This document shows positions 1 through 64,000 of a DNA stretch of 64,000 nucleotides, piece after piece. Numbering within the stretch: position 1 is the first letter of the stretch; each line of letters begins with the position of its first letter. The stretch lies in NCBI GenBank assembly GCA_038891035.1, contig JAWAEW010000006.1, positions 2,221 to 66,220 of the forward strand, written 5' to 3'. Below the pieces are notes generated by a model. It searched no databases. It was given only the letters and a program-made list of their open reading frames with translations, and was not told the origin of the DNA. The DNA comes from Candidatus Anstonellaceae archaeon (GTDB lineage: Archaea; Micrarchaeota; Micrarchaeia; Anstonellales; Anstonellaceae). The position numbers and the translations under genes are program-made.

Positions 1-703
1 AAAAGAACAGCCTATTGCTGACTTTTACCTCAAGTATCTGGCCTTGGCTGAGGCTTCCCATTATTTTGCCATCTACGAAAAAGTGGGCTTTGGGATTTCC
101 TGAAAGATGAAGCTTGCACTTACTTGAAGGAGACAGAATTATAGGCTTAAAAGTTCGCCTGAACGGACAGATTGCGACTGCCTGATAAGAATTGCTTTCT
201 TTTGGCATTTGTTTACCGCCACAAGAATAGCAATATGCAGGAGAGCCTGTGGGCGTGGAAAAAAGAATTCCGTCTGCTCTGAACGCATATTTTTTCTTGC
301 CTACAAAAAGCTGAAAGGATAGAAGTTGGGGCTTTGTGCTTCTCACTCCAACCTCATTTAGAGCGGGTGGAAATTGTTTTTTGCCGATTTTTGCCTCAAG
401 AAGTATGCGTGGCTCCTTGCGGAAACCTTTCAACACACGCAAAAGCTTTTGCTTCCAGTCGGAGAAAGTTGCCTGACAAATAAAGCTTGTTTTGCTTCCA
501 ATCGAAAAGAAAGGTACGCCATAGTATTTTTTTGCAAAAAGCACCGTGCCATCTCCACCAACTGTGACCACAAGCTGTGGCAAGTTGTTTGTAATCAGGA
601 TATTGAAAGTGCTCAGAAACCTTTTCACCTGCTTTGCAATATCTTTTGCAGCCTGCTTTTTTGGATTCGAAATAATTACTGCCCGTCTCAACATTTTGCC
701 ACC

Positions 704-1600
704 TTAAAGTTTGAATTTACTCATAATGAATTTTCTTGAAGGCAAGGATTGCGCACCTTTGCGAAGTACTTTGGCTGCAGCTACTGCATTTGCAAATCTT
801 ACTGATTCAAAAAGCGAGCGCTTTTCCAAAATTCCTGCGATAAAGCCTGCACAAAAAGCATCACCTGCCCCCAAAGTATCTACGGCCTTTACCTTGAAAG
901 GCTCCACTGAAAATGATTGCCCGTGGTTAGTTTTGACTATTATTTCTTTGCCCCCCTGCTTTATCAGGCAAACCAGATTGAACTTTTTTGCAAGACGGCT
1001 TGCCTCGGCTTCCTCTCTGCTTCCAGTAAGTGCATAAAGCTCTTTGCGGTTAATGATAAGAAAGTCGCATCTTTTCAGCACTGAAGAAAGCATTCTTTCT
1101 CCAAAATGCGATGCAGACCTGCCAGGATCAAAGGATATAGGAAGCCCATACGAGTAGGCGATCTTGCTTGCAGACTCAAGAAGGTGCTTTGCACAGCCGC
1201 TTAGATGCACAAATTTTGCTTCTTTTATGTAATCTTTATCAATTGCCCTTTTTCTGTCTGCCACCCCATAATCTTCCAGAATCCTAACCTCGCCATGCGA
1301 ATCTATTATTATGACCGAAAGACCACTGATGCCATTGAAAACCCTCACTTGGGATGTATCTACTTTGAATCGCGCAAGCTCTTCGAGTAGGAATTTGCCA
1401 TGCCTATCTGAGCCGACATTGCCGATTACTCCAGAAGAGAAGCCCAGCTTGCGCAAATTTACTGCTATATTTGCTGCTGATCCCCCGCCTCCTACCTTTG
1501 GATGCATTCGCATTACAGCAGTTTGATCTGGCTGAGGAAATTCTACTACGTAATTTCTTATATCATAAATTATGTGGCCTACAGTCACTACATCAGGCAT
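704..1600 (-). CDS. PfkB-family carbohydrate kinase (ribokinase-like)
   Basis: 298 aa; N-terminal GG motif region 'VGGGGSAANIAVNL' and C-terminal 'DTLGAGDAFCAGF' anion-hole motif typical of ribokinase/PfkB superfamily. Confidence 0.75.
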   Translation of the reverse strand: MPDVVTVGHIIYDIRNYVVEFPQPDQTAVMRMHPKVGGGGSAANIAVNLRKLGFSSGVIGNVGSDRHGKFLLEELARFKVDTSQVRVFNGISGLSVIIIDSHGEVRILEDYGVADRKRAIDKDYIKEAKFVHLSGCAKHLLESASKIAYSYGLPISFDPGRSASHFGERMLSSVLKRCDFLIINRKELYALTGSREEAEASRLAKKFNLVCLIKQGGKEIIVKTNHGQSFSVEPFKVKAVDTLGAGDAFCAGFIAGILEKRSLFESVRFANAVAAAKVLRKGAQSLPSRKFIMSKFKL

Positions 1601-1650
1601 GCAGGTATGACTACTTTTACATTTTAAAATTTGGTGGCAAAAGCTTCAAT

Positions 1651-2610
1651 ATGGATATTGAAGCCCTCCTGCAGCAGCATCTTGGAAAAAAAACAGAAGA
1701 AGCAATTCGCCACAAGATCGAGGAGTTTGGAGGGCTGCTTACAAGAGAAGCGGCAATTAGGCTGCTTTGCAAACAACATGGAATATACATTCAAAATCCC
1801 ATCAAGCTTGCTGATGCAAGTAAGACTATTTTGCCTTTCAGCTTCCGTGCAAAAGTTAGAAGGATTTTTCCTGTTCAATATTACAATGACAAGGATTACT
1901 CCGTGAGAATACATGTATATGACCATACTGCTGAAGCTATTGTAATCTTGTGGAACGAACAGGCAAAGATTGCATTTGAGCTTTGCCAAAATGACGAAGT
2001 AGAAGGGAAAGAAGCATATTTCAGAAATGGCGAGATATGGATAGGAAAAACTGGCTTTTTGAGGCTGTTGCAGCCTGCGCCACGCATGCAGGTAGAGGAA
2101 CTTACTGCAGGAGTTTGCACTGTGGAAGGAAGAGTGGGCGAAATTGAGCCAGATTATTTTTATGTTGATAAAAAGACAGGAAAGGAAAGGAAGATGTCTT
2201 CTTTTCAGCTTTGTGGAAGACAGCAGTGCAGACGGGTGGTGATCTGGATAGATGATTTTGATTATTCTTCTTATGGACTTTCTGTTGGGGACTTTGTGGT
2301 GCTAGACGGAGTGATATTCAAAAGTGGAGAGATACACTTCAATTCTAAATCAAGGCTGATAAAAAATGCAAAACGCGAAGAAGGCAGGGTGAAATCAGTA
2401 TATGTTGAAGGCCAAGAATGCATACTTGAAATAGAGAATAAAAGATTCAAAATATCATTGCCGCAGGCTTTGCAGATCTTTGGCATAATGCAAGTTCCGC
2501 AAGGTGTAAGCCCACAGACACTTATTCAAATAAAAGGAAAAGCAATGCAAGGCAGACAAGTATTGTATACAGCAAAAGAAGAAAGGTTGATCTGGATAGG
2601 TGAAAAATAA
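1651..2610 (+). CDS. RPA-like single-stranded DNA-binding protein (three OB-fold-like segments)
   Basis: ORF track starts at 1471 but that overlaps the convergent kinase gene; internal ATG at 1651 (MDIEALLQ). N-terminus 'EEAIRHKIEEFGGLLTREAAIRLLCKQHG' and OB-fold signature 'FRAKVRRIFPV...VYDHTAEAIVILWNEQA' resemble euryarchaeal RPA. Confidence 0.55.
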   Translation: MDIEALLQQHLGKKTEEAIRHKIEEFGGLLTREAAIRLLCKQHGIYIQNPIKLADASKTILPFSFRAKVRRIFPVQYYNDKDYSVRIHVYDHTAEAIVILWNEQAKIAFELCQNDEVEGKEAYFRNGEIWIGKTGFLRLLQPAPRMQVEELTAGVCTVEGRVGEIEPDYFYVDKKTGKERKMSSFQLCGRQQCRRVVIWIDDFDYSSYGLSVGDFVVLDGVIFKSGEIHFNSKSRLIKNAKREEGRVKSVYVEGQECILEIENKRFKISLPQALQIFGIMQVPQGVSPQTLIQIKGKAMQGRQVLYTAKEERLIWIGEK

Positions 2611-2629
2611 AAAAAAGAAGAAGAGTTTT

Positions 2630-3091
2630 TTAGGAGTGGTATTTGCCAATCAGTGGCTTCATTCCGTATTGTGTTTGTGGGAGCCCGTTTGGAGTTGTGT
2701 AAGATATTCGTACATCATATTCGTATGTCCCACCTACAGAGCCAGCGCCCGCACCTGAAAGCGGAATTATCCTTTGGTCTCCAGATGCGAGTACTGTCGG
2801 AGTAGAATATGAAGCATTGCCAACTGTAATGTTGGTAATTGTAAGGGTGCCAGCTGCATCTCTGTTTACTATCAAGATGCTCCCATTTCCAGAAGAGTCA
2901 AACGAGTGCTCAAGAATTCCAAAAGGCATGGCTTCTCCGCGCCAGTATGCATTTGACTGCGTAATTTTTGCATCAGATGCAAGCCCTGGGAAAAACCCAA
3001 GAAGAGCTATTGACACCAGTGCAATTATCAAAACCACTGCAAGCAACACAAGATACTCAGTTGCACCTTGCCCTTTCATATGAATATTCAT
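2630..3091 (-). CDS. archaeal type IV pilin-like protein (class III signal peptide), putative major pilin
   Basis: N-terminus MNIHMKGQGATEYLVLLAVVLIIALVSIALLG = basic residue + G, Q at +1, then ~22 hydrophobic residues (prepilin peptidase substrate pattern); mature part beta-rich with N-x-S/T sequons (NITVGNASYS). Confidence 0.65.
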   Translation of the reverse strand: MNIHMKGQGATEYLVLLAVVLIIALVSIALLGFFPGLASDAKITQSNAYWRGEAMPFGILEHSFDSSGNGSILIVNRDAAGTLTITNITVGNASYSTPTVLASGDQRIIPLSGAGAGSVGGTYEYDVRISYTTPNGLPQTQYGMKPLIGKYHS

Positions 3092-3213
3092 CTCATCCCT
3101 CCTGTTCGCCTTCGGGTTTTTAACCCTCTGTAGCAACATTCGAAAGTAGAATATAAAAAGCTTTTCGTTTGTCTTCAGCCAAAATTAAATAATAGCATGC
3201 AAAAAAACAGCAC

Positions 3214-4482
3214 ATGAAATATTTGTTGATATTTGGTCTGTGCTTGCTGTTTTTTAGTGGATGGCTTCATGCAGGCTATACGCAAAAGCTGCTGGTGCAA
3301 GTTTTTGACCAAGCACTAAGACCAGTAAGTGGTGCAGAGGTATATGTGGAGTATCAAGTAAACTCAGTGATCGGCTATGCCAAAACAAAACCAAAACTTA
3401 CATCTGAAAATGGAACTGCTGAGATTACATTCACAAGCTGGGAAGAGCTTGAGTCTCAAACAAAATATACCTACACTTTGTATGTAAAGTATGGCAGTGA
3501 ACTTAAGACTGCTAATTTGGTGGTGGAAAAACCGCCAAGAGATAGGACCTATAGCATGCAAGTTACTGCGTTTTTTGCAGTTGTGCATGTGCGCGATCAG
3601 ACTGGCAAGCCTCTTTCTGCAAAAATTACCATAGGTAATAAGACATTGATGACTGGTATTGGAAAGGATGCTGTTTTTCAGCTTCCTCCAGGCAAGTACA
3701 ATGTGAGGGCGGAAATAGATGGGACTGTGAAAAATGCTGATCTTATTCTTGACAAGGACCAGACAGTGGTAATAGAGATCCCACGCTACAAACTTGAAGT
3801 GCAAGTATTGGATGATTTCGCAAGGCCGCTTGAGGCTGAAGTAGAGCTTGAGACACAAAAGAAAAACACTATAGAAGGGCTAGTACGGTTCGAAAACCTT
3901 ACAAACGAAAGACCGCAGCTTACTGTCCGCTATAACCAAAGTTTCAAGCGCATGACTCTTAATTTGAAGACCGATGACAAAGTGCAAATAGTATTTGATA
4001 GGACTGCACCGAAAATTGCAGACATGTATCATAGCATACAAAAAAGCGGGGAAGCTGTGGTGAATGTTTACGTGCAGGAGCCTGGATCAAAGGCAAGTGG
4101 AATTGCAACCGTAGTTTTGTATTATGAAATTGGGAACATCACGTCCTCGGTTTCAGCTTACACGATTGGCTATAATACATATGAAGCCAAGATTCCTCCT
4201 GTCCCAAAGGATATGCCTGTCAGATACACAGTAAAAGTCACTGATAGGGAAGGAAACGAAGGAATTGCAAGCGGAACTTACACAATCCCAACTGAAAAGA
4301 AGAAGGATGAGAAAAAGAAGGAGGAGGGCTTATTTGACATGAATTTTGGTCTTGAACATTATGGGGCAGCATTTCTTTTCGTGCTTGCCATCATGTATGT
4401 GATAAAATATTATCAGAAAAAGAAAAAAGAGAAAGAACTGGAAAGAGAAATGGCAGAGATAACCTCGCCTCCGCCATCCTAA
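3214..4482 (+). CDS. secreted cell-surface protein with Sec signal peptide and C-terminal TM anchor + lysine-rich tail
   Basis: N-term MKYLLIFGLCLLFFSGWLHA signal peptide; repeated beta-rich modules; C-term 'AAFLFVLAIMYVIKYYQKKKKEKELE' hydrophobic anchor followed by K/E-rich tail. Confidence 0.55.
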   Translation: MKYLLIFGLCLLFFSGWLHAGYTQKLLVQVFDQALRPVSGAEVYVEYQVNSVIGYAKTKPKLTSENGTAEITFTSWEELESQTKYTYTLYVKYGSELKTANLVVEKPPRDRTYSMQVTAFFAVVHVRDQTGKPLSAKITIGNKTLMTGIGKDAVFQLPPGKYNVRAEIDGTVKNADLILDKDQTVVIEIPRYKLEVQVLDDFARPLEAEVELETQKKNTIEGLVRFENLTNERPQLTVRYNQSFKRMTLNLKTDDKVQIVFDRTAPKIADMYHSIQKSGEAVVNVYVQEPGSKASGIATVVLYYEIGNITSSVSAYTIGYNTYEAKIPPVPKDMPVRYTVKVTDREGNEGIASGTYTIPTEKKKDEKKKEEGLFDMNFGLEHYGAAFLFVLAIMYVIKYYQKKKKEKELEREMAEITSPPPS

Positions 4483-4508
4483 TATTTTTTATGCTTCTAA
4501 ATATTTTT

Positions 4509-4617
4509 GCAGGGATGGCGGAGCCAGGTTTAACGCGCCAGACTCAAGATCTGCCTTATGGCAATAAGCAATCTGGTGACTTTAGGTCATCGGGAGTTCA
4601 AATCTCCCTCCCTGCAT
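4509..4617 (+). tRNA. tRNA-Leu (anticodon CAA) with ~22-nt intron adjacent to the anticodon loop
   Basis: Acceptor stem GCAGGGA/TCCCTGC, D-arm GCGGAGCCAGGTTTAACGC, anticodon stem CCAGA/TCTGG with loop CTCAAGA, long variable arm TGACTTTAGGTCA (class II tRNA), T-arm GGGAGTTCAAATCTCCC; extra CCTTATGGCAATAAGCAATCTG between anticodon loop and 3' anticodon stem consistent with archaeal bulge-helix-bulge intron. Confidence 0.7.
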
Positions 4618-4622
4618 TCCCT

Positions 4623-4670
4623 AGGGGGCACTAAGATAAACCTCAAAGCCCCCTGAGGGTTCACCCCCAA
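4623..4670. repeat. GC-rich inverted repeats / tRNA-like fragment immediately 3' of tRNA-Leu
   Basis: AGGGGGC(4623-4629)...GCCCCCT(4648-4654) inverted repeat followed by GAGGGTTCACCCCC (T-arm-like); direct repeat GGGCACTAA at 4626 and 4692. Confidence 0.3.
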
Positions 4671-4863
4671 AGGCAACCGCAAAAATTTTTTGGGCACTAA
4701 AAGAAACTTTATGGTTTTCTGAGAAATAACATTCAAAAGAGAACTGAAAGAGAGAAACGTCATTTAAAAATGAATAATTTTTCCTTCTTACTCTTAATGA
4801 ATATTCAGATGGAGGTAGTGTTCTTCTTCCTGTAAAACTTCAACCTTTTTGTGTTTGCTCTTC

Positions 4864-5430
4864 CTAACGCTTTGCAATTTTAAGAAAATTAGAGTATATC
4901 TGGCTTCCGTATTGTGTGTGTTCTACTTCTGGGTGGAATAGGCAGCCGTATATAGGGGCAGATAAGGATTTGAAAGCATGGTTAGAGCAGTCTTTTGAAT
5001 GAGCAAGTATGCGGAAATTAGGAGTATTTACTACTTCATCATTGTGGCTTGCCCAAACTGTAAATTTGGACGGGAGACCTTCGAAAATTTCATTGTGATC
5101 ATCTATGAAAAGCTCCACTTGTCCATATTCTGGAACTTTTGATTCTTGAGCGGTTCCTCCAAAATAAAGTCCTATAAATTGCTGGCCTGCACAGATCCCC
5201 ATTATTGGACCTTTAAACTCTTTCAAATATTTTGCGGCATTACCTGTTTGTGTTGCATCTCCCAGCGCTATTCTAATTGCACCTCCAGAAAAAATCAGAG
5301 CATCAAAATCCATGATCTTTTTTACAGGGGTAGTGACGGGGAGTATTTCCGAATTTGTATTCAGATATTTTAATGTGCGATGGATTCTGTGAGTCCATTG
5401 CGAGCCAAAATCTATGATTGCGACCTTCAT
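4864..5430 (-). CDS. guaAA: GMP synthase, glutamine amidotransferase subunit A (split archaeal type)
   Basis: 188 aa class I GATase; catalytic 'GICAGQQ' cysteine motif and C-terminal 'HPE' histidine; directly precedes ATP-pyrophosphatase subunit. Confidence 0.85.
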   Translation of the reverse strand: MKVAIIDFGSQWTHRIHRTLKYLNTNSEILPVTTPVKKIMDFDALIFSGGAIRIALGDATQTGNAAKYLKEFKGPIMGICAGQQFIGLYFGGTAQESKVPEYGQVELFIDDHNEIFEGLPSKFTVWASHNDEVVNTPNFRILAHSKDCSNHAFKSLSAPIYGCLFHPEVEHTQYGSQIYSNFLKIAKR

Positions 5431-5434
5431 GTTT

Positions 5435-6400
5435 TCACTCCCATTCTATTGTTGCAGGTGGCTTACTCGTAACATCAAAAACCACGCGATTGACATATTT
5501 TTTCAACTCGCGTGTTATCCTATTTGCGATTGATTCCAGCACTGCCGGCGGAAGTGGTGAGGCTTTTGCAGTCATTCCGTCTATGCTTTCTACAGCACGT
5601 ATTACAACGGTGTAACCATAAGCGCGGGCATCCCCAAGCACCCCAACTGATTTCATTGGGAGAAGCACTGCAAAATATTGCCACGGAAGCTGGATTGTTC
5701 CTTCTGATGCAGCTTTTTCAACTTCTTCTTCAACAATTGCACAAGCTTGTCTGATTATTTCGATTTTTTCTTGCGTGATTGGTCCTAAGATTCGCACTGC
5801 CAGACCGGGTCCTGGAAAAGGCTGACGCTTACATATTTTTTCAGGCAAGCCAAGCAAGAAAGCTACTTTCCTTACTTCATCTTTGTAAAGCTCACGGAGA
5901 GGTTCTATAAGGAACATGCCCATCTTTTTTGGCAACCCACCTACATTGTGATGAGACTTAATAGTGTCTCTAAGACCTGCTCCAGATTCTATCCAGTCAG
6001 GAGCAATCGTGCCTTGCACTAAGAATTTTGCCTTTACCTTTTTTGCTTCTGCCTCAAAGACTTTGATGAAAAGCTTACCTATTATTTTTCGCTTTTTTTC
6101 CGGGTCGGATACACCTTTTAGTGTCGCAAGAAACTTTTGGCTTGCATCGATTATCTTGACATTCACACCTGCTTCGGCAAGAGATGATTTGACTTCTTCT
6201 GCTTCATTTTTTCTCATTAGACCGGTATCTACAAAAATACAATGGACTTTTTTACCCAAGGCTCTTGTCGCAAGGACTGCAGCCACTGATGAGTCTACTC
6301 CTCCCGAAACTGCAATTATTGCAGTTCCGTCCTTTGCCGATTTCTTGATTTCTTGAATTGCTTCTTGGATGAAAGCCTCAGGATCAAACATTCGTTTCAC
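5435..6400 (-). CDS. guaAB: GMP synthase, ATP pyrophosphatase subunit B
   Basis: PP-loop 'VSGGVDSS' and GMP-synthase C-terminal dimerisation domain ending 'ATIEWE'; 4-nt gap to subunit A. Confidence 0.85.
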
Positions 6401-7518
6401 CTTTTGTGCTTCTTGTGGTGTTGCTTTCTTCTAAGTAAAAGTAAAAATGCTGCTATTGCAAAGAAAAGTCCTGCGCCAAGCAAGGCAAAAATCAAATTGC
6501 TTTCAATATCGGACTTTAACCTATTTTCCTTTGTTGGCTCCTGCTGCTGTTGCTGTGGCTGGGTTTGGTTTATTGCCAAGCTGTCTTTGTCGTTTGAGAT
6601 TTTGGATTCAGACATTGGTTCTGTAGCTTCGTTTTCTATTATTAGCTCGTAAGATAGGTTCTGATATGAAAAAATATATTTTCCTGCTTCTGCTGCATTC
6701 AGATACGCTGTTCCATTTGAAGATGTAGTTAGAAATATTTGCCCTGATGGAGTTTCTGCCTGGATTTTTTCGCCTTCAAGAGGCTTGCTTCCATTGAGAA
6801 GCTGTAATGCAATAAGTGAGTGCGTTTTGTTTTCAGATGTGACAATTAAGGCAATTTTTGGCGGCTCTTGCGGCTTTGCTTGCTCAAGCACTACATTAAG
6901 CTGTGCAAAATCTGACAAATAAAGCTGTTGAATTTCCTCTTTTGGAATAAAGCCTTCTGCTTCAAATGCTATCCTATATTGCCCCTCTGGCAAAAAAGAA
7001 ATTAGGAAATATCCGTCCTTGTTTGGAATATTGTCCTTTTTGTGGTTGAGTCTTGCTATCACTTTTGAATCGGAGTACAATGTGATTGAAGAATTGGAAA
7101 AGTCTTTGGGTCCTTCTATTCTGCCCCAAATACCTGCATATGCGATCTGCTCGCGCATGATATAGGTGATGTTTCTATTCATATCTATCTGAACGAGATG
7201 GACGTGGGTGGGGTATCCACCTCTTTTCAGAATTACAAAATAGCTCCCAGGCAATACTTCAAATGTGGCAGTTCCGTCTTTTCCTGCTTTTGAAGAGGCA
7301 ATTTCTACTCCTTCGTGAAGGATGGAAATATTTGTTCCAACTGCAATTGTGTCAGGAGGGACAAGGACTTTTATTTGGAGAGTGTAGGAAGAAACCAAGG
7401 ATAGAAGGCAAAGCACTAAAGTCACCCATAATCTATTCACGAAACCACCTATCGAATCTAATTGTGCAACCAATAAAAGGCTACTGCCTCCAACATGCAA
7501 TAGTAATTGCCTCTGCAT
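6397..7518 (-). CDS. secreted surface protein with carboxypeptidase-regulatory-like beta domains, Q-rich linker and C-terminal TM anchor + basic tail
   Basis: hydrophobic signal-like segment [16 protein letters not shown] (true start may be internal GTG near 7440); C-term '[32 protein letters not shown]'; co-directional and directly downstream of four pilin-like genes. Confidence 0.5.
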
Positions 7519-7822
7519 GGCTGTTTCTCCAAACTGGAAAAGTAATGCTGGTCTTGCTGCCTCCTAAGTACGCGCAGGTTGAAAGCTCTTCTGCTTGAAA
7601 GCAGATGCCAGAAAGATTGGAGATAAGATGGAGCCTTTCGTTCAGAACTGCTTCATCTGAGAAAGATGAGGAATCGATTAGCACTTGCACGGCATCAAAG
7701 CACAGGAAAAGGTCTGGCTCGCTGGCGGTTTTGGCTTCAAAGGTATGAAGTAAAAGGGCAGCCTGCACTAAAAGGATAAATGAGGCTACTGCTTCTAATG
7801 ACATTGCAAATGCTTTTTTCAT
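7481..7822 (-). CDS. pilin-like protein with class III-type signal peptide
   Basis: Preferred start MKKAFAMSLEAVASFILLVQAALLL (KKA then hydrophobic stretch with E at +6); ORF track start 7882 overlaps upstream gene. Confidence 0.4.
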   Translation of the reverse strand: MKKAFAMSLEAVASFILLVQAALLLHTFEAKTASEPDLFLCFDAVQVLIDSSSFSDEAVLNERLHLISNLSGICFQAEELSTCAYLGGSKTSITFPVWRNSHAEAITIACWRQ

Positions 7823-8274
7823 GACACACACACCGTAAGAAGTGCAATTTTTCCTGAAAGAAAGGCAAGCCTTTTTGTGCAATAAGCTTGTTTCCCGTCA
7901 TTACCCGCAACCCAATCCATCATTGTTTCATCCTCAAAAGCAAGGGAAGCTTTGACTGATGACAGACCAAATGCATCTCTTATAGGCCTCAAATCAAAGT
8001 CTGTCTTGCCTTCATAAAGAGAATCCAAAAGGACATACGAAATCCTTATCGAAAGTAAAGTGTATGATACTGAATTTGAGTAATATGAGAAACTTTCTGA
8101 AGCAAAATAGAGAAGCTGTAGGAATGTCAAAAAGATGATGAGCGTTGAGAGGAACGCAATCGAGGCATCCAAAGAAAAAAACGCTTTAATGAAGTTTGAT
8201 TTGCACATAAAGCTTTCCCTCCGCATCCACTGAAGCGTTGTGAAGGAGCCTCTCACTGACATTTTTGTTGCCAC
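7819..8274 (-). CDS. pilin-like protein (class III-type signal peptide), start uncertain
   Basis: N-terminal region ...MCKSNFIKAFFSLDASIAFLSTLIIFLTFLQLLYF: basic residue + A followed by ~25 hydrophobic residues; several alternative in-frame starts (8262, 8226, 8208). Confidence 0.4.
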   Translation of the reverse strand: MATKMSVRGSFTTLQWMRRESFMCKSNFIKAFFSLDASIAFLSTLIIFLTFLQLLYFASESFSYYSNSVSYTLLSIRISYVLLDSLYEGKTDFDLRPIRDAFGLSSVKASLAFEDETMMDWVAGNDGKQAYCTKRLAFLSGKIALLTVCVS

Positions 8275-8533
8275 AGTGAAAAATTTGGCTCATATTTATG
8301 CAAAGCCACGAAAAGTCTTCATATGACTTTATGTGCGCCTTTGAAACGGCAGCAGTATCAAGCAAGAAAGCAGCTTTGGCAAGCTGGATTTTTTGGTAAT
8401 TTGCATTTATCTTTTGGGCTTCGCTTTCTACAAGATGATTTGCTGAAAGAGAAAGTATAGAGATGGCTAAAAGTAGGGCAAAAAAAGAGACAAGGGCTTC
8501 AATTGAGGATTGGCCACGAAATGTTGGCTGCAT
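8186..8533 (-). CDS. pilin-like protein with class III signal peptide
   Basis: MQPTFRGQSSIEALVSFFALLLAISILSLSA: RG|Q cleavage-type motif, E at +5, 20-residue hydrophobic helix. Confidence 0.55.
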   Translation of the reverse strand: MQPTFRGQSSIEALVSFFALLLAISILSLSANHLVESEAQKINANYQKIQLAKAAFLLDTAAVSKAHIKSYEDFSWLCINMSQIFHCGNKNVSERLLHNASVDAEGKLYVQIKLH

Positions 8534-9083
8534 TAAAACTTACCTCCTCTTCCGGAAGGCGAAATGCTGCACCTTGCCCTAAATGTTCTACAAAAATGGA
8601 AAAACCAATCGAAGGAAGATGAATACTTTGCTGGCTTAAATCTATATAGATTGACTTTAGGCATTCGCTGCTTGAGATGTGATGGGTGCTTTTTGGTAGG
8701 ACTGGTTCTTTGAGGCTTTCCATTTCTTCTGACACTAGTCGAATTTCATCGAAAGAGGGTTGGCCGCACCAAAGCTTCACCGAAAAACCTGCTTGTATTA
8801 TTTCTTGCTCAAGATTTATGAGTGCTTGGTGCACTTGCTTTTTTGCTTCCGCATATGAGTCAGTTCTGGCGGCAAAGGAAATTAAGATGCCTTTTTCTGC
8901 AGCTTCCGATGCTGCAGCATATATTGCTTTTCTGATGGCAAATGCCTCAAGCTCCACTAATTTATATTTCTCAACAGAAAATGCTGGCTTTTTTGCCTGA
9001 AGCGACAGTGAAGCAAAAGAAAGCAAAGTGAATAGGAAGATAGAGGCAACAAAAAATGTAAACAGACCTCTTGTCATCTCCAA
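8499..9083 (-). CDS. pilin-like protein with class III-type signal peptide
   Basis: MEMTRGLFTFFVASIFLFTLLSFASL: RG followed by hydrophobic helix; first gene of a four-gene overlapping operon. Confidence 0.45.
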   Translation of the reverse strand: MEMTRGLFTFFVASIFLFTLLSFASLSLQAKKPAFSVEKYKLVELEAFAIRKAIYAAASEAAEKGILISFAARTDSYAEAKKQVHQALINLEQEIIQAGFSVKLWCGQPSFDEIRLVSEEMESLKEPVLPKSTHHISSSECLKSIYIDLSQQSIHLPSIGFSIFVEHLGQGAAFRLPEEEVSFNAANISWPILN

Positions 9084-9086
9084 CCT

Positions 9087-10127
9087 TTACGCAAGCTCTT
9101 CTACAAGCTTTATAAGATAAGAGATTGTTTTTTCTATATCTTCAATCGCGCATACTGCAACGTTTGAATGAATATAGCGTGTTGGGACATTAATTGAGAT
9201 TGAAGGTATCCCTCCTTTTTCTCCATATACTGAAGCCGCATCAGTTGCACCACCCTCAATAACTTCAATTTGGTATGGTATTTTGTTCTTCTTTGCAACA
9301 GAGATGCATTTTTCCTTCATAATTGCATCAGCAACGTTGCCTCTTCCTCCTGCTTCTACCAAGCAGATTGCCGGGCCTTTAAAGAGGTGTATTAGTGCTT
9401 CATCCTCTGTCATTTCTGGATGGTCTCCGGCAATTGCTGTGTCAATCGCAATAAATGCAGAAGGTTCGAGATTGTAGGCCGCAATCATCGCTCCTTTTCC
9501 GAAGGTTGATACTTCTTCTTGTGCTGTACCTACTAGGACTACGTTTTTGTGTTTGACTTTTTTGGCCACTTCAAGTAAAATATAGCATCCGACTCTGTCA
9601 TCGAGTGCCTTTCCTGTGACCAGCTTGTTGTTGAGCATTTTTGTGCTGATGTCAAAGCAGATTGGGTCGCCAATTTTGACGCCCATTTTTTCAGCTTCTT
9701 TTCTGTTTTTTGCCCCAATGTCGATAAAGAGGGATTTGTTATCATATGCCATTTTCATATCTTCTGGTTTTTGCATGTGAGGAGGCTTGCTTCCGATCAC
9801 GCCGTATATATTACCCTTTTCAGTTTGGATGACCACACGTTGGTTGACAAGCACGCGGTTGTCAATTCCACCTACTTTTATGAAGCGAATAAATCCCTTG
9901 TCATTGATGAATTTAACCAGCATACCTATTTCATCCATATGGGCACCAAGCATAAGCGGTTTTTTCTTTGCAGCTGGAGAATGCGCAATCACATTGCCGA
10001 ATCTGTCGATTTGCGCCTTATAGCCTAATTTTGAAAACTCAGAATGCATAAGGCTTGCAATTTCTTTTTCATTCCCAGGCACGCCGAAGGATTCAGTCAG
10101 TTTGCAAAGCAGGTCCATATCTATCAT
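9087..10127 (-). CDS. M42-family aminopeptidase (TET/FrvX-like)
   Basis: 346 aa from internal start MIDMDLL; motifs 'GAHMDEIG', 'ALDDRVG', 'GGATDA' typical of M42 glutamyl aminopeptidase family. Confidence 0.8.
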   Translation of the reverse strand: MIDMDLLCKLTESFGVPGNEKEIASLMHSEFSKLGYKAQIDRFGNVIAHSPAAKKKPLMLGAHMDEIGMLVKFINDKGFIRFIKVGGIDNRVLVNQRVVIQTEKGNIYGVIGSKPPHMQKPEDMKMAYDNKSLFIDIGAKNRKEAEKMGVKIGDPICFDISTKMLNNKLVTGKALDDRVGCYILLEVAKKVKHKNVVLVGTAQEEVSTFGKGAMIAAYNLEPSAFIAIDTAIAGDHPEMTEDEALIHLFKGPAICLVEAGGRGNVADAIMKEKCISVAKKNKIPYQIEVIEGGATDAASVYGEKGGIPSISINVPTRYIHSNVAVCAIEDIEKTISYLIKLVEELA

Positions 10128-10173
10128 AAAACCACCCGAATATGTGTGAAATGGCAAAGAAAGTTAAAAAACA

Positions 10174-11049
10174 CTAAAGCTGAATCCTCATGCCGTCGTA
10201 AGCAACCTCGGTTTCTGGGAATATTTTTCTTGCTTCTTCTACTAAAACTGATGGATCTTTGTAGCGCCCTGAAATGTGAGTAAGTATAAGTTTTTTTGCC
10301 CTCGATCTTTTTGCAATTGCAGCTGCTTCAGCTGAGGTTGAATGCTTCGCTTCCTTTGCCTCTTGCTGCAAATCTGAAGAGAAGGTGGCTTCGTGAATCA
10401 TTAAGTCTGAGTCTTTTGCAGCTTTTGCAAAATCCAAACATGGCGCCGTGTCTCCAGAGTAGGCTATTTTTTTGCCTTTTTGAACATAGGTTATATCTTT
10501 CAGCTTCACCTTTTTACCCGCAATCAAAAGTTCGCCTTTTGCTAATATATCGGAAAACATTTTTCCTCTAAGACCCGCAAGGTGTGCTTTTTCCTCATAA
10601 AATCTGATTTTTTCTTTTTCCTCAATGATAAAGCCTAGGGAATTTTCTGTATGAAGCACTGGGATGGCGCGCACCGTAAAGCTTCCAAAGTCAGCTACAA
10701 AGTTAGGAGAAATTTCGGTAATCTTTACAAATGGGTGAAACTCATATTTTGCACCTAGAGATTTCTTTATTCCTGACGGACCGAAAATTTCAATGGTTTC
10801 TTGCCTGCCGTTCAAAGCCATTGTTTCAATCAGCCCGAATATCCCTAAATAGTGGTCAAGGTGAAGATGTGAAATGAAAATCGCCCGGACTTTCATGTAA
10901 GATACTCCAAAGCACATCATTTGCCTTTGTGTCCCTTCACCGCAATCAAAAAGCAAAAGGACGTTTTCTCTTCTAATTGCAATTGCAGGCATCCCTCGTT
11001 GAGGGGTAGGAACACCAGATGAGGTGCCAATCATTGTGACTTCAAACAT
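10174..11049 (-). CDS. rnz: ribonuclease Z (tRNA 3' endonuclease)
   Basis: metallo-beta-lactamase motif 'ISHLHLDH', short-form RNase Z length (291 aa), 'LILTH' C-terminal motif. Confidence 0.85.
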   Translation of the reverse strand: MFEVTMIGTSSGVPTPQRGMPAIAIRRENVLLLFDCGEGTQRQMMCFGVSYMKVRAIFISHLHLDHYLGIFGLIETMALNGRQETIEIFGPSGIKKSLGAKYEFHPFVKITEISPNFVADFGSFTVRAIPVLHTENSLGFIIEEKEKIRFYEEKAHLAGLRGKMFSDILAKGELLIAGKKVKLKDITYVQKGKKIAYSGDTAPCLDFAKAAKDSDLMIHEATFSSDLQQEAKEAKHSTSAEAAAIAKRSRAKKLILTHISGRYKDPSVLVEEARKIFPETEVAYDGMRIQL

Positions 11050-11085
11050 AAAGAAAAGGATAGGTAGAATATGTTAAATAAATTG

Positions 11086-11766
11086 CTAATCTTTGGAATT
11101 GATAAGGTAGGCGCCCGTAATTAGGATCACTATTACAAGAGCTGTCAAGGACACGAGAGGATTTTCTTTCAAATATTCTATTGGATCCTTGTGGTTTCCT
11201 TGCGGCTTTAGAGCATCCAAAAAATCTGGGCTTGGATTTGGCTGGCTGGAAAAAATTTCGGGTGGTGAAGTAAAGTCAAGCTTGACTGATGTTACATTTT
11301 CGATATGCAAGTCAAACTTTGAATTTTCAATTTGCTCAGTAGGCAAAATTTCGGATTCGATTGAGATGCTTGCTGGTGTTGAATTCCCAACTGTAATTAT
11401 GGCAGGAACTTCTGAAAAAAGAACTGAATCGTTTGAGCAGCCGCTATTTTCTATTTTGCAAAAAAGAAATACCTCTGCCTGCTTGCTTTGCGTTGAATTA
11501 GTTATGAATTTTAGGGATTCTGAAGATGAACTAATTTTGACTTTTACTAATAGATTTTCTGACTGAAGCTTATGCAAAGATTGGTTTGGAATGGCCCAAT
11601 ATATTTTTACACTTCCGCTGTATGGCTGGTTTGGTATAAGACCTTCGTAAGCAAAATCAAGCTCATAGTCAACTAACTTATCTAATGAAGAGAAATTGAT
11701 TGCCGTTTCTGAGCTGAAAGAGGCAATCATAAGGTATGGGAGGAATAAGCTCGCTACACTGGTCAT
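11086..11766 (-). CDS. secreted protein with C-terminal TM anchor (hypothetical)
   Basis: Preferred start MTSVASLFLPYLMIASFSS (signal-like) avoids overlap with pheS stop; C-term 'LVSLTALVIVILITGAYLINSKD'; S/N-rich extracellular part. Confidence 0.45.
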   Translation of the reverse strand: MTSVASLFLPYLMIASFSSETAINFSSLDKLVDYELDFAYEGLIPNQPYSGSVKIYWAIPNQSLHKLQSENLLVKVKISSSSESLKFITNSTQSKQAEVFLFCKIENSGCSNDSVLFSEVPAIITVGNSTPASISIESEILPTEQIENSKFDLHIENVTSVKLDFTSPPEIFSSQPNPSPDFLDALKPQGNHKDPIEYLKENPLVSLTALVIVILITGAYLINSKD

Positions 11767-11791
11767 AATTGCTAAATTGCCTGATGAATAT

Positions 11792-13207
11792 TTAATAGTG
11801 CGCGTGCACTTTCTGCGACCTAAGCCATCCAACTTTGCTTTTGTAAAACTCACGAATATCATCTATATCATAAAGAAGCATAAGCGGTCTCTCAAGCGAA
11901 AGCCCCCAGGCTAAGACTGGATAGCGGTCGCAAAGAGGGATGGAAACTTCTGGTCTGAAAATTCCTGCACCGCCCAACTCAATCCACTGCCTCCTTTTTT
12001 CGAAATAAACAGAGATTTCAAGTGATGGCTCTGTGTAAGGGAAATATGATGGCTGAAAGCGAATTTTGTCAAATCCGAGCTTTCGATAGAATTCCTTTAA
12101 GCATCCCAGGAGATGTCGAAAGGTCGCCCCCTCCCAAACTACTATGCCTTCAACTTGGAAAAATTCTGCAAGATGCTTGTAGTCCGTTGCTTCGTTTCTG
12201 AAGACTTTTCCTATGCAGAAGTACTTCTTCGGCTGCTTTTCTTTGCAAAACTGATAAAGATAGTGGGCTGAAATTGAAGTGGTGTGGGTCCGCAATACGA
12301 GCTTTGAAGCAAGGGAAGGCTGCCAACTTCCACCCCAGTATTTCTCATGGACTTTTTTGACTCTTTGGACTAAATGTGGATCTGAGGGAAGCGCACCTTC
12401 TTCTTTTAGATAAAATGTGTCTGCGAGGTCTCTGGCAGGATGGTCCTGCGGCTGGAAAAGTGCGTCGAAATTCCAGAAGCTGGACTGGACTTCGTCACCT
12501 ATCATCTCCTCAAACCCCATTTGAGCAAAAATTAGGCTTATTTGCTTTCTGAGCTGCGATATTATGTGTCTGCAGGCTACAAATGGTATTTCTACAGGGG
12601 TATGAACATCGTAAGGTCTGAAAGTTGTGTTTTTCCAGCTTCCAGAAAGAAGCATCTCCCGAGTCAATGCATTAACTTGAGAGAGTGGCAGCTCCTGTGG
12701 AGGTTTTGCTGCCGTAGGCTCAAAAAATATCACTTTTGAGACTATAGTTTCCACGAGTTTTCTTTTTATTAGAATGTCAAGCTGTTGGGGATGTGGATTG
12801 AGGCCGAGCTTGGCCTGTTCTAATGCGTGCCTTGGAGGATATGGGCTTGGCGGGGAGGAGACCAGGATCAGTTTCTGCCCATCTATTTTTATCCATCCGT
12901 TTTTGATAGCCCATGGAAGCCCTATCGATTTTTCTTCTTCAGAAAGTGATGAAATCATTGTATTTTGCATTGCTTTTATTGCAACTTTTTCTTCTGGAAA
13001 TCCAAATGAAAGGAAGCTTTCCCCTTCCTTTGTAAGCCTTATGTGCTTTTGGGTTTGAACGGTTATTGAAACCAGGCCCTTTTCCTTGAGTACTTGGCCA
13101 AACGAAAGTATCGCGTCTTCTGGAAGTCCTGACTCTGCTGCAAGCTCCTTTGAGCTTTTCTTGCCAGAAAGCAAAGACAATATTTTAGATTCAATTTGAT
13201 GGAACAT
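11792..13207 (-). CDS. pheS: phenylalanine--tRNA ligase alpha subunit (archaeal type)
   Basis: class II aaRS motifs 'FRPE', 'GLSLERPLMLLYDIDDIREF'; N-terminal winged-helix region; preferred start MFHQIESKIL avoids overlap with downstream gene. Confidence 0.85.
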   Translation of the reverse strand: MFHQIESKILSLLSGKKSSKELAAESGLPEDAILSFGQVLKEKGLVSITVQTQKHIRLTKEGESFLSFGFPEEKVAIKAMQNTMISSLSEEEKSIGLPWAIKNGWIKIDGQKLILVSSPPSPYPPRHALEQAKLGLNPHPQQLDILIKRKLVETIVSKVIFFEPTAAKPPQELPLSQVNALTREMLLSGSWKNTTFRPYDVHTPVEIPFVACRHIISQLRKQISLIFAQMGFEEMIGDEVQSSFWNFDALFQPQDHPARDLADTFYLKEEGALPSDPHLVQRVKKVHEKYWGGSWQPSLASKLVLRTHTTSISAHYLYQFCKEKQPKKYFCIGKVFRNEATDYKHLAEFFQVEGIVVWEGATFRHLLGCLKEFYRKLGFDKIRFQPSYFPYTEPSLEISVYFEKRRQWIELGGAGIFRPEVSIPLCDRYPVLAWGLSLERPLMLLYDIDDIREFYKSKVGWLRSQKVHAHY

Positions 13208-13217
13208 GAAGATAGCC

Positions 13218-14069
13218 TCATTTTTCAAGCCGGTTGAAATAATATAAGCTTGATGCAGCTGCTGCAAAAAGCAGGAGTGCTGCAAGCCCGTCTGGCCCAA
13301 GGAAAAGCCGCAAGACCACTGCCTGGGCTTCCTTGAAGAATTCTATTGCTTCAGTTTCAAGTGGGAATTCAATTTCAAAGGTAAATTGGAATTTGGAAAG
13401 CATGTCCCCCTTCCAACTGAATACTCTTTCTTTGCCTATGTAATAGCGCAAATTGGAAGTATAATCATACCTGAATTGTGATTCGTCTTCTTCTGGCACA
13501 TTGGAAGGTAAGCTGGAAAAGTAAATCTTTTCTGCAAGTGGAGGTATTGCAAATGCAATGTTGGTGTTTGGTGGCAGAATCAAATCACCTGTTCTAGTTT
13601 GTTCAAAGGATAAAGCAGGAGTTTGTATAGAGTATTTGGCGGTTCTTGGTTTGTACCAATCAACTCGGACAAGGCCAGAGCCTTCTTTTGATGCAGGAAC
13701 CTCATAAGCCAAAATCAATGTTGCATGACATAAATCAAGGTATGGGTTGCAGCGCTCTATCGGTTGAGGAATCACACGCAGGTTCTTGATATCTGCATAG
13801 GCTCTGCTTATATGGTGCCTCATTTCTGAAAGGCCGGTTCTTTCTCTCCAAGTGGCCAAATCTGAAAATACTGCTCTTGTGTCTTCGTAGATCTGCCTGG
13901 AAGACCCATTCATCATAATTGCGAATTTTTCTTCTACATTTGCACTTCCATCCTGGTTTATTCTTATAAAAACTGAAATAGAGCGCATAGTAAAATCGGA
14001 ATGTATAGGTGAAAGGATGATTAATAAAAGTAGAAAGACTTTCACAAAAAGCTGGAATTTTTGCCTCAT
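13218..14069 (-). CDS. secreted protein with signal peptide and C-terminal TM anchor (hypothetical)
   Basis: N-term MRQKFQLFVKVFLLLLIILSPIHS; C-term 'GLAALLLFAAAASSLYYFNRLEK'. Confidence 0.45.
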   Translation of the reverse strand: MRQKFQLFVKVFLLLLIILSPIHSDFTMRSISVFIRINQDGSANVEEKFAIMMNGSSRQIYEDTRAVFSDLATWRERTGLSEMRHHISRAYADIKNLRVIPQPIERCNPYLDLCHATLILAYEVPASKEGSGLVRVDWYKPRTAKYSIQTPALSFEQTRTGDLILPPNTNIAFAIPPLAEKIYFSSLPSNVPEEDESQFRYDYTSNLRYYIGKERVFSWKGDMLSKFQFTFEIEFPLETEAIEFFKEAQAVVLRLFLGPDGLAALLLFAAAASSLYYFNRLEK

Positions 14070-14106
14070 GTAAGGACTATTGCCACTATTTATTTAAATT
14101 TGCGGC

Positions 14107-14793
14107 GTGCCAAATGCAACTGTGAGAGCCGTAACATACTTAGGACACAACTCATTCGAAGTGCGATTAGGCAATATAGTTATGCTTTTCAGCCCTGTGG
14201 TTGCAGAGCAGATAGGCCAGCACAGAAGACTGATCAAATCTGCTCTTAATCCAAGAAATGTAAGGGAATGTGATATGATTTTCCTCCCAAACGAGGAGCC
14301 GACGAACTGTGAGCCGCCTACGATAAAAGAGGTTGCTGAAAGATGCTTTTCGATTGTGATTGCCCCTAAGCCTGCACTTTCAAAAATCGACATATCAGAA
14401 AGGTTTAAGGTCGAAGTTCATGTGCAAGATAAATTTACTTTGAAAGGGATAGATGTAGAGGTTATTAGGGCAGTGCATCCCCAGTCTCAATATCCGGTTG
14501 GCTATCTTTTGAAAGGAGACGGACTGAGCCTTTATTATGCAGGCGACACCTACAGCTTTACGGACATGGGAAGAATTAGGTGTGATGTTGCAATTGTGCC
14601 TATTGGTGGCGGCGCGACTATGGACCCTTTTGCTGCAAGCAGTGCCGTAAAAGAAATGAGACCAAAAATTGCAATTCCCATGGGATACAACACGTTCGAG
14701 AAGAATATGCAAGAGCCCAGCGAATTTGCAGATGATTTGGGAAGCGGTACAAAAGGAGTGGTGCTAAAGGTTGGGCAGCAAGTTCGGCTTTGA
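14107..14793 (+). CDS. MBL-fold metal-dependent hydrolase (UPF0173/UlaG-like)
   Basis: 228 aa; 'YYAGDTYSF...AIVPIGG' pattern of beta-lactamase-fold hydrolases. Confidence 0.65.
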   Translation: MPNATVRAVTYLGHNSFEVRLGNIVMLFSPVVAEQIGQHRRLIKSALNPRNVRECDMIFLPNEEPTNCEPPTIKEVAERCFSIVIAPKPALSKIDISERFKVEVHVQDKFTLKGIDVEVIRAVHPQSQYPVGYLLKGDGLSLYYAGDTYSFTDMGRIRCDVAIVPIGGGATMDPFAASSAVKEMRPKIAIPMGYNTFEKNMQEPSEFADDLGSGTKGVVLKVGQQVRL

Positions 14794-14837
14794 TTTTTAA
14801 TATTTTGCATATCAATTCAGAACAAGAGGTTGGTTTT

Positions 14838-15242
14838 ATGATAACAGGAATAAAAATAAACAAAGTGGAAGCAAGGCGTGACAGCGAAAGCGAAATTATT
14901 GGGCTAAATATCAATATTACGATTGACTCGCTTAATGTAAAAAATAACCAAATTGAGATAGGCTTTACTTATTCTGCAGCTTATACAGAAGGCGTAGGGG
15001 AATTAAAAATGAGTGGCATCTTATATGCTACAGAGGAAGCAAAACTTGCCAAAGAGATAAGCGATAAATGGGTAAAGGAAAAAAGACTTCCAGACGCTTA
15101 TGCTGAAATGGTGCTGAATGCGCTTAATTATGCTTGTGGGACAAATGGAGTATTTGCAGTAAGAATAGTGAATCTTACTCCTCCTATTGTTCCTCCGAAG
15201 ATAACTCTTAATCCGCAGCCACCGCAACAGCCGAAGAAATAA
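14838..15242 (+). CDS. hypothetical protein
   Basis: ATG at 14838 preceded by GAGGT Shine-Dalgarno-like sequence; no recognisable family; Pro-rich C-terminus. Confidence 0.4.
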   Translation: MITGIKINKVEARRDSESEIIGLNINITIDSLNVKNNQIEIGFTYSAAYTEGVGELKMSGILYATEEAKLAKEISDKWVKEKRLPDAYAEMVLNALNYACGTNGVFAVRIVNLTPPIVPPKITLNPQPPQQPKK

Positions 15243-15243
15243 A

Positions 15244-16980
15244 TCAAAGCCTGCTGCCAACTGAAAATGCCTTAACACCAAGGAGCATGCTTCTTATTGC
15301 AAATGCAAATGAAGGAAGTGAAAGAATAATAGAAAGGGAAGGCGGTGCAAGGGTATAGGCAAGGGCGTACAGACCGGAAAGAAGTAGGAAGGAAAAGGCG
15401 CAAAGAAAATATATTAAAATTTCATATTTTTGGCCGGTGCTCGAGCGCCCAACCATCTTTGAAATCGACGAAAATGAAGAATATAAGTTGACTAGAAAGA
15501 CTGCAGAAAAAAAGAAAAAGAGCATGAAAAGGAAAATGAAAAATGAGCCGATTATGCTAAAATGTGGCTCTTGCATCAAAAATATCCCACCAAAGCAAAG
15601 TGAAGACAAAAGTCCTGCTATTGCAGCATTTTTAGAGGTAAGTGCAAGTTGCTCGCGAGTGGAGACTGCTCCTGAAAGCTGAGAAATTGAAGGAAGCTTT
15701 TCCACTACACGATAATAACGCGAGGATTCTGTAAATGCGCGCCTCATGCCTAATATTGTCATTCTTATCATGCGCATATTTTTGATTAAGAGTGGTGGGC
15801 TTAGGCGCAAAAGGACGCTGTAAATTTCGTTCTCTTTATTCAAAAGCCATGCTGAAAAAAATGAGGAAATAATTATTGAGAAACCAAAGACTCCAAGAAG
15901 CTGAGACTGCAAAATGCGATCTGACACTCCTTGGCTTATCAAAAGAAGCGAAAGCTCAGAAAGAGGTAGCATCACTGCTGAACAAAGACCTGCACTGCGA
16001 CCGGAAAAGCCGGCAAAATACGAAGAGATACCTGCCGAAATGAATCTTATGACTAGAGAGATAATAAGGAAAATTGAAAGCAGAAGCACGTCCGAAAATA
16101 GAGAAAAAAGATTTATCATCAAACCTATAGAAAAGAAGAAAAAGGATGCAAAAAGGAAGTTGAATGGCTTGATTTTTTCTTCTATTTTTCTTGATTCAAA
16201 TGAACCTGCGATTGTACTTCCAGCAAGGAAAGCACCTACAGAAAACGAAAGCCCGATTGCTTCTGAAATATAACCTATCATAAGTGCAAGACTTACTGTC
16301 CCTAAAATCAAAAGTTCATCTGAATGAGAAATCATGGAAAGGAAGCGGGAGATTATGCGCGAAAGGACTAGATATGCAAAAACAAAAGTTGCAATGACGC
16401 GTATGAGGGAAATTGCAAGGGCATAGTCGCTTTGTATTGTGGGCCTTGCAATCAGACCCAAGATAAAAACAGTGAGCAAGTCCTCTATTATAATGATTGA
16501 AAACACTAGAAGGGTTTCTGGTCTTCTCATCTTGCCTGCAGATTCAAGCAACTTGACTATTATTGGTGTAGATGAGAATGATAGCGCAATTGCGATTAGA
16601 GTGGAGGTCTGTGCTGGAAAACCTATCATAAGCATCAATGTATTAGTCACAATGTAAGTGATGCCTATTTTCAGTGCAGTTGCAAGGAAAACTAGCACGC
16701 CTGACTGTGTTAGGCGAACGATTGAGAATTCTAGCCCTATACCAAAAAGAATCAAAGCTGAGCCAATCACTGCAAATACTTCTACTGTGGCAGGATTTGA
16801 AATCAGAAGGCTGCTAAAGCGGAAGCCCATCCATTCTAATTCTGCAAGAGGGGAGTATGGGCCAACCAGCATTCCTGCTATAAGCACTCCCAAAATGAGA
16901 GGTAGACCTAGCCTCTCAAAGATCAAAGCAAAAAACATAATCACAGTAATGCTAATGCCTACTGCAAATGCAGGCTCCAT
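15244..16980 (-). CDS. cation:proton antiporter (CPA/Kef-NapA-type Na+/H+ exchanger family) membrane protein
   Basis: 578 aa, >12 predicted TM helices; N-terminal 'GLPLILGVLIAGMLVGP' motif typical of CPA2 exchangers. Confidence 0.65.
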   Translation of the reverse strand: MEPAFAVGISITVIMFFALIFERLGLPLILGVLIAGMLVGPYSPLAELEWMGFRFSSLLISNPATVEVFAVIGSALILFGIGLEFSIVRLTQSGVLVFLATALKIGITYIVTNTLMLMIGFPAQTSTLIAIALSFSSTPIIVKLLESAGKMRRPETLLVFSIIIIEDLLTVFILGLIARPTIQSDYALAISLIRVIATFVFAYLVLSRIISRFLSMISHSDELLILGTVSLALMIGYISEAIGLSFSVGAFLAGSTIAGSFESRKIEEKIKPFNFLFASFFFFSIGLMINLFSLFSDVLLLSIFLIISLVIRFISAGISSYFAGFSGRSAGLCSAVMLPLSELSLLLISQGVSDRILQSQLLGVFGFSIIISSFFSAWLLNKENEIYSVLLRLSPPLLIKNMRMIRMTILGMRRAFTESSRYYRVVEKLPSISQLSGAVSTREQLALTSKNAAIAGLLSSLCFGGIFLMQEPHFSIIGSFFIFLFMLFFFFSAVFLVNLYSSFSSISKMVGRSSTGQKYEILIYFLCAFSFLLLSGLYALAYTLAPPSLSIILSLPSFAFAIRSMLLGVKAFSVGSRL

Positions 16981-17020
16981 AGCATTAGGTTAAATATCAA
17001 AAATTTAAAAACAGGCTGAA

Positions 17021-17350
17021 TTAGCATGAGATGGTAGTTCCAGGTGGAGCAAGAAGTTGCAAGACTTTGGGGGAGACAGTTGCAATCAAAATGCCTATCA
17101 AAGCTCCTGTAAGGCAAGAGGTTGCCCACACATTTGCGCGAGCCCGCGTTTCTGCTCCCATCATTTGACCTGTTGCATAAATGACTGCAGAAAGAACAAT
17201 CATCGTCATGGCGGCAATAGGTATTAAGTCTTTAATTCCGGTGCAAAGTTGCTGTAAGGCGTCTTTGAGTTTCTGTGTGGGTGGTTGAGAGGTAGCAACG
17301 ATAGTTGCCACTAAAAAAACCAATATGATAGCTAACACTTTTTGACGCAT
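17021..17350 (-). CDS. small secreted membrane protein, VirB2/TrbC-pilin-like topology
   Basis: 109 aa: signal peptide MRQKVLAIILVFLVATIVATS, then two hydrophobic helices separated by short polar loop (GQMMGAETRARAN). Confidence 0.4.
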   Translation of the reverse strand: MRQKVLAIILVFLVATIVATSQPPTQKLKDALQQLCTGIKDLIPIAAMTMIVLSAVIYATGQMMGAETRARANVWATSCLTGALIGILIATVSPKVLQLLAPPGTTISC

Positions 17351-17411
17351 TTATACACCAATTGTGTGTTGGAAAAAACAGTTTTTAAAGTATGAAGTCT
17401 GAGGTTAAGCT

Positions 17412-18161
17412 ATGAAAGTCAAGCTCGATATAAGAAAGAGCCTTCAAGAAAACGCCGCAGTGTATTTTGAGCTTGCAAAATCCTTTGCAAAGAAAGCAGA
17501 TGGTGTAAAAAAAGCAATTGTAGAGACTGAAAAAAAGCTTTCTCAATCAATTTCTGAAAAGGAGATTTTGCAGGCTCCAAAGATGAAGAGAAAGAAAGAT
17601 TGGTATGAGAAATACCATTGGTTTTTCACTTCTGAAAAAAAGCTGGTAGTTGCAGGGAGAGATGCAAAGCAAAACGACCAGCTTGTTTTATCGGTGATGA
17701 AGGGGCAGGACTTGTTTTTCCATGCAGATATCCAGGGGGCTCCTGCAACTATACTTTTTGATGGGAAAAATTCTTCTGAACAAGAAAAAAGAGAGACCGC
17801 ACAATTTGCAGCATCCCATTCATCTGCCTGGAAAATAGGTGCTGCGTCTGTTGATGTCTATTTTGTGCAAAAAGAGCAGCTTTCCAAAGCAGCACATGGT
17901 GGGTATGTTGGAAAGGGAGGGTTTGCAATAAGCGGAAAAAGAGAGTGGATTCGCGCTGTTCCATTGGGACTGGCGATTGTTGCACAAGAAAACAGAGCAG
18001 TGTGTTTACCACTGTGTCATCCTGAAGCAAGGAAAGGTGTGGTGGTTTTGCCAGGCAAAACAGAGAAAGGCAAAGCTGCAGAAACCATAGCAAAGCTGAT
18101 TGGTGTGGAAAAAGAAGAGATTTTGCTGGTTTTGCCAGCAGGCAAATTCTCAATAAAGTGA
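17412..18161 (+). CDS. NFACT-R (DUF814) domain protein, RqcH/Tae2 C-terminal-like
   Basis: 'YHWFFTSEKKLVVAGRDAKQNDQLV...LFFHADIQGAPATIL' matches NFACT-R_1 signature. Confidence 0.65.
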   Translation: MKVKLDIRKSLQENAAVYFELAKSFAKKADGVKKAIVETEKKLSQSISEKEILQAPKMKRKKDWYEKYHWFFTSEKKLVVAGRDAKQNDQLVLSVMKGQDLFFHADIQGAPATILFDGKNSSEQEKRETAQFAASHSSAWKIGAASVDVYFVQKEQLSKAAHGGYVGKGGFAISGKREWIRAVPLGLAIVAQENRAVCLPLCHPEARKGVVVLPGKTEKGKAAETIAKLIGVEKEEILLVLPAGKFSIK

Positions 18162-18165
18162 GAGG

Positions 18166-18705
18166 ATGTTTGAAAGGATAGAGAGGGATACGTACATGCT
18201 TTCTTCCAAAGGCAGGTTGTGCAGCACAATTTATCTAATCCAAGAAGACAAAAGACGCATTTTGATTGATTCTGGTGATGGTTGGGTTCATCTTGATTTT
18301 GTACCTGATTTATGCATTCTTACGCACGGACACTTTGACCATACTGGAGGAGTTAAAAAAAATTGGAAGAGGGTGCTTATTCATAGGGATGAATTTGGTT
18401 TTTCTGGCCCTTATATTAGGATTCCGCCAAATGCTGTACCAAATCCCATGAGGCCTATTAGGTTTGGTTCGCATCTTTTGGAGTTTATCCACACACCAGG
18501 GCATACTGCAGGAAGCATATGCATATTTGACAGAAGCACTGGTGTTCTTTTTTCAGGTGATACGAAGTTTGCTGAAGGTGGATTTGGAAGGGTGGATTTA
18601 GGAGGTAACTGGGAGAAACTTCAGAAAAGTCTGCAAAAGATTGAAAAGATACCCTACAGGCTCCTTTGCCCTGGCCACGGAGATGTGGAGGAGAGACATG
18701 ATTGA
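18166..18705 (+). CDS. MBL-fold metallo-hydrolase (glyoxalase II-like)
   Basis: 'LTHGHFDHTGG' metal-binding motif, 'TPGHTAGS'. Confidence 0.7.
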   Translation: MFERIERDTYMLSSKGRLCSTIYLIQEDKRRILIDSGDGWVHLDFVPDLCILTHGHFDHTGGVKKNWKRVLIHRDEFGFSGPYIRIPPNAVPNPMRPIRFGSHLLEFIHTPGHTAGSICIFDRSTGVLFSGDTKFAEGGFGRVDLGGNWEKLQKSLQKIEKIPYRLLCPGHGDVEERHD

Positions 18706-19321
18706 AGGATATTTCAAAAAAAGAAAGCGTATATTGGAGCGCATTTCACAGTTTCGCAGTATGAAGAAAGCAGGCCCAAAAAAATTGTTTGAGGAGCTTG
18801 CTTTTTGTATATTGACCCCTCAAAGCAAAGCGCTCCTGTGTCATCAGGCGATTTTGGAGCTTAAAAAGAGAGGATTGTTGTTTGGAGGTAGTGAGGAAGA
18901 GATTGCCAAAGTCCTGAAAGGAAAGGTAAGATTTCACAACAACAAGGCCAAGTTTTTGGTCGCTGCGAGAGAACTTTTCAGAAAGGATAAGTTTAAGAGT
19001 CTCAAAGAAATCACATTTATGCAAAACAATAAGAAGGCAAGAGAAAAGCTTGTTGAGAAAGTAAAGGGAATTGGTTTGAAGGAAGCGACTCACTATTTGA
19101 GGAATGTCGGACGTGGTAAGGGACTTGCAATATTGGATAGGCACATACTCAAAAACCTCTTTTTGCATAAGGTAATAAAGGAAGTGCCAAAGAATCTGAC
19201 AAAATCAAGATACATAAAAATAGAGAAAAGGATGGCCTCTTTTTGCAAGAAGAACAGAATTCCAATTGAGCATGCTGATTTGCTGTTTTGGGCGAAAGAA
19301 ACGGGCTTCATCTTCAAATGA
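18698..19321 (+). CDS. ogg: N-glycosylase/DNA lyase (archaeal Ogg-type HhH-GPD glycosylase)
   Basis: 'FCILTPQSKA' and 'VKGIGLKEATHYLRNVG' helix-hairpin-helix with catalytic-lysine context; 8-nt overlap with upstream gene when started at MIEGYF. Confidence 0.6.
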   Translation: MIEGYFKKRKRILERISQFRSMKKAGPKKLFEELAFCILTPQSKALLCHQAILELKKRGLLFGGSEEEIAKVLKGKVRFHNNKAKFLVAARELFRKDKFKSLKEITFMQNNKKAREKLVEKVKGIGLKEATHYLRNVGRGKGLAILDRHILKNLFLHKVIKEVPKNLTKSRYIKIEKRMASFCKKNRIPIEHADLLFWAKETGFIFK

Positions 19322-19428
19322 CAAGCAAAGATTTAACAATTGTTATGTGAATATGCAAGATTATGCTGCCTTGCTCTGAGGTTCATTGGAAGATACTGCC
19401 AGCAATCTCCAGACATGTGGCAGTTGCA

Positions 19429-19695
19429 ATGGAAAAGGAGGGAATAAGCAGATCTGAAATTGCTCGGCTTCTTGGCACCACAGAAGCAGCAATATCACAA
19501 TATATTAACAGAAAGCGCGGTACAGCAAAGATATCCGATGCGGTCAAGCAGGCTTGCATCCGCCTTGCAAGAAAAGCGGCAAAAGGCAAAATGAATCCTT
19601 CTGCAGTTGACTTGGAGCTGGCAAAGATAGTTGGGCTTGCAAAAAAATTAAGGAAGACTTCTAAAAATCTCTGTCTGTTTTGTGTGAAGTGGTAA
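19429..19695 (+). CDS. HTH transcriptional regulator (possible Suf operon regulator)
   Basis: 'ISRSEIARLLGTTEAAISQYINRKRG' helix-turn-helix; C-terminal CxxC; immediately upstream of sufC with 1-nt spacing. Confidence 0.45.
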   Translation: MEKEGISRSEIARLLGTTEAAISQYINRKRGTAKISDAVKQACIRLARKAAKGKMNPSAVDLELAKIVGLAKKLRKTSKNLCLFCVKW

Positions 19696-19696
19696 T

Positions 19697-20440
19697 ATGA
19701 CTTTGATGAAGCTGGAAAATTTTTGTGTTTTTGCAGGTGAAAAGCAAATAGTAAAAGATGTCTCGCTTGAAATTGGTGAGGGAGAAGTTCATGTAATAAT
19801 GGGGCAAAACGGCGCAGGCAAGACTACGCTTCTTTCTGCATTGGCAGGAAATCCAAAATTTTATACACAAGGCACTGCAAATTTCGACGGAAGAGATTTG
19901 GCTTTGATGAAGCCTCATGAGAGGGCAAAGGCCGGGTTGTTGATGGCCTTTCAATCACCGTATGAAGTCCCTGGTGTCCCATTTGCATCTTTTCTGCGTC
20001 GAGCTTATGTGGAACGCTTTGGAAAGGAAATTTCAGTTTCTGATTTCCAAATGCTTCTTTCTGAAAAAATGAAGATGCTTGAGATGAGCGAGGAGTTCGC
20101 TGAGAGAGCCTTGAATGAAGGCTTTTCAGGAGGAGAAAAAAAGAAAAGTGAGCTTTTGCAGCTTGCAGTCCTTGAGCCAAGGCTTGCGTTGATAGACGAG
20201 CTTGATTCTGGATTAGATGTAGATGGTGTGAAAAAAATCTCAGAAATGCTTGGGAAAATAAAAAAAGAGAGCAATTCTCTTTTGATTGTTACGCATTATG
20301 CACGTCTACTTCGAAATCTCAAGCTTGATGCGGTCCATGTTATGAGGCATGGTAAAATAGTGCTTTCAGGAGACGAACGGCTTGCAAAGAAAATTGATGA
20401 AGAAGGCTATGGGTGGGTGAATAGAAGTGTCTGGGACTGA
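19697..20440 (+). CDS. sufC: Fe-S cluster assembly ATPase SufC
   Basis: Walker A 'GQNGAGKTT', ABC signature 'LNEGFSGGEKKKSELLQL', Walker B 'LIDELDSGLD'. Confidence 0.9.
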   Translation: MTLMKLENFCVFAGEKQIVKDVSLEIGEGEVHVIMGQNGAGKTTLLSALAGNPKFYTQGTANFDGRDLALMKPHERAKAGLLMAFQSPYEVPGVPFASFLRRAYVERFGKEISVSDFQMLLSEKMKMLEMSEEFAERALNEGFSGGEKKKSELLQLAVLEPRLALIDELDSGLDVDGVKKISEMLGKIKKESNSLLIVTHYARLLRNLKLDAVHVMRHGKIVLSGDERLAKKIDEEGYGWVNRSVWD

Positions 20441-21860
20441 AAAAAAGTTTGAACAAGAAAATAAAGAAGATGAAATGTCTGAGGCGTTTGTGAAGCAGCT
20501 TAGTGTAGGCTACAAGGCAAGCCAAATTGGTCTGACGCTTGATGTAGTGAATGAGATTTCAGATGTGAAAGGTGAACCGGATTGGATGAGGAAAAAAAGG
20601 ATTGAGTCCTTCAAAATATTTCAAAGCAAACCTATGCCATCTTGGGGCCCAAGCCTAAGCGGCCTGGATTTTGGGCAACTTGTGGGATTTGTAAGGCCGC
20701 ATGGAAAAACGCCCGGGCAGCAGATAAACAGCTGGGAGGATGTGCCTGAAAGCATAAAGGAAACCTTTGAAAGGCTCGGAATTCCTGAAGCTGAAAGAAA
20801 ATATCTTGCAGGTGTCTCTACTCAGTACGATTCAGAAGTGCTTTACAAAAGCATAAGGAAAAATTTGGAAAGCATTGGCGTGATTTTTACCGATATGGAT
20901 AGTGCAGTGCAAGAATATCCTGAATTAGTGAAAAAATACTTCATGACTTCTTGCGTTCCACCCTCAGACAACAAATTTGCTGCTCTGCATGGGGCATTTT
21001 GGTCTGGAGGAAGCTTTGTTTATGTGCCAGCTGGAGTTGTGGTTCCACAGCCTCTGCACATTTATTTCATGATGAATTATCCTGGATTTGGGCAGTTTGA
21101 ACACACGCTCATAATTGCTGAAGAAGGTAGCCAAGTGCAATACATTGAAGGCTGCTCAGCCCCGCGCTACACTAAAAATTCACTGCATTCTGCTGTTGTG
21201 GAGATATTTGCAAAGAAAGAAAGCAGAGTACAGTACATCTCTATACAAAATTGGAGCAAAAACGTCTATAACTTGAATACAAAAAGAGCCATAGTAGAGG
21301 AGAACGCAACTATGGAGTGGGTTTCTGGAAGCTTGGGTTCAGGTACTACTATGCTTTATCCTTGCAGCGTTCTTGCAGGAAAAGGCGCACGCGCAGAGCA
21401 CCTCTCAATTGCTCTTGCAGGTGAAGGACAGGTTAAAGACACTGGCGCAAAAGTTATACATCTTGCAGAAAATACAGCTAGCAAAGTGTTAAGTAAAAGC
21501 ATTTGCTATTCTGGAGGAGTAGTACGGTATCGCGGTCTGGTGCATGTTTCAAAAGAAGCACATGGAACAAAATGCAGTGTGAGATGCGACAGTATGATGG
21601 CAGATAGCCTCTCTAAGGCTGAAACTGTTCCTGTAATGGACATCAAAAACTCAAATTGCACAGTAGCACATGAAGCCTTTGTTGGAAGGATATCCGAAGA
21701 GCAACTTTTCTATCTTCAAAGCAGAGGGATAAAACCTGATGAAGCAGTAGGAATGCTTGTGCGAGGCTTTGTAGAGCCTATAGTAAGGCATCTTCCTTTG
21801 GAATACGCTGTTGAACTTGACAAGCTAATTGAGATGGAAATGGAAGGTGCGGTAGGATGA
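20427..21860 (+). CDS. sufB: Fe-S cluster assembly protein SufB
   Basis: 477 aa; SufB/SufD beta-helix core; GTG start overlapping sufC (alternative ATG at 20475). Confidence 0.9.
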   Translation: MSGTEKKFEQENKEDEMSEAFVKQLSVGYKASQIGLTLDVVNEISDVKGEPDWMRKKRIESFKIFQSKPMPSWGPSLSGLDFGQLVGFVRPHGKTPGQQINSWEDVPESIKETFERLGIPEAERKYLAGVSTQYDSEVLYKSIRKNLESIGVIFTDMDSAVQEYPELVKKYFMTSCVPPSDNKFAALHGAFWSGGSFVYVPAGVVVPQPLHIYFMMNYPGFGQFEHTLIIAEEGSQVQYIEGCSAPRYTKNSLHSAVVEIFAKKESRVQYISIQNWSKNVYNLNTKRAIVEENATMEWVSGSLGSGTTMLYPCSVLAGKGARAEHLSIALAGEGQVKDTGAKVIHLAENTASKVLSKSICYSGGVVRYRGLVHVSKEAHGTKCSVRCDSMMADSLSKAETVPVMDIKNSNCTVAHEAFVGRISEEQLFYLQSRGIKPDEAVGMLVRGFVEPIVRHLPLEYAVELDKLIEMEMEGAVG

Positions 21861-22996
21861 AAATGCCGCTGAACCAGCAGGCAGAGGCCATTTCATCTTT
21901 TCTTGGTGAGCCTGAATGGATAAGAGCAAAAAGGCTGCAAGCAGTACAATTGCTTCAGAAAAGGAAGGGAAGAGGCGAAGTTGAAGGCTTTAGGATGGAA
22001 AAGGGAGATGTAAGTGTAAGTGCCGAATGTGAAGGTCGATGTAGAGTTCTTTCTTTCGAAGAGGCAATTTCTGAAGGAAATGCGCTCAAGGAGCAACTTT
22101 CACGGCCGTTTGACAGGCAAGCTCCGGATAATTACCTTTTGTCTTTTGCACTTTTTACTGATGCTGCTGTGGTGGCTTGTGGAGAAGGCAAAAACAAAGC
22201 AAGGATAAGATATTCTGGGAGGCCTTCAGAATATTTTGCCTGGTTTTTCCTTTTTGAAGATGCAGCGGAGGCAGAAATTATTTTTGAAAGCACAATCCAG
22301 TCTGATGTTTCTGACTGCAGGTCTTTTTTTGTAGGCCAAAAAGCAAAGCTTGAGTTGGCCATGATACATCAAGAAGCCGAGGCCAGTAAAATTGAAATTG
22401 CGAATGTGTTTTTGCTGGGCAAAACAAGCCAGGTAAAAATTTTTGATTTTGATCTTGGGGCATCTGAGAGACTGCACAAAGAAGTAATTTTCCAAGAAAA
22501 GGAAGAAAGCCGGTGTGAGAGGCACGGACTTTCTGTGATGGCCGGGAAGCAGAACTTCAAAAAAGAGATTCAAATAAACCATTTGGCAAGAAACACCTTT
22601 TCACGGACAAATTTGAAGCATATCTGTAGCGGCAGCTCGAACAGCTATGTTGAAGGTAAAGTTTTTATATCGCAGGACGCAGAGGATGCAGACGCGTTCT
22701 TTCTTGCAAGGTCTTTGCTTGCATCAAGCCAAGCAACTTCCAAGCTTTCCCCACAAATTTTTGTGCATAACAATCAGGTGAATGCATCGCATGGCTCTAG
22801 CGTCTTTTCATTTGATCCTGATTGGCTTTTTTATCTTCAAAGCAGAGGACTACCAGAAATCGAAGCAAAAAAAGCCGTCATTGAAGGGTTTGGAATGGAA
22901 ATACTTGGCAAAGCAAGTCAATTTGTCTTCAAAAATGCCGAAACTAAAATACTCGAAAAAATTGAGCTTGCTTGCAAAGAGGTAGAATATGATTGA
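21857..22996 (+). CDS. sufD: Fe-S cluster assembly protein SufD-like
   Basis: 379 aa SufBD-family paralog following sufB with ATGA overlap. Confidence 0.7.
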   Translation: MKMPLNQQAEAISSFLGEPEWIRAKRLQAVQLLQKRKGRGEVEGFRMEKGDVSVSAECEGRCRVLSFEEAISEGNALKEQLSRPFDRQAPDNYLLSFALFTDAAVVACGEGKNKARIRYSGRPSEYFAWFFLFEDAAEAEIIFESTIQSDVSDCRSFFVGQKAKLELAMIHQEAEASKIEIANVFLLGKTSQVKIFDFDLGASERLHKEVIFQEKEESRCERHGLSVMAGKQNFKKEIQINHLARNTFSRTNLKHICSGSSNSYVEGKVFISQDAEDADAFFLARSLLASSQATSKLSPQIFVHNNQVNASHGSSVFSFDPDWLFYLQSRGLPEIEAKKAVIEGFGMEILGKASQFVFKNAETKILEKIELACKEVEYD

Positions 22997-24200
22997 TGTG
23001 TTAGAAATAAGGAGTGACTTCCCGATTTTGAAAAGAAAAATTAATGGGAAGCCTCTCGTTTATCTTGACAACGCAGCAACCACTCAAAAACCAAAGCAAG
23101 TGATAGAGGCCATTAGAAGATACTATATGGACTGCAATGCCAATGTCCATCGTTCCTCTTATCAGCTTTCGGTTGAGGCAACAGGTAAATATGAACAGGC
23201 AAGAAAGAAAGTGGCGGAATTCATTGGGGCAAATGCGGACGAGATCATTTTCACCCGTAACACAACTGAATCGCTGAATGCAGTTTCTTATATGATAAGA
23301 AAGAGGCTTTCGAAAAAAACTAAGATACTCTTGACAAAGATGGAACACCACAGCAATATTGTTCCTTGGCAGGCGGCTGCAAAAGCAACTGGAGCAAAGG
23401 TGGATTATGTTGGAATTGGATTAGATTGGAAGATAGACAGCGCTGAAGCAAAAGAAAAGCTGGAAGAAGAATGTGCTATTTTTTCATTTACCCACGCATC
23501 AAACGTAATTGGGATTGAAAACGACGTAAAGGTGCTTTGCAGGCTGGCAAGGAAGGCAGGTGCGTACAGTTGTGTTGATGCTGCTCAAAGTGTACCGCAC
23601 TTCGCATTAAATGTGAAGGAAATTGGCTGTGATTTTCTTGCTTTTTCTGGCCATAAAATGTGCGGACCGATGGGAATAGGTGTGCTTTATATAAGAAAGG
23701 AGATTCAGCAACAGCTGGAGCCTTTTTTGTTTGGAGGCAACATGATAAAAAATGTCGATCTGCATCACACTGAATTTGCAGATTCAGTGCAACGGTTTGA
23801 AGCTGGAACGCAGAATGTGGCGGGTGCTGTTGGGTTGGCTGCTGCTATAGACTATTTGAAAAAAATCGGCATGCAAAACATTTCCAAGCACGCAAATTCC
23901 CTTGCTGAAGCATTTGCAGAAAGAATAGAAAAGATTCCAAAGATAAAAATATATGGACCAAAAAGAAAGGATGCTGGCCTTGTTTCCTTTAATATAGGTA
24001 AAATTCATCCGCACGATGTGGCTGAGTTTGCAAATATGGAAGGGATTTGCATAAGGGCAGGGCACCACTGCTCTCAGCCACTGCTTGCCGCTTTAGGGGA
24101 AAACGCAAGCTGCCGAGCTAGCTTTTATATTTACAATACAGAAGAAGAAGCAGAAAAACTTGCTTGTGTCTTGGAAAAATGCAAAAATGCTTTAGGGTAA
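22989..24200 (+). CDS. sufS: cysteine desulfurase SufS (class V aminotransferase fold)
   Basis: 'YLDNAATTQKP', PLP-lysine region 'FLAFSGHKMCGPMGIG', catalytic Cys 'RAGHHCSQP'. Confidence 0.85.
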   Translation: MIDVLEIRSDFPILKRKINGKPLVYLDNAATTQKPKQVIEAIRRYYMDCNANVHRSSYQLSVEATGKYEQARKKVAEFIGANADEIIFTRNTTESLNAVSYMIRKRLSKKTKILLTKMEHHSNIVPWQAAAKATGAKVDYVGIGLDWKIDSAEAKEKLEEECAIFSFTHASNVIGIENDVKVLCRLARKAGAYSCVDAAQSVPHFALNVKEIGCDFLAFSGHKMCGPMGIGVLYIRKEIQQQLEPFLFGGNMIKNVDLHHTEFADSVQRFEAGTQNVAGAVGLAAAIDYLKKIGMQNISKHANSLAEAFAERIEKIPKIKIYGPKRKDAGLVSFNIGKIHPHDVAEFANMEGICIRAGHHCSQPLLAALGENASCRASFYIYNTEEEAEKLACVLEKCKNALG

Positions 24201-24204
24201 AAAT

Positions 24205-24588
24205 ATGACATTAAGTCGCAATCTTTATGAGGAAAATATTATTGACCACTATAAGCGACCAAGAAACCACAAAGTTTTGGATTCTTATTCTGTAGAAGCA
24301 TCTGATGAGAATTTACTTTGCGGAGATAAAGTAAAAGTACAGCTGAAGATTGAGGGTGGTAAGATAGCAGATATAGGGTTTCAGACAGAAGGCTGTGCCA
24401 TCTGCACTGCTGCTGCATCTATGTTTTCTGAAGAAATGATTGGAAAAAGTCTAAAGGAGGCGGAAGTCGCAGATCAAAAGCTGGTGTTGAAGCTGCTTGG
24501 AATTGAGCCTGGCCCTGCAAGAATGGGTTGTGCTCTCTTGCCGCTAAAGGTTTTCAAGCTGGCTCTTCACAAATTCGGCAGGAAGTGA
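24205..24588 (+). CDS. sufU: SUF-system NifU-like sulfur-transfer protein SufU
   Basis: 127 aa; conserved Cys in 'LCGDKV', 'TEGCAICTAAAS', and C-terminal 'GCALLP'. Confidence 0.75.
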   Translation: MTLSRNLYEENIIDHYKRPRNHKVLDSYSVEASDENLLCGDKVKVQLKIEGGKIADIGFQTEGCAICTAAASMFSEEMIGKSLKEAEVADQKLVLKLLGIEPGPARMGCALLPLKVFKLALHKFGRK

Positions 24589-24592
24589 GTAT

Positions 24593-25435
24593 ATGGACGA
24601 AGTTGAATTTGGGCCTGCAGGCATACCCATTCAAACTCCTGCTCCAGCAGGCACTGCAGAAGGGATAGCATACTGCAGGAAGCTTGGATTGGGAGCTATG
24701 GAGGTGGAATTCGTACATGGTGTGAGGATGTTAAAAGAAAAGGCAGAGGAAGCCCACAAAGCAGCAATCAAAAGCAATGTCCGGCTCTCTTGCCATGCAC
24801 CGTATTACATCAACTGTTGTGCAAAAGAGCAACACAAAGTAGAGGCAAGCATCAGATATATTGTTTCTACTGCCCAGGCTGCTTTCTGGCTTGGAGCTTC
24901 GCCTATCGTTATACACAGCGGCCATTATATGGGCAGGCCTGCGCAGGAGTGCCGCAAGCAGGTCATTGCTACCTATCAAAGATGCTTGGAGGAGATGGAG
25001 TCGCTTGGGATAAAGGGTGTGGCGCTTGGAGCTGAGCTTACTGGCAAGCCAACAGCTTATGGTTCGCTTGAAGAGATCATAGATTTGTCTGAGTATTTTG
25101 GGCAAGAGAAAGTAGTGCCTGTAATAGATTATGCTCATTACCATGCAAGGCAAGCAAGGCTGCAAACAAAAGAAGATTACTTGAAAATATTGGAAACTGT
25201 TGAAAAGAGGCTTGGATCCAAGGCTGCGAAGGATTTTCATTGCCACTTTTCAGGTATAGAATTCACTCCGAAAGGTGAAAAAAATCACCTGTCAATTTCA
25301 TCTGATTCCCCGCCTTTCAAGCCACTTGCGCAGGCTTGGAAAGAGAATGGTTGGAAAGGGAGGGTGATTTGCGAATCCCCTCTTCTTGAAAAGGACGCCA
25401 TAGTGCTCAAAGAGATGTATCAGAAGGCAAGGTAG
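24593..25435 (+). CDS. nfo: endonuclease IV (AP endonuclease family 2)
   Basis: 'SCHAPYYIN' and 'IVIHSGHY' metal-binding motifs of Nfo TIM barrel. Confidence 0.7.
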   Translation: MDEVEFGPAGIPIQTPAPAGTAEGIAYCRKLGLGAMEVEFVHGVRMLKEKAEEAHKAAIKSNVRLSCHAPYYINCCAKEQHKVEASIRYIVSTAQAAFWLGASPIVIHSGHYMGRPAQECRKQVIATYQRCLEEMESLGIKGVALGAELTGKPTAYGSLEEIIDLSEYFGQEKVVPVIDYAHYHARQARLQTKEDYLKILETVEKRLGSKAAKDFHCHFSGIEFTPKGEKNHLSISSDSPPFKPLAQAWKENGWKGRVICESPLLEKDAIVLKEMYQKAR

Positions 25436-25510
25436 GCTATTTTAAACCTTCTTCGAGAAAATAATGACACTTTGATCAGTTGCTTTGCTGCACGAGTTGT
25501 AGGTGGCATT

Positions 25511-26074
25511 ATGTATTATGTTCTAAAGTGTAAGGATAAGGTCCGCCTTCCACCTCAGTTCTTTTCTATGAAACTGGAGGATGCTCTGACTCAGATACTG
25601 CGAGAGCAATATGAAAGGAGAATAGATAAAGATGCTGGAGTCGTACTTGCTGTCTGGAATGCAAAGGCGGTAGGGGACGGAGTAGTAGTACCTGGCGACA
25701 ATGCTGCATATTATGAGGTTGAGTTTGACGTTTTGACTTATCTTCCTCAGATAAATGAAGTGATTGAATCTGAGGTTTCAGAAGTTGTAGAGTTCGGCGT
25801 TTTTCTTTCTCTTGGTCCGCTTGAAGGATTGGTCCATTTGTCTCAGATTGCAAATGATTTCCTAAACTATAACAAAAAAAGTATGTCATTCACTGGAAAG
25901 GAGAGTAAAAAAACCCTAAAGAAAGGGGACCGTGTATTTGCCAAGATTTCAACTGTTAGCCTAAAAGGGAGCATACCTGAAAGCAAAATAGGTCTTACCA
26001 TGAGGCCTGAAGGGCTAGGCAAAGATGAATGGTTGGCTGCTGCATCAGCCTCCAAGAAGGAGGAGAAAAAATGA
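25511..26074 (+). CDS. rpoE: DNA-directed RNA polymerase subunit E' (Rpo7) with S1 domain
   Basis: start MYYVLKCKDKVRLPP typical Rpo7 N-terminus; C-terminal S1-like domain. Confidence 0.75.
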   Translation: MYYVLKCKDKVRLPPQFFSMKLEDALTQILREQYERRIDKDAGVVLAVWNAKAVGDGVVVPGDNAAYYEVEFDVLTYLPQINEVIESEVSEVVEFGVFLSLGPLEGLVHLSQIANDFLNYNKKSMSFTGKESKKTLKKGDRVFAKISTVSLKGSIPESKIGLTMRPEGLGKDEWLAAASASKKEEKK

Positions 26075-26256
26075 AGGCCTGCAAGAAATGTAAATTGCTT
26101 GTTGAGAGTAACATTTGCCCGGTCTGCCAAAGCAGTGACCTTACTGAGAAGTTTTCTGGCCAGCTAATTGTGCTTGACCCGGAAAAGTCAAGCATTGCAC
26201 AAAAGCTTGGCGCAAAAGCAGTTGGGCGGTATGCTATAAAAATTAGAGAGAAGTGA
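26071..26256 (+). CDS. spt4: transcription elongation factor Spt4 (RpoE'')
   Basis: 61 aa, zinc ribbon 'CKKCKLL...CPVC'; ATGA overlap with rpoE stop. Confidence 0.65.
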   Translation: MKACKKCKLLVESNICPVCQSSDLTEKFSGQLIVLDPEKSSIAQKLGAKAVGRYAIKIREK

Positions 26257-26261
26257 GTTAT

Positions 26262-26555
26262 ATGGCAAGCAAAAAAAGAGGAAGGGAAAGACTCGTTACT
26301 TGTGCAGCTTGCGGCAGGACTATGCCAAAAGATAAGGCAGTGAAATTTGGAAAGGTTACCGTGTTTTCAACAGAACTTAAGACTGGGGACGATGTTAAAA
26401 CTACCACCTTCATTGAGAACTATTATTGCATTTCATGTGGCAAGCACAGAAGGATATTTGAAAAGCTGAAAAGCAAAGCTGCAAGGCAGGCGGCAAATAG
26501 GGATGGTAATTTCAGGCCGCCTACCGATAGGTGGAATTCTGGTCCAAGATGGTAA
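26262..26555 (+). CDS. rps26e: 30S ribosomal protein S26e
   Basis: 'CAACGRTMPKDKAVKF' and 'YYCISCGKHRR' match S26e 'C..C..VPKDKAIKKF / YCVSCAIH' signature. Confidence 0.6.
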   Translation: MASKKRGRERLVTCAACGRTMPKDKAVKFGKVTVFSTELKTGDDVKTTTFIENYYCISCGKHRRIFEKLKSKAARQAANRDGNFRPPTDRWNSGPRW

Positions 26556-26576
26556 AGCTTTGCTGGGGGCGAAGCT

Positions 26577-26864
26577 ATGGAGGAGAAGCTTACTTTTGAA
26601 GGGAGAGAATACATAGGCTTGAGCTTTCCACTTGGCAATGTGCCACTTTTGATTGTCAAGGCAAAAAAAGGGTATGTTGCCTGTGGGTACATTTCAAAGG
26701 AGGCCGCTGAAAAATATGGAGATATTGCTGCTTTTGTAACAGGGGTTAAAAATTTTGACGAATTTTTCAAGGCGAAGATAAAGTATTTTACAAGTTGGGC
26801 AGATGACCTGGGGATAAGAGAGGGGATGTCTGTAAAGAAGGCACTTGAGCTTATGGATGAGTAA
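26577..26864 (+). CDS. DUF1805 (YunC-like) domain protein
   Basis: 95 aa; 'PLLIVKAKKGYVACGY' pattern. Confidence 0.5.
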   Translation: MEEKLTFEGREYIGLSFPLGNVPLLIVKAKKGYVACGYISKEAAEKYGDIAAFVTGVKNFDEFFKAKIKYFTSWADDLGIREGMSVKKALELMDE

Positions 26865-27372
26865 GCCGAAGTGCCTCGGCTGCAAGCCTTTTTGCGCTTT
26901 TTGATTTTATTTGCAAGAGTGCGCTCTTGACGAATTGATCTGTTTTGGCTCCAGAGGCTTTATAGGACAATGCTTGAAAGAGCATATCAAGCTTGTCTGC
27001 ATCAGTGCAAAGCTGAAGCAGCCTATCAGGATAAGTGGCAGTTATCTCATCTTCAAGCACTGTGCCTAAAAGCATGGAGGATTTTGCTTTCTTTGTGTCT
27101 GCATTCACAAAGGCTTTCTGCAGCTTGGACAAATCGCCTGTTTTTGCCTCGGCCAAATCATGCAAAATCGCCAATTTAAGAAGATCTGCCTCGCTGCTTT
27201 TGTCTAGATTTTCCATCTTTGAAAGAACAAGAGCTATCAAAGCAGTGCCAAAAGAGTGGTCAGCCACCGATTCTGCAGGGAATGCAAAGTCAAGCCAGCC
27301 TGTCCTTGGCAGCTTTTTGAGGCGAAGCGACTCGAAAATCATCTGGGCAGTTTTCTTTGCAGAAGGCACCAT
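26851..27372 (-). CDS. HD-domain phosphohydrolase (YfbR-like 5'-deoxynucleotidase family)
   Basis: 'VADHSFGTALIA' (H..HD metal site) and 'ILHDLAEAKTGD'. Confidence 0.65.
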   Translation of the reverse strand: MVPSAKKTAQMIFESLRLKKLPRTGWLDFAFPAESVADHSFGTALIALVLSKMENLDKSSEADLLKLAILHDLAEAKTGDLSKLQKAFVNADTKKAKSSMLLGTVLEDEITATYPDRLLQLCTDADKLDMLFQALSYKASGAKTDQFVKSALLQIKSKSAKRLAAEALRLTHP

Positions 27373-28593
27373 TTACCCACCAGATTCTATAATTGTAAAG
27401 TTCTTTTCTATTATCTTTTTTATGTCAGCAGGGGGATAACCTATCCTTATAAGCCGAGTCCTTCCGCGCATACCTGCGCCGGATTCCAAAGTAGTGATTA
27501 GACCAAGCATCTCAAGGTCGTTTAGGTACTCTCGATGCCATCGGGTTGAGCGGCGTGGCTTGTGGTATTTCTTTGCAACCCTGCAATATTCTTCATACAC
27601 TTCCCCAGAAGTCAAAAAGAAATCATCTTCGGAAGAAGGGTCTGAAAGGCGTGTGTTTTTGCTTTTGTCCAAGGAGAGGTTGGCTATTGCAAGCAAAACA
27701 AGTTGTTGATGGTCAGGGAGGGTGCAAATTGCATCAAATGCCACATCTCTGTCAACTGAACGGCGGGCTTCTTCCACCTCCTTGTCTGAAATTTTGCTTA
27801 CTCCTTTTTCATCTGCAATCTCTCCAGATTTTATCAGAAGCCGTAGGGCATATCTAGCATCGCCGGACTCTTGAGCAGTAATTGCTGCAATCAAGTTGAT
27901 TGCGGACTCTTCAACTGCTCCTGGCTTGAACCCGATTTTTGCTCTTTGAGCCAGAATTGCTTGAAGCTGGGGTGCCGTGTAGGCCGGAAAGACAAATTCG
28001 TTTTCGCAAAGTGAGCTTCGCGAGCGTGGGTCCAGCTGGTCTTTGAACGAAAGCTTGTTTGATATGCCGATGATTGAAACGCTTCCTGCTGAAAGCTCAT
28101 CATTTGTGCGTGTAAGCGTGTAAAGCAGGTCATCTAGGTCTTTTACCATATCCACTTCATCAAGCACCACTACGAGGTGAAGCTTTCTTTGGTTTATCTC
28201 TTCTTTCATCTTTTCATAAAGCAAAGCAAGGCCAAAGCCCATTGAATCTATTTGAGGCAAAAGATCTTTCGTTATTTTTTGCACCACGCGATAGCGTGAA
28301 TTATACATGCGGCAGTTGATATAAACAGCTTTCGCAGAAACATGGTTCTGATTGTATGCCTCAAATTTTGCAATCACGTGTTTGACCGAGGCAGTTTTTC
28401 CGGTGCCTGTTTTTCCATAAAGGAACATATTCCTTGGCCTTTGGTTCGTCAATGCAGGTGAAAGGCCCTCCATAATTTTGAGGATTTCAGCCTCACGGAA
28501 AGGCAGTGTTTCTGGCACATAGTGCGGTGAGAGCACATTCCTATCTGCAAAGACCGTAGGCTTGGAAAGTATTTCTGAGAAGGACTGCGGCAT
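27373..28593 (-). CDS. cdc6: Orc1/Cdc6 replication initiator
   Basis: AAA+ Walker A 'YGKTGTGKTA', Walker B 'LVVVLDEVD', sensor motifs and C-terminal winged helix. Confidence 0.9.
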   Translation of the reverse strand: MPQSFSEILSKPTVFADRNVLSPHYVPETLPFREAEILKIMEGLSPALTNQRPRNMFLYGKTGTGKTASVKHVIAKFEAYNQNHVSAKAVYINCRMYNSRYRVVQKITKDLLPQIDSMGFGLALLYEKMKEEINQRKLHLVVVLDEVDMVKDLDDLLYTLTRTNDELSAGSVSIIGISNKLSFKDQLDPRSRSSLCENEFVFPAYTAPQLQAILAQRAKIGFKPGAVEESAINLIAAITAQESGDARYALRLLIKSGEIADEKGVSKISDKEVEEARRSVDRDVAFDAICTLPDHQQLVLLAIANLSLDKSKNTRLSDPSSEDDFFLTSGEVYEEYCRVAKKYHKPRRSTRWHREYLNDLEMLGLITTLESGAGMRGRTRLIRIGYPPADIKKIIEKNFTIIESGG

Positions 28594-28686
28594 AGCCTCA
28601 CTTTTGCAGGGATTTGATGGGAAGAATAAGCCTTATTAAACTATACTTCGAATAAACAGCGATGTTACAATTATTGAGGTGAGAGG

Positions 28687-29052
28687 ATGGGCATACTCGA
28701 AAAGATAACAAAAAGCATTGGGCTTGGCAAGGAAATAAACCTTGAAGAGTACATGAATGCAGTTGAGATGGAGAATGTTGATGTTCTTCACGAGGCTGCC
28801 GACTTTTATGTGAAGCCTATTGCCCTTGAGAAAGAAGAGGATGTAAATGTGATTATGGACGAGCTGAAGGCGAAAAATATCATACTTTTGAACGTCAGCC
28901 CCATGAGCAAACAGCCAAATAAGCTGCGCCAGATAATTGACAACATAAAAATGCACATTACCAAGATAAATGGAGACATTGCAAGGATAGACAATGACAA
29001 AATACTGCTCACGCCATCAAAAGTTAAGATAGTAAAAAGCAAGAAAAAGTGA
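28687..29052 (+). CDS. sepF: cell division protein SepF
   Basis: 121 aa; DUF552 signature 'IILLNVSPM...IDNIKMHITKINGDIARIDNDKILLTP'. Confidence 0.6.
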   Translation: MGILEKITKSIGLGKEINLEEYMNAVEMENVDVLHEAADFYVKPIALEKEEDVNVIMDELKAKNIILLNVSPMSKQPNKLRQIIDNIKMHITKINGDIARIDNDKILLTPSKVKIVKSKKK

Positions 29053-29757
29053 TCATTGTTCAAGCTCGCGCAGTGCCCTTTTTATTACCCCAAGCACTGC
29101 AGCACATTCTTTATCAGCAAGCATGGCTTTTCCGACCATTCTGCGGAAGGCCACTTTCGTTTTATTTGGGTTTCTAAGACTATCTTTATAGTGCTCAACC
29201 AAGGAAAAAAAGGCTTGCAAAAGCTGCTTCTTTTCTTTTTCACCTGCTGCATTGTAGCCTGCATATGGCAAATCTGAAAGCTCATAAAGCACTATTGCAA
29301 CTGCATGAGAAAGATTAAGTATTGGGTAATCTGGGTTTGTAGGGATTGTGACCAGCAAGTCGCAAGAAGAAATATCTCTTTCTGAAAGACCCCTTCCTTC
29401 ATTTCCAAAAACCAATGCCACCTTATAGTGCGGCTTTTCTGAGAGAAGCTTTTTGAACTGGATAAGTGAAAGCGGAAGGCGAAGGGTCTTGTGCCAATGC
29501 CGGTAAAGCACGCCAGATGTCCCTGCAACGATGCTGCAGCCTGTAACTGCCTCCTCAAACGAACCTTTAACTTGTGCTTTTTCAAGGATTTCGCGTGCAT
29601 GTTTTGAATGCTTGATGGCATCTATCCCAAGATAGTCGCATTTTGGATTAACTAAAAAAAGCTCAGAGAAGCCAAAATTTTTCATCACTCTTGCAACTGC
29701 CCCTACGTTGATTTGGTATTCTGGCTCAACTAAAACAACTCTGAACCTCTCACTCAT
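29053..29757 (-). CDS. SpoU/TrmH-family RNA 2'-O-methyltransferase
   Basis: SPOUT motifs 'VALVFGNEGRGLS' and 'LVTIP...LNLSHAVAIVLYE'. Confidence 0.75.
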   Translation of the reverse strand: MSERFRVVLVEPEYQINVGAVARVMKNFGFSELFLVNPKCDYLGIDAIKHSKHAREILEKAQVKGSFEEAVTGCSIVAGTSGVLYRHWHKTLRLPLSLIQFKKLLSEKPHYKVALVFGNEGRGLSERDISSCDLLVTIPTNPDYPILNLSHAVAIVLYELSDLPYAGYNAAGEKEKKQLLQAFFSLVEHYKDSLRNPNKTKVAFRRMVGKAMLADKECAAVLGVIKRALRELEQ

Positions 29758-30289
29758 TTTTCACAGCCTCAATCAGTGCAATTTTTTCAAAAAAGAAGCT
29801 TTCTTGAGCAACTATTTTTGAGTTGCCAAAATGCTTGTTGAGAGCTTTTGATGAGATCTCTATCCCATCTGCAAGTGAGCTTGCAATTATTGCAAGCCTG
29901 CCGCCTGCACGAAGGTAGCTTTCTGCTTGCATGCAAAACCGCAAGGTAACTTCAGTGCCTGATTTGCCACCATCAAACGCTTTGTTTTCTATGCCGCTGA
30001 GCCTTTCGCTTGGGTGGAGCGGAAGGTAGGGGGGGTTGAAAAGTATTGCGTCAAAAAGCATTTTCGGAATTTTTCTGAACAAATCGGACTGCACAAAAGT
30101 GCAATTGAGAAGCTTGTTTGCTTTAGCATTAAAAGTCGAACATGCCACTGCTGCTGGGTTTATATCTGCCCCAAATACCCTGTTGCGGAAATCTGCTGCA
30201 CCTGATGCTAAAGCTGCAATTCCGCAGCCGCATCCCATATCAAGTATTTTTATTCCTCCAACAAGCTTGGATGCATAATCTGCAAGCAT
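29750..30289 (-). CDS. class I SAM-dependent methyltransferase, Mtq2/HemK-like (release-factor glutamine N5-methyltransferase)
   Basis: SAM motif 'ILDMGCGCGIAAL' and substrate motif 'FNPPYL'. Confidence 0.65.
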   Translation of the reverse strand: MLADYASKLVGGIKILDMGCGCGIAALASGAADFRNRVFGADINPAAVACSTFNAKANKLLNCTFVQSDLFRKIPKMLFDAILFNPPYLPLHPSERLSGIENKAFDGGKSGTEVTLRFCMQAESYLRAGGRLAIIASSLADGIEISSKALNKHFGNSKIVAQESFFFEKIALIEAVKNE

Positions 30290-30384
30290 AAACGAATCCT
30301 CTGCAGGCTCATAAACCGTTGGGAAAATAGAAAGACGCAGGCTGCCAAACTCGACCTCTTTTATAAAATCACCAAGAAGATGAC

Positions 30385-31152
30385 TTAAAGTTTCTTTTTT
30401 CCTGCTTGATGGACTGCTTCTGCAAGCAGCCGCACTTTCTCTTTTGCTGATCCTTGTTCAATCGCAGTGCCTACCTGTACTGCATCTGCACCTGCAGAGA
30501 TCACCGAAGCTGCCTCTTTTGGCGTTTTTATTCCTCCCCCTACAATGTAAGGAATGGAAATTTGGCTTGAAACCGCACGGACAAGATCAAGAGGGACAGG
30601 GCCTGTGCGCGGATTGCTTCCACTATCTGTAAGGACAAATCGATGCCCAAGAAGCTGTGCTGAAAGAGCCAGTGCAGCAGCAATCTGAGGCCTGTCTCGT
30701 GGGACTAGGTTTGCATCCCCCACAAAGCCAACTGTTCCGCCAGGCTCCACAACAATATATCCGACAGGCAAAGCCTCAAGCCCCATTTTTTTTATGATGG
30801 GAGCTGCAAGCATTTGCGCCTGACTTATCCAATATGGGTTGCGGCTATTTAAAAGCGACATAAAGTAAAGCGCATCAGCATACTTGCTTACAGTTGCTAT
30901 ATTCCCAGGGAAGAGCACTACTGGAACTGAAGACTTTTCCTTTATCATTTTGCATACTGCATCCAGAAGCTCTCCTTGCGCCCCCATGCTTCCGCCGACT
31001 AAGATAATATCTGCTCCTGCTTCGCCTGCATTTATTCCTGCCTGTGCTGCAGCCTGCCCAGATTTGTAGTCTACAGGGTCAATTAAAGCAAAAAGCAAGC
31101 CGCCTTTGCGGGAAAGCTCATCTTTGATGTAGCGCTCTACCTTCCCTTCCAC
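30385..31152 (-). CDS. geranylgeranylglyceryl phosphate synthase
   Basis: PcrB/GGGPS TIM-barrel family: 'ADIILVGGS', 'IVGGGIKTPKEA'. Confidence 0.85.
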   Translation of the reverse strand: MEGKVERYIKDELSRKGGLLFALIDPVDYKSGQAAAQAGINAGEAGADIILVGGSMGAQGELLDAVCKMIKEKSSVPVVLFPGNIATVSKYADALYFMSLLNSRNPYWISQAQMLAAPIIKKMGLEALPVGYIVVEPGGTVGFVGDANLVPRDRPQIAAALALSAQLLGHRFVLTDSGSNPRTGPVPLDLVRAVSSQISIPYIVGGGIKTPKEAASVISAGADAVQVGTAIEQGSAKEKVRLLAEAVHQAGKKKL

Positions 31153-31161
31153 AAAACCACG

Positions 31162-32106
31162 CTATTTGCCTTGCACCTTCCATTTATATATTTTTATCAT
31201 TTGGGAAAGCCCTTGTAAGATACTCACTCTTGGCTGCCAGCCAAGCTCTTTTTTTGCTCGGGCGATTGAAAATGCGCGGTCAGATGAGAGCTGGTAGATA
31301 TTTTCGGCGTCAAAGGGAGGCTTTCCAAAAAGGCTCCAAGTATTCACAAAGAAAGAAAGCAAAAACGGTGGACAATGCAGACGCGGTGCTGGGGCATTGA
31401 GCTTGCTTGAAGCCGCACACAAAAGCTCCTTTTGCGTAGGCTGCTGCATGCCTACTATGTTGTATTCTCTACATGGAGGTGTCTTTTGTCTCATTGCACA
31501 AATGAAAGCAGAAACTACATCTGAAATATGCACAAGAGGGATTCGGTTGTTTGCATTGCCAACAAAAGGCATTTTGCCTTTTGAAAGAAGCTCAAAGACC
31601 TTGAAGTAGCCTTGCTCAAATCCAGGGCCATAAATCATTCCAATGCGAAGCAACACGATTGGCAATTTTGGGCAGAACAATCTTGCTGCATTTTCCCCTT
31701 CCAACTTGCTTTTGCCATATGGTGTCTTGGGATGCGTAGGGGATGATTCGTCTATGATTTTTCCTTCATGTAGCCCATAAACAGAAATCGAACTTGCAAT
31801 CACCACTTTTTTGACTGATGAAGGACAGGAAGAAAGAAGATTGTTTATTGTAATCACATTTGCCTGTCGAAGCTTTTCATAAGGGTGACTTCCAGTTAGA
31901 CCTGCTGCCCAAATAACAAAATCAACTCCAGAGAATGCGGATGGAGAGAGAATTGATTTTGAAAGGTCGCAAATAATAGTGTCTTTAGTCAGTTTATGTT
32001 TTTCATTTCTTACAACCGGCCTTACTTTGTATCCTTGCTCGAGTAGCTTGTCTGAAAGCGCTTTTCCAAGCCTGCCTGAGGCACCAACTAAAAGTACGGT
32101 TGCCAT
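31162..32106 (-). CDS. NAD-dependent epimerase/dehydratase (extended SDR)
   Basis: Rossmann 'VLLVGASGRLG' from start MATVLL; 'YGKSK' active-site YxxxK. Confidence 0.75.
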   Translation of the reverse strand: MATVLLVGASGRLGKALSDKLLEQGYKVRPVVRNEKHKLTKDTIICDLSKSILSPSAFSGVDFVIWAAGLTGSHPYEKLRQANVITINNLLSSCPSSVKKVVIASSISVYGLHEGKIIDESSPTHPKTPYGKSKLEGENAARLFCPKLPIVLLRIGMIYGPGFEQGYFKVFELLSKGKMPFVGNANNRIPLVHISDVVSAFICAMRQKTPPCREYNIVGMQQPTQKELLCAASSKLNAPAPRLHCPPFLLSFFVNTWSLFGKPPFDAENIYQLSSDRAFSIARAKKELGWQPRVSILQGLSQMIKIYKWKVQGK

Positions 32107-32140
32107 GCAAAAAAAATAGGAGAAGCACTTTAAAATTACA

Positions 32141-32758
32141 GTGCAACAAAATGGCATGCTTTTGGCCTTTGAAGGAATTGACGGCTCAGGTAAAGGGGAG
32201 CAGATAAGGTTGCTTGCTTCTTACTTGAGGCAGAAGAAAATAAGGTACAGAATCCACAAGTACCCTACCAAAAAAGCAAAGCAGGCTTTTTTGCATCTCA
32301 AGCGAAAAGCAAGCATACCTGCAGATCGCCTTGCAGAAATTTTCATTAAGGACATAATGGCTGGCCAAAAGAAAATAGAAAAAGAGCTTAATGCAGGCTT
32401 TGTAGTGATTTGCGATCGCTATTTGCATTCTACTCTTGCATATCAGGGGGTTGGTGTGGGCTATCGGGGACTTAGACAGATGATCTTGAGTTTGGGTGCG
32501 CACACACCCGATTTGGTTTTTGTGCTTGATCTTGATCCAACGATTGGAAAGAGGAGAAAATTTGCTCAAAAAGCACTGGATAGACATGAAAATGATGTAA
32601 AGTTTCTGGCTGAAGTAAGGAAAAACTACATGAAAATGGTACAAGATGGATTTCTTTCGTACGGATTCGCAGTTCTTGATGCAAGCAAACCAAAAGAAGA
32701 AGTATTTGCAAGCGTGCTTTCACATTTAGAGCCAATGATTACAAGGATGGGCCACTAA
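32141..32758 (+). CDS. tmk: thymidylate kinase
   Basis: P-loop 'FEGIDGSGKG', 'DRY' motif region 'CDRYLHSTLAYQ'. Confidence 0.8.
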   Translation: MQQNGMLLAFEGIDGSGKGEQIRLLASYLRQKKIRYRIHKYPTKKAKQAFLHLKRKASIPADRLAEIFIKDIMAGQKKIEKELNAGFVVICDRYLHSTLAYQGVGVGYRGLRQMILSLGAHTPDLVFVLDLDPTIGKRRKFAQKALDRHENDVKFLAEVRKNYMKMVQDGFLSYGFAVLDASKPKEEVFASVLSHLEPMITRMGH

Positions 32759-33117
32759 TGCCCTACCCTTTCACAGCGGAGATCTGCTTTAAGGTCATAT
32801 CTTTCTGCAATTGCTCCATCTGCTCCGAACCCAAAAATTGTAAGCCGGATCGTATAAGTATCAGGATAAGAGCCTGCGCCGCCATAAATCTTGACCTTTT
32901 TGCTTGCTTTGCCACCTGGAAGTGCTATTCCGACCCGCATTCTGCCTTTTGAAAGCTGCCTGTCTGGCGCAAGAGATATGGCCTCTGGAACAGATACATC
33001 ACATTCTACCCATCTGGGCTCTTGGCCTGAATTGTACACGCTTACTTCCATTTCAACCTCATTGCGTACATAAGCAACTAGCCGTATAGGATAAAAATGG
33101 GTTGTTGGGTTCAGCAT
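32755..33117 (-). CDS. hypothetical protein
   Basis: 120-aa ORF with ATGA-type overlap to tmk stop; no recognisable motifs. Confidence 0.35.
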   Translation of the reverse strand: MLNPTTHFYPIRLVAYVRNEVEMEVSVYNSGQEPRWVECDVSVPEAISLAPDRQLSKGRMRVGIALPGGKASKKVKIYGGAGSYPDTYTIRLTIFGFGADGAIAERYDLKADLRCERVGH

Positions 33118-33167
33118 GAGTGGATATTTACGTTGGAGTTTTTAACTTTTGGTGCCTACAGCAAAGC

Positions 33168-33641
33168 ATGGAAATACCAGAATCAAGGCTAATTCGTGGG
33201 GAATGTCTTGTTCGCGATTTGCAGCTTTCAGAAGAGGTAAAGCTGACGCGAAGAGGGCTTATTAGATATCTTGCTCTTTCGCTTGGATTAATTTACCCAA
33301 ATGAGTCCAGAACAGGACTTCTTGAAGTTTTGGAGGCTCTTCTTTTTTTCCACTATCAAAAAAGAGAAACGCATACTGATCCAGACATTCATCAAATAAT
33401 TGAGAAGATAGCCCAGATAAAAAAAAGCAACCCAAATCCTAAAGCAGTGCATTACCATTTGCTTCAGCTAAAAAAGCTGGGCATAATCGAGCAGAAAAAA
33501 AGAAGATATAGGTTTGTTCTCTCACCTATGCAAGAAAATGATGACCTTGCCGAAGGTCTTGCCTATGTCTTTCGGCAAAGATTCGAAGCTTCATTTGAAA
33601 AGATAAGAAAGGTCCTTTCTTTGATTGAAAAGAGCTTCTAA
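33168..33641 (+). CDS. hypothetical winged-helix protein
   Basis: C-terminal 'VHYHLLQLKKLGIIEQKKRRYRF' wHTH-like; start could be 33120. Confidence 0.4.
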   Translation: MEIPESRLIRGECLVRDLQLSEEVKLTRRGLIRYLALSLGLIYPNESRTGLLEVLEALLFFHYQKRETHTDPDIHQIIEKIAQIKKSNPNPKAVHYHLLQLKKLGIIEQKKRRYRFVLSPMQENDDLAEGLAYVFRQRFEASFEKIRKVLSLIEKSF

Positions 33642-33642
33642 T

Positions 33643-34080
33643 CTAAGCTAGTGCGGGCTCTGTCAGTGGATATTCTTTGTCAAAGGCTACTGCAAACGAA
33701 GAGATGCCTAATTTTTGAAGATAGCTTTTTGCAATCTTTAAAATGAGCCCTTCAAGTAAAGTTGCCTTCATTGTTGATTCTTTGGTTTCTTTATAAAAGA
33801 GGTTCTGCGAAAGATGCTGTAAAATTGCTTTTTTGTCTTTATCGATGAAAAATGTTACTGTGCCTATCTCATATATTCCTGCAGGCTTTGGAATGAACTT
33901 GGAAATCTCACTTGGAAAAGGTTCAGAGTAAAAAAGCTGCCCTTCCTTTACAAGCCAGGCTCCTGGTTTTTGCCTTTCTGATGAAAAAAATGTAAATGAT
34001 GCGTAGGAGCTTCCCCTAAAAACTGTTGCAGCAAGGAAAATCTGCTGCACCGAAGATTTGTTTTGCTGAAATTGCGCCAT
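33643..34080 (-). CDS. hypothetical protein
   Basis: 145-aa ORF; no confident family assignment. Confidence 0.35.
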   Translation of the reverse strand: MAQFQQNKSSVQQIFLAATVFRGSSYASFTFFSSERQKPGAWLVKEGQLFYSEPFPSEISKFIPKPAGIYEIGTVTFFIDKDKKAILQHLSQNLFYKETKESTMKATLLEGLILKIAKSYLQKLGISSFAVAFDKEYPLTEPALA

Positions 34081-34157
34081 ATGAATCGGAGGCTTTCTGC
34101 TGCATCTTTATTAAAAGCAATCTGTTTTATTTGAAACTAGATGTTTCTTAAGGAACA

Positions 34158-35156
34158 TTAAATGGTGTCTATGAATGAGAGGAAAACTTGTGCAGAAAAC
34201 AGCCTGTAAAGTTCAAGCGAAGCAATGGCGCATATTATAACAGATACAAGAGGATAAAAGATGAGGTCTATCTTTGCCATCCAGAGTGCATAGTTGCTTG
34301 TTGGGAAAATTATTTGCACTTTTCCTGGAAAGTCTCCTTCTGCCATTTGGCTTATCTTGGATTTCACTGCTGCAGGCTTGTCCAGCTCCAAAAGAGGCAG
34401 CGAAGCAAATGATTTGTTGAAGTTTTCTGCTACCTCTGTTGCCTGCCAAGTCGCCTCAAGTGCCTTGCTTATTTGGAATGAATGAAGAAAAATGAGAGGA
34501 TAGACCATATAGGCTGAAACCGAGAGTGCCATTACTGCTGCTCCTAGCCTGCGCGTGGCAAAAAAAGTTCGCAAAAGAAGGCCTGCAGGCAAAAACAAGG
34601 CAAGGGCAGAGTCGCGGACTGCGAGCGCGATTTCAAGTTCAAATGCAGCGATTGCTGCCGTAGTTGAAAATTCTGCTGCAAGCTCTGCCAGCTGCTGGGA
34701 GTAAGATCTTAATGCAAAGAAAGGTTCGAAAAGTATTTCCCCTGTTTTCAGTTGAATTGAGCCTGCAACCCCCGCAATATCTGCACATCTGTAAAGCTGA
34801 GCGGCCAAAGAGGAGAATGAATTAGCATAAGAGTAAAGGAAACATGAATAAAAGGAAAAAGGAGAACTTGTTGGGGCATGTATCGGAGGGCAGACAGGCA
34901 ATGCCTGCGCTGGTACCAGAGAGGAGACTGAAGCGTCCGCAATTGCTGCAAATGAGATGATGCCGCCAAGCATTGCAGCAGAAATGATTCCTTGGGCTAT
35001 CTCTTCTGCTCCAACCAGCCTTAACCTCTTTATGCCAAATCCTATTCCTATTCCAAAAACAATTCCGCCGATGAGTATAGAGATGGTTGCGGCGATTATA
35101 GCTATGTCAAAGCTGCCTGTTTGGATTTGAAAATCTTGCAGTAACGGCATAAACAT
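34158..35156 (-). CDS. polytopic membrane protein (hypothetical)
   Basis: 332 aa with N-terminal TM 'IAIIAATISILIGGIVFGIGIGFG' and several further hydrophobic helices separated by Ala-rich soluble segments. Confidence 0.45.
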   Translation of the reverse strand: MFMPLLQDFQIQTGSFDIAIIAATISILIGGIVFGIGIGFGIKRLRLVGAEEIAQGIISAAMLGGIISFAAIADASVSSLVPAQALPVCPPIHAPTSSPFSFYSCFLYSYANSFSSLAAQLYRCADIAGVAGSIQLKTGEILFEPFFALRSYSQQLAELAAEFSTTAAIAAFELEIALAVRDSALALFLPAGLLLRTFFATRRLGAAVMALSVSAYMVYPLIFLHSFQISKALEATWQATEVAENFNKSFASLPLLELDKPAAVKSKISQMAEGDFPGKVQIIFPTSNYALWMAKIDLIFYPLVSVIICAIASLELYRLFSAQVFLSFIDTI

Positions 35157-35675
35157 TTATTGGCTGATGAATTTTGCGACTATGACTGCGCCGATAGCCG
35201 CAAGTAATGTGTCAATGAATACCACCAGAGGCAGAAGCAAAAAGGACAATAAAGTTGAAATTCCTGCTCCAAATGGTGCAACTTTTGGGAAAAGTACCCA
35301 TGAAACGATAAGAAGCAGTGCAGAAAATGAAGACCCGAGAAATCCTGCCAAAGCTCCCGCTGCTGCGGCTTGCTTGAGTGTAATTGGCCTTTTTTTTATC
35401 TTTTCGAGTGCCAATGCAGCAATAGCCCCTGCTACCAAAGGCATGGCGCACACAATAGGAACAAATACTAAGGAAATGAGATCATATTTTGGAAAAAGCA
35501 ACACTGATAATTCAGAAATTGCAAAAAAGCCAGCTAACAAAATCGCACCTACAATACTTGCTACCAAATATTCTGCTATTTTTCTTAGCATGCCTGCAGG
35601 AATAAAAGAAAGCATTGATTCATCTGTGACCTGTTGCACTTTTATCGTCGGCAATTCAATCACCATACTTTGCAC
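35157..35675 (-). CDS. membrane protein (4 TM, hypothetical)
   Basis: 172 aa; four hydrophobic helices; adjacent (1-nt gap) to downstream membrane protein. Confidence 0.45.
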   Translation of the reverse strand: MQSMVIELPTIKVQQVTDESMLSFIPAGMLRKIAEYLVASIVGAILLAGFFAISELSVLLFPKYDLISLVFVPIVCAMPLVAGAIAALALEKIKKRPITLKQAAAAGALAGFLGSSFSALLLIVSWVLFPKVAPFGAGISTLLSFLLLPLVVFIDTLLAAIGAVIVAKFISQ

Positions 35676-35696
35676 AAAAACAAAGTATAAAAATGC

Positions 35697-36014
35697 TCAC
35701 TTTTTCTCTGAAGGTTTTTGCTCTTGCTGAGGCTGCTGCTTGCTTTCAAGCACTGCTGAGTCGCATCTTTTGATGAAATCGTCAAGAATAGATGCAATTT
35801 GTGCCCCTTTTTCTGTTAAGCGGTAAATTTTTTGCTTCCCTTTTTTTTCAAAGCTGATGATTCCAAACTTTTGCAGTTTGTTCAGTATTGCGACTGTGTA
35901 TACATAAGAGCAGTTTGCTCCCCTGGCAAGCTTTGATGGAAACCATTGTTGGCTAGAATCCTTCAGCAAAAGCAACATATTGGCTGGCTTGAGTTTGACG
36001 AAAAGTGACTTCAT
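35697..36014 (-). CDS. winged-helix transcriptional regulator (PadR/ArsR-like)
   Basis: 'YVYTVAILNKLQKFGIISFEKKGKQKIYRLTEKG' recognition helix + wing; Q/K/E-rich tail. Confidence 0.5.
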   Translation of the reverse strand: MKSLFVKLKPANMLLLLKDSSQQWFPSKLARGANCSYVYTVAILNKLQKFGIISFEKKGKQKIYRLTEKGAQIASILDDFIKRCDSAVLESKQQPQQEQKPSEKK

Positions 36015-36451
36015 CTAAACTCCTCGGGTGAAAACAGCCTTTCGCAATGCCTGCATCTTAATTTCGTGCCTTCCACGCTGAAAGTTGTTTTAGCAGGCTC
36101 GTGCGAAGTTATGCATTTGGGATTTGGGCAGGAAAGAAGGCCGGAAAGCACTTGTGGGAGCACCACCTTGTGCTTGTCCACCACTTTTCCTCCTTTTATG
36201 ATATTCATTGTTGCACTCGGCGCAATCAATGATATTCTGTTTGCGGTTTTCTCATCCACAAACACTCCTTCAAGCTTCACTATATCTTTTCGCCCAAGCT
36301 TTCTAGATGGAACGTTGATGATGAGAGCTGCAGCTTTTTGGATAGGGTATTTTTCAGAGATGATCTGCAAAACTTTCATGCCCATTCCTGCAGCAATGTG
36401 GTCCATAACTGTGCCTTCTTCTATCTTTTTTACTATCAGCGGCATATTCAT
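36011..36451 (-). CDS. pyrI: aspartate carbamoyltransferase regulatory subunit
   Basis: C-terminal zinc domain 'CPNPKCITSHEP...CRHCERLF'; ATGA overlap with pyrB stop at 36451. Confidence 0.85.
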   Translation of the reverse strand: MNMPLIVKKIEEGTVMDHIAAGMGMKVLQIISEKYPIQKAAALIINVPSRKLGRKDIVKLEGVFVDEKTANRISLIAPSATMNIIKGGKVVDKHKVVLPQVLSGLLSCPNPKCITSHEPAKTTFSVEGTKLRCRHCERLFSPEEFR

Positions 36452-37368
36452 CAACCATTTATGCAACGGTGCAGGACAGCCATCCTGACAGGAACACCGT
36501 TTCTTGCTTGATCAAAATATTTTGCATATGGCGTAAAATCAAGTTCAGCTGGAAGCTCATCCACTTTTGGCAGCGGATGGAGTATCGCAAGGTCTTTTTT
36601 TGCTTCTGAAAGCATAGCCATTTCTACTCTGAATTCTTTCTGCATCCTTTCAGCCTCATACTGATCGGAAAACCTTTCTTTTTGTATTCTGCAAACATAA
36701 AGCACATCGCAATCTTTTAGCTGGAGTTTGGAAGTTTGTACTGGCTTTACCCCGAATTTTTCATTTATCTCTGATAGGATTTCGCTGTCTATTCTGAGTG
36801 ATTCGGGAGAGCATAAAGTGACTTCTGCCTCGAACATCGCAAGGCCGTACAAAAGAGAGCGCATGGTTCTGGCATGCTTCAAATCACCAAGCAATGTCAC
36901 ATTAAGCCCGCTTATTTTACCTTTTAGCTTTGAGATAGTGTAAAGATCAATCAAAGTTTGTGTTGGATGCTGATTCCCACCATCGCCTGCATTGATCACA
37001 GGGTGCTCTGCAAGGTCTGCAGCAAGCCTGGCTGCACCTTCTAAAGAATGCCTTATTACCAATGCATCAGAATAGCCGTCCATCATGCGCACAGTATCAG
37101 AAAAAGTCTCGCCTTTTGCTGTCGAACTTGTAGAATGATGGAAGGTAAGCACTTTTGCCCCCAGCCTCTTTGCAGCTGCTTGGAAAGACATGTTAGTTCG
37201 CGTGGATGGCTCGAAAAACATAATTGAAACTATTTTTCCTTGGAGTAAGGAAAGCTGCCTTTTGGACAAAATAAGCTTCTCCATTTTTGCAGCTTCTCTC
37301 AGATATTTTTCTATTTGGTTTTTGTTAAGGTCGCGAATTGAGATCAGATCTTGCATTCCTCCCACCAC
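36451..37368 (-). CDS. pyrB: aspartate carbamoyltransferase catalytic subunit
   Basis: 'FFEPSTRTNMSF' carbamoyl-phosphate binding, 'HPTQTL', 'HPLP'. Confidence 0.9.
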   Translation of the reverse strand: MVGGMQDLISIRDLNKNQIEKYLREAAKMEKLILSKRQLSLLQGKIVSIMFFEPSTRTNMSFQAAAKRLGAKVLTFHHSTSSTAKGETFSDTVRMMDGYSDALVIRHSLEGAARLAADLAEHPVINAGDGGNQHPTQTLIDLYTISKLKGKISGLNVTLLGDLKHARTMRSLLYGLAMFEAEVTLCSPESLRIDSEILSEINEKFGVKPVQTSKLQLKDCDVLYVCRIQKERFSDQYEAERMQKEFRVEMAMLSEAKKDLAILHPLPKVDELPAELDFTPYAKYFDQARNGVPVRMAVLHRCING

Positions 37369-37388
37369 ATCAAATATGCCGCGAAGCT

Positions 37389-40300
37389 TTATAACTGTGG
37401 CTCATTTGCCTTTGGAAGCTGCTTTTTTTCCTTCTCCTTTCTTGAGCCTTCAAAAAATATCCAAGCAGCCAAGAGGATGAAAATGACTGATGCCAGTCCA
37501 AGGCCTATCGCTTTTATATCCAATTGTGGCTTTCTAGAGAGAATTGCATTTGCTGTTCGGATGGCTTTTTCGGAGGAGACTAACGAGTCAGCATAAAGCC
37601 CTGCTTCAAAAAACTCTTCTGATTTTGAAAGCTCTTGCTTCAATTGAACTACTTCGTCTTCCCTGGCAGATCCGCTTGCCTCCTCAACTGCAAGCTGTGC
37701 TACTTGCAGAGATGACTGTGCTGAAGATTTTAGCTGAAGCAGTGCCTTGTCAATCGTCTCCTCAAGTTGCAAGATTTCCTGCAAGGAAAGATTCACCTCT
37801 GAGAGGACTTTGAATGGATCTTTCTGCTTTGCAGAGATTCTTTTTTGGGCTGCATCCAATTTCTCTTGTGCATCGGAAGGCATGATGGAAAGTTTGCGCT
37901 TTGTTTGCGAGGAAAGAGAAGAATATTGTTGGGCATACTGCAAAAGTTTTTCTTCTATTGCGCTTTTGCGCTTTGTAAATTCGGCTTTCAAAACTTCAGC
38001 CTCTTCTGCTGCAGCTTGCAGTTTTAACTGCTCAATTTTTTCTGAATTTTCTATCAGCACTGCTGCAAGGGCCGCTCGCTCAAAGGATGAAAGAAAATCA
38101 CCTTTTGTATAAAGCACGAATGCTTCGCTTATTTGCTCTTGGGCCTGTGCTGGAGGACTTTTCATGGAAGATAGCGCCTGTGCAGTAGAAGAAGCTGTTT
38201 TTGATGCAAGGGTTGCAATTGATGAAGTAAATTGGTTGTATGATTTGCGAAGAGTTGATACTGCTTCACCTGCTTTGCCTTGGTCAAACAATAGCTGGGC
38301 CTGGTTTTTGGCATCAGACAATGCAAAAATAAGCGAGGACAGCTGTGCGGCCTTAGAAGTTGCATTTGCTGAAAGTAGTCTGTTTATAGACTCGTTAGCA
38401 ATAGATAGAGCTTGTGCTATTTTGGCGCTTTCACTTTCAAATTCAAAATGCATTGGGATTTCGATGGATCGGGGCATGAGTAAAAGAAGTGAGAGGGCCT
38501 CTTCGGTCTTGTTTTGCTGTAAAAGAAGCTTTGCCTGAGAAAGAATTGTCTGTAGGCTGCTTTTGTTGGAAAAGGTTGTCTGAAGCTCTGCTTGCAGCAA
38601 AGCCTCATCTGCAGCTGAAGCAAGACTGTTTATAGTGAAAGTTGCAAGGAATTGTAAGCTTTGGCTGCTTTGTGGTAATTCAAATGAAAAGCTTGCTTGG
38701 GTATTTCCTCCAAAAGAGACAAAATTCTGTTTTGAAATTTTATGCGTGCCGATTGGAACAATTGAGAAATTAGAGGCGCTAAACGGCTCGTGAAGGAGGA
38801 CGGTTGCCTCTTCACAGCCAATGGCAATGTCACGCACTTCAACCACATATGAAATTTTTGCTGCGGTGCTGCTTTTTTCAAATGAACTTTCCTTTTTTAT
38901 GACTTTGAAAGGCTCGAGCAGATAGTACTTTATAGTAAGCAAGTGTTGTCCTGCAGGGACTCTTTCTATTTTGCCATAAATTTGTGGATGTGGCACATTT
39001 ACAGACTCAAGCCTATAGGAAGTTCCTGAAAAGTGGGCGTATGCCTCTTTGGAAGGGCCAGCTGTGCTTTCTTGGATGAAAAGAACGGGTAGAAAAGAGG
39101 ATGCAGAAAAGCTTATTGAAAGCTCGATTTCTGCCTCTTGTGGAAATGCTTTCTTGCATTTTTGAAAAGATGAGGTCTTTTTTGTTGGAGAATACTCTTT
39201 TTCGAAACGGAAGAAAAATGACTGTTGCGGCGAGACGGAAGGGACCACTATAGTGGTTTGACCGTCCTTGTAAAATGCATCAAGTAAGGTACCTTCTGTT
39301 GCTTCTGAGGAGTAAAGCGGTATGCTGGTTTTGGCTGAAAAAGAAATTGGAGCTGTTGATGAGAAGTTAGACGGGTTTGAAGTAAGTAGTGCTATCTGGG
39401 CTTTTTGGGTTTGTCCAAGCACAGGGGGCGGGATTAGCTCTAATGGTTTGACATTTTGTGAAAGCATAAAAGAAAGGAAATCCGGTATTCTGTTTTGTTT
39501 TTTTGCCTTCAACTTGGTCAATTCAGCTTGGATTTCTTTGAGTTTTCCTGCGGCTTTTTCGAACTTACAGTTGCAGCCATCAAAGTATAAACCAATTGAA
39601 TCTATTTCTTGCAACGCAAATGCGTCCTGCTGCCTCAAAACAGCAGCATCCTGAAGCAAGCGGCAGTAATCTTCTTCTATATGACTGTAGTGCGCCTCAA
39701 GTAACAAAAGAACCTCGTTTTTTTGCTCATAAAGTAGTTTAAGTAGTTTGTCGTGAAGTTCTTCTTTTGCTGTTAAAAGGAGGGAGGACTTGAAAAGACC
39801 TTCCAGCTCTCTCAGCTGCTCCTTATAGTAAGAAACATCCAATCCGTCTTTTTCTGCCGCATTTAGTAAGTCTTTAAGCTGGGTGAATGCTTGCCTAACT
39901 GTATTGCTGGTGTCTGCAATCTGGCTGCTTTCGGCAAGCAAAATGGCTCTTGATGCGGATTCGACTGCAGATGCGTAGGCCTTGTATTTTTTGCCCAAGG
40001 TCTGTTCAAGAGATGCCTGGGCGTATGCCTTCTTTGCTTCTTCCAGAGCTTTTAATGACTGAAAAGAAAGGCTAGAGGCTTCAAGAGAGCTTACTGAAAA
40101 GTTGATTTTTGATTCTGCCTCTGAAATTGCCTTTTCTGCAATCTTTTTTTCTTCATCTACAGCAGCAACTGCAGCTGAATGGACTTTGGAAAGTGAAAGG
40201 ATTGCGTTCGCAGCTATTGCTTCGGAATCTTTTGCTGACTTTATGGCAATTGCAAGGTAATCTTTCATTTTTGATGATTTTGCCTTTTGAGCCTCTTGAT

Positions 40301-41408
40301 ACATTTGCTTTGCCTTTTCATACTGGGCCTCGGCTTGAATCAGCCCGGCTGCGACTCCCGAAAATTCTGGGCCGACAACCATTTTATCTGCTGCAAAAGC
40401 AGGCTCTCCGATTAGAACAATTTCTTCCTTTTTGAGCTCATTAATTTTTGCTGAAAGCTGCTGCAGTGAAGCTTCTGCTGCAAACTCTGTATTGAGATAT
40501 TCAGACTCCATTTCTTTTTTTGCTTGCGACAGTTCCTTGTAAATTTTGAGGAGAGACCATACTGCAGAATATTCTCCATCACCTGCAGTAATCTGAAGAT
40601 AGGATCCGAAGCTGATGTTTGAAAAATCAGGCATATGTGGCTTGGATGCAAAGTATTCAACTATAGCATCTGAAGATTTTTTCTGGCGTTGGCAGAAGTT
40701 TGAAAGAGAGGTGGATTTGGACTTTGCATGAAGGAAAGGATCTTTTGCTGCTCCAGAGTACTTTGGACTGCCTGCTCCAGCATGCTCCAGCTCGTCCAGA
40801 AGACTTTGGGCTAGAAAGGCTGCTTCTAAGGCTGCGGCATTTGCATTTTCATATGCATCAGCGGCTTTGCTGAGTGTGGCTGAGTAATAAATTGGGAAGT
40901 AGAATGAATAAACGGATACATCTGCAAGCCGTATAGCTTTGTAAGCCAAAGCTGCCTCAAAAAGAAATGGAAAGGCTGGAAGGTAAATAAAAGTAAATGA
41001 AAAGAGTGCGATGTTTTCCAAATTGTATTCCACTTCTTTTAATGCATCTTTTGCACTTTTCCAGTAATTGTAAGAAATTGCGTACGCCTCTTTTGCATCT
41101 GCGATTGCCTGAGAAGCCGCCTCCATCTTTACTTTTACTTTTTCAACTTCGCGCGAGTTTTCCAAGGAAAGAGAAGAGCGCAGCTTTTCCCATCCCACCA
41201 ACGAAACATTTGATATCTCTAGCGTTTTTGTAGAATTAAAAAACTCAAGCGAATAGAACTTTAGTCCGCCGAAGTCATAAATGTAAGGGTTTGAGTTAAT
41301 ATATGAAGAAAGAGTCCAAAACCTTTCAAGCGGTGATGGGTTTATGCACTCTGTCAGGCTGGCAAATGAAATGCAAGAAAGGAAAATGAAAAGCCAAGCC
41401 CATTTCAT
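37389..41408 (-). CDS. giant (about 1340 aa) secreted Ala-rich coiled-coil surface protein with C-terminal TM anchor
   Basis: N-term MKWAWLFIFLSCISFASL signal peptide; >1000 residues of Ala/Leu/Glu/Lys/Ser-rich predicted coiled coil with beta-rich central region; C-term 'AIGLGLASVIFILLAAWIFFEGSRKEKEKKQLPK'. Confidence 0.6.
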   Translation of the reverse strand: MKWAWLFIFLSCISFASLTECINPSPLERFWTLSSYINSNPYIYDFGGLKFYSLEFFNSTKTLEISNVSLVGWEKLRSSLSLENSREVEKVKVKMEAASQAIADAKEAYAISYNYWKSAKDALKEVEYNLENIALFSFTFIYLPAFPFLFEAALAYKAIRLADVSVYSFYFPIYYSATLSKAADAYENANAAALEAAFLAQSLLDELEHAGAGSPKYSGAAKDPFLHAKSKSTSLSNFCQRQKKSSDAIVEYFASKPHMPDFSNISFGSYLQITAGDGEYSAVWSLLKIYKELSQAKKEMESEYLNTEFAAEASLQQLSAKINELKKEEIVLIGEPAFAADKMVVGPEFSGVAAGLIQAEAQYEKAKQMYQEAQKAKSSKMKDYLAIAIKSAKDSEAIAANAILSLSKVHSAAVAAVDEEKKIAEKAISEAESKINFSVSSLEASSLSFQSLKALEEAKKAYAQASLEQTLGKKYKAYASAVESASRAILLAESSQIADTSNTVRQAFTQLKDLLNAAEKDGLDVSYYKEQLRELEGLFKSSLLLTAKEELHDKLLKLLYEQKNEVLLLLEAHYSHIEEDYCRLLQDAAVLRQQDAFALQEIDSIGLYFDGCNCKFEKAAGKLKEIQAELTKLKAKKQNRIPDFLSFMLSQNVKPLELIPPPVLGQTQKAQIALLTSNPSNFSSTAPISFSAKTSIPLYSSEATEGTLLDAFYKDGQTTIVVPSVSPQQSFFFRFEKEYSPTKKTSSFQKCKKAFPQEAEIELSISFSASSFLPVLFIQESTAGPSKEAYAHFSGTSYRLESVNVPHPQIYGKIERVPAGQHLLTIKYYLLEPFKVIKKESSFEKSSTAAKISYVVEVRDIAIGCEEATVLLHEPFSASNFSIVPIGTHKISKQNFVSFGGNTQASFSFELPQSSQSLQFLATFTINSLASAADEALLQAELQTTFSNKSSLQTILSQAKLLLQQNKTEEALSLLLLMPRSIEIPMHFEFESESAKIAQALSIANESINRLLSANATSKAAQLSSLIFALSDAKNQAQLLFDQGKAGEAVSTLRKSYNQFTSSIATLASKTASSTAQALSSMKSPPAQAQEQISEAFVLYTKGDFLSSFERAALAAVLIENSEKIEQLKLQAAAEEAEVLKAEFTKRKSAIEEKLLQYAQQYSSLSSQTKRKLSIMPSDAQEKLDAAQKRISAKQKDPFKVLSEVNLSLQEILQLEETIDKALLQLKSSAQSSLQVAQLAVEEASGSAREDEVVQLKQELSKSEEFFEAGLYADSLVSSEKAIRTANAILSRKPQLDIKAIGLGLASVIFILLAAWIFFEGSRKEKEKKQLPKANEPQL

Positions 41409-41422
41409 ATTAAATTCGCCGA

Positions 41423-42055
41423 TCATACAAGCGGAGAGAGGATGCGCACATCTACTTTTCCGCCCGTTTTCTCTTCTACAGCCAGCTTGAATTTTTCTGG
41501 GTCTGCTTTAAGTTCTTTCAGATAGTTGTAGTGGATTGGGATTACGATTTTTGGCATTATTGCTGCCGCTGCTTGGGCAGCTTCAATCTCATTCATAGTG
41601 TAAGTTCCACCTATTGGCAAAAGCGCAATGTCGCATTTATAGCTTGACATTTCAGGAATGAAGTCTGTGTCACCTGCAAAATACACGGATGCCGATTTGA
41701 ACCTTACGATATAGCCTGCTCCTGCACCTTTTGGATGGAAAGGTTTGTTTATGTTGTATGCATGAACAGCTTCGATTGTTGCGTTTCCCACATTTTCTTT
41801 TTGGCCTATTTCAATTACCCTGCACGGGAGCTTGCATCCATGCCCTATCAGAACTGTGCTTGGTTTAGTGATGGATGGCGCTTGAACACAGTGATCAAAA
41901 TGGCCGTGGGAGTAAAGAATGACATCCGCAGGCTTAGCTCCTTTTGGAAGGACAAACGGGTCAATGTATATGGCCATGCCTTCTGCTTCAATCAAAACAG
42001 ATGCATGACCAAGCCAAGTAATCTTAACACCTGAAAAAGAGGTGCTGCTTGCCAT
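41423..42055 (-). CDS. MBL-fold metal-dependent hydrolase
   Basis: 'ILYSHGHFDHC' metal-binding motif; 210 aa. Confidence 0.7.
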   Translation of the reverse strand: MASSTSFSGVKITWLGHASVLIEAEGMAIYIDPFVLPKGAKPADVILYSHGHFDHCVQAPSITKPSTVLIGHGCKLPCRVIEIGQKENVGNATIEAVHAYNINKPFHPKGAGAGYIVRFKSASVYFAGDTDFIPEMSSYKCDIALLPIGGTYTMNEIEAAQAAAAIMPKIVIPIHYNYLKELKADPEKFKLAVEEKTGGKVDVRILSPLV

Positions 42056-42124
42056 AAAAGAAAAGTGAACATAGAGTTTTTTAGCCTTTAGTGCTTACAA
42101 AAACCAAGTCTTGAAGGTGCAAAT

Positions 42125-43351
42125 ATGACAGAAGAGATACTTTATGACGCAATTGTGGTTGGTGGTGGGCCTGCCGGCTCAACTGCCGCAGCCTTTTTGT
42201 CAAGGAAAGGCAGGAAAGTGCTTTTGCTTGAAAAGGAGGCCTGGCCGCGCAACAAAACTTGTGGGGATGCAATCTCTGGAAAATCAGTTGGGGTTTTGCG
42301 AGAACTAGGTCTGACTGAAGAGCTTGAAAAGGCAGACCATGGAGAAGTGACCGGCTTAACTTTTTCATCCCCTAACGGTACTGTGGTGACCATACCTTTC
42401 AAAGGAAGCGATGGGCAAATAGCCAAAGGGTATGTTTGCAGAAGAATGGTTTATGACCACATTCTTTGGAATTGTGCAAAGAGTACTTGCGATGCATATG
42501 ATGGGACAGCAGTTGTGGGAGTTATAAAAAATAATGGAAAGATTGTTGGCGTAAAAGCGAAGGATAAAAGTGGCAGGGAAATGGAATTCCAAGGAAAGAT
42601 AATTATTGGAGCAGATGGTGTTTCTTCATTGATTGCAAGGGAAATACGTGGAAGTGAAGTAGATCCTCAGCATACATGCATAGCCTATCGGGCTTACTAC
42701 AGCGGGATAACAGGCATGAACTCGACTTTGGAGATACATTTCGTAAAGTCAATAATGCCTGGCTATTTCTGGATATTCCCGCTTGAAAAAGGTCTTGCAA
42801 ATGTTGGGGTCGGGATGGTAATGAGCGATATGAAGAAAGGGAATGTGAACTTGCATCAGGCAATGTTAGATATTATCCAGAAAAACCCACTTTTCAAGGA
42901 GAGGTTCGCGACTGCAACACAGGCTTCGCCCATAAGTGCATGGTCCTTGCCTTTTGGCTCAAAAAGAAGAAAAGTAAGCGGCGAGGGCGTGCTTTTGGTG
43001 GGCGATGCTGCAGGCTTGGTAGATCCTTTTTCTGGGGAAGGTATAGGAAATGCAATGACTTCGGGTAAAATTGCAGCAGCAATTGCTGACGAGGCGCTTT
43101 CAAAAGGTGATACCAGCGCAGAAGCGCTGGCAAAATATGATCAAGCTCTTTGGAATGAGATAGGTAATGAGCTGCAAACAAGCTATGCCATGCAGAAGCT
43201 TGGGAGGATTGAGTGGCTTTTGAATTTTGTGGTCAACAAGGCTGCAACAAGCCCGAAAGCACGAGAAGCAATTGCTGGCACATTTTCAAATGAGGAAGCA
43301 AAAAGAGACTATATGTCTCCGCTTTTTTACCTTCGCTTGCTATTCCTTTGA
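42125..43351 (+). CDS. geranylgeranyl reductase family FAD-dependent oxidoreductase (ether-lipid saturation)
   Basis: FAD motif 'YDAIVVGGGPAGSTAA', 'CGDAIS', 'GDAAG' motif 'LLVGDAAGLVDPFSGEGI'. Confidence 0.85.
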   Translation: MTEEILYDAIVVGGGPAGSTAAAFLSRKGRKVLLLEKEAWPRNKTCGDAISGKSVGVLRELGLTEELEKADHGEVTGLTFSSPNGTVVTIPFKGSDGQIAKGYVCRRMVYDHILWNCAKSTCDAYDGTAVVGVIKNNGKIVGVKAKDKSGREMEFQGKIIIGADGVSSLIAREIRGSEVDPQHTCIAYRAYYSGITGMNSTLEIHFVKSIMPGYFWIFPLEKGLANVGVGMVMSDMKKGNVNLHQAMLDIIQKNPLFKERFATATQASPISAWSLPFGSKRRKVSGEGVLLVGDAAGLVDPFSGEGIGNAMTSGKIAAAIADEALSKGDTSAEALAKYDQALWNEIGNELQTSYAMQKLGRIEWLLNFVVNKAATSPKAREAIAGTFSNEEAKRDYMSPLFYLRLLFL

Positions 43352-44296
43352 GGCGGGTTTCTTCTCTTTCTTTTCTATTATTGCAATTTGGTCAAGGGTA
43401 ACCGTGTCCTCGTAATTGCCCATATATTTTGAAAGCTGCTTTTTGCGGAGACGCTCGTTTTCTTCCTTTACCCTTTGCTTGAGTTGCTCCAACCTTTTTT
43501 GCTGCTCTTGTTTTCTTCTTTCCTGAGCCTCCTTTCGCTCAGCAAGCACTTCTGCATATTTTTGGTCGCATGCCTTGCGCACGGAAGCAAGCTCGTGCTC
43601 AAGCGCCTTTATTTCTGCGACTATCTCTTTTAGCATTCGCCGCTGCTCGTGGAATTTATTTCGAAGCTCATCCACTTCCTTGTTTTTTGCAATTTGCTCA
43701 TTGAGTTCCTTTATTTTCTTTATCATTTCTTTCTCTTTTTTGGGAGTGTACGCTTCTGTTGCTATTGCAAATTCAAGCCTTTCGACTTCGGCGATCAGCC
43801 TTGGGGTTTTACTTCCGCCTTTGACTGAAATTAGGCTTTTGATTTGCGCTATTTCCTTTCTGCATGTGGTAGCCTGTTGGTTCTTGGCTTTCAGCTGTTG
43901 AATGATTTGCTTTCTTTTTTGTACAAGTGTGTCCAGTTCTTGCTCCTTTTGGGTTCTTGGCCGCTTAGGCTTTGTAGAAGGCTGCGACTGCTGCTGTGGA
44001 CTTGGTGGGAGCTTAGCAATCTCTCTAAGCCCTTGTGGAAGGTCTGAAACACTTGGTGTCTGATTTTCTGTCTGGTCCAAAAAATTACCTTTTGATAAAT
44101 TATTTTGATGTTTTATTATCTTTTGTTGTTTTTCGTGTTCATTTATATAGAAAGATTTATATATTAGACTCCTGCAAAATCTAACAGGAAATGCCCGTCT
44201 TCTGTTCTGTCTGACGACAGAAAACTGGTCGCCTTGCCTGCGCGAGGAGCGCAGGCCTACTTTTATTATAACTTCTTTGCCTGTAACAATAGCCAC
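43340..44296 (-). CDS. coiled-coil protein (hypothetical); N-terminal ~70 codons probably not translated
   Basis: C-terminal 220 residues are K/E/R/Q-rich heptad coiled coil; upstream part of ORF overlaps hairpins and TATA-like AT-rich DNA (44140-44170), in-frame TTG at 44080 is a candidate start. Confidence 0.4.
   Translation of the reverse strand: MAIVTGKEVIIKVGLRSSRRQGDQFSVVRQNRRRAFPVRFCRSLIYKSFYINEHEKQQKIIKHQNNLSKGNFLDQTENQTPSVSDLPQGLREIAKLPPSPQQQSQPSTKPKRPRTQKEQELDTLVQKRKQIIQQLKAKNQQATTCRKEIAQIKSLISVKGGSKTPRLIAEVERLEFAIATEAYTPKKEKEMIKKIKELNEQIAKNKEVDELRNKFHEQRRMLKEIVAEIKALEHELASVRKACDQKYAEVLAERKEAQERRKQEQQKRLEQLKQRVKEENERLRKKQLSKYMGNYEDTVTLDQIAIIEKKEKKPASKE
44205..44256. promoter_or_regulatory. 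two adjacent perfect hairpins in 340-bp intergenic region
   Basis: TTCTGTC-TGAC-GACAGAA (44205-44222) and GCCTGCGC-GAGGA-GCGCAGGC (44236-44256) followed by T-rich CTACTTTTATT. Confidence 0.4.
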
Positions 44297-44440
44297 TCCC
44301 TAATTTGTGCTATCAAAAGCAGGCAGATAATTGCTGCCAGCCGAACTGTCTTATCCTGGCTTTCAAGCACCAAGAAAATGCAAAATGCGGCAGGGAGAAG
44401 CAGGAACATTCTCCCAGCAAAAATTTTTTTTATATCCATT

Positions 44441-45484
44441 TCAAATCATCTTTAGGGTCATATCTATCATCCTGTTTGAAAAGCCCCATTCGTTGTCATA
44501 CCAGGCAAGAGTCTTTGCTTGCTTGCCTATCACTTTTGTTGAAAGCGCATCAAAAATCGAGCTTGCTGGATTGTGGACTATATCTTGCGATACTATTGGG
44601 TCCTCGGTATATTCTAAAATGCCTTTCATCTTGCCTTCTGCTGCTTTTTTGACTGCATTGTTTATTTCTTCTGCTGTAGCTTCTTTCTTGAGAATGCAAG
44701 TTAGGTCGTTTACTGAGCCCGTCGGCACTGGTACACGCAGCGCAATTCCGTCCATCTTGCCTTTTAGTTTCGGCAGCACTTCACCTATTGCTTTGGCTGC
44801 CCCTGTTGAAGTTGGAATAATGTTTATTGCGCCTGCTCTTGCTCTGCGGAAGTCTTTGTGATAAGCGTCCAGTATCATCTGGTCGTTGGTGTATGCATGA
44901 CAAGTAGTCATAAATCCGCTTTCAATCCCGAATGCATCATCTAATACTTTTGCAACAGGAGCAAGACAGTTTGTGGTGCACGAACCAATTGATACGATTT
45001 TATGCTTATTTTTGTCATACATTTTGTCGTTTACTCCTATCACGATGGTTGCATCTGCTTCCCCGCCCTTACAAGGAGCGGAGATCAGCACTTTCTTTGC
45101 GCCGGCTTGAAGATGTTTGGATGCTCCTGCTCGATCTGTAAATGCGCCTGTGCATTCTAAAACTACATCTACTTCCATCGCTTTCCAGTCAAGTGTGGAT
45201 GGGTCTCTGGAGGAAACAAGTGGGATTTCATAGCCTTCTATCGTGAGTGTTGCCACGTGGCCGGGCACCTTGGGCTTGCCTGAAAGCGGTTCTCCTTTTA
45301 CAGAGCCTGCAAATTTTCCTTGAGTGGAGTCATATTTGAAAAGATGTGCTGCTAGGCGCGGATCATGAGTATCATTAATTGCGACTATGTCAAATGCTTT
45401 CCCTACCAATCCGCGCTCGAATGCTGCGCGGACGACCAACTTGCCAATTCTTCCAAAACCATTCACTGCAATTTTTGGAGCCAT
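44441..45484 (-). CDS. gap: glyceraldehyde-3-phosphate dehydrogenase, type I (bacterial/eukaryotic type)
   Basis: 'VNGFGRIGK', active site 'SCTTNCLAP', C-terminal 'WYDNEWGFS' are type I GapA hallmarks (archaeal type II lacks them). Confidence 0.85.
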   Translation of the reverse strand: MAPKIAVNGFGRIGKLVVRAAFERGLVGKAFDIVAINDTHDPRLAAHLFKYDSTQGKFAGSVKGEPLSGKPKVPGHVATLTIEGYEIPLVSSRDPSTLDWKAMEVDVVLECTGAFTDRAGASKHLQAGAKKVLISAPCKGGEADATIVIGVNDKMYDKNKHKIVSIGSCTTNCLAPVAKVLDDAFGIESGFMTTCHAYTNDQMILDAYHKDFRRARAGAINIIPTSTGAAKAIGEVLPKLKGKMDGIALRVPVPTGSVNDLTCILKKEATAEEINNAVKKAAEGKMKGILEYTEDPIVSQDIVHNPASSIFDALSTKVIGKQAKTLAWYDNEWGFSNRMIDMTLKMI

Positions 45485-45546
45485 CAAACACACCTCTTTC
45501 ACTACACACTCAAGCTAATTAATTAATCCTTGCGTAAAATAGTGCG

Positions 45547-47949
45547 ATGGAGATTGTGACAAGAAGGGCAATGCTTTTAGATGCGGATTATACGATAGTT
45601 GAAGGCAGGACTGTTGTTAGGCTGTTGATGAAAGGAAAACGTTTTTTTCGGCTTTATGACTATTATTTGCCTTATTTTTACTTGGATGCCCCAAAAAATG
45701 CTGAAGAGCTGATAAGAAAGGTTCGCGTTCAAAATGAAGGAAGACAAGTCACTCCAGTAAAACTTGAATGGGTTAAAAAAAGCGTTTTTGGCCAGGAGCG
45801 TGACATCTGGAAAGTGTACTGCGAGAGGCCTTCGGATGTGCCGAAAATAAGCAAAGCACTGCCTTATCCTTCTTATGAAAACGCAATTCCATTCGGAAGG
45901 AGATATTTGATTGATAAGGGGCTCTCTCCATTTACTACACTAGTTTACAAAAGGAAGGGGAAGTTTCTCATTGAGATAAAGAAAATTCTTGACAGAAAGG
46001 TCCCGCTTAGGACCATGTCTTTTGACATAGAAACCTACAATCCGCAGGGAACTCCACGGCCCGACCAAGACGAAGTGATTATGATAAGCTATGAAATTGG
46101 GCATACGGGGGAAAGAAAGGTAATCACCAGCAAAGACGTCAAAAGAGATTTTGCAATCGTATGCAAGGATGAAAGGCAGATGATTGAAAAGTTTCTTCAA
46201 GTGATCAGGGAAAATGACATTGAAGTGCTGTTTGGTTACAACAGCACTGTGTTTGATTTGCCATATCTTAAGGCAAGAGCAGATGCTAACGGATTGAATT
46301 TTGGGATTGGACGGGATGGTGGACCTTTTAGGATGAGAAAGCATGGGATAAGGAATGTTGCAAAAATCGTAGGCAGGATACATGTGGATCTTTATCCACT
46401 TGTCCGATTTATGGGTTTTATAGGAGCATTCAAGGTGAGCAAATATAGCTTGGAAAATGCGTATGAAGAACTAACTGGAAAAAAGAAGTTGATGGTTCAG
46501 AAACTGGATATTTGGAAGATGTGGGAGGACGAAAATCTTGTAGGCAAGCTTGCAGACTATTCGCTTTTTGATGCGCAGGCAACCATGGAGATAGGTAAGA
46601 TTTTGCTTCCACTGGAAATAGAAATGAGTAATTTGACTCGACTGCCTCTTTTTGACACAGTAAATGCAACGGCTGGCCAGCTTGTCGAATCTTTGTTGAT
46701 GCACAAAAGCACACAGAATAATGCAATAATTCCTAACAAGCCTGAGGATGCAGTTGCGCATGAAAGAGAGCTTGGTCCAATAAAGGGGGCTTTTGTCAAA
46801 ATCCCGCAGCCCGGGATTTATGAGAATCTAGTAGTGTTTGACTTTAGAGGTCTTTACCCTTCTATTATCACCTCACACAATATTGACCCTTTTACCTTGA
46901 ATCCACCAAGCTCGGTTCCGGACTCTGACTGCTATATTGCACCGAATGGAAGTCGCTTTTTGAAGAGCCCGAAAGGACTTATTCCTATGGTGCTTGAGGA
47001 ATTGATAGAGATGAGAAGCAAGCTCAAAAAGCGGTTGAAAGAGATTCAAAAAGACACACCGGAATACGAAATGCTTTTTGCACGTGTGCAGTCGCTAAAA
47101 ATACTTGCAAATTCATATTATGGATATCTGGCTTATCCGCGCTCAAGATGGTATTCCAGAGAATGTGGAGAGGCAGTGACGGCCTGGGGAAGGCATTACA
47201 TTCAAGATACTATAAGAAAAGCAACGGAAGCGGGTTTCGAAGTGCTATACAGTGATACTGACTCTGTTTTTCTTTTGCTTGGGAAAAGAATGAGAGAGGA
47301 TGCTCTTTCCTTTATGGAAAGCATCAATAGGCAGTTGCCTAAGGATATGGAATTGGAGCTTGAGGGATTTTATCCGAGGGGGCTTTTTGTAACTAAGAAA
47401 AATGCAGAAGGCGAAGGAGCCAAGAAAAAATATGCTTTAATAGGGGAGGATGGAAGGATAAAAATACGTGGCTTTGAGCTTGTGAGACGCGATTGGTCGA
47501 ATATAGCAAAGACAACACAAAAAAGAGTGCTTGAGGCAATTTTGAAGCATGGTAGCAAGGAAATGGCTGTTAAGATTGTGAAAGAGACGATCGAACAGCT
47601 GAAAAAAGGAAATGTTCCGATCGATGATCTGGTAATTTATACACAAATACGTAAAGACCCTCGGAAATACGATGTTAAATCTCCTGAGCTTTCTGCAGCA
47701 CAAAAGGCAATAGCTGCAGGCATTCCGATAGAAAAGGGGAGTGTAATTGGATATGTGATTACAAGAAGAGGGACGAGCATCTCGGAGAAAGCAACCCTTG
47801 CAGAGCTTGCAACAGATTATGATCCAAACTATTATATACAAAACCAGGTGCTTCCTGCAGTAATGAAGATATTGCAGGAGCTAGGATACAGCGAGGATGA
47901 TTTGAAATTTGGCGGGAAGCAGACCGGCCTCTCCTCTTTCTTAGAATAA
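45547..47949 (+). CDS. polB: DNA polymerase, family B
   Basis: exo motifs 'FDIET' and 'YNSTVFDLPYL', polymerase motifs 'SYYGY' region and 'YSDTDSVFL'; 800 aa, no intein. Confidence 0.9.
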   Translation: MEIVTRRAMLLDADYTIVEGRTVVRLLMKGKRFFRLYDYYLPYFYLDAPKNAEELIRKVRVQNEGRQVTPVKLEWVKKSVFGQERDIWKVYCERPSDVPKISKALPYPSYENAIPFGRRYLIDKGLSPFTTLVYKRKGKFLIEIKKILDRKVPLRTMSFDIETYNPQGTPRPDQDEVIMISYEIGHTGERKVITSKDVKRDFAIVCKDERQMIEKFLQVIRENDIEVLFGYNSTVFDLPYLKARADANGLNFGIGRDGGPFRMRKHGIRNVAKIVGRIHVDLYPLVRFMGFIGAFKVSKYSLENAYEELTGKKKLMVQKLDIWKMWEDENLVGKLADYSLFDAQATMEIGKILLPLEIEMSNLTRLPLFDTVNATAGQLVESLLMHKSTQNNAIIPNKPEDAVAHERELGPIKGAFVKIPQPGIYENLVVFDFRGLYPSIITSHNIDPFTLNPPSSVPDSDCYIAPNGSRFLKSPKGLIPMVLEELIEMRSKLKKRLKEIQKDTPEYEMLFARVQSLKILANSYYGYLAYPRSRWYSRECGEAVTAWGRHYIQDTIRKATEAGFEVLYSDTDSVFLLLGKRMREDALSFMESINRQLPKDMELELEGFYPRGLFVTKKNAEGEGAKKKYALIGEDGRIKIRGFELVRRDWSNIAKTTQKRVLEAILKHGSKEMAVKIVKETIEQLKKGNVPIDDLVIYTQIRKDPRKYDVKSPELSAAQKAIAAGIPIEKGSVIGYVITRRGTSISEKATLAELATDYDPNYYIQNQVLPAVMKILQELGYSEDDLKFGGKQTGLSSFLE

Positions 47950-48813
47950 ATATGTCAAGATGTCCCCAAAGAGCAAGGCAAAAAGAAGACCAAGCAAAAG
48001 ATGTGGGAGAAAAAATGGCATTTTTGTATAGACAATCACTTCTCTTATACGGGCTGCTTTAAGCTTGGCAATTTGTTCTTTTGTAATCACAGGCTTAAGC
48101 GAAAGCTTTCTTACAAGTTGCTGATTCATAAGCTCAAGCGCAAGCACGTCTTCCTCTTGCAGCAAAGAGACTTTCACTCTTTGTGCCATTGCTTCCTTGA
48201 TTTCTTTTTTGAAGAATGAGAAAAAAAGCAAGCTTACGAAAAGGAAAGCGATCAACAAAATAAATGCTTGAGAGATTCTGCCTGGCAACATGAACAAAGC
48301 GATGTTGAAGGCGGCAAATGACAAGGATAACGCAGCAAGCCCAACAAATTTTTCAAGCGAAAAGGTGATTTTGCCTTTCTTTGCAAGCTCTGTGACATAT
48401 GGAAGAAAACGTAAAAGCATATGCAAAATGAAAAATATGCTTGCCGGGACAAGCACTGAGATGATAAATGGATATGGTGCGGTTTTTCCTTCTGCAAAAA
48501 AGGGCTGTGGAGCATATGGCAAGGCAATAGCAATTGCTGAAAGCACAAACATGTCTGCGCCCCCGATTTGACCTGCTTTGTAAAGGAGGAAAGAGAGAGC
48601 AAAAATTGCGGCACCAAACGCAAAAGCATGAAAGGTGGCTGGACTGAAAAATATAAAGTTCAAAAATATCGCAGCCGCTAAAAAAGCGTAGACCAAGTTG
48701 TTTGGAACCCATTTGTTGTTAAATAAGTCAAAATAAGCAGATGCTGCAGTGAACAAAACAGAAACAATTACCCTAATTTCAATGCCTGGAATTTGGCTTG
48801 GCGAAGAAAACAT
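47941..48813 (-). CDS. prepilin/preflagellin peptidase (A24 family, PibD/FlaK/EppA-like)
   Basis: 290 aa polytopic membrane protein with the two catalytic Asp contexts 'SAYFDLFNNKWVPN' and 'GQIGGADMFVL'. Confidence 0.6.
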   Translation of the reverse strand: MFSSPSQIPGIEIRVIVSVLFTAASAYFDLFNNKWVPNNLVYAFLAAAIFLNFIFFSPATFHAFAFGAAIFALSFLLYKAGQIGGADMFVLSAIAIALPYAPQPFFAEGKTAPYPFIISVLVPASIFFILHMLLRFLPYVTELAKKGKITFSLEKFVGLAALSLSFAAFNIALFMLPGRISQAFILLIAFLFVSLLFFSFFKKEIKEAMAQRVKVSLLQEEDVLALELMNQQLVRKLSLKPVITKEQIAKLKAARIREVIVYTKMPFFLPHLLLGLLFALLFGDILTYLF

Positions 48814-48843
48814 GCAACAGAGACTGCAGTAAGATATTTAACA

Positions 48844-50022
48844 TCAAACGTCAACTGTTTGGAGGAAGTAGTCATGCACTGCTATGAGGTCTAGTTCTTC
48901 ACATACTGCATTGCATTCAAGTACAGCAGAAATGCTTGGCTTGGTCCTCCCCCTATCCGAAGAGATGAATTCCTTTATGTATGTGCCGGCTTCTGCGACG
49001 ATGTGTAGCTTAAGTTTTTCATTTGGAAGGCAGGCTGCAGAAATTGAAAATATCTTTCTTTTTCTTTCCAAATCAGACCTTCTTGAGAGTACCCGAAGTG
49101 GCGTTTGCTGGGTTAGAAGCACCCCGGACAAACCTTCGACTTTCTTTGCATCTTGTTGACCTAAAGGGCGGTCGGCAGCCACAATCGCAATATATTCTTT
49201 TGTAAAATGTGAATTGCACACGAGATCAATGAAATTTTTTTTCACTTGGCGAAGCCCTATTGCCTTGATTGGTGATTCTGATGGGAGCGATATTTCCGAA
49301 ATGCTTCTTTTCTTCGGAGCTACCAACTCGAGCACAAAAGGCCTTCCGGTTCCTATGCAGCGGACATCGACATCTTCCCTTCCGCTTGCATGCAAAATGC
49401 AATCTTGCGCCTGCAGCCCTTGAACAAAAGGCTTTCCAAGTTCCTCTTCTATTGAAGGATAGTTTTTGCCTGCCCAACTGCACTTGTTGCAGCCTTTTCC
49501 CTTGCAAAAATTACAGTGCCATCTGCTTTGGCAGAAATTCCTTGAAAGCTTCAAGTAATGTCCGAATATATACAAGTTTGAAGGAGATGCTTTGGCTTCT
49601 TTAGTCTGGAAATTGAACTCAAAAACTGCATCAGGAAATCTTGGATCATGTGATTTGGAAGAATGTCTTTGTATAAGGCTTATCAGTTTTGCATTTATGA
49701 CGTTCTTTAAAGAACTGAATTGGCCGGGTTGGCAAAAATCCCATATTTGCTGCTCTGCTATGAGGAAACTTTTTGGCACTGAAGACGAAACTGAAAAGCT
49801 TTCCCACTCAAACTCTTTTGAAGAGGAGATTGCATGCGAAACCATTTGAGGAATCTGGCTGAAAGCACCTTTACATATGAAGCAACTAACAGGCTCTGGA
49901 GCACTTTGGACAAAAGGAAGGTGCGCAAAACACTCCCTGCATACTGAGCAAAGACGGAATGCCATATTCAAAGCACCTAAGCAAGACGAGCAAGTGCAAC
50001 GGCAGACATTTAAATCTTGCAA
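48844..50022 (-). CDS. pus10: tRNA pseudouridine(54/55) synthase Pus10
   Basis: N-terminal Cys-rich zinc ribbon, central Cys cluster 'CNFCKGKGCNKC', catalytic 'GREDVDVRCIGTGRPF' motif. Confidence 0.7.
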   Translation of the reverse strand: MQDLNVCRCTCSSCLGALNMAFRLCSVCRECFAHLPFVQSAPEPVSCFICKGAFSQIPQMVSHAISSSKEFEWESFSVSSSVPKSFLIAEQQIWDFCQPGQFSSLKNVINAKLISLIQRHSSKSHDPRFPDAVFEFNFQTKEAKASPSNLYIFGHYLKLSRNFCQSRWHCNFCKGKGCNKCSWAGKNYPSIEEELGKPFVQGLQAQDCILHASGREDVDVRCIGTGRPFVLELVAPKKRSISEISLPSESPIKAIGLRQVKKNFIDLVCNSHFTKEYIAIVAADRPLGQQDAKKVEGLSGVLLTQQTPLRVLSRRSDLERKRKIFSISAACLPNEKLKLHIVAEAGTYIKEFISSDRGRTKPSISAVLECNAVCEELDLIAVHDYFLQTVDV

Positions 50023-50122
50023 ACTTACTTTAACTCTTCTGAGGAGGATGATTGAAAAAGTATTATAAATAAGATGGATTAAAGAAAAAATGGTAAAATG
50101 TGGTTTTTATCAGGGTGAAGGT

Positions 50123-50872
50123 ATGCCTCGTGGAAAGCGAATTGTTATAGAAAAGACAATTAAGGATCCTGTTATAGCCAAATTGAAGGCAACAAAAATA
50201 TCCGAGATAAAAGCCAGGCGCATGCAACAGGAAAAAGAACTTCATGAAAGCATTCAGGAAATTGTAAACAAAGCAAAGGAGCTTTATGCTCAGGATAAAC
50301 TTGAGAAGGACCGGCTCAAAAATCTTGGCCTTTATACGCTTGACGAAGCATATGAGGAATTGAAGCGCGGCGGAATTGCCCTTTCCTTCAGGGCTTTTGG
50401 CGGAAGAGTAGAGAGACGCTCTATTTATTCTGAAAAAATAGGAAACAAAAGGCTTATTCCCAAGCCTGTGATTTCTGATTGGATTGCACTTGCAAATGAA
50501 TACTATACTGTAAAGCAGGCATATGAAGAGCTGAAAAAATATGAGAAGTTGAATTTGAGGGCATTTATTGGGCGGATTGAAAAGAATTCTATTCCTTCTT
50601 TGAAGATCGGGACCCAGCGCTGGATCCCAAAGTCGGCAATAGAAGGCTTAGTGCATATTGCAAAAAACTATTACGATGTAAGCCAAGCGATGGAGGTTTT
50701 AGCACAACGTGGGATAAAAATAAAGAGGAATGCGTTTGAAAGGAGGCTAGATCGCAATCGCATACCTCATGAAAAAATCGGGGGGAGACGGATTATTGCA
50801 AAGGAAGTGCTTGAGGAGCTCATAGCAAAAGAGCTTGCCCTTGCAAAGGGTCAGGAGCTTGTAAAGCGTTAG
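50123..50872 (+). CDS. protein with three tandem excisionase/MerR-type (HTH_17-like) DNA-binding repeats
   Basis: three ~55-aa repeats (YTLDEAYEEL...NKRLIPKPVISDWI / YTVKQAYEEL...TQRWIPKSAIEGLV / YDVSQAMEVL...GRRIIAKEVLEEL) each matching helix-turn-helix + 'RW/RL-IP' wing of excisionase-family domains. Confidence 0.5.
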   Translation: MPRGKRIVIEKTIKDPVIAKLKATKISEIKARRMQQEKELHESIQEIVNKAKELYAQDKLEKDRLKNLGLYTLDEAYEELKRGGIALSFRAFGGRVERRSIYSEKIGNKRLIPKPVISDWIALANEYYTVKQAYEELKKYEKLNLRAFIGRIEKNSIPSLKIGTQRWIPKSAIEGLVHIAKNYYDVSQAMEVLAQRGIKIKRNAFERRLDRNRIPHEKIGGRRIIAKEVLEELIAKELALAKGQELVKR

Positions 50873-50873
50873 G

Positions 50874-52202
50874 CTAGTTGTTGATGAATTTTCCCATGTC
50901 GATGTTCATTCCTTTGAGCATCTTTTCCATTTTTTTTCTTAAGCCCCTATTCTTTTTGAACTGATTGAAAAGGGAGCTTACTTTTTCAAAGTGATCAAGA
51001 AGTTGCCGTACATCCTGTTCAGTTGTGCCGGACCCTTTTGCAATGCGCTCAATGCGGGATTTTTGCTTGCGCAAAAGAGAAGCATCCTGGCGCTCTTGAG
51101 GGGTCATGGAAGAGATAATTGCTTCGAACTTTTTCAGTTTGTCTTGACTTGCCTGAAGAAGTTCTGCTGGCATGTCCGAGGCTCCAAGCATGGAGAAAAC
51201 AGATGAGAGTGGCCCAAGCTTTTTTGCTGCGCGCAACTGCTGATAAAAAACTTCTAACGTGAGTTTGTCTGGCTCAGTTTCGGCAAGCTTTTCTTCTTCT
51301 GCAATCTTTTTTATTTTCTCGAGTAAAGTTTTGATGTCCGGAAAGCCTAGAAGTCTGCCTACAAATTTTTGCGCATCGAAAGGTTCGATTGCGTCTATTT
51401 TTTCGCCTGTTCCAATGAAGGCAACTTTTGCTCCTGAAGCAGCAACTGCAGAAAGGGCTCCCCCGCCTTTTCCGCTGCCGTCCATTTTGGTGATGACCAC
51501 ACCTGAAAGCCCCACTGCCTGGTGAAATTGGGCGGCCTGCTTGCCTGCAACTTGGCCAATGTCTGCAGAAACGACAAGGAATTTTTCCTCTGGCTGAGCA
51601 ATTTGAGCAATTTGCTTCAGCTGCTCGACCAAATCAGGCTCAAAAGCGCTTCGGCCTGCGGAGTCGATTATGATTATGTCTTCTTTCCAAGTGGGCATGG
51701 TTTGCTGTAGTATCTTTTGCACATCTTTCTCATTGGGTATGCCTATGAATCTTGCCCCTGCCTGGGACGCCACTTGCTTCAGCTGCTCATATGCTGCCGG
51801 TCTATCTGTGTCGCAGCATACTACTGCTACTGACAGGCCTCTTGTTTTGTAAAAATGAGCAATCTTGCCTGCAGTGGTGGTTTTGCCACTTCCATAAAGC
51901 CCCAAAAGAAGGATTTTGTGTGGGGAGATTTTTGGCGTAAAGCTTTCGCCCAGCATTCCCACAAGCTCCTCATAAAGCACTTTTACAACATGCTCTCTTA
52001 AGGAAAGCCCAGGTGGAAGCTTTGAATCAAGAGATCTTGATTCAATTTTTTTTGTAAGCTCGAAAACCAGCTTTACGTTTACATCTGAAGAAATTAATAT
52101 CCTTTGAAGCTCTCGGCACAAGGCTTTTACTGCTTTTTCGTCAGCAACAGGTGCGCCCGTAAATCTTGCAAGTGCCTGGCGCAAGCTCCGCCCCAAGTCC
52201 AT
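50874..52202 (-). CDS. srp54: signal recognition particle protein SRP54
   Basis: N domain, G domain 'GLYGSGKTTTAGK', 'DTAGR'-like 'DSAGR', C-terminal Met-rich M domain. Confidence 0.9.
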   Translation of the reverse strand: MDLGRSLRQALARFTGAPVADEKAVKALCRELQRILISSDVNVKLVFELTKKIESRSLDSKLPPGLSLREHVVKVLYEELVGMLGESFTPKISPHKILLLGLYGSGKTTTAGKIAHFYKTRGLSVAVVCCDTDRPAAYEQLKQVASQAGARFIGIPNEKDVQKILQQTMPTWKEDIIIIDSAGRSAFEPDLVEQLKQIAQIAQPEEKFLVVSADIGQVAGKQAAQFHQAVGLSGVVITKMDGSGKGGGALSAVAASGAKVAFIGTGEKIDAIEPFDAQKFVGRLLGFPDIKTLLEKIKKIAEEEKLAETEPDKLTLEVFYQQLRAAKKLGPLSSVFSMLGASDMPAELLQASQDKLKKFEAIISSMTPQERQDASLLRKQKSRIERIAKGSGTTEQDVRQLLDHFEKVSSLFNQFKKNRGLRKKMEKMLKGMNIDMGKFINN

Positions 52203-52243
52203 AAATAAAAAAAGGAGGAAAAATTAAAGAAGAGGACGGCTTT

Positions 52244-53524
52244 TCAGCTTTTCAACTCATAGTAAATTGGAAGCAAATCCGCTACTGGGGCTGGAAGATT
52301 TTCTGCACCGACAAGAGGCACTGCATATTCTGAGAATTTTTTGATTTCAAGAAGGCAGCCTGAGTAAGTGATGAAATCTTTGGGCATTTCACGCTTACCT
52401 GTGCCTACTAGTTGCAATGGGAGGAGTACTGTTGATGTGTCTGAGCCTGGTGCAGTCAGTGCTACGCTGCCTGCCCCAAAACCTTGGATTGTATAGCGGA
52501 CGGCTTCCCGCCCGACTGTCCAAGCATCTAGCGCATCTTGGTTTGAAACCAAAGCAGGAAATGATCTTTGTGGATATCCTAGTGTGGTTGAGCGGACGTC
52601 GGTTTTGAGTGTAGATTTTACCAAATTGACAAGGAAATCTCCTAGAGAAGTCCCTCTGCTTAGGCTGATTCCACCGAAATTGTCTCCTATTACTGTGTCT
52701 CCTTTGTTTTCAAGAACGTATTTCAAAAGTGGGACTCTTTTTTTTGCTTCAGAAGAAACCGTCGTTATGCCTATGCCTTCAGAAACTACTACTAATGCTC
52801 TGCCAAATTTTTCGAATATTTCAGAAACTTTACCAGTAAAGTTATTCACAAAGTACTGAATGCTGAAGTATTCATGTTCTGGAAGGAAAAATGCGTGTGG
52901 GCCGCTTTTTTCATCGTGCTTTGCAAGCGAGGCAGAGGCCGCAAGATAACCTGCATCTTTACCCATGCAAACTACGATCTGCACGCCCCCTATTGAGCGA
53001 TTATCTGCCTCGATTCCTTGGACCACGTGGGCAACGTAAAGTGCTGCACTTCCAAAACCAGGGGTATGGTGATGGCCATTTAAGTCATTGTCAATCGTCT
53101 TTGCAACATGAAAAGTTGAAATCTCATAATTGCATGCGTTAGCAGCCACTTGCAATTGTAAGCAAACACTTGCAGTGTCATCTCCTCCTATCATGTAAAA
53201 GTAGCGTATATCATTTTTCTTCAGAAGCTCAAGCAGCCTTTCTGGCTCGCCCTTGGCCTCATTAAGTTTTCTTCTTGCAGTACCTGAAACGGCGCCTGCT
53301 TGGTTTGCAATTTTGTGTAAAAGAGCGTCGGGCTGGCGTGACAAGTCGTACACTTTTGGAGGGCATTCATCCAAAAGACCTCGAAGGCCAAAGGGAGGAG
53401 AATAAATTCTTTTTACACCCGACTTTTTCAAGTTCAAAACGAGCGAAGAAAAAGTCCTATTCACGACACGGGAAGGGCCACCGCCGAAAGCAACCAGCGC
53501 TCCGCCACTTTCAAGCTGCTTCAT
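52244..53524 (-). CDS. pfp: pyrophosphate-dependent 6-phosphofructokinase (PfkA family)
   Basis: 'MIGGDDTASV' (Asp at the GGDG position) and 'AKTIDNDL' (Lys at the PGTIDND Gly position) are the PPi-specificity determinants; preferred start MKQLESGGALVAFGGG. Confidence 0.75.
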   Translation of the reverse strand: MKQLESGGALVAFGGGPSRVVNRTFSSLVLNLKKSGVKRIYSPPFGLRGLLDECPPKVYDLSRQPDALLHKIANQAGAVSGTARRKLNEAKGEPERLLELLKKNDIRYFYMIGGDDTASVCLQLQVAANACNYEISTFHVAKTIDNDLNGHHHTPGFGSAALYVAHVVQGIEADNRSIGGVQIVVCMGKDAGYLAASASLAKHDEKSGPHAFFLPEHEYFSIQYFVNNFTGKVSEIFEKFGRALVVVSEGIGITTVSSEAKKRVPLLKYVLENKGDTVIGDNFGGISLSRGTSLGDFLVNLVKSTLKTDVRSTTLGYPQRSFPALVSNQDALDAWTVGREAVRYTIQGFGAGSVALTAPGSDTSTVLLPLQLVGTGKREMPKDFITYSGCLLEIKKFSEYAVPLVGAENLPAPVADLLPIYYELKS

Positions 53525-53690
53525 CAGACCACCTTCCAAAATCTGAGTAGATGTGTTTAAAGTATTTGCGCAAAAACCAGGCCGAGTGCCTTGGTTTTGG
53601 CCAGGTAAGCATCCCAACGAAGATATCTTTATAAATTATGCCGACGAAGACACGTCGTGAATCCCATACCTATTTTGGAGGTGTTTGTAG

Positions 53691-53906
53691 ATGGGACAAA
53701 AAGTTGGAACTGAAAAGATACAGCGCGAGGAGGGCTACCTCTATTATATCGGGAAGGATGGATATGTTTGGAAAGCGCCGATGAAACACAACAAGCGCGG
53801 CAAAAAGGCGCGTGTTGGCACTGAAAAGATAACCAAGCAAGAAGGATATATGTACTACCTTGGCAAGGACGGATACGTCTATAAGGCAAAGCTGAAGAAT
53901 GCTTAA
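53691..53906 (+). CDS. small lysine-rich protein made of two tandem ~33-aa repeats
   Basis: GGAGGTG Shine-Dalgarno 7 nt upstream of ATG, TTTATAAATT TATA-like box at ~53660; repeats (V)GTEKI-x-EEGY-x-YY-x-GKDGYV-x-KA. Confidence 0.5.
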   Translation: MGQKVGTEKIQREEGYLYYIGKDGYVWKAPMKHNKRGKKARVGTEKITKQEGYMYYLGKDGYVYKAKLKNA

Positions 53907-53924
53907 ACTGTCCATTTGATTTTT

Positions 53925-53969
53925 GGGCCTGGCTCGGACGTGAAGCTGGGCCCTTCTGTTTTTGTTTCG
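53925..53969 (+). terminator. GC hairpin + T-tract downstream of small repeat-protein gene
   Basis: GGGCC(53925-53929)...GGCCC(53949-53953) stem followed by TTCTGTTTTTGTTTCG. Confidence 0.4.
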
Positions 53970-54003
53970 ATAGGAATTAAAAAAACAAACGAGTAGTTGT
54001 AGC

Positions 54004-56328
54004 ATGGGCTGCAGAGCAGAATATAGCGGAAGCAGGCTGGTGATGGATTGCCCGACCTGCGGGCTTGGACTTTCTACTCCTCAATGCATAAACTCGCATC
54101 TTAGAGTTCTTTCTACTCTTCCTCGACCTTGGCGCACAATGCGCTATGAGGAAGAGATGGTAGTTGACTTGGATGAGGAAAAAAGCGCAATACTGCAAGA
54201 ATATGCAGGCCTTATTAGACAAGTTGAAGCCATAATGCTCAATCCGAAAGTTTATGGTAGGCCTGAGGATGATTATTATTTGCAGCGGAAAAAACTGCTC
54301 AAGGACTTTTATGAGTATATGTTCATGAATCCGTTGGTAGCTGCACAAGTGCTCAAAGAATATAATGAGCCTTATCCTCAAAAGGCAGTTTTTGTAGAGG
54401 GGTATCGTACATTCCAAGCTTGGGTAAATGGGATATTGGATGCCTATACGAAGTCTTCACTATACATTCTTTGCCAAAAGACAGGTGACTTGAGGGCTGC
54501 TTTCCTTGCACTTCTTGGCCTCAAAAGCGTGCTTTTCCTGCAAAACATAATTCTGTCGGTCCCAAAAGACGCAGTTGAAATAGAAGGTCCTGATGCAAAT
54601 TATGATCTTCCTTATGGGCTAAAAGTAAAGATTTATGATCTGCCTTCTGGTGAAGCGAGGCTTTACACAATACACGACCCGGTAATAGAAAACCTTTCCC
54701 CTCAATTGCAGGAGATGCTTAAGAACGCCATACAGGAAGGTATGAAGGAACTGAGGCAGGTTGAAGATTATACAACCTTATTTGACGAAAAAAGTAGAGA
54801 ATATGCGCAACGTTTCATAGACAAGGCTACGCTTGAAAATATCCCTATTACTCAAAAGGAAGCTGTTGCGATGGGAAGGGAGGCAGCATGTTGGGTGGTT
54901 GGTCTTGGCTCGCCTATAGAAAATATGGCCTTGGACAAAGACAACATAACAGATATTTACATCGATGCCGAGAATTCGCCAATATATATTGAACATGCGA
55001 AATTTGGCCTCTGCCACACCCTCTGGAGATACAACAGGGAAATGCTTGAGAATGTCTTCAAAAACATCATCGCATCTGCGCCAGGGGCGCGGAAATTTGA
55101 TAAAAACACTCCTGTGATTGATGTAGTTCTAAGTCGCCTTGCGATGAGGTGCCATCTGCAGCGCCCACCTGCGACCTTTGGCGAGCTTCAAGCTGCTTTG
55201 AGATTGATGAGGGATCAGCCGTTTACTTATCCAATGTACCTTAAGCTCAAATCGATGAGCCCGTTTTTTGCAGGCTATGACGACGTTATGGTTTCGCTTG
55301 GTTGCTCTGAAGCAGTGCTTGGGCTAAAAGGAGTAGGCAAAACCGCATTTACCTCAGCCAAGATTGCAGCAATAGGAACAAAAAAGAGGATATTGCCCAT
55401 TCAAGACATAGAGGAAATTCCTACTCGAGCATATCGAAAAAGAGGGTTCCACATAGGTGCTGTGCAAGTGCAGTCTTCTGAGATAGAGGATGTCGGCAAA
55501 ACACCTGAACTTGACTTGGTTTCGATGACGAATGCGGCTTTGCGTATGGGAGACGCTTGTGTCATAATCAACGAAATACGTTCCAGGCTTGCAATACAGG
55601 GTGTCATCAACATGCTCAATACTCAGCCCGGAATTTTCCTGCTTTATAACTTGCATGCACAGTCCCTTAAAGATGTGCAAGACCGGCTTGAGCTTGTATT
55701 TGGTGTCCCTGCCGCTTCAATGTTTTCAACAGACAGATATACTTTTCTCAAAAAAGTAAGGTTTGGCAGGAAAAGTAGAATATACAGAATGGTCGGATTC
55801 CAATACGAAACGGATATCTCTGAGCATAAATTTGTTCAGGTATTTTTGCTTGACAGAGCTGAAAGCGTAGAAAAGACGCGCCTTAGATGCTTGTTTTTGG
55901 ATATGCCCGAAGCCGAGGCAGAATCGCTTGCTGATGTAGATTTGGGCAAGCTTGCAAAAAATATGAAGATAAAGTTTTTGCCTCCTGCATTGGTCAGAAG
56001 ATCTGATGAAACCGGTCTTTCCCCGCAACAGTATATAATGGAGGCTTTCTTCAAAGGTAAAATGTATTCTCAGATTGCAGAATGTGCGGATAAATACAAC
56101 CATCCACAATTTGTTGAGCTGGATTTTGTATTGAGGTGCAACACTGCTGCAAACAATCTGCTAAGAAAGCTTGAAAGCGAAGAAAATGAAATTGACTGGA
56201 AGGCTGCAGATAAAGAGTGGCAAAGGATATTTGAGCAATTAGTTCAAAAAGAGCTTGCAGAAGCAAAGCTGGAAGAAGAAAAAAAGAAAGGAGGAAAAAG
56301 ACCTAAAGCCGAGACGCAAACTCCTTGA
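54004..56328 (+). CDS. atypical large secretion/pilus-assembly ATPase of the VirB11/FlaI/PilT superfamily with N-terminal Zn-ribbon extension
   Basis: 774 aa; 'ITDIYIDAENSPIYIEHAKFGL' (T2SS-E N-domain), Walker A 'GLKGVGKT', Asp box 'RILPIQDIEEIP', Walker B/His-box region 'AALRMGDACVIINEIRSRLAIQGVINMLNTQPG...LHAQSLKD'; N-term 'CPTCG'; ~300-aa N- and ~170-aa C-extensions. Confidence 0.6.
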   Translation: MGCRAEYSGSRLVMDCPTCGLGLSTPQCINSHLRVLSTLPRPWRTMRYEEEMVVDLDEEKSAILQEYAGLIRQVEAIMLNPKVYGRPEDDYYLQRKKLLKDFYEYMFMNPLVAAQVLKEYNEPYPQKAVFVEGYRTFQAWVNGILDAYTKSSLYILCQKTGDLRAAFLALLGLKSVLFLQNIILSVPKDAVEIEGPDANYDLPYGLKVKIYDLPSGEARLYTIHDPVIENLSPQLQEMLKNAIQEGMKELRQVEDYTTLFDEKSREYAQRFIDKATLENIPITQKEAVAMGREAACWVVGLGSPIENMALDKDNITDIYIDAENSPIYIEHAKFGLCHTLWRYNREMLENVFKNIIASAPGARKFDKNTPVIDVVLSRLAMRCHLQRPPATFGELQAALRLMRDQPFTYPMYLKLKSMSPFFAGYDDVMVSLGCSEAVLGLKGVGKTAFTSAKIAAIGTKKRILPIQDIEEIPTRAYRKRGFHIGAVQVQSSEIEDVGKTPELDLVSMTNAALRMGDACVIINEIRSRLAIQGVINMLNTQPGIFLLYNLHAQSLKDVQDRLELVFGVPAASMFSTDRYTFLKKVRFGRKSRIYRMVGFQYETDISEHKFVQVFLLDRAESVEKTRLRCLFLDMPEAEAESLADVDLGKLAKNMKIKFLPPALVRRSDETGLSPQQYIMEAFFKGKMYSQIAECADKYNHPQFVELDFVLRCNTAANNLLRKLESEENEIDWKAADKEWQRIFEQLVQKELAEAKLEEEKKKGGKRPKAETQTP

Positions 56329-57616
56329 GGAAGTCTTCCAACCTGTCTGCTGGGATTGTTGCACCTGCTGCAATGTTGTGCCCTCCTCCACTTCCGCCAA
56401 CTGCGGCACATGCTTGAGAAAGAACTACTCCTAAGTTAAGTCCTGCCTCCACTAATTCTTTGCTTCCCCGAGTGGAAATTTTTATCATACCGGGGCTTTC
56501 ATCTGCAATTGCAAGAACTGGCTTGCTTTTACCACCTGGGTAAAGCATGCCTGCAATCACTCCAATTATAGTATCTTTTATTGCTCCCCGCCCGTCCAAA
56601 AAGAAAAATTTCCCAAAATCCTGTGTATTCTTTAAAGCAAAGGCAAGGCCTTCTCTTAAGTTTTTCCTGTGCTGTGCAAGCAAAATCTTCGCCTTTTCAT
56701 ACGCATTTTCTTTTGAAAGACATACTGCAACCCCAAGCCCATACTGGCCGTTTCTGCCGCAAGCATTCAATAAGGTTGAGAATTCTGAGGCATCTGCAAG
56801 CTCAGTTTTCTGTGGCTTTTTTGGGAAGATGTAGACTTCTCCTACGAGCTTTTCTGCTGCCTGTGGGGAGATCCTTGCAGAAAGCAAATCTGCAAGCGCG
56901 GATACCAGCTTTTGCTTCTCATTCTCACTCAAATCAGAATAACATCTCCACTCTGAGTTGTCTTTCAGCGGAATATTCAGCTGTGAAAGGAAAGAGGCAC
57001 ATGCTTCTTCATTTCCTGTGAGGCCTGGGAGATAAGGGTCGTCTGCATATGAAAGAAGTTGAATCAATGGTCTGCTGTTTCTTCCAAAAAGCCGCAAGTC
57101 TATTTTGGCTTCTGCCAACCCTGCCTGCTGGGCCTCGTGAAGCATTATACGGTTGAGGCTTTGTAGGGGATATTGGATGTCTCCTACTGCGCCAGTTATG
57201 CCAATCTCTGGCGCTTGTCTGAAAACAAAATAAGCGCATGCGGAGGCTGAAGCTTCGCTTCCGCCGTCAAAACCAAAGAAATGAGGATTTGCTTGAAGAT
57301 GGGCTTTTGATTGGGGCTGGTGGTGGTCGATTATTATGATGTTTGAAGAAAGCTGATCGATAGAAGGTGTGCTACTTCCTAAATCAACAAAAATTAAATT
57401 TGGCTCATTTTTGAGGCTAGAGATTATTTGTTCGTCAAGCTTCTTTACAGTTAGCATTCTGTATTTTGCCTTGCGCAATTCAAACCATGAAGCAACTATT
57501 GAACCGGAAGAAATTCCATCGCAGTCATAATGATGGACTATGAGCGGGTCTTGCATTCTTTCTGCAACTTCCAGTGCTTCACTGCAGCGCTCAAAGAAGG
57601 CATTTTGGTTTTTCAT
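56303..57616 (-). CDS. DHH-family phosphoesterase, archaeal RecJ/GAN-like nuclease
   Basis: DHH motifs 'HHYDCDGISS', 'IIIDHH', DHHA1-type C-terminal domain 'GGGHNIAAG'. Confidence 0.7.
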   Translation of the reverse strand: MKNQNAFFERCSEALEVAERMQDPLIVHHYDCDGISSGSIVASWFELRKAKYRMLTVKKLDEQIISSLKNEPNLIFVDLGSSTPSIDQLSSNIIIIDHHQPQSKAHLQANPHFFGFDGGSEASASACAYFVFRQAPEIGITGAVGDIQYPLQSLNRIMLHEAQQAGLAEAKIDLRLFGRNSRPLIQLLSYADDPYLPGLTGNEEACASFLSQLNIPLKDNSEWRCYSDLSENEKQKLVSALADLLSARISPQAAEKLVGEVYIFPKKPQKTELADASEFSTLLNACGRNGQYGLGVAVCLSKENAYEKAKILLAQHRKNLREGLAFALKNTQDFGKFFFLDGRGAIKDTIIGVIAGMLYPGGKSKPVLAIADESPGMIKISTRGSKELVEAGLNLGVVLSQACAAVGGSGGGHNIAAGATIPADRLEDFLKEFASRL

Positions 57617-57667
57617 ACAGCAAGAAATAGCAGAAGACGTATAAAAGGCATTGTGGAAAACGAAACC

Positions 57668-58087
57668 ATGGAATTTGAGCATGCGTCAGATGTCCAGCAG
57701 AAGGTTGAGGAGATTGTATCTGTTTTGTCTTCAAGCTCAAAAGTAGCTGAATTTAGGCATATTAATCAATTCAGAATAATTTGCATGCGATCCAGAGGTT
57801 CAAAGGCAAATGCTTATGCAAGGATTTGGAACCTGCCTATGATCTGGCAAAAGGCACTTTCGGTTGGAGCATTTTACATAATAGAAGTAATAAGCGATCA
57901 TTATGATTCTCTTGATGAAGAGCAAAAAGAGAAAGTCCTTTTACACGAACTTATGCATATTCCAAAGACATTTTCAGGTGCGCTTCGGCCTCATAATGGC
58001 AAAGTAAAAATTAACCGTCAAACTGTGGAGAAGCTTTATAGGATATATCTAAAAGAAAAAACGGCTGAAGCGGTGGGTTCAAAATGA
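57668..58087 (+). CDS. putative Zn-metallopeptidase (HExxH; SprT/DUF45-like)
   Basis: 'VLLHELMHI' zinc-binding motif in 139-aa protein. Confidence 0.45.
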   Translation: MEFEHASDVQQKVEEIVSVLSSSSKVAEFRHINQFRIICMRSRGSKANAYARIWNLPMIWQKALSVGAFYIIEVISDHYDSLDEEQKEKVLLHELMHIPKTFSGALRPHNGKVKINRQTVEKLYRIYLKEKTAEAVGSK

Positions 58088-58827
58088 AGATCGGATTAAT
58101 CGGCTTTGGAGTGATAGGAAGCAGAATAGGAAAAGCGTTCAAGCGAGACATAAAATGGGTAGTGGATATTAGAGATGTTTCTGAGAAGATGCACAATGCA
58201 GGAGTGTTCTGTCCTCTTCTTCCAACTATTCCGCGCAGATGTGGTGGGGTGGATTTGGTGGTGGAGGCAGCAAGCCAGGAAGCAGTTGCCCAAGTGGCAC
58301 ACTGCCTGCGCTATGCAGATTTGATGATAATGTCTGTTGGGGCGCTGTCGGATGAGAGAGTCTTGGCGTCGCTTGTGGCAAATGCAAAAAAATATGGGCA
58401 TAAGGTGTTTATTCCTTCAGGTGCAATTGGTGGTTTGGACGCAGTTTCTGCTGTTGCAGAAAGTGCAAAGGAAGTGATACTTGAGACCCTCAAGCCGCCT
58501 TCTTCTCTTGGAAGATCAGATAAAAAAAGGAAGGTGATATTCGAAGGGACGGCAAGAGATGCCTGCAGGCTTTTCCCGCAAAATATCAATGTATCTGCCA
58601 CTCTTGCCCTTGCAGGGATAGGATTTGAAAGGACAAAGGTGAGGATAATAAGTGATCCTGCTCAAAAGAGAAATTTGCACAAAATCACAATAATATCTGA
58701 TGCTAGCAGGATGGTTTTTGAGTTTGACAATTACCCATCTGCACAAAATCCAAAAACATCCGAACTTGCTGCACTTTCTGCTGTAGAGAGGATAAAAAAA
58801 ATAAACAAAATTTTCCAAATTGGCTGA
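58084..58827 (+). CDS. nadX: L-aspartate dehydrogenase
   Basis: 'MKIGLIGFGVIG' Rossmann start, DUF108 central domain, 247 aa typical of NadX. Confidence 0.7.
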   Translation: MKIGLIGFGVIGSRIGKAFKRDIKWVVDIRDVSEKMHNAGVFCPLLPTIPRRCGGVDLVVEAASQEAVAQVAHCLRYADLMIMSVGALSDERVLASLVANAKKYGHKVFIPSGAIGGLDAVSAVAESAKEVILETLKPPSSLGRSDKKRKVIFEGTARDACRLFPQNINVSATLALAGIGFERTKVRIISDPAQKRNLHKITIISDASRMVFEFDNYPSAQNPKTSELAALSAVERIKKINKIFQIG

Positions 58828-59644
58828 AGGTGATTTTCTGATAATTGGAGCTATGAATAATCCTTGGGAAGAGACTGCTGCTCAGATAAGAGAATTTGGA
58901 GAAATGGGGTTTGATTTTTTCGAGCTGACAGTTGAGCCGCCGTATGCTACACCTGATAAGTTGAAAGACTTAAAAAGAGAGATAGACGATGCCTTGTCCT
59001 CGTACAATTTTGGTGTGATTGCACATTGTCCTTGGTATTTTTCTGTTGCGCACCCTTATTCTTCTGTCCAAAAGGCGATTAATGCTGAGTTTAAGAGGGC
59101 GTTTGAGGCAGCAGCTTTGTTTGGGGCAAAAAAGATCACTGTCCATACAGAATGGATGCCTCCGCATCTTCAAGAAAGGCAGCTAATGGTAGCAAAAACT
59201 ATTGAAACGTTGGAATGGCTAGCTGGAGTTGCCCAAGAGCAGGGAATGAGACTTTTGGTTGAAAACATAAACTCTTTTTCCTTTTGCATACGAGATTTTG
59301 AAGTGGTATTTTCTAAAGTAGATGCAGGACTGACACTTGACGTAGGGCATGCATGTATTGAGGGAGAATTCGAAAATTACATCAAAAAACTCAGAAAAAA
59401 AGTAGAGCATATTCATCTGCATGATAACGACAAAAGATCTGACCTACATCTTCCACTTGGAGCAGGCAGGATGGGAATTGCAGGAGTTGTAAGGCGGCTC
59501 AAAGAGTTTTACAGCGGAACCATAACACTAGAGGTTCATTCAGAAGATGCTGAATACTTGAAGTTTAGCAGAGACAAATTGGAAATTCTTTGGTATGGGA
59601 GAAAAAAGCATTTGGAAAATAAAAAGTACATGGGATTGGGTTAG
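58820..59644 (+). CDS. sugar phosphate isomerase/epimerase (xylose-isomerase-like TIM barrel)
   Basis: 'LLVENINS', 'LTLDVGHA', 'HIHLHDND' metal-binding pattern. Confidence 0.65.
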   Translation: MAEGDFLIIGAMNNPWEETAAQIREFGEMGFDFFELTVEPPYATPDKLKDLKREIDDALSSYNFGVIAHCPWYFSVAHPYSSVQKAINAEFKRAFEAAALFGAKKITVHTEWMPPHLQERQLMVAKTIETLEWLAGVAQEQGMRLLVENINSFSFCIRDFEVVFSKVDAGLTLDVGHACIEGEFENYIKKLRKKVEHIHLHDNDKRSDLHLPLGAGRMGIAGVVRRLKEFYSGTITLEVHSEDAEYLKFSRDKLEILWYGRKKHLENKKYMGLG

Positions 59645-61473
59645 GATTTTTTGAAGAACTCTTTGGCTTCTGAAGCATCTACCCTTAGCCGATATTTCTC
59701 CATCAATCGCTTGAAGTCTAGTCCCTCTTGTTGGATGAGCTGCTTAAGCTGTGCGCCACTGATTTTATTTAATTTAAGCTCTTCGGCGGCCTGAATTGGT
59801 GTGCTGCCATGCATGCACATGTGCTTGAGAATATCAGGACCTGCTGCTTTTGCAAATACTCCTTGCTTAAATGCAGAAAAAAATGAAAGAAGCTTTGGCT
59901 CGTCCAGTTTTTTTGTATCTATTCCTTCGCGTTTCAATGACTGCAAGGTGTTGGTAAGGGTGGTTGCAACAAATGATGGGTCAACGCCGTCTTTGACGGC
60001 TGCTGCAAAAACCGAAAGCTCTGGAGTAGCAAAAGATAGAGAAAAATCTGGATTGTGCATGATTGTTCCTCTTTGCTGCGAAAGTTGCGCTGCAAGCTCT
60101 TGATTGATGTTGGAGAGAAGTTCTGAAAGGTCGCGCTGGGCTTGTTTGAATTTTTTTACCTCATGCTGAACCTGCAAAAGCAATTCTTCTGAGATTTTGA
60201 TTGAGGGTATGTCTGTTTCTGGGTACATTCTTGCCCTTCCTGGCAGCGGGCGCATGAAAGAGGATGTGCCATCTGGATTTGCTCTTCTGGTTTCAGGCGG
60301 CACTCCAAGAAAAGACGCCCTATCCAGAACCTGTGAAAGAGCGACTTTGACCCTCTGTGGCTCACCAAAACACAGCACAAACGCATCTTGAGGATTTACG
60401 GAAAGTGCCGCCTTTGTCTCTAAAACCTCATCATCCGAAATACCATATTCTGACAAGTCTTCATCTGAATGTAACAGGCCTCTGACACCTACCGCACGGG
60501 CATAGTCGGCAAGCTCGGTGCCATACCTCCGGTTCGGAGCAATTTGCTTTCCTAAAAACCCTGCGTGTTCGGGCAGTCTAAGGCCGAATATTCTGCCTCC
60601 GCTTTTTAGAGCCTTGCCAACCAGGGAGGAATTTGTTTCCTTGAAAATTTCAGTTAAATCGACAAATTCTTGGACGAATTGATTCCCTGCCAGCCTGTTT
60701 TTGATTTGGCTTGTAATTTGTAGCAAATTTTTCTGTCTTTCCACTTCTACTTGAATTGTGGTGGCCACCATAGAGATCTCTTGCACGCCTTTTATTTCAA
60801 CTCTTGCTCCGTTTGGAACTGATATGTTTAGGTCTTGTCTAATTGTTCCAATTCCTCTTTGTACGAGTCCTGTTTTTCTCAGAAGCGAACCTATCTCCAA
60901 TGCCGCTTCTTGTGCTTGCTTGCCATCCTCAAACACTGGTTCGGTTGCGATTTCAACTAATGGGATTCCTAACCGTGAAAGATCAAACTCCAAACCATCA
61001 ATTATACCTGCACTTTCTTCTTCTATGCAGACACTTTGGATTCCCACCTTGCCAAAACTTGTCTGGATGTACCCACCTAATCCAACAACAGCAGTTCGTT
61101 GAAATCCAGATGTGTTGCTTCCATCTATTACTGTTTTTCTCATTATTTGGACTTCATCTACAATGTTGCTTTCCAGCAGCTTGCAAAAGACCAATGTTGC
61201 TTTAAGGGTATCCAAATCCATCAAAGCAGGCGGTTCTTCGTCTGCCTCAACGAGACAGGAGTGTTTTTTTGGGGCTTTGTAATGCATGGTTTTTTGCCTT
61301 AAAGCCTCCATTTGTGCAGCTGCATCGGCCTCGCCAAGCTCAGAAGGTACAGGATGAAGCTTCCTTGTAAATGAGACCGTTTCTTCTTGTTGCCTTTCTT
61401 CTGTCGGCTGAGGGCAGCCGCAAAAAAGCTTTTTTCCTGCAATCCTCTGGTGGATTTCAATTCCGCATTTCAT
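59641..61473 (-). CDS. gatE: Glu-tRNA(Gln) amidotransferase subunit E
   Basis: 610 aa; N-terminal 'MKCGIEIHQRI...CGCP' GatB/E core plus AspRS-like insertion. Confidence 0.9.
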   Translation of the reverse strand: MKCGIEIHQRIAGKKLFCGCPQPTEERQQEETVSFTRKLHPVPSELGEADAAAQMEALRQKTMHYKAPKKHSCLVEADEEPPALMDLDTLKATLVFCKLLESNIVDEVQIMRKTVIDGSNTSGFQRTAVVGLGGYIQTSFGKVGIQSVCIEEESAGIIDGLEFDLSRLGIPLVEIATEPVFEDGKQAQEAALEIGSLLRKTGLVQRGIGTIRQDLNISVPNGARVEIKGVQEISMVATTIQVEVERQKNLLQITSQIKNRLAGNQFVQEFVDLTEIFKETNSSLVGKALKSGGRIFGLRLPEHAGFLGKQIAPNRRYGTELADYARAVGVRGLLHSDEDLSEYGISDDEVLETKAALSVNPQDAFVLCFGEPQRVKVALSQVLDRASFLGVPPETRRANPDGTSSFMRPLPGRARMYPETDIPSIKISEELLLQVQHEVKKFKQAQRDLSELLSNINQELAAQLSQQRGTIMHNPDFSLSFATPELSVFAAAVKDGVDPSFVATTLTNTLQSLKREGIDTKKLDEPKLLSFFSAFKQGVFAKAAGPDILKHMCMHGSTPIQAAEELKLNKISGAQLKQLIQQEGLDFKRLMEKYRLRVDASEAKEFFKKS

Positions 61474-61481
61474 AGCAACAC

Positions 61482-62789
61482 TTAATACTGAAGTATTTCT
61501 GTCCTTGATGAAATTTCTCCTGTAAGGTTAGATTCCATCAGTTGCTTGACTTTTTTTGGATCTTTTTCATGACCCAGTACCCACATAAGCTTTACGTATG
61601 CCGTTTCTGGAGTCATGTCACAGCGGTTCCCCATCACTCCTTTTTCTGCAAGGACTCTGCCATTTGAGTAAACGTCCATATTCACTCTGCCGTATATACA
61701 TTGCGAAGCAAGATATACATGTACTCCGGATTCTATAAGCTGACATACTTCGTTAAAAATTGGTATTGAAAGCGGATCGTTTCCTAAATTTGTTGGCACA
61801 TGTCCCAAGCCCATGCCAACAAGAACGACACCATCATACACAGAAAGTGCAGAAATTGCAGAGGGCTTTATGCCAGGATAAATATATTGGATTGCAACAT
61901 TTGTATTGATGCGAGTATCAAGCTGAAGTGGTATGTTTTGCCTTGGCTTTGCGTTGAGCCGCTCTACTTTCCCTGTTTCTGTACTGATTCTTGCTGCAAT
62001 GGGAGCATTTATTGAGCGGAATGCGTCCCTTCTGCTTGTATGCATTTTTCTTGCTTTTGTTCCGAGAATCAGGCTACAGAATTCGTCTGACAGGCCTTCG
62101 TGCATACATATGAATACACCTGAGAGGTCTGCTTTTGCTGCGGAGATTGCACAAAAAAGGTTGATGGGAGCATCCGAAGAACCTCGATCAGAGCTTCTTT
62201 GACTTCCTGTCAAGACAATAGGGCAGGGAAGACTGGGAAGCATGAAGGAAAGTGCGGCAGAAGTATAATGCATGGTATCAGTCCCATGCGTGATTACTAC
62301 GCCCTGCGCGCCTTCTTTTATTGCAGCTGCTGCCTCTTTGGCAAGCTCCACCCAATGTGCAGGAGACATGTCCTCAGACGCGATTGAAAATAGGATTTTG
62401 GGGGCGACTGAACTGACTACGCTTGGATGAAGACCTGCCAACACTTCCTGCACACTTTTTGCAGGATAGACTGCGCCTGTTCGATAATCAACTTTGTTTA
62501 CAATAGTGCCTCCGCAAGCAAGTAGAGCAACTTTACCTGAAAATGAAATTGCCTTGCTTTTTTTGACCTGTGAAGTAAATGAAGCTGCATCTTTTTGGAG
62601 AACTTCGAAGTTGGAAATTTTTTCAGTGTTGATACCTATATTGTAGCCCGAATCAAGCTTGATGGTTATGTATCCATCATCAGATGGGCGGGGGAGAAGA
62701 ATGCCGATGTAAGAGGTGTTTTGGCAGACTACTTTTACTTTGTCTCCTGGCTTTGCCTGTTTGAGGGATGCAAGGCTGTGCTTTGGCAT
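61482..62789 (-). CDS. gatD: Glu-tRNA(Gln) amidotransferase subunit D
   Basis: asparaginase-type domain 'LLACGGTI', 'ITHGTDTM'; upstream of gatE. Confidence 0.9.
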   Translation of the reverse strand: MPKHSLASLKQAKPGDKVKVVCQNTSYIGILLPRPSDDGYITIKLDSGYNIGINTEKISNFEVLQKDAASFTSQVKKSKAISFSGKVALLACGGTIVNKVDYRTGAVYPAKSVQEVLAGLHPSVVSSVAPKILFSIASEDMSPAHWVELAKEAAAAIKEGAQGVVITHGTDTMHYTSAALSFMLPSLPCPIVLTGSQRSSDRGSSDAPINLFCAISAAKADLSGVFICMHEGLSDEFCSLILGTKARKMHTSRRDAFRSINAPIAARISTETGKVERLNAKPRQNIPLQLDTRINTNVAIQYIYPGIKPSAISALSVYDGVVLVGMGLGHVPTNLGNDPLSIPIFNEVCQLIESGVHVYLASQCIYGRVNMDVYSNGRVLAEKGVMGNRCDMTPETAYVKLMWVLGHEKDPKKVKQLMESNLTGEISSRTEILQY

Positions 62790-62841
62790 GGATTTATTTA
62801 AAGAATCGAGAATTAAAAGGGTTTTGTACTTTGATTAGATT

Positions 62842-63930
62842 ATGGGGTTGGAAGAGAAGCTTCGTTTGCTTGAAGAGGAGCTGGCCCGCACACAAAAAAA
62901 CAAGGCGACAGAATACCACATAGGTCTTCTTAAGGCAAAGATTGCAAAAATTAAGCGAGAGCTTGCAACCCCAAAAAAAGCCGGAGGAGGCGGCGGATTT
63001 GATGTAAGAAAGAGTGGGGACGCAACAGTGGTGCTGATAGGCTTGCCTTCAGTTGGAAAATCTACACTGCTTAATGCTTTGTGCAGCACGAAAAGTAAAA
63101 CCGCACCTTATGCATTCACTACACTTACATGCGTCCCTGGAACTTTGGAGTACAATGGGGCAAAAATTCAGATTTTGGATTTGCCTGGTATTTTGATTGG
63201 TGCACATGAAGGCCGAGGGAGGGGCAGGGAGGTGCTTGCAGTTGCAAGGAGTGCAGATTTAGTGCTGATAGTGTTGGATGTTTTTCAGCCAACTGTGCTT
63301 GAAAAGATAAAGGAGGAGCTTGCTGGGGCAGGAATAAGGTTGGATGAAGCTCCTCCTCGGATTCAAATAACAAAGAAGATGCGAGGAGGCATAGAGATAA
63401 ATTCTACTGTCCCACTCACAAAACTAGATGCACGCACTGTTGCAGCGGTGCTGGGAGAGTATGGGATACACAATGCAAGTATTGTATTTCACGAAGATGC
63501 AACGGTTGAGCGTCTTATTGATATCCTTGTAGGGAATAGGAAATACATAAAGTCCCTTGTTGCTTTGAATAAAGTGGATATGGTAAATGAGGAGTATTTG
63601 AAAGGCCTTAAATTTGATTTTGTGCCGATTTCTGCAGAAAGGCAAGTCAATATAGAAAAGCTTAAGGCAGAAATATTTTCTCGCCTTAATTTGATTCGAG
63701 TCTATACCAAGCCAAGGTTGGACGAGCCGGATTTGAAAGAGCCGCTTATGCTTAAAGCAGGAGCAACCATTGAAGATGCCTGCAGGAAGCTTCATCAAGA
63801 TCTGCTTTCCGAGTTTAGATATGCCCTGATTTGGGGTAAATCCGCTAAATTCCCCGGTCAAAAAGTAGGGCTTTCGCATGTGCTTGAAGATGGAGATATT
63901 TTTTCTGTTGTAAAAAGGCAAGGAAGATAA
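62842..63930 (+). CDS. developmentally regulated GTP-binding protein (DRG/Obg-like) with TGS domain
   Basis: G1 'GLPSVGKST', G3 'DLPG', 'NKVD', C-terminal TGS. Confidence 0.8.
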   Translation: MGLEEKLRLLEEELARTQKNKATEYHIGLLKAKIAKIKRELATPKKAGGGGGFDVRKSGDATVVLIGLPSVGKSTLLNALCSTKSKTAPYAFTTLTCVPGTLEYNGAKIQILDLPGILIGAHEGRGRGREVLAVARSADLVLIVLDVFQPTVLEKIKEELAGAGIRLDEAPPRIQITKKMRGGIEINSTVPLTKLDARTVAAVLGEYGIHNASIVFHEDATVERLIDILVGNRKYIKSLVALNKVDMVNEEYLKGLKFDFVPISAERQVNIEKLKAEIFSRLNLIRVYTKPRLDEPDLKEPLMLKAGATIEDACRKLHQDLLSEFRYALIWGKSAKFPGQKVGLSHVLEDGDIFSVVKRQGR

Positions 63931-63979
63931 TTACCTTTTGATTTTTACCGAAAAGTCATATAATTTGAATTTTTTTCCT

Positions 63980-63999
63980 TTTTGCACTCCGTGCAAAAG
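63980..63999. promoter_or_regulatory. perfect 8-bp palindrome TTTTGCAC-TCC-GTGCAAAA at window edge
   Basis: seen directly; 50 nt downstream of DRG stop in AT-rich DNA. Confidence 0.3.
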
Positions 64000-64000
64000 T

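Follow-up and report, generated by a model that had tools for sequence, protein, structure and literature searches.

Within the 64-kb window (the whole stretch of DNA that was analysed), positions 54004–56328 of the forward strand encode a FlaI/TadA-class ATPase of 774 aa, which starts at an ATG and whose stop codon is included in the coordinates. As the initial annotation described, the gene is flanked by a small repeat ORF and a convergent RecJ. The upstream neighbour is a two-repeat ORF of 71 aa (53691–53906, forward strand), followed at 53931–53965 by a hairpin and T-run, which suggest that the ATPase gene is a separate transcription unit. A TATA-like A/T-rich element at 53973–53986 on the same strand, ~20–30 nt before the ATG, is its putative own promoter, as judged from the sequence. 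Downstream, the archaeal RecJ gene (56303–57682, reverse strand; NCBIfam RecJ_archaeal, 430 bits with a cut-off of 360) overlaps the 3' end of the ATPase gene by 26 nt.

Based on its structure and motifs, the ATPase belongs to the secretion/type IV filament ATPase superfamily (PulE-VirB11; PF00437 T2SSE), and it contains both the NTD2 and the RecA-like CTD fold. With a shallow alignment of 20 sequences (each >56% identical), AlphaFold modelled the ATPase core at pLDDT <50, and a deep alignment was used instead. The resulting model (pLDDT 92) has afGspE, FlaI, and CpaF as its best structural matches, with VirB11 more distant. The earlier assignment to a VirB11/FlaI family is therefore right as to the secretion/pilus superfamily, but the protein is closest to FlaI, afGspE, and CpaF/TadA, and VirB11 lies further off.

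The sequence strings on which the initial annotation relied are all located in the 774-aa ORF and can be assigned to domains, each encoded on the forward strand. A small alpha/beta unit (aa 1–57; 54004–54174) carries four cysteines (C3, C16-x2-C19, and C28, hereafter Cys4), which include those of CPTCG at aa 16–20, and an invariant RYEEE at aa 47–51. The remainder of the N-terminal module (54175–54699), consisting of a helical bundle (aa 58–170) and a small beta subdomain (aa 171–232), has no Pfam or PDB sequence match and is common to the canonical relatives, the long-form archaeal FlaI-like ATPases compared below. A three-helix bundle (aa 233–300) and NTD2 (aa 301–418) follow at 54700–55257, the latter with ITDIYIDAEN (aa 315–324), YIEH (aa 328–331), and R382. 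Next comes the RecA-like catalytic domain (aa 419–575; 55258–55728). The C-terminal subdomain (55729–56238), a beta sheet (aa 578–629) and helices (aa 661–745), largely corresponds to the C-terminal region of FlaI and afGspE. The end of the final helix and a low-complexity tail occupy 56239–56325; the tail is K/E-rich, as had been claimed (13 of the last ~30 residues), and its length is highly variable within the family.

The estimate that the protein is ~220 aa longer than FlaI was about right in size, but the surplus is mostly N-terminal (~155–190 aa), the N-terminal module of ~190–230 aa making up most of it. At the C-terminus the surplus amounts to ~50–70 aa plus the low-complexity tail, given that in long relatives the FlaI profile can be aligned as far as residue ~690; the supposed long C-extension is mostly a normal FlaI-type C-terminal domain. 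Nor is the architecture atypical, since both extensions are common, end to end, to a widespread clade of ~700–800-aa archaeal ATPases. The length of the ATPase is thus normal for its own branch of the family.

The Cys-bearing N-extension is likewise present but not defining. The Cys4-bearing module is ancestral and Cys4 is often lost: it occurs in about 55–65% of the canonical relatives, and at least a third of the Micrarchaeota members have lost it, with Cys at the four motif columns, counted column by column, in 9–14 of 15 Micrarchaeota sequences and 32–47 of 74 canonical relatives. This patchy retention indicates that Cys4 is neither a defining nor an essential feature, and we rejected a Zn ribbon as the family-defining feature, C16 and C28 being gone in many members. 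The pattern suggests that Cys4, where retained, may bind zinc; the only C2H2-like matches obtained were insignificant. In some family members a second candidate feature of the module, aa 166–184, exceeds all 74 canonical relatives in hydrophobicity. It was rejected as a membrane anchor, as it is inconsistent across clades, contains Lys, and folds into a globular domain in the model.

The catalytic motifs are read here against cryo-EM structures of CpaF, in which residue roles, including Mg coordination by E312, have been assigned (PMC11300603). The Walker A motif GLKGVGKT (aa 440–447; 55321–55344) is invariant in the family, with K446 and T447 equivalent to CpaF K287 and T288. In the Asp box QDIEE (aa 467–471; 55402–55416), the Mg-coordinating E471 (CpaF E312) is kept and Q467 takes the place of the first Glu; D468 and E471 are invariant, and Q467 is found throughout the Micrarchaeota family. 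The Walker B segment ALRMGDACVIINEIRS (aa 512–527; 55537–55584) contains the trans-acting R514 (CpaF R347), the catalytic E524 (E357), and R526 (R359). The His-box region NTQPG...NLHAQS (55618–55665; NTQPG at aa 539–543, LHAQS at aa 550–554) contains H551 (CpaF H382), and the phosphate-contacting R382 of NTD2 corresponds to CpaF R223. All these CpaF-defined residues (K446, T447, E471, R514, E524, R526, H551, and R382) are identical in the ATPase, and they belong to a set of just 11 columns that do not vary among 89 diverse sequences.

With the Walker A Lys and the Walker B Glu intact, the substitutions that would mark a dead ATPase are absent, and the retained residues indicate that the protein is apparently catalytically competent; a hexameric working form is presumed, by analogy with relatives whose structures are solved. 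The Micrarchaeota family has five fixed second-shell substitutions (R442K, S448A, E467Q, T469I, and G523N), which probably tune kinetics without abolishing activity. E467Q was rejected as a catalytic knock-out, the Mg-coordinating residue of the Asp box being the second Glu, which is kept. The missing first His of the His box was also discarded as a sign of degeneration, as canonical archaeal relatives lack it too.

Full-length homologs form more than 450 protein clusters with 56–93% identity to the ATPase, which places the ORF far beyond chance, and at least 163 species genomes, almost all of them from Micrarchaeota, encode the full-length protein. The Micrarchaeota family is a single 50%-identity cluster, separated from the next by a sharp score gap (1364 vs ~135 bits). 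Between distant genomes, its conservation is at the level of the DRG GTPase and SRP54 and exceeds that of RecJ, Pus10, or the prepilin peptidase. The ATPase itself misses the PF00437 gathering threshold and has no Pfam match at E ≤ 0.01; a precomputed PF00437 match exists for a minority of the Micrarchaeota family members, and the canonical relatives score 62–88 bits. A profile built from the canonical relatives alone nevertheless matches ATPase residues 6–748 over its positions 10–714 (E ~1e-79). By profile scores, structure, and shared architecture, the ATPase is a Micrarchaeota-specific ortholog group, vertically inherited and derived from the widespread long-form archaeal pilus-ATPase clade.

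Archaeal type IV filament ATPases are normally identified, and assigned a function, through their adjoining platform and pilin genes. The canonical relatives examined, seven of seven, adjoin a FlaJ/TadC-like platform (496–729 aa, 6–10 TM); these platforms are homologous to one another, three of them giving weak T2SSF matches, and wherever their surroundings were inspected, small genes encoding hydrophobic, pilin-like N-termini were present as well. In contrast, none of 80 Micrarchaeota loci has a platform gene within 10 kb of the ATPase. The initial annotation had noted that no platform gene is adjacent here, and HMM searches of six-frame ORFs extend this to the entire window. Two ORFs in the window considered as cryptic platforms were rejected: one, with 16 TM, is a Na+/H+ exchanger, and the other, of 332 aa with 5 TM, has an hhalign probability of 0.9% to the platform profile. 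Searching a 5.8-billion-protein collection with that profile for Micrarchaeota platforms returned three matches only, none of them informative. A MAG labelled Micrarchaeota (QMVG01) contains a canonical long-form ATPase-platform-pilin operon. For the complete Mia14 genome, three ATPases are listed, two of them encoded close to TadC genes and one, MIA14_0940, on its own.

Several putative pilus components are encoded elsewhere in the window, all on the reverse strand. A prepilin (class III signal) peptidase (47941–48813; 290 aa, ~8 TM; Pfam Peptidase_A24, E 1.2e-7) is a putative partner located 5 kb upstream of the ATPase, in a gene order conserved within the ATPase's own clade. Four small pilin-like genes at 7481–9083 (194, 115, 151, and 133 aa) have hydrophobic N-termini, one with FRG/QSSIEAL, and match the profiles of families F12 and F31 weakly; these putative filament subunits occur in the same four-gene order one gene from the ATPase in ~10–17 loci of another Micrarchaeota clade. 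A further candidate pilin of 169 aa (2630–3139) has the N-terminus KGQG/ATEYLVLLAVVLII and a Class_IIIsignal match (E 6e-4) of 20.1 bits, below the 23.7 cut-off. The peptidase and pilin-like genes of an archaeal type IV pilus set thus appear to be present, with pilin support that consists of weak profile scores and clear N-terminal motifs. For Anstonellales MAGs, type IV pili have been reported on the basis of a FlaIJK score given without details (PMC8561730). Separately, an isolated 109-aa ORF 37 kb from the ATPase gives a weak VirB2-like match.

In other Micrarchaeota, a DUF63 membrane protein is encoded next to or near the ATPase in nine loci of one clade, and a SecF-SecD-kinase set lies immediately upstream of it in ~20 loci of another. 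Each of these associations is limited to one clade, and DUF63, SecDF, and the Ser/Thr kinase were therefore rejected as conserved partners.

The best-supported reading, already raised in the initial annotation, is that the ATPase powers a dispersed pilus. We consider it moderately probable that it drives type IV pilus assembly with the peptidase upstream, the pilin-like genes, and a platform whose gene lies in another part of the genome. The ATPase would bind and hydrolyse ATP where NTD2 meets the CTD, and its domains would move around the ring as rigid bodies in the manner of FlaI and CpaF. A FlaJ/TadC-type polytopic platform, acted on by this motion, would insert pilins with class III signal peptides, processed by the peptidase at 47941–48813, into a surface filament. 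Of this picture, the analysis shows the modelled fold, the retention of the catalytic residues, the high degree of conservation, and the location of the gene apart from any platform gene. The absence of a platform from the 80 loci and the window means that the central partner of the dispersed-pilus model is unobserved, and the links to the peptidase and to the pilin block, each confined to one clade, could reflect inherited gene order without functional coupling. Three further points count against it: the drift below the T2SSE threshold and the lineage-fixed changes at the nucleotide site would also fit a changed role; adhesion-pilus ATPases are not usually conserved at a housekeeping level; and, should MIA14_0940 be the ortholog, the orphan would be one motor in addition to others.

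It is possible, though rather unlikely, that the ATPase is instead a second motor that uses the platform of another, canonical locus, as a retraction, alternate-direction, or accessory ATPase analogous to PilT/PilU. Such a role is consistent with its orphan state across the phylum, set against the platform-adjoining relatives, with its very high conservation, and with fixed nucleotide-pocket substitutions that could alter kinetics. The canonical operon in QMVG01 and the two TadC-near ATPases listed beside an unpaired one in Mia14 also fit. Against this, we know of no dedicated archaeal retraction ATPase. Moreover, the related CpaF is bifunctional (PMC11300603).

Still less likely, we judge, is repurposing without a FlaJ/TadC platform, either to translocate DNA, protein, or other cargo where the cell contacts its host or to work with some other membrane partner (DUF63, or SecDF with the Ser/Thr kinase). 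The failure to detect a platform in the 80 loci or the window, a degree of conservation like that of housekeeping genes in organisms that depend on hosts and have reduced genomes, the divergence below the Pfam threshold, and the DUF63 and SecF-SecD-kinase loci are all in keeping with this, as is the raised hydrophobicity of aa 166–184. However, the alternative neighbours, each from one clade, are not found near the ATPase in the window; the hydrophobic segment has Lys, is missing in one clade, and is globular in the model; the whole architecture is kept from pilus-type ancestors, including N-terminal regions expected to face the platform; and the genome has pilin-like genes and a prepilin peptidase. 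Taken as one proposal, a lineage-specific second or repurposed motor that does not assemble an ordinary adhesion pilus (a PilT-like counterpart docking on the platforms of other loci, or a translocation ATPase for obligate host association) would explain the housekeeping conservation, the detachment from pilus operons, and the fixed nucleotide-pocket changes; we hold it to be similarly doubtful.

A degenerate, catalytically inactive relic or scaffold is very unlikely. The Gln in place of the first Asp-box Glu, the Asn in place of the Walker B Gly, and the missing Pfam T2SSE match would suit it, but the eight catalytic residues are kept and invariant, identity across the phylum stays at 56–93% (the SRP54/DRG level), and the substituted Glu is not the one equivalent to the Mg-coordinating residue of CpaF. 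An assembly or annotation artefact, in which a small N-terminal gene was frameshift-fused to an ordinary FlaI gene, has only the unusual length to recommend it and is extremely improbable, being refuted by an unbroken architecture across independent assemblies (>450 clusters, at least 163 species genomes) and by an N-terminal module that is homologous to that of canonical relatives and packed confidently in the AlphaFold model (pLDDT 85–97).

These observations describe a host-dependent, genome-reduced phylum that keeps a motor under housekeeping-level constraint, although the gene is detached from any platform and the nucleotide pocket is remodelled. Should the motor have dispersed partners, as we prefer, it would be useful as a marker and would urge caution in counting archaeal pili by their operons; a second or repurposed motor would instead be relevant to archaeal pilus retraction or regulation and to DPANN host engagement. 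The present value of the family is mainly evolutionary and for annotation, as no new mechanism is demonstrated here.

Among known systems, VirB11 (HP0525, PDB 1g6o) is further from the ATPase than FlaI, CpaF, or afGspE; the ATPase scores 34.8 bits to TIGR02788 (cut-off 250), and no T4SS genes (VirB4, VirB6, or VirD4) were identified nearby. The afGspE/GspE2 protein of Archaeoglobus fulgidus (PDB 2oap) is 17% identical and lacks the N-terminal module, and the match is uninformative on role. FlaI, the archaellum assembly and rotation ATPase of Sulfolobus acidocaldarius (PDB 4ii7, 4ihq), is 17–18% identical, and the ATPase differs from it by the extra N-terminal module of ~190 aa; the ATPase scores 41.4 bits to the FlaI equivalog NF058587 (NCBIfam cut-off 550), and no FlaH, FlaX/CDE, FlaJ, or archaellin genes occur near it. 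Of the proteins with solved structures, CpaF/TadA, the bidirectional Tad motor of Caulobacter (PDB 8rkd, 9e24), matches the ATPase best by sequence (E 8e-11). TadA is also the best NCBIfam family (61.9 bits), yet the TIGR03819 cut-off of 373 is missed. The catalytic residues of CpaF map one to one onto the ATPase, whereas CpaF has E308 where the ATPase has Q467, and CpaF/TadA is bacterial and encoded together with TadB/TadC, neither of which is near the ATPase.

The closest likeness in architecture is to the long-form archaeal FlaI-like ATPases (~700–800 aa, Pfam T2SSE), which share it over the full length, including the C-terminal helices and an N-terminal module with a C-x12-16-C-x2-C-x8-10-C motif. 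They are found in Woesearchaeota, Hadesarchaea, Hydrothermarchaeaceae, Thermoplasmatota, Altiarchaeales, and Methanocella, and are known from sequence. Identity to the ATPase is only 20–27%, and their GxRGxGKT, EDTxE(L/I), and GEVR motifs are replaced by GLKGVGKT, QDIEEI, and NEIR in the Micrarchaeota family. A further parallel, by analogy only, is with the bacterial retraction ATPases PilT and PilU, which are encoded away from pilC and, like the orphan ATPase, combine separation from the platform gene with high conservation.

The ATPase gene (54004–56328, + strand) starts with ATG and encodes 774 residues. The motif strings quoted in the initial annotation all lie where expected in this ORF, namely CPTCG (residues 16–20), ITDIYIDAEN (315–324), YIEH (328–331), GLKGVGKT (440–447), ALRMGDACVIINEIRS (512–527), NTQPG (539–543), and LHAQS (550–554); QDIEE occupies residues 467–471, and the translation bears out the K/E-rich tail. 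The flanks are likewise as first described, with a 71-aa ORF (53691–53906, + strand) built from a duplicated ~30-aa unit (GTEKIxxEEGYLYYIGKDGYVWKA...) upstream and a convergent archaeal RecJ (56303–57682; NCBIfam 430 bits, cut-off 360) downstream, the 3′ end of which runs 26 nt into the ATPase gene. The repeat protein has no match in Pfam, NCBIfam, or PDB; it is kept in 11 of the 81 loci examined, and its gene immediately precedes the ATPase only in those of Anstonellaceae type. Because a hairpin and T-run follow the repeat gene and an A/T-rich box precedes the ATPase ATG by ~20–30 nt, the ATPase gene looks like a separate transcription unit. It sits among archaeal housekeeping genes (SRP54, Pus10, family B polymerase, GatD/E, and DRG GTPase), with a prepilin peptidase also nearby. 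A 111-aa ORF on the opposite strand (53670–54005) is an antisense shadow of the repeat gene. Beside RecJ, with a start overlapping it, a 185-aa ORF (57530–58087, + strand) matches "Putative phage metallopeptidase" (PF18894, E 7e-23).

No Pfam family matches the ATPase at E ≤ 0.01, and its NCBIfam matches (TadA 61.9 bits, FlaI 41.4, VirB11 34.8) are all sub-threshold. Its best sequence matches among solved structures are CpaF (E 8e-11), afGspE, and FlaI. The AlphaFold model, built on a deep alignment with distant relatives (pLDDT 92, pTM 0.85), matches afGspE (2oap; E 5e-22, TM-score on target 0.75), FlaI (4ii7/4ihq; TM-score on target 0.71), CpaF (9e24, listed after FlaI), PilB, HP0525 (VirB11), and PilT, with respective structural-match values of 27.1, 25.5 (420 residues), 25.7, 24.3, 23.9, and 20.4. 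Taken together, the sequence and structural matches place the ATPase, as modeled, in the FlaI/afGspE/TadA branch of the secretion-ATPase superfamily. Of the original "VirB11/FlaI-family" assignment, the FlaI side thus stands, while VirB11, lower in both sets of matches, is more distant kin.

More than 450 clusters (90% identity) match the ATPase over its whole length at 56–93% identity, and nearly all named homologues are from Candidatus Micrarchaeota, Micrarchaeia, or Anstonellaceae. Homologues occur in at least 163 species-representative genomes, the closest (93%) being in an Anstonellaceae MAG. Three MAGs carrying the orphan ATPase (so called because no platform gene adjoins it) are titled "Candidatus ainarchaeum sp."; the family could extend to Iainarchaeota, or these MAGs could be mislabelled. 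When 1.84 billion 50%-identity representatives were searched exhaustively, the Micrarchaeota family formed one full-length cluster (1364 bits), below which scores drop sharply to ~135 bits and ~27% identity. Among genome pairs whose ATPases share <70% identity, median identities of the ATPase and its comparator are 59% and 61% (DRG GTPase), 56.5% and 59% (SRP54), 61% and 54% (RecJ), 55% and 40% (Pus10), and 55% and 40% (prepilin peptidase). Constraint on the ATPase is comparable to that on universal housekeeping proteins.

The ~27%-identity relatives, found in Methanocella, Altiarchaeales, Woesearchaeota, Hadesarchaea, Hydrothermarchaeaceae, and Thermoplasmatota, are themselves 700–800 aa long and match Pfam T2SSE. 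A profile from these canonical relatives alone aligns to residues 6–748 of the Micrarchaeota proteins (E ~1e-79), so both extensions, initially considered atypical, are ancestral to a "long-form" archaeal clade. As the FlaI profile reaches ~residue 690, the true surplus over FlaI is mostly N-terminal: a module of ~155–190 aa, with the "long C-extension" reduced to ~50–70 residues plus a variable low-complexity tail. As modeled, this module comprises a small alpha/beta unit (residues 1–57), a helical bundle (58–170), and a beta subdomain (171–232), after which come the three-helix bundle, NTD2, and RecA-like domain as usual; the module has no counterpart in Pfam or among PDB sequences. What was proposed as a Zn-ribbon is a Cys motif (C3, C16-x2-C19, C28), which also occurs in about two-thirds of sampled Micrarchaeota and ~55–65% of canonical relatives and is replaced in whole sub-clades; it is plausibly a metal knuckle, ancestral but dispensable. 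Residues 166–184 (54499–54555; AFLALLGLKSVLFLQNIIL) are unusually hydrophobic (19-residue Kyte-Doolittle mean 1.94; >1.6 in 6/15 Micrarchaeota members and 0/74 canonical relatives); in the model they form part of the globular N-terminal module.

Cryo-EM of CpaF assigned roles to K287 (P-loop), E312 (Asp box, coordinating Mg), E357 and R359 (Walker B), H382 (His box), R223 (NTD2), and R347 (from the neighbouring subunit) (PMC11300603). In a HMMER alignment these correspond to K446, E471, E524, R526, H551, R382, and R514, all identical in the ATPase and invariant in the Micrarchaeota family, and all among only 11 columns invariant over 89 diverse sequences. The sole Asp-box change relative to CpaF is at the first Glu, E308 to Q467. 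The first His-box His is missing, which we rejected as a sign of decay because the canonical archaeal relatives lack it too. Between 15 Micrarchaeota members and 74 canonical relatives, differently fixed sites crowd round the nucleotide pocket (R442K, S448A, E467Q, T469I, G523N, and several in 533–549). We read the whole as an enzyme that is active but has been retuned around its active site, which may affect its kinetics.

All seven canonical long-form ATPase genes with retrieved loci, one from a MAG labelled Micrarchaeota, abut a gene encoding a 496–729-aa protein with 6–10 predicted TM helices; these platform proteins are mutually homologous, and three give weak T2SSF matches. Where inspected, these loci also carry series of small genes whose products start with hydrophobic, pilin-like segments, most clearly in L088. 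In two out-group MAGs (L085, 165–659; L088, 9437–10009), the pilus operon starts with an exosortase/archaeosortase-like gene (PF09721) and is flanked by very large surface proteins (~1,650 and 2,400 aa), which may point to a module coupling pili with surface-protein sorting.

As initially noted for the window, no platform adjoins the Micrarchaeota ATPase: HMM searches and profile-profile comparison detected none within 10 kb in 80 loci or anywhere in the 64-kb window, and neither set contains a second T2SSE ATPase. Gene order varies with clade. The window type reads PolB, prepilin peptidase, Pus10, an unnamed gene, SRP54, PFK, small repeat protein, ATPase, RecJ; a second reads SecF, SecD, Hanks-type Ser/Thr kinase, ATPase, aminotransferase, four small pilin-like genes, Spt4, Rpo7; and a third reads DUF63 membrane protein, ATPase, DRG GTPase. 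The kinase (HRDLKPEN, DFG; L037–L076, e.g., L075 8334–9944) lies immediately upstream of the ATPase on the same strand, is often duplicated, and has SecF-SecD ahead of it; the arrangement may reflect regulation or no more than gene order passed down by descent. The polytopic DUF63 gene (PF01889; L022, L023, L026–L028, L030; e.g., L028 8925–9851) is divergent from the adjoining ATPase, and is absent from the window.

The window has four overlapping pilin-like genes (7481–9083, − strand), one starting MQPTFRG/QSSIEAL, in the same order as the block in the kinase-type neighbourhood, and a further candidate pilin (2630–3139). The ATPase is thus loosely and clade-dependently associated with pilus components, but not with a platform. 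A 373-aa surface protein following the block (6397–7518, − strand) has CarboxypepD_reg-like domains, a C-terminal hydrophobic anchor, and a basic tail. Separately, a 109-aa ORF (17021–17350, − strand) with three predicted TM helices gives weak, sub-threshold matches to TrbC/VirB2 pilin (E 5e-4) and T4SS_pilin (E 9e-4); it stands isolated, with a Na+/H+ exchanger on one side and an NFACT-like gene on the other, and no other T4SS genes were seen.

The best-supported account, and one we consider somewhat probable, is a functional pilus-type motor with dispersed partners. ATP would drive domain movements in a presumed hexameric ring, which would act on a FlaJ/TadC-type platform encoded elsewhere to assemble class-III-signal pilins processed by the nearby prepilin peptidase. 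Anstonellales MAGs are reported to score positive for FlaIJK (PMC8561730). That the ATPase is instead a second motor sharing the platform of another locus seems rather unlikely; the complete Mia14 genome has two ATPases near TadC genes and a third, "CpaF-family" MIA14_0940, listed alone (PMC5498576 supplement), the latter being a candidate ortholog of the orphan family. Repurposing for a role independent of a platform is improbable. A dead enzyme or frameshifted fusion, both raised in the initial annotation, is effectively excluded by the retained, invariant K446 and catalytic E524 and by the abundant full-length homologues in a single cluster, which also rule out an assembly artefact.

Databases label the ATPase generically ("ATPase, T2SS/T4P/T4SS family"), and our literature search found no paper describing the orphan Micrarchaeota subfamily. 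DPANN reportedly lie outside the coverage of Makarova et al. 2016. How much interest the ATPase gains depends on whether a dedicated platform exists, a whole-genome question. We take it to work like FlaI or CpaF, and its structure and motifs place it in both the secretion-ATPase superfamily and the long-form archaeal clade. As it falls below the curated cut-offs of FlaI, TadA, and VirB11 and lacks their gene contexts, none of these three names should be assigned to it.
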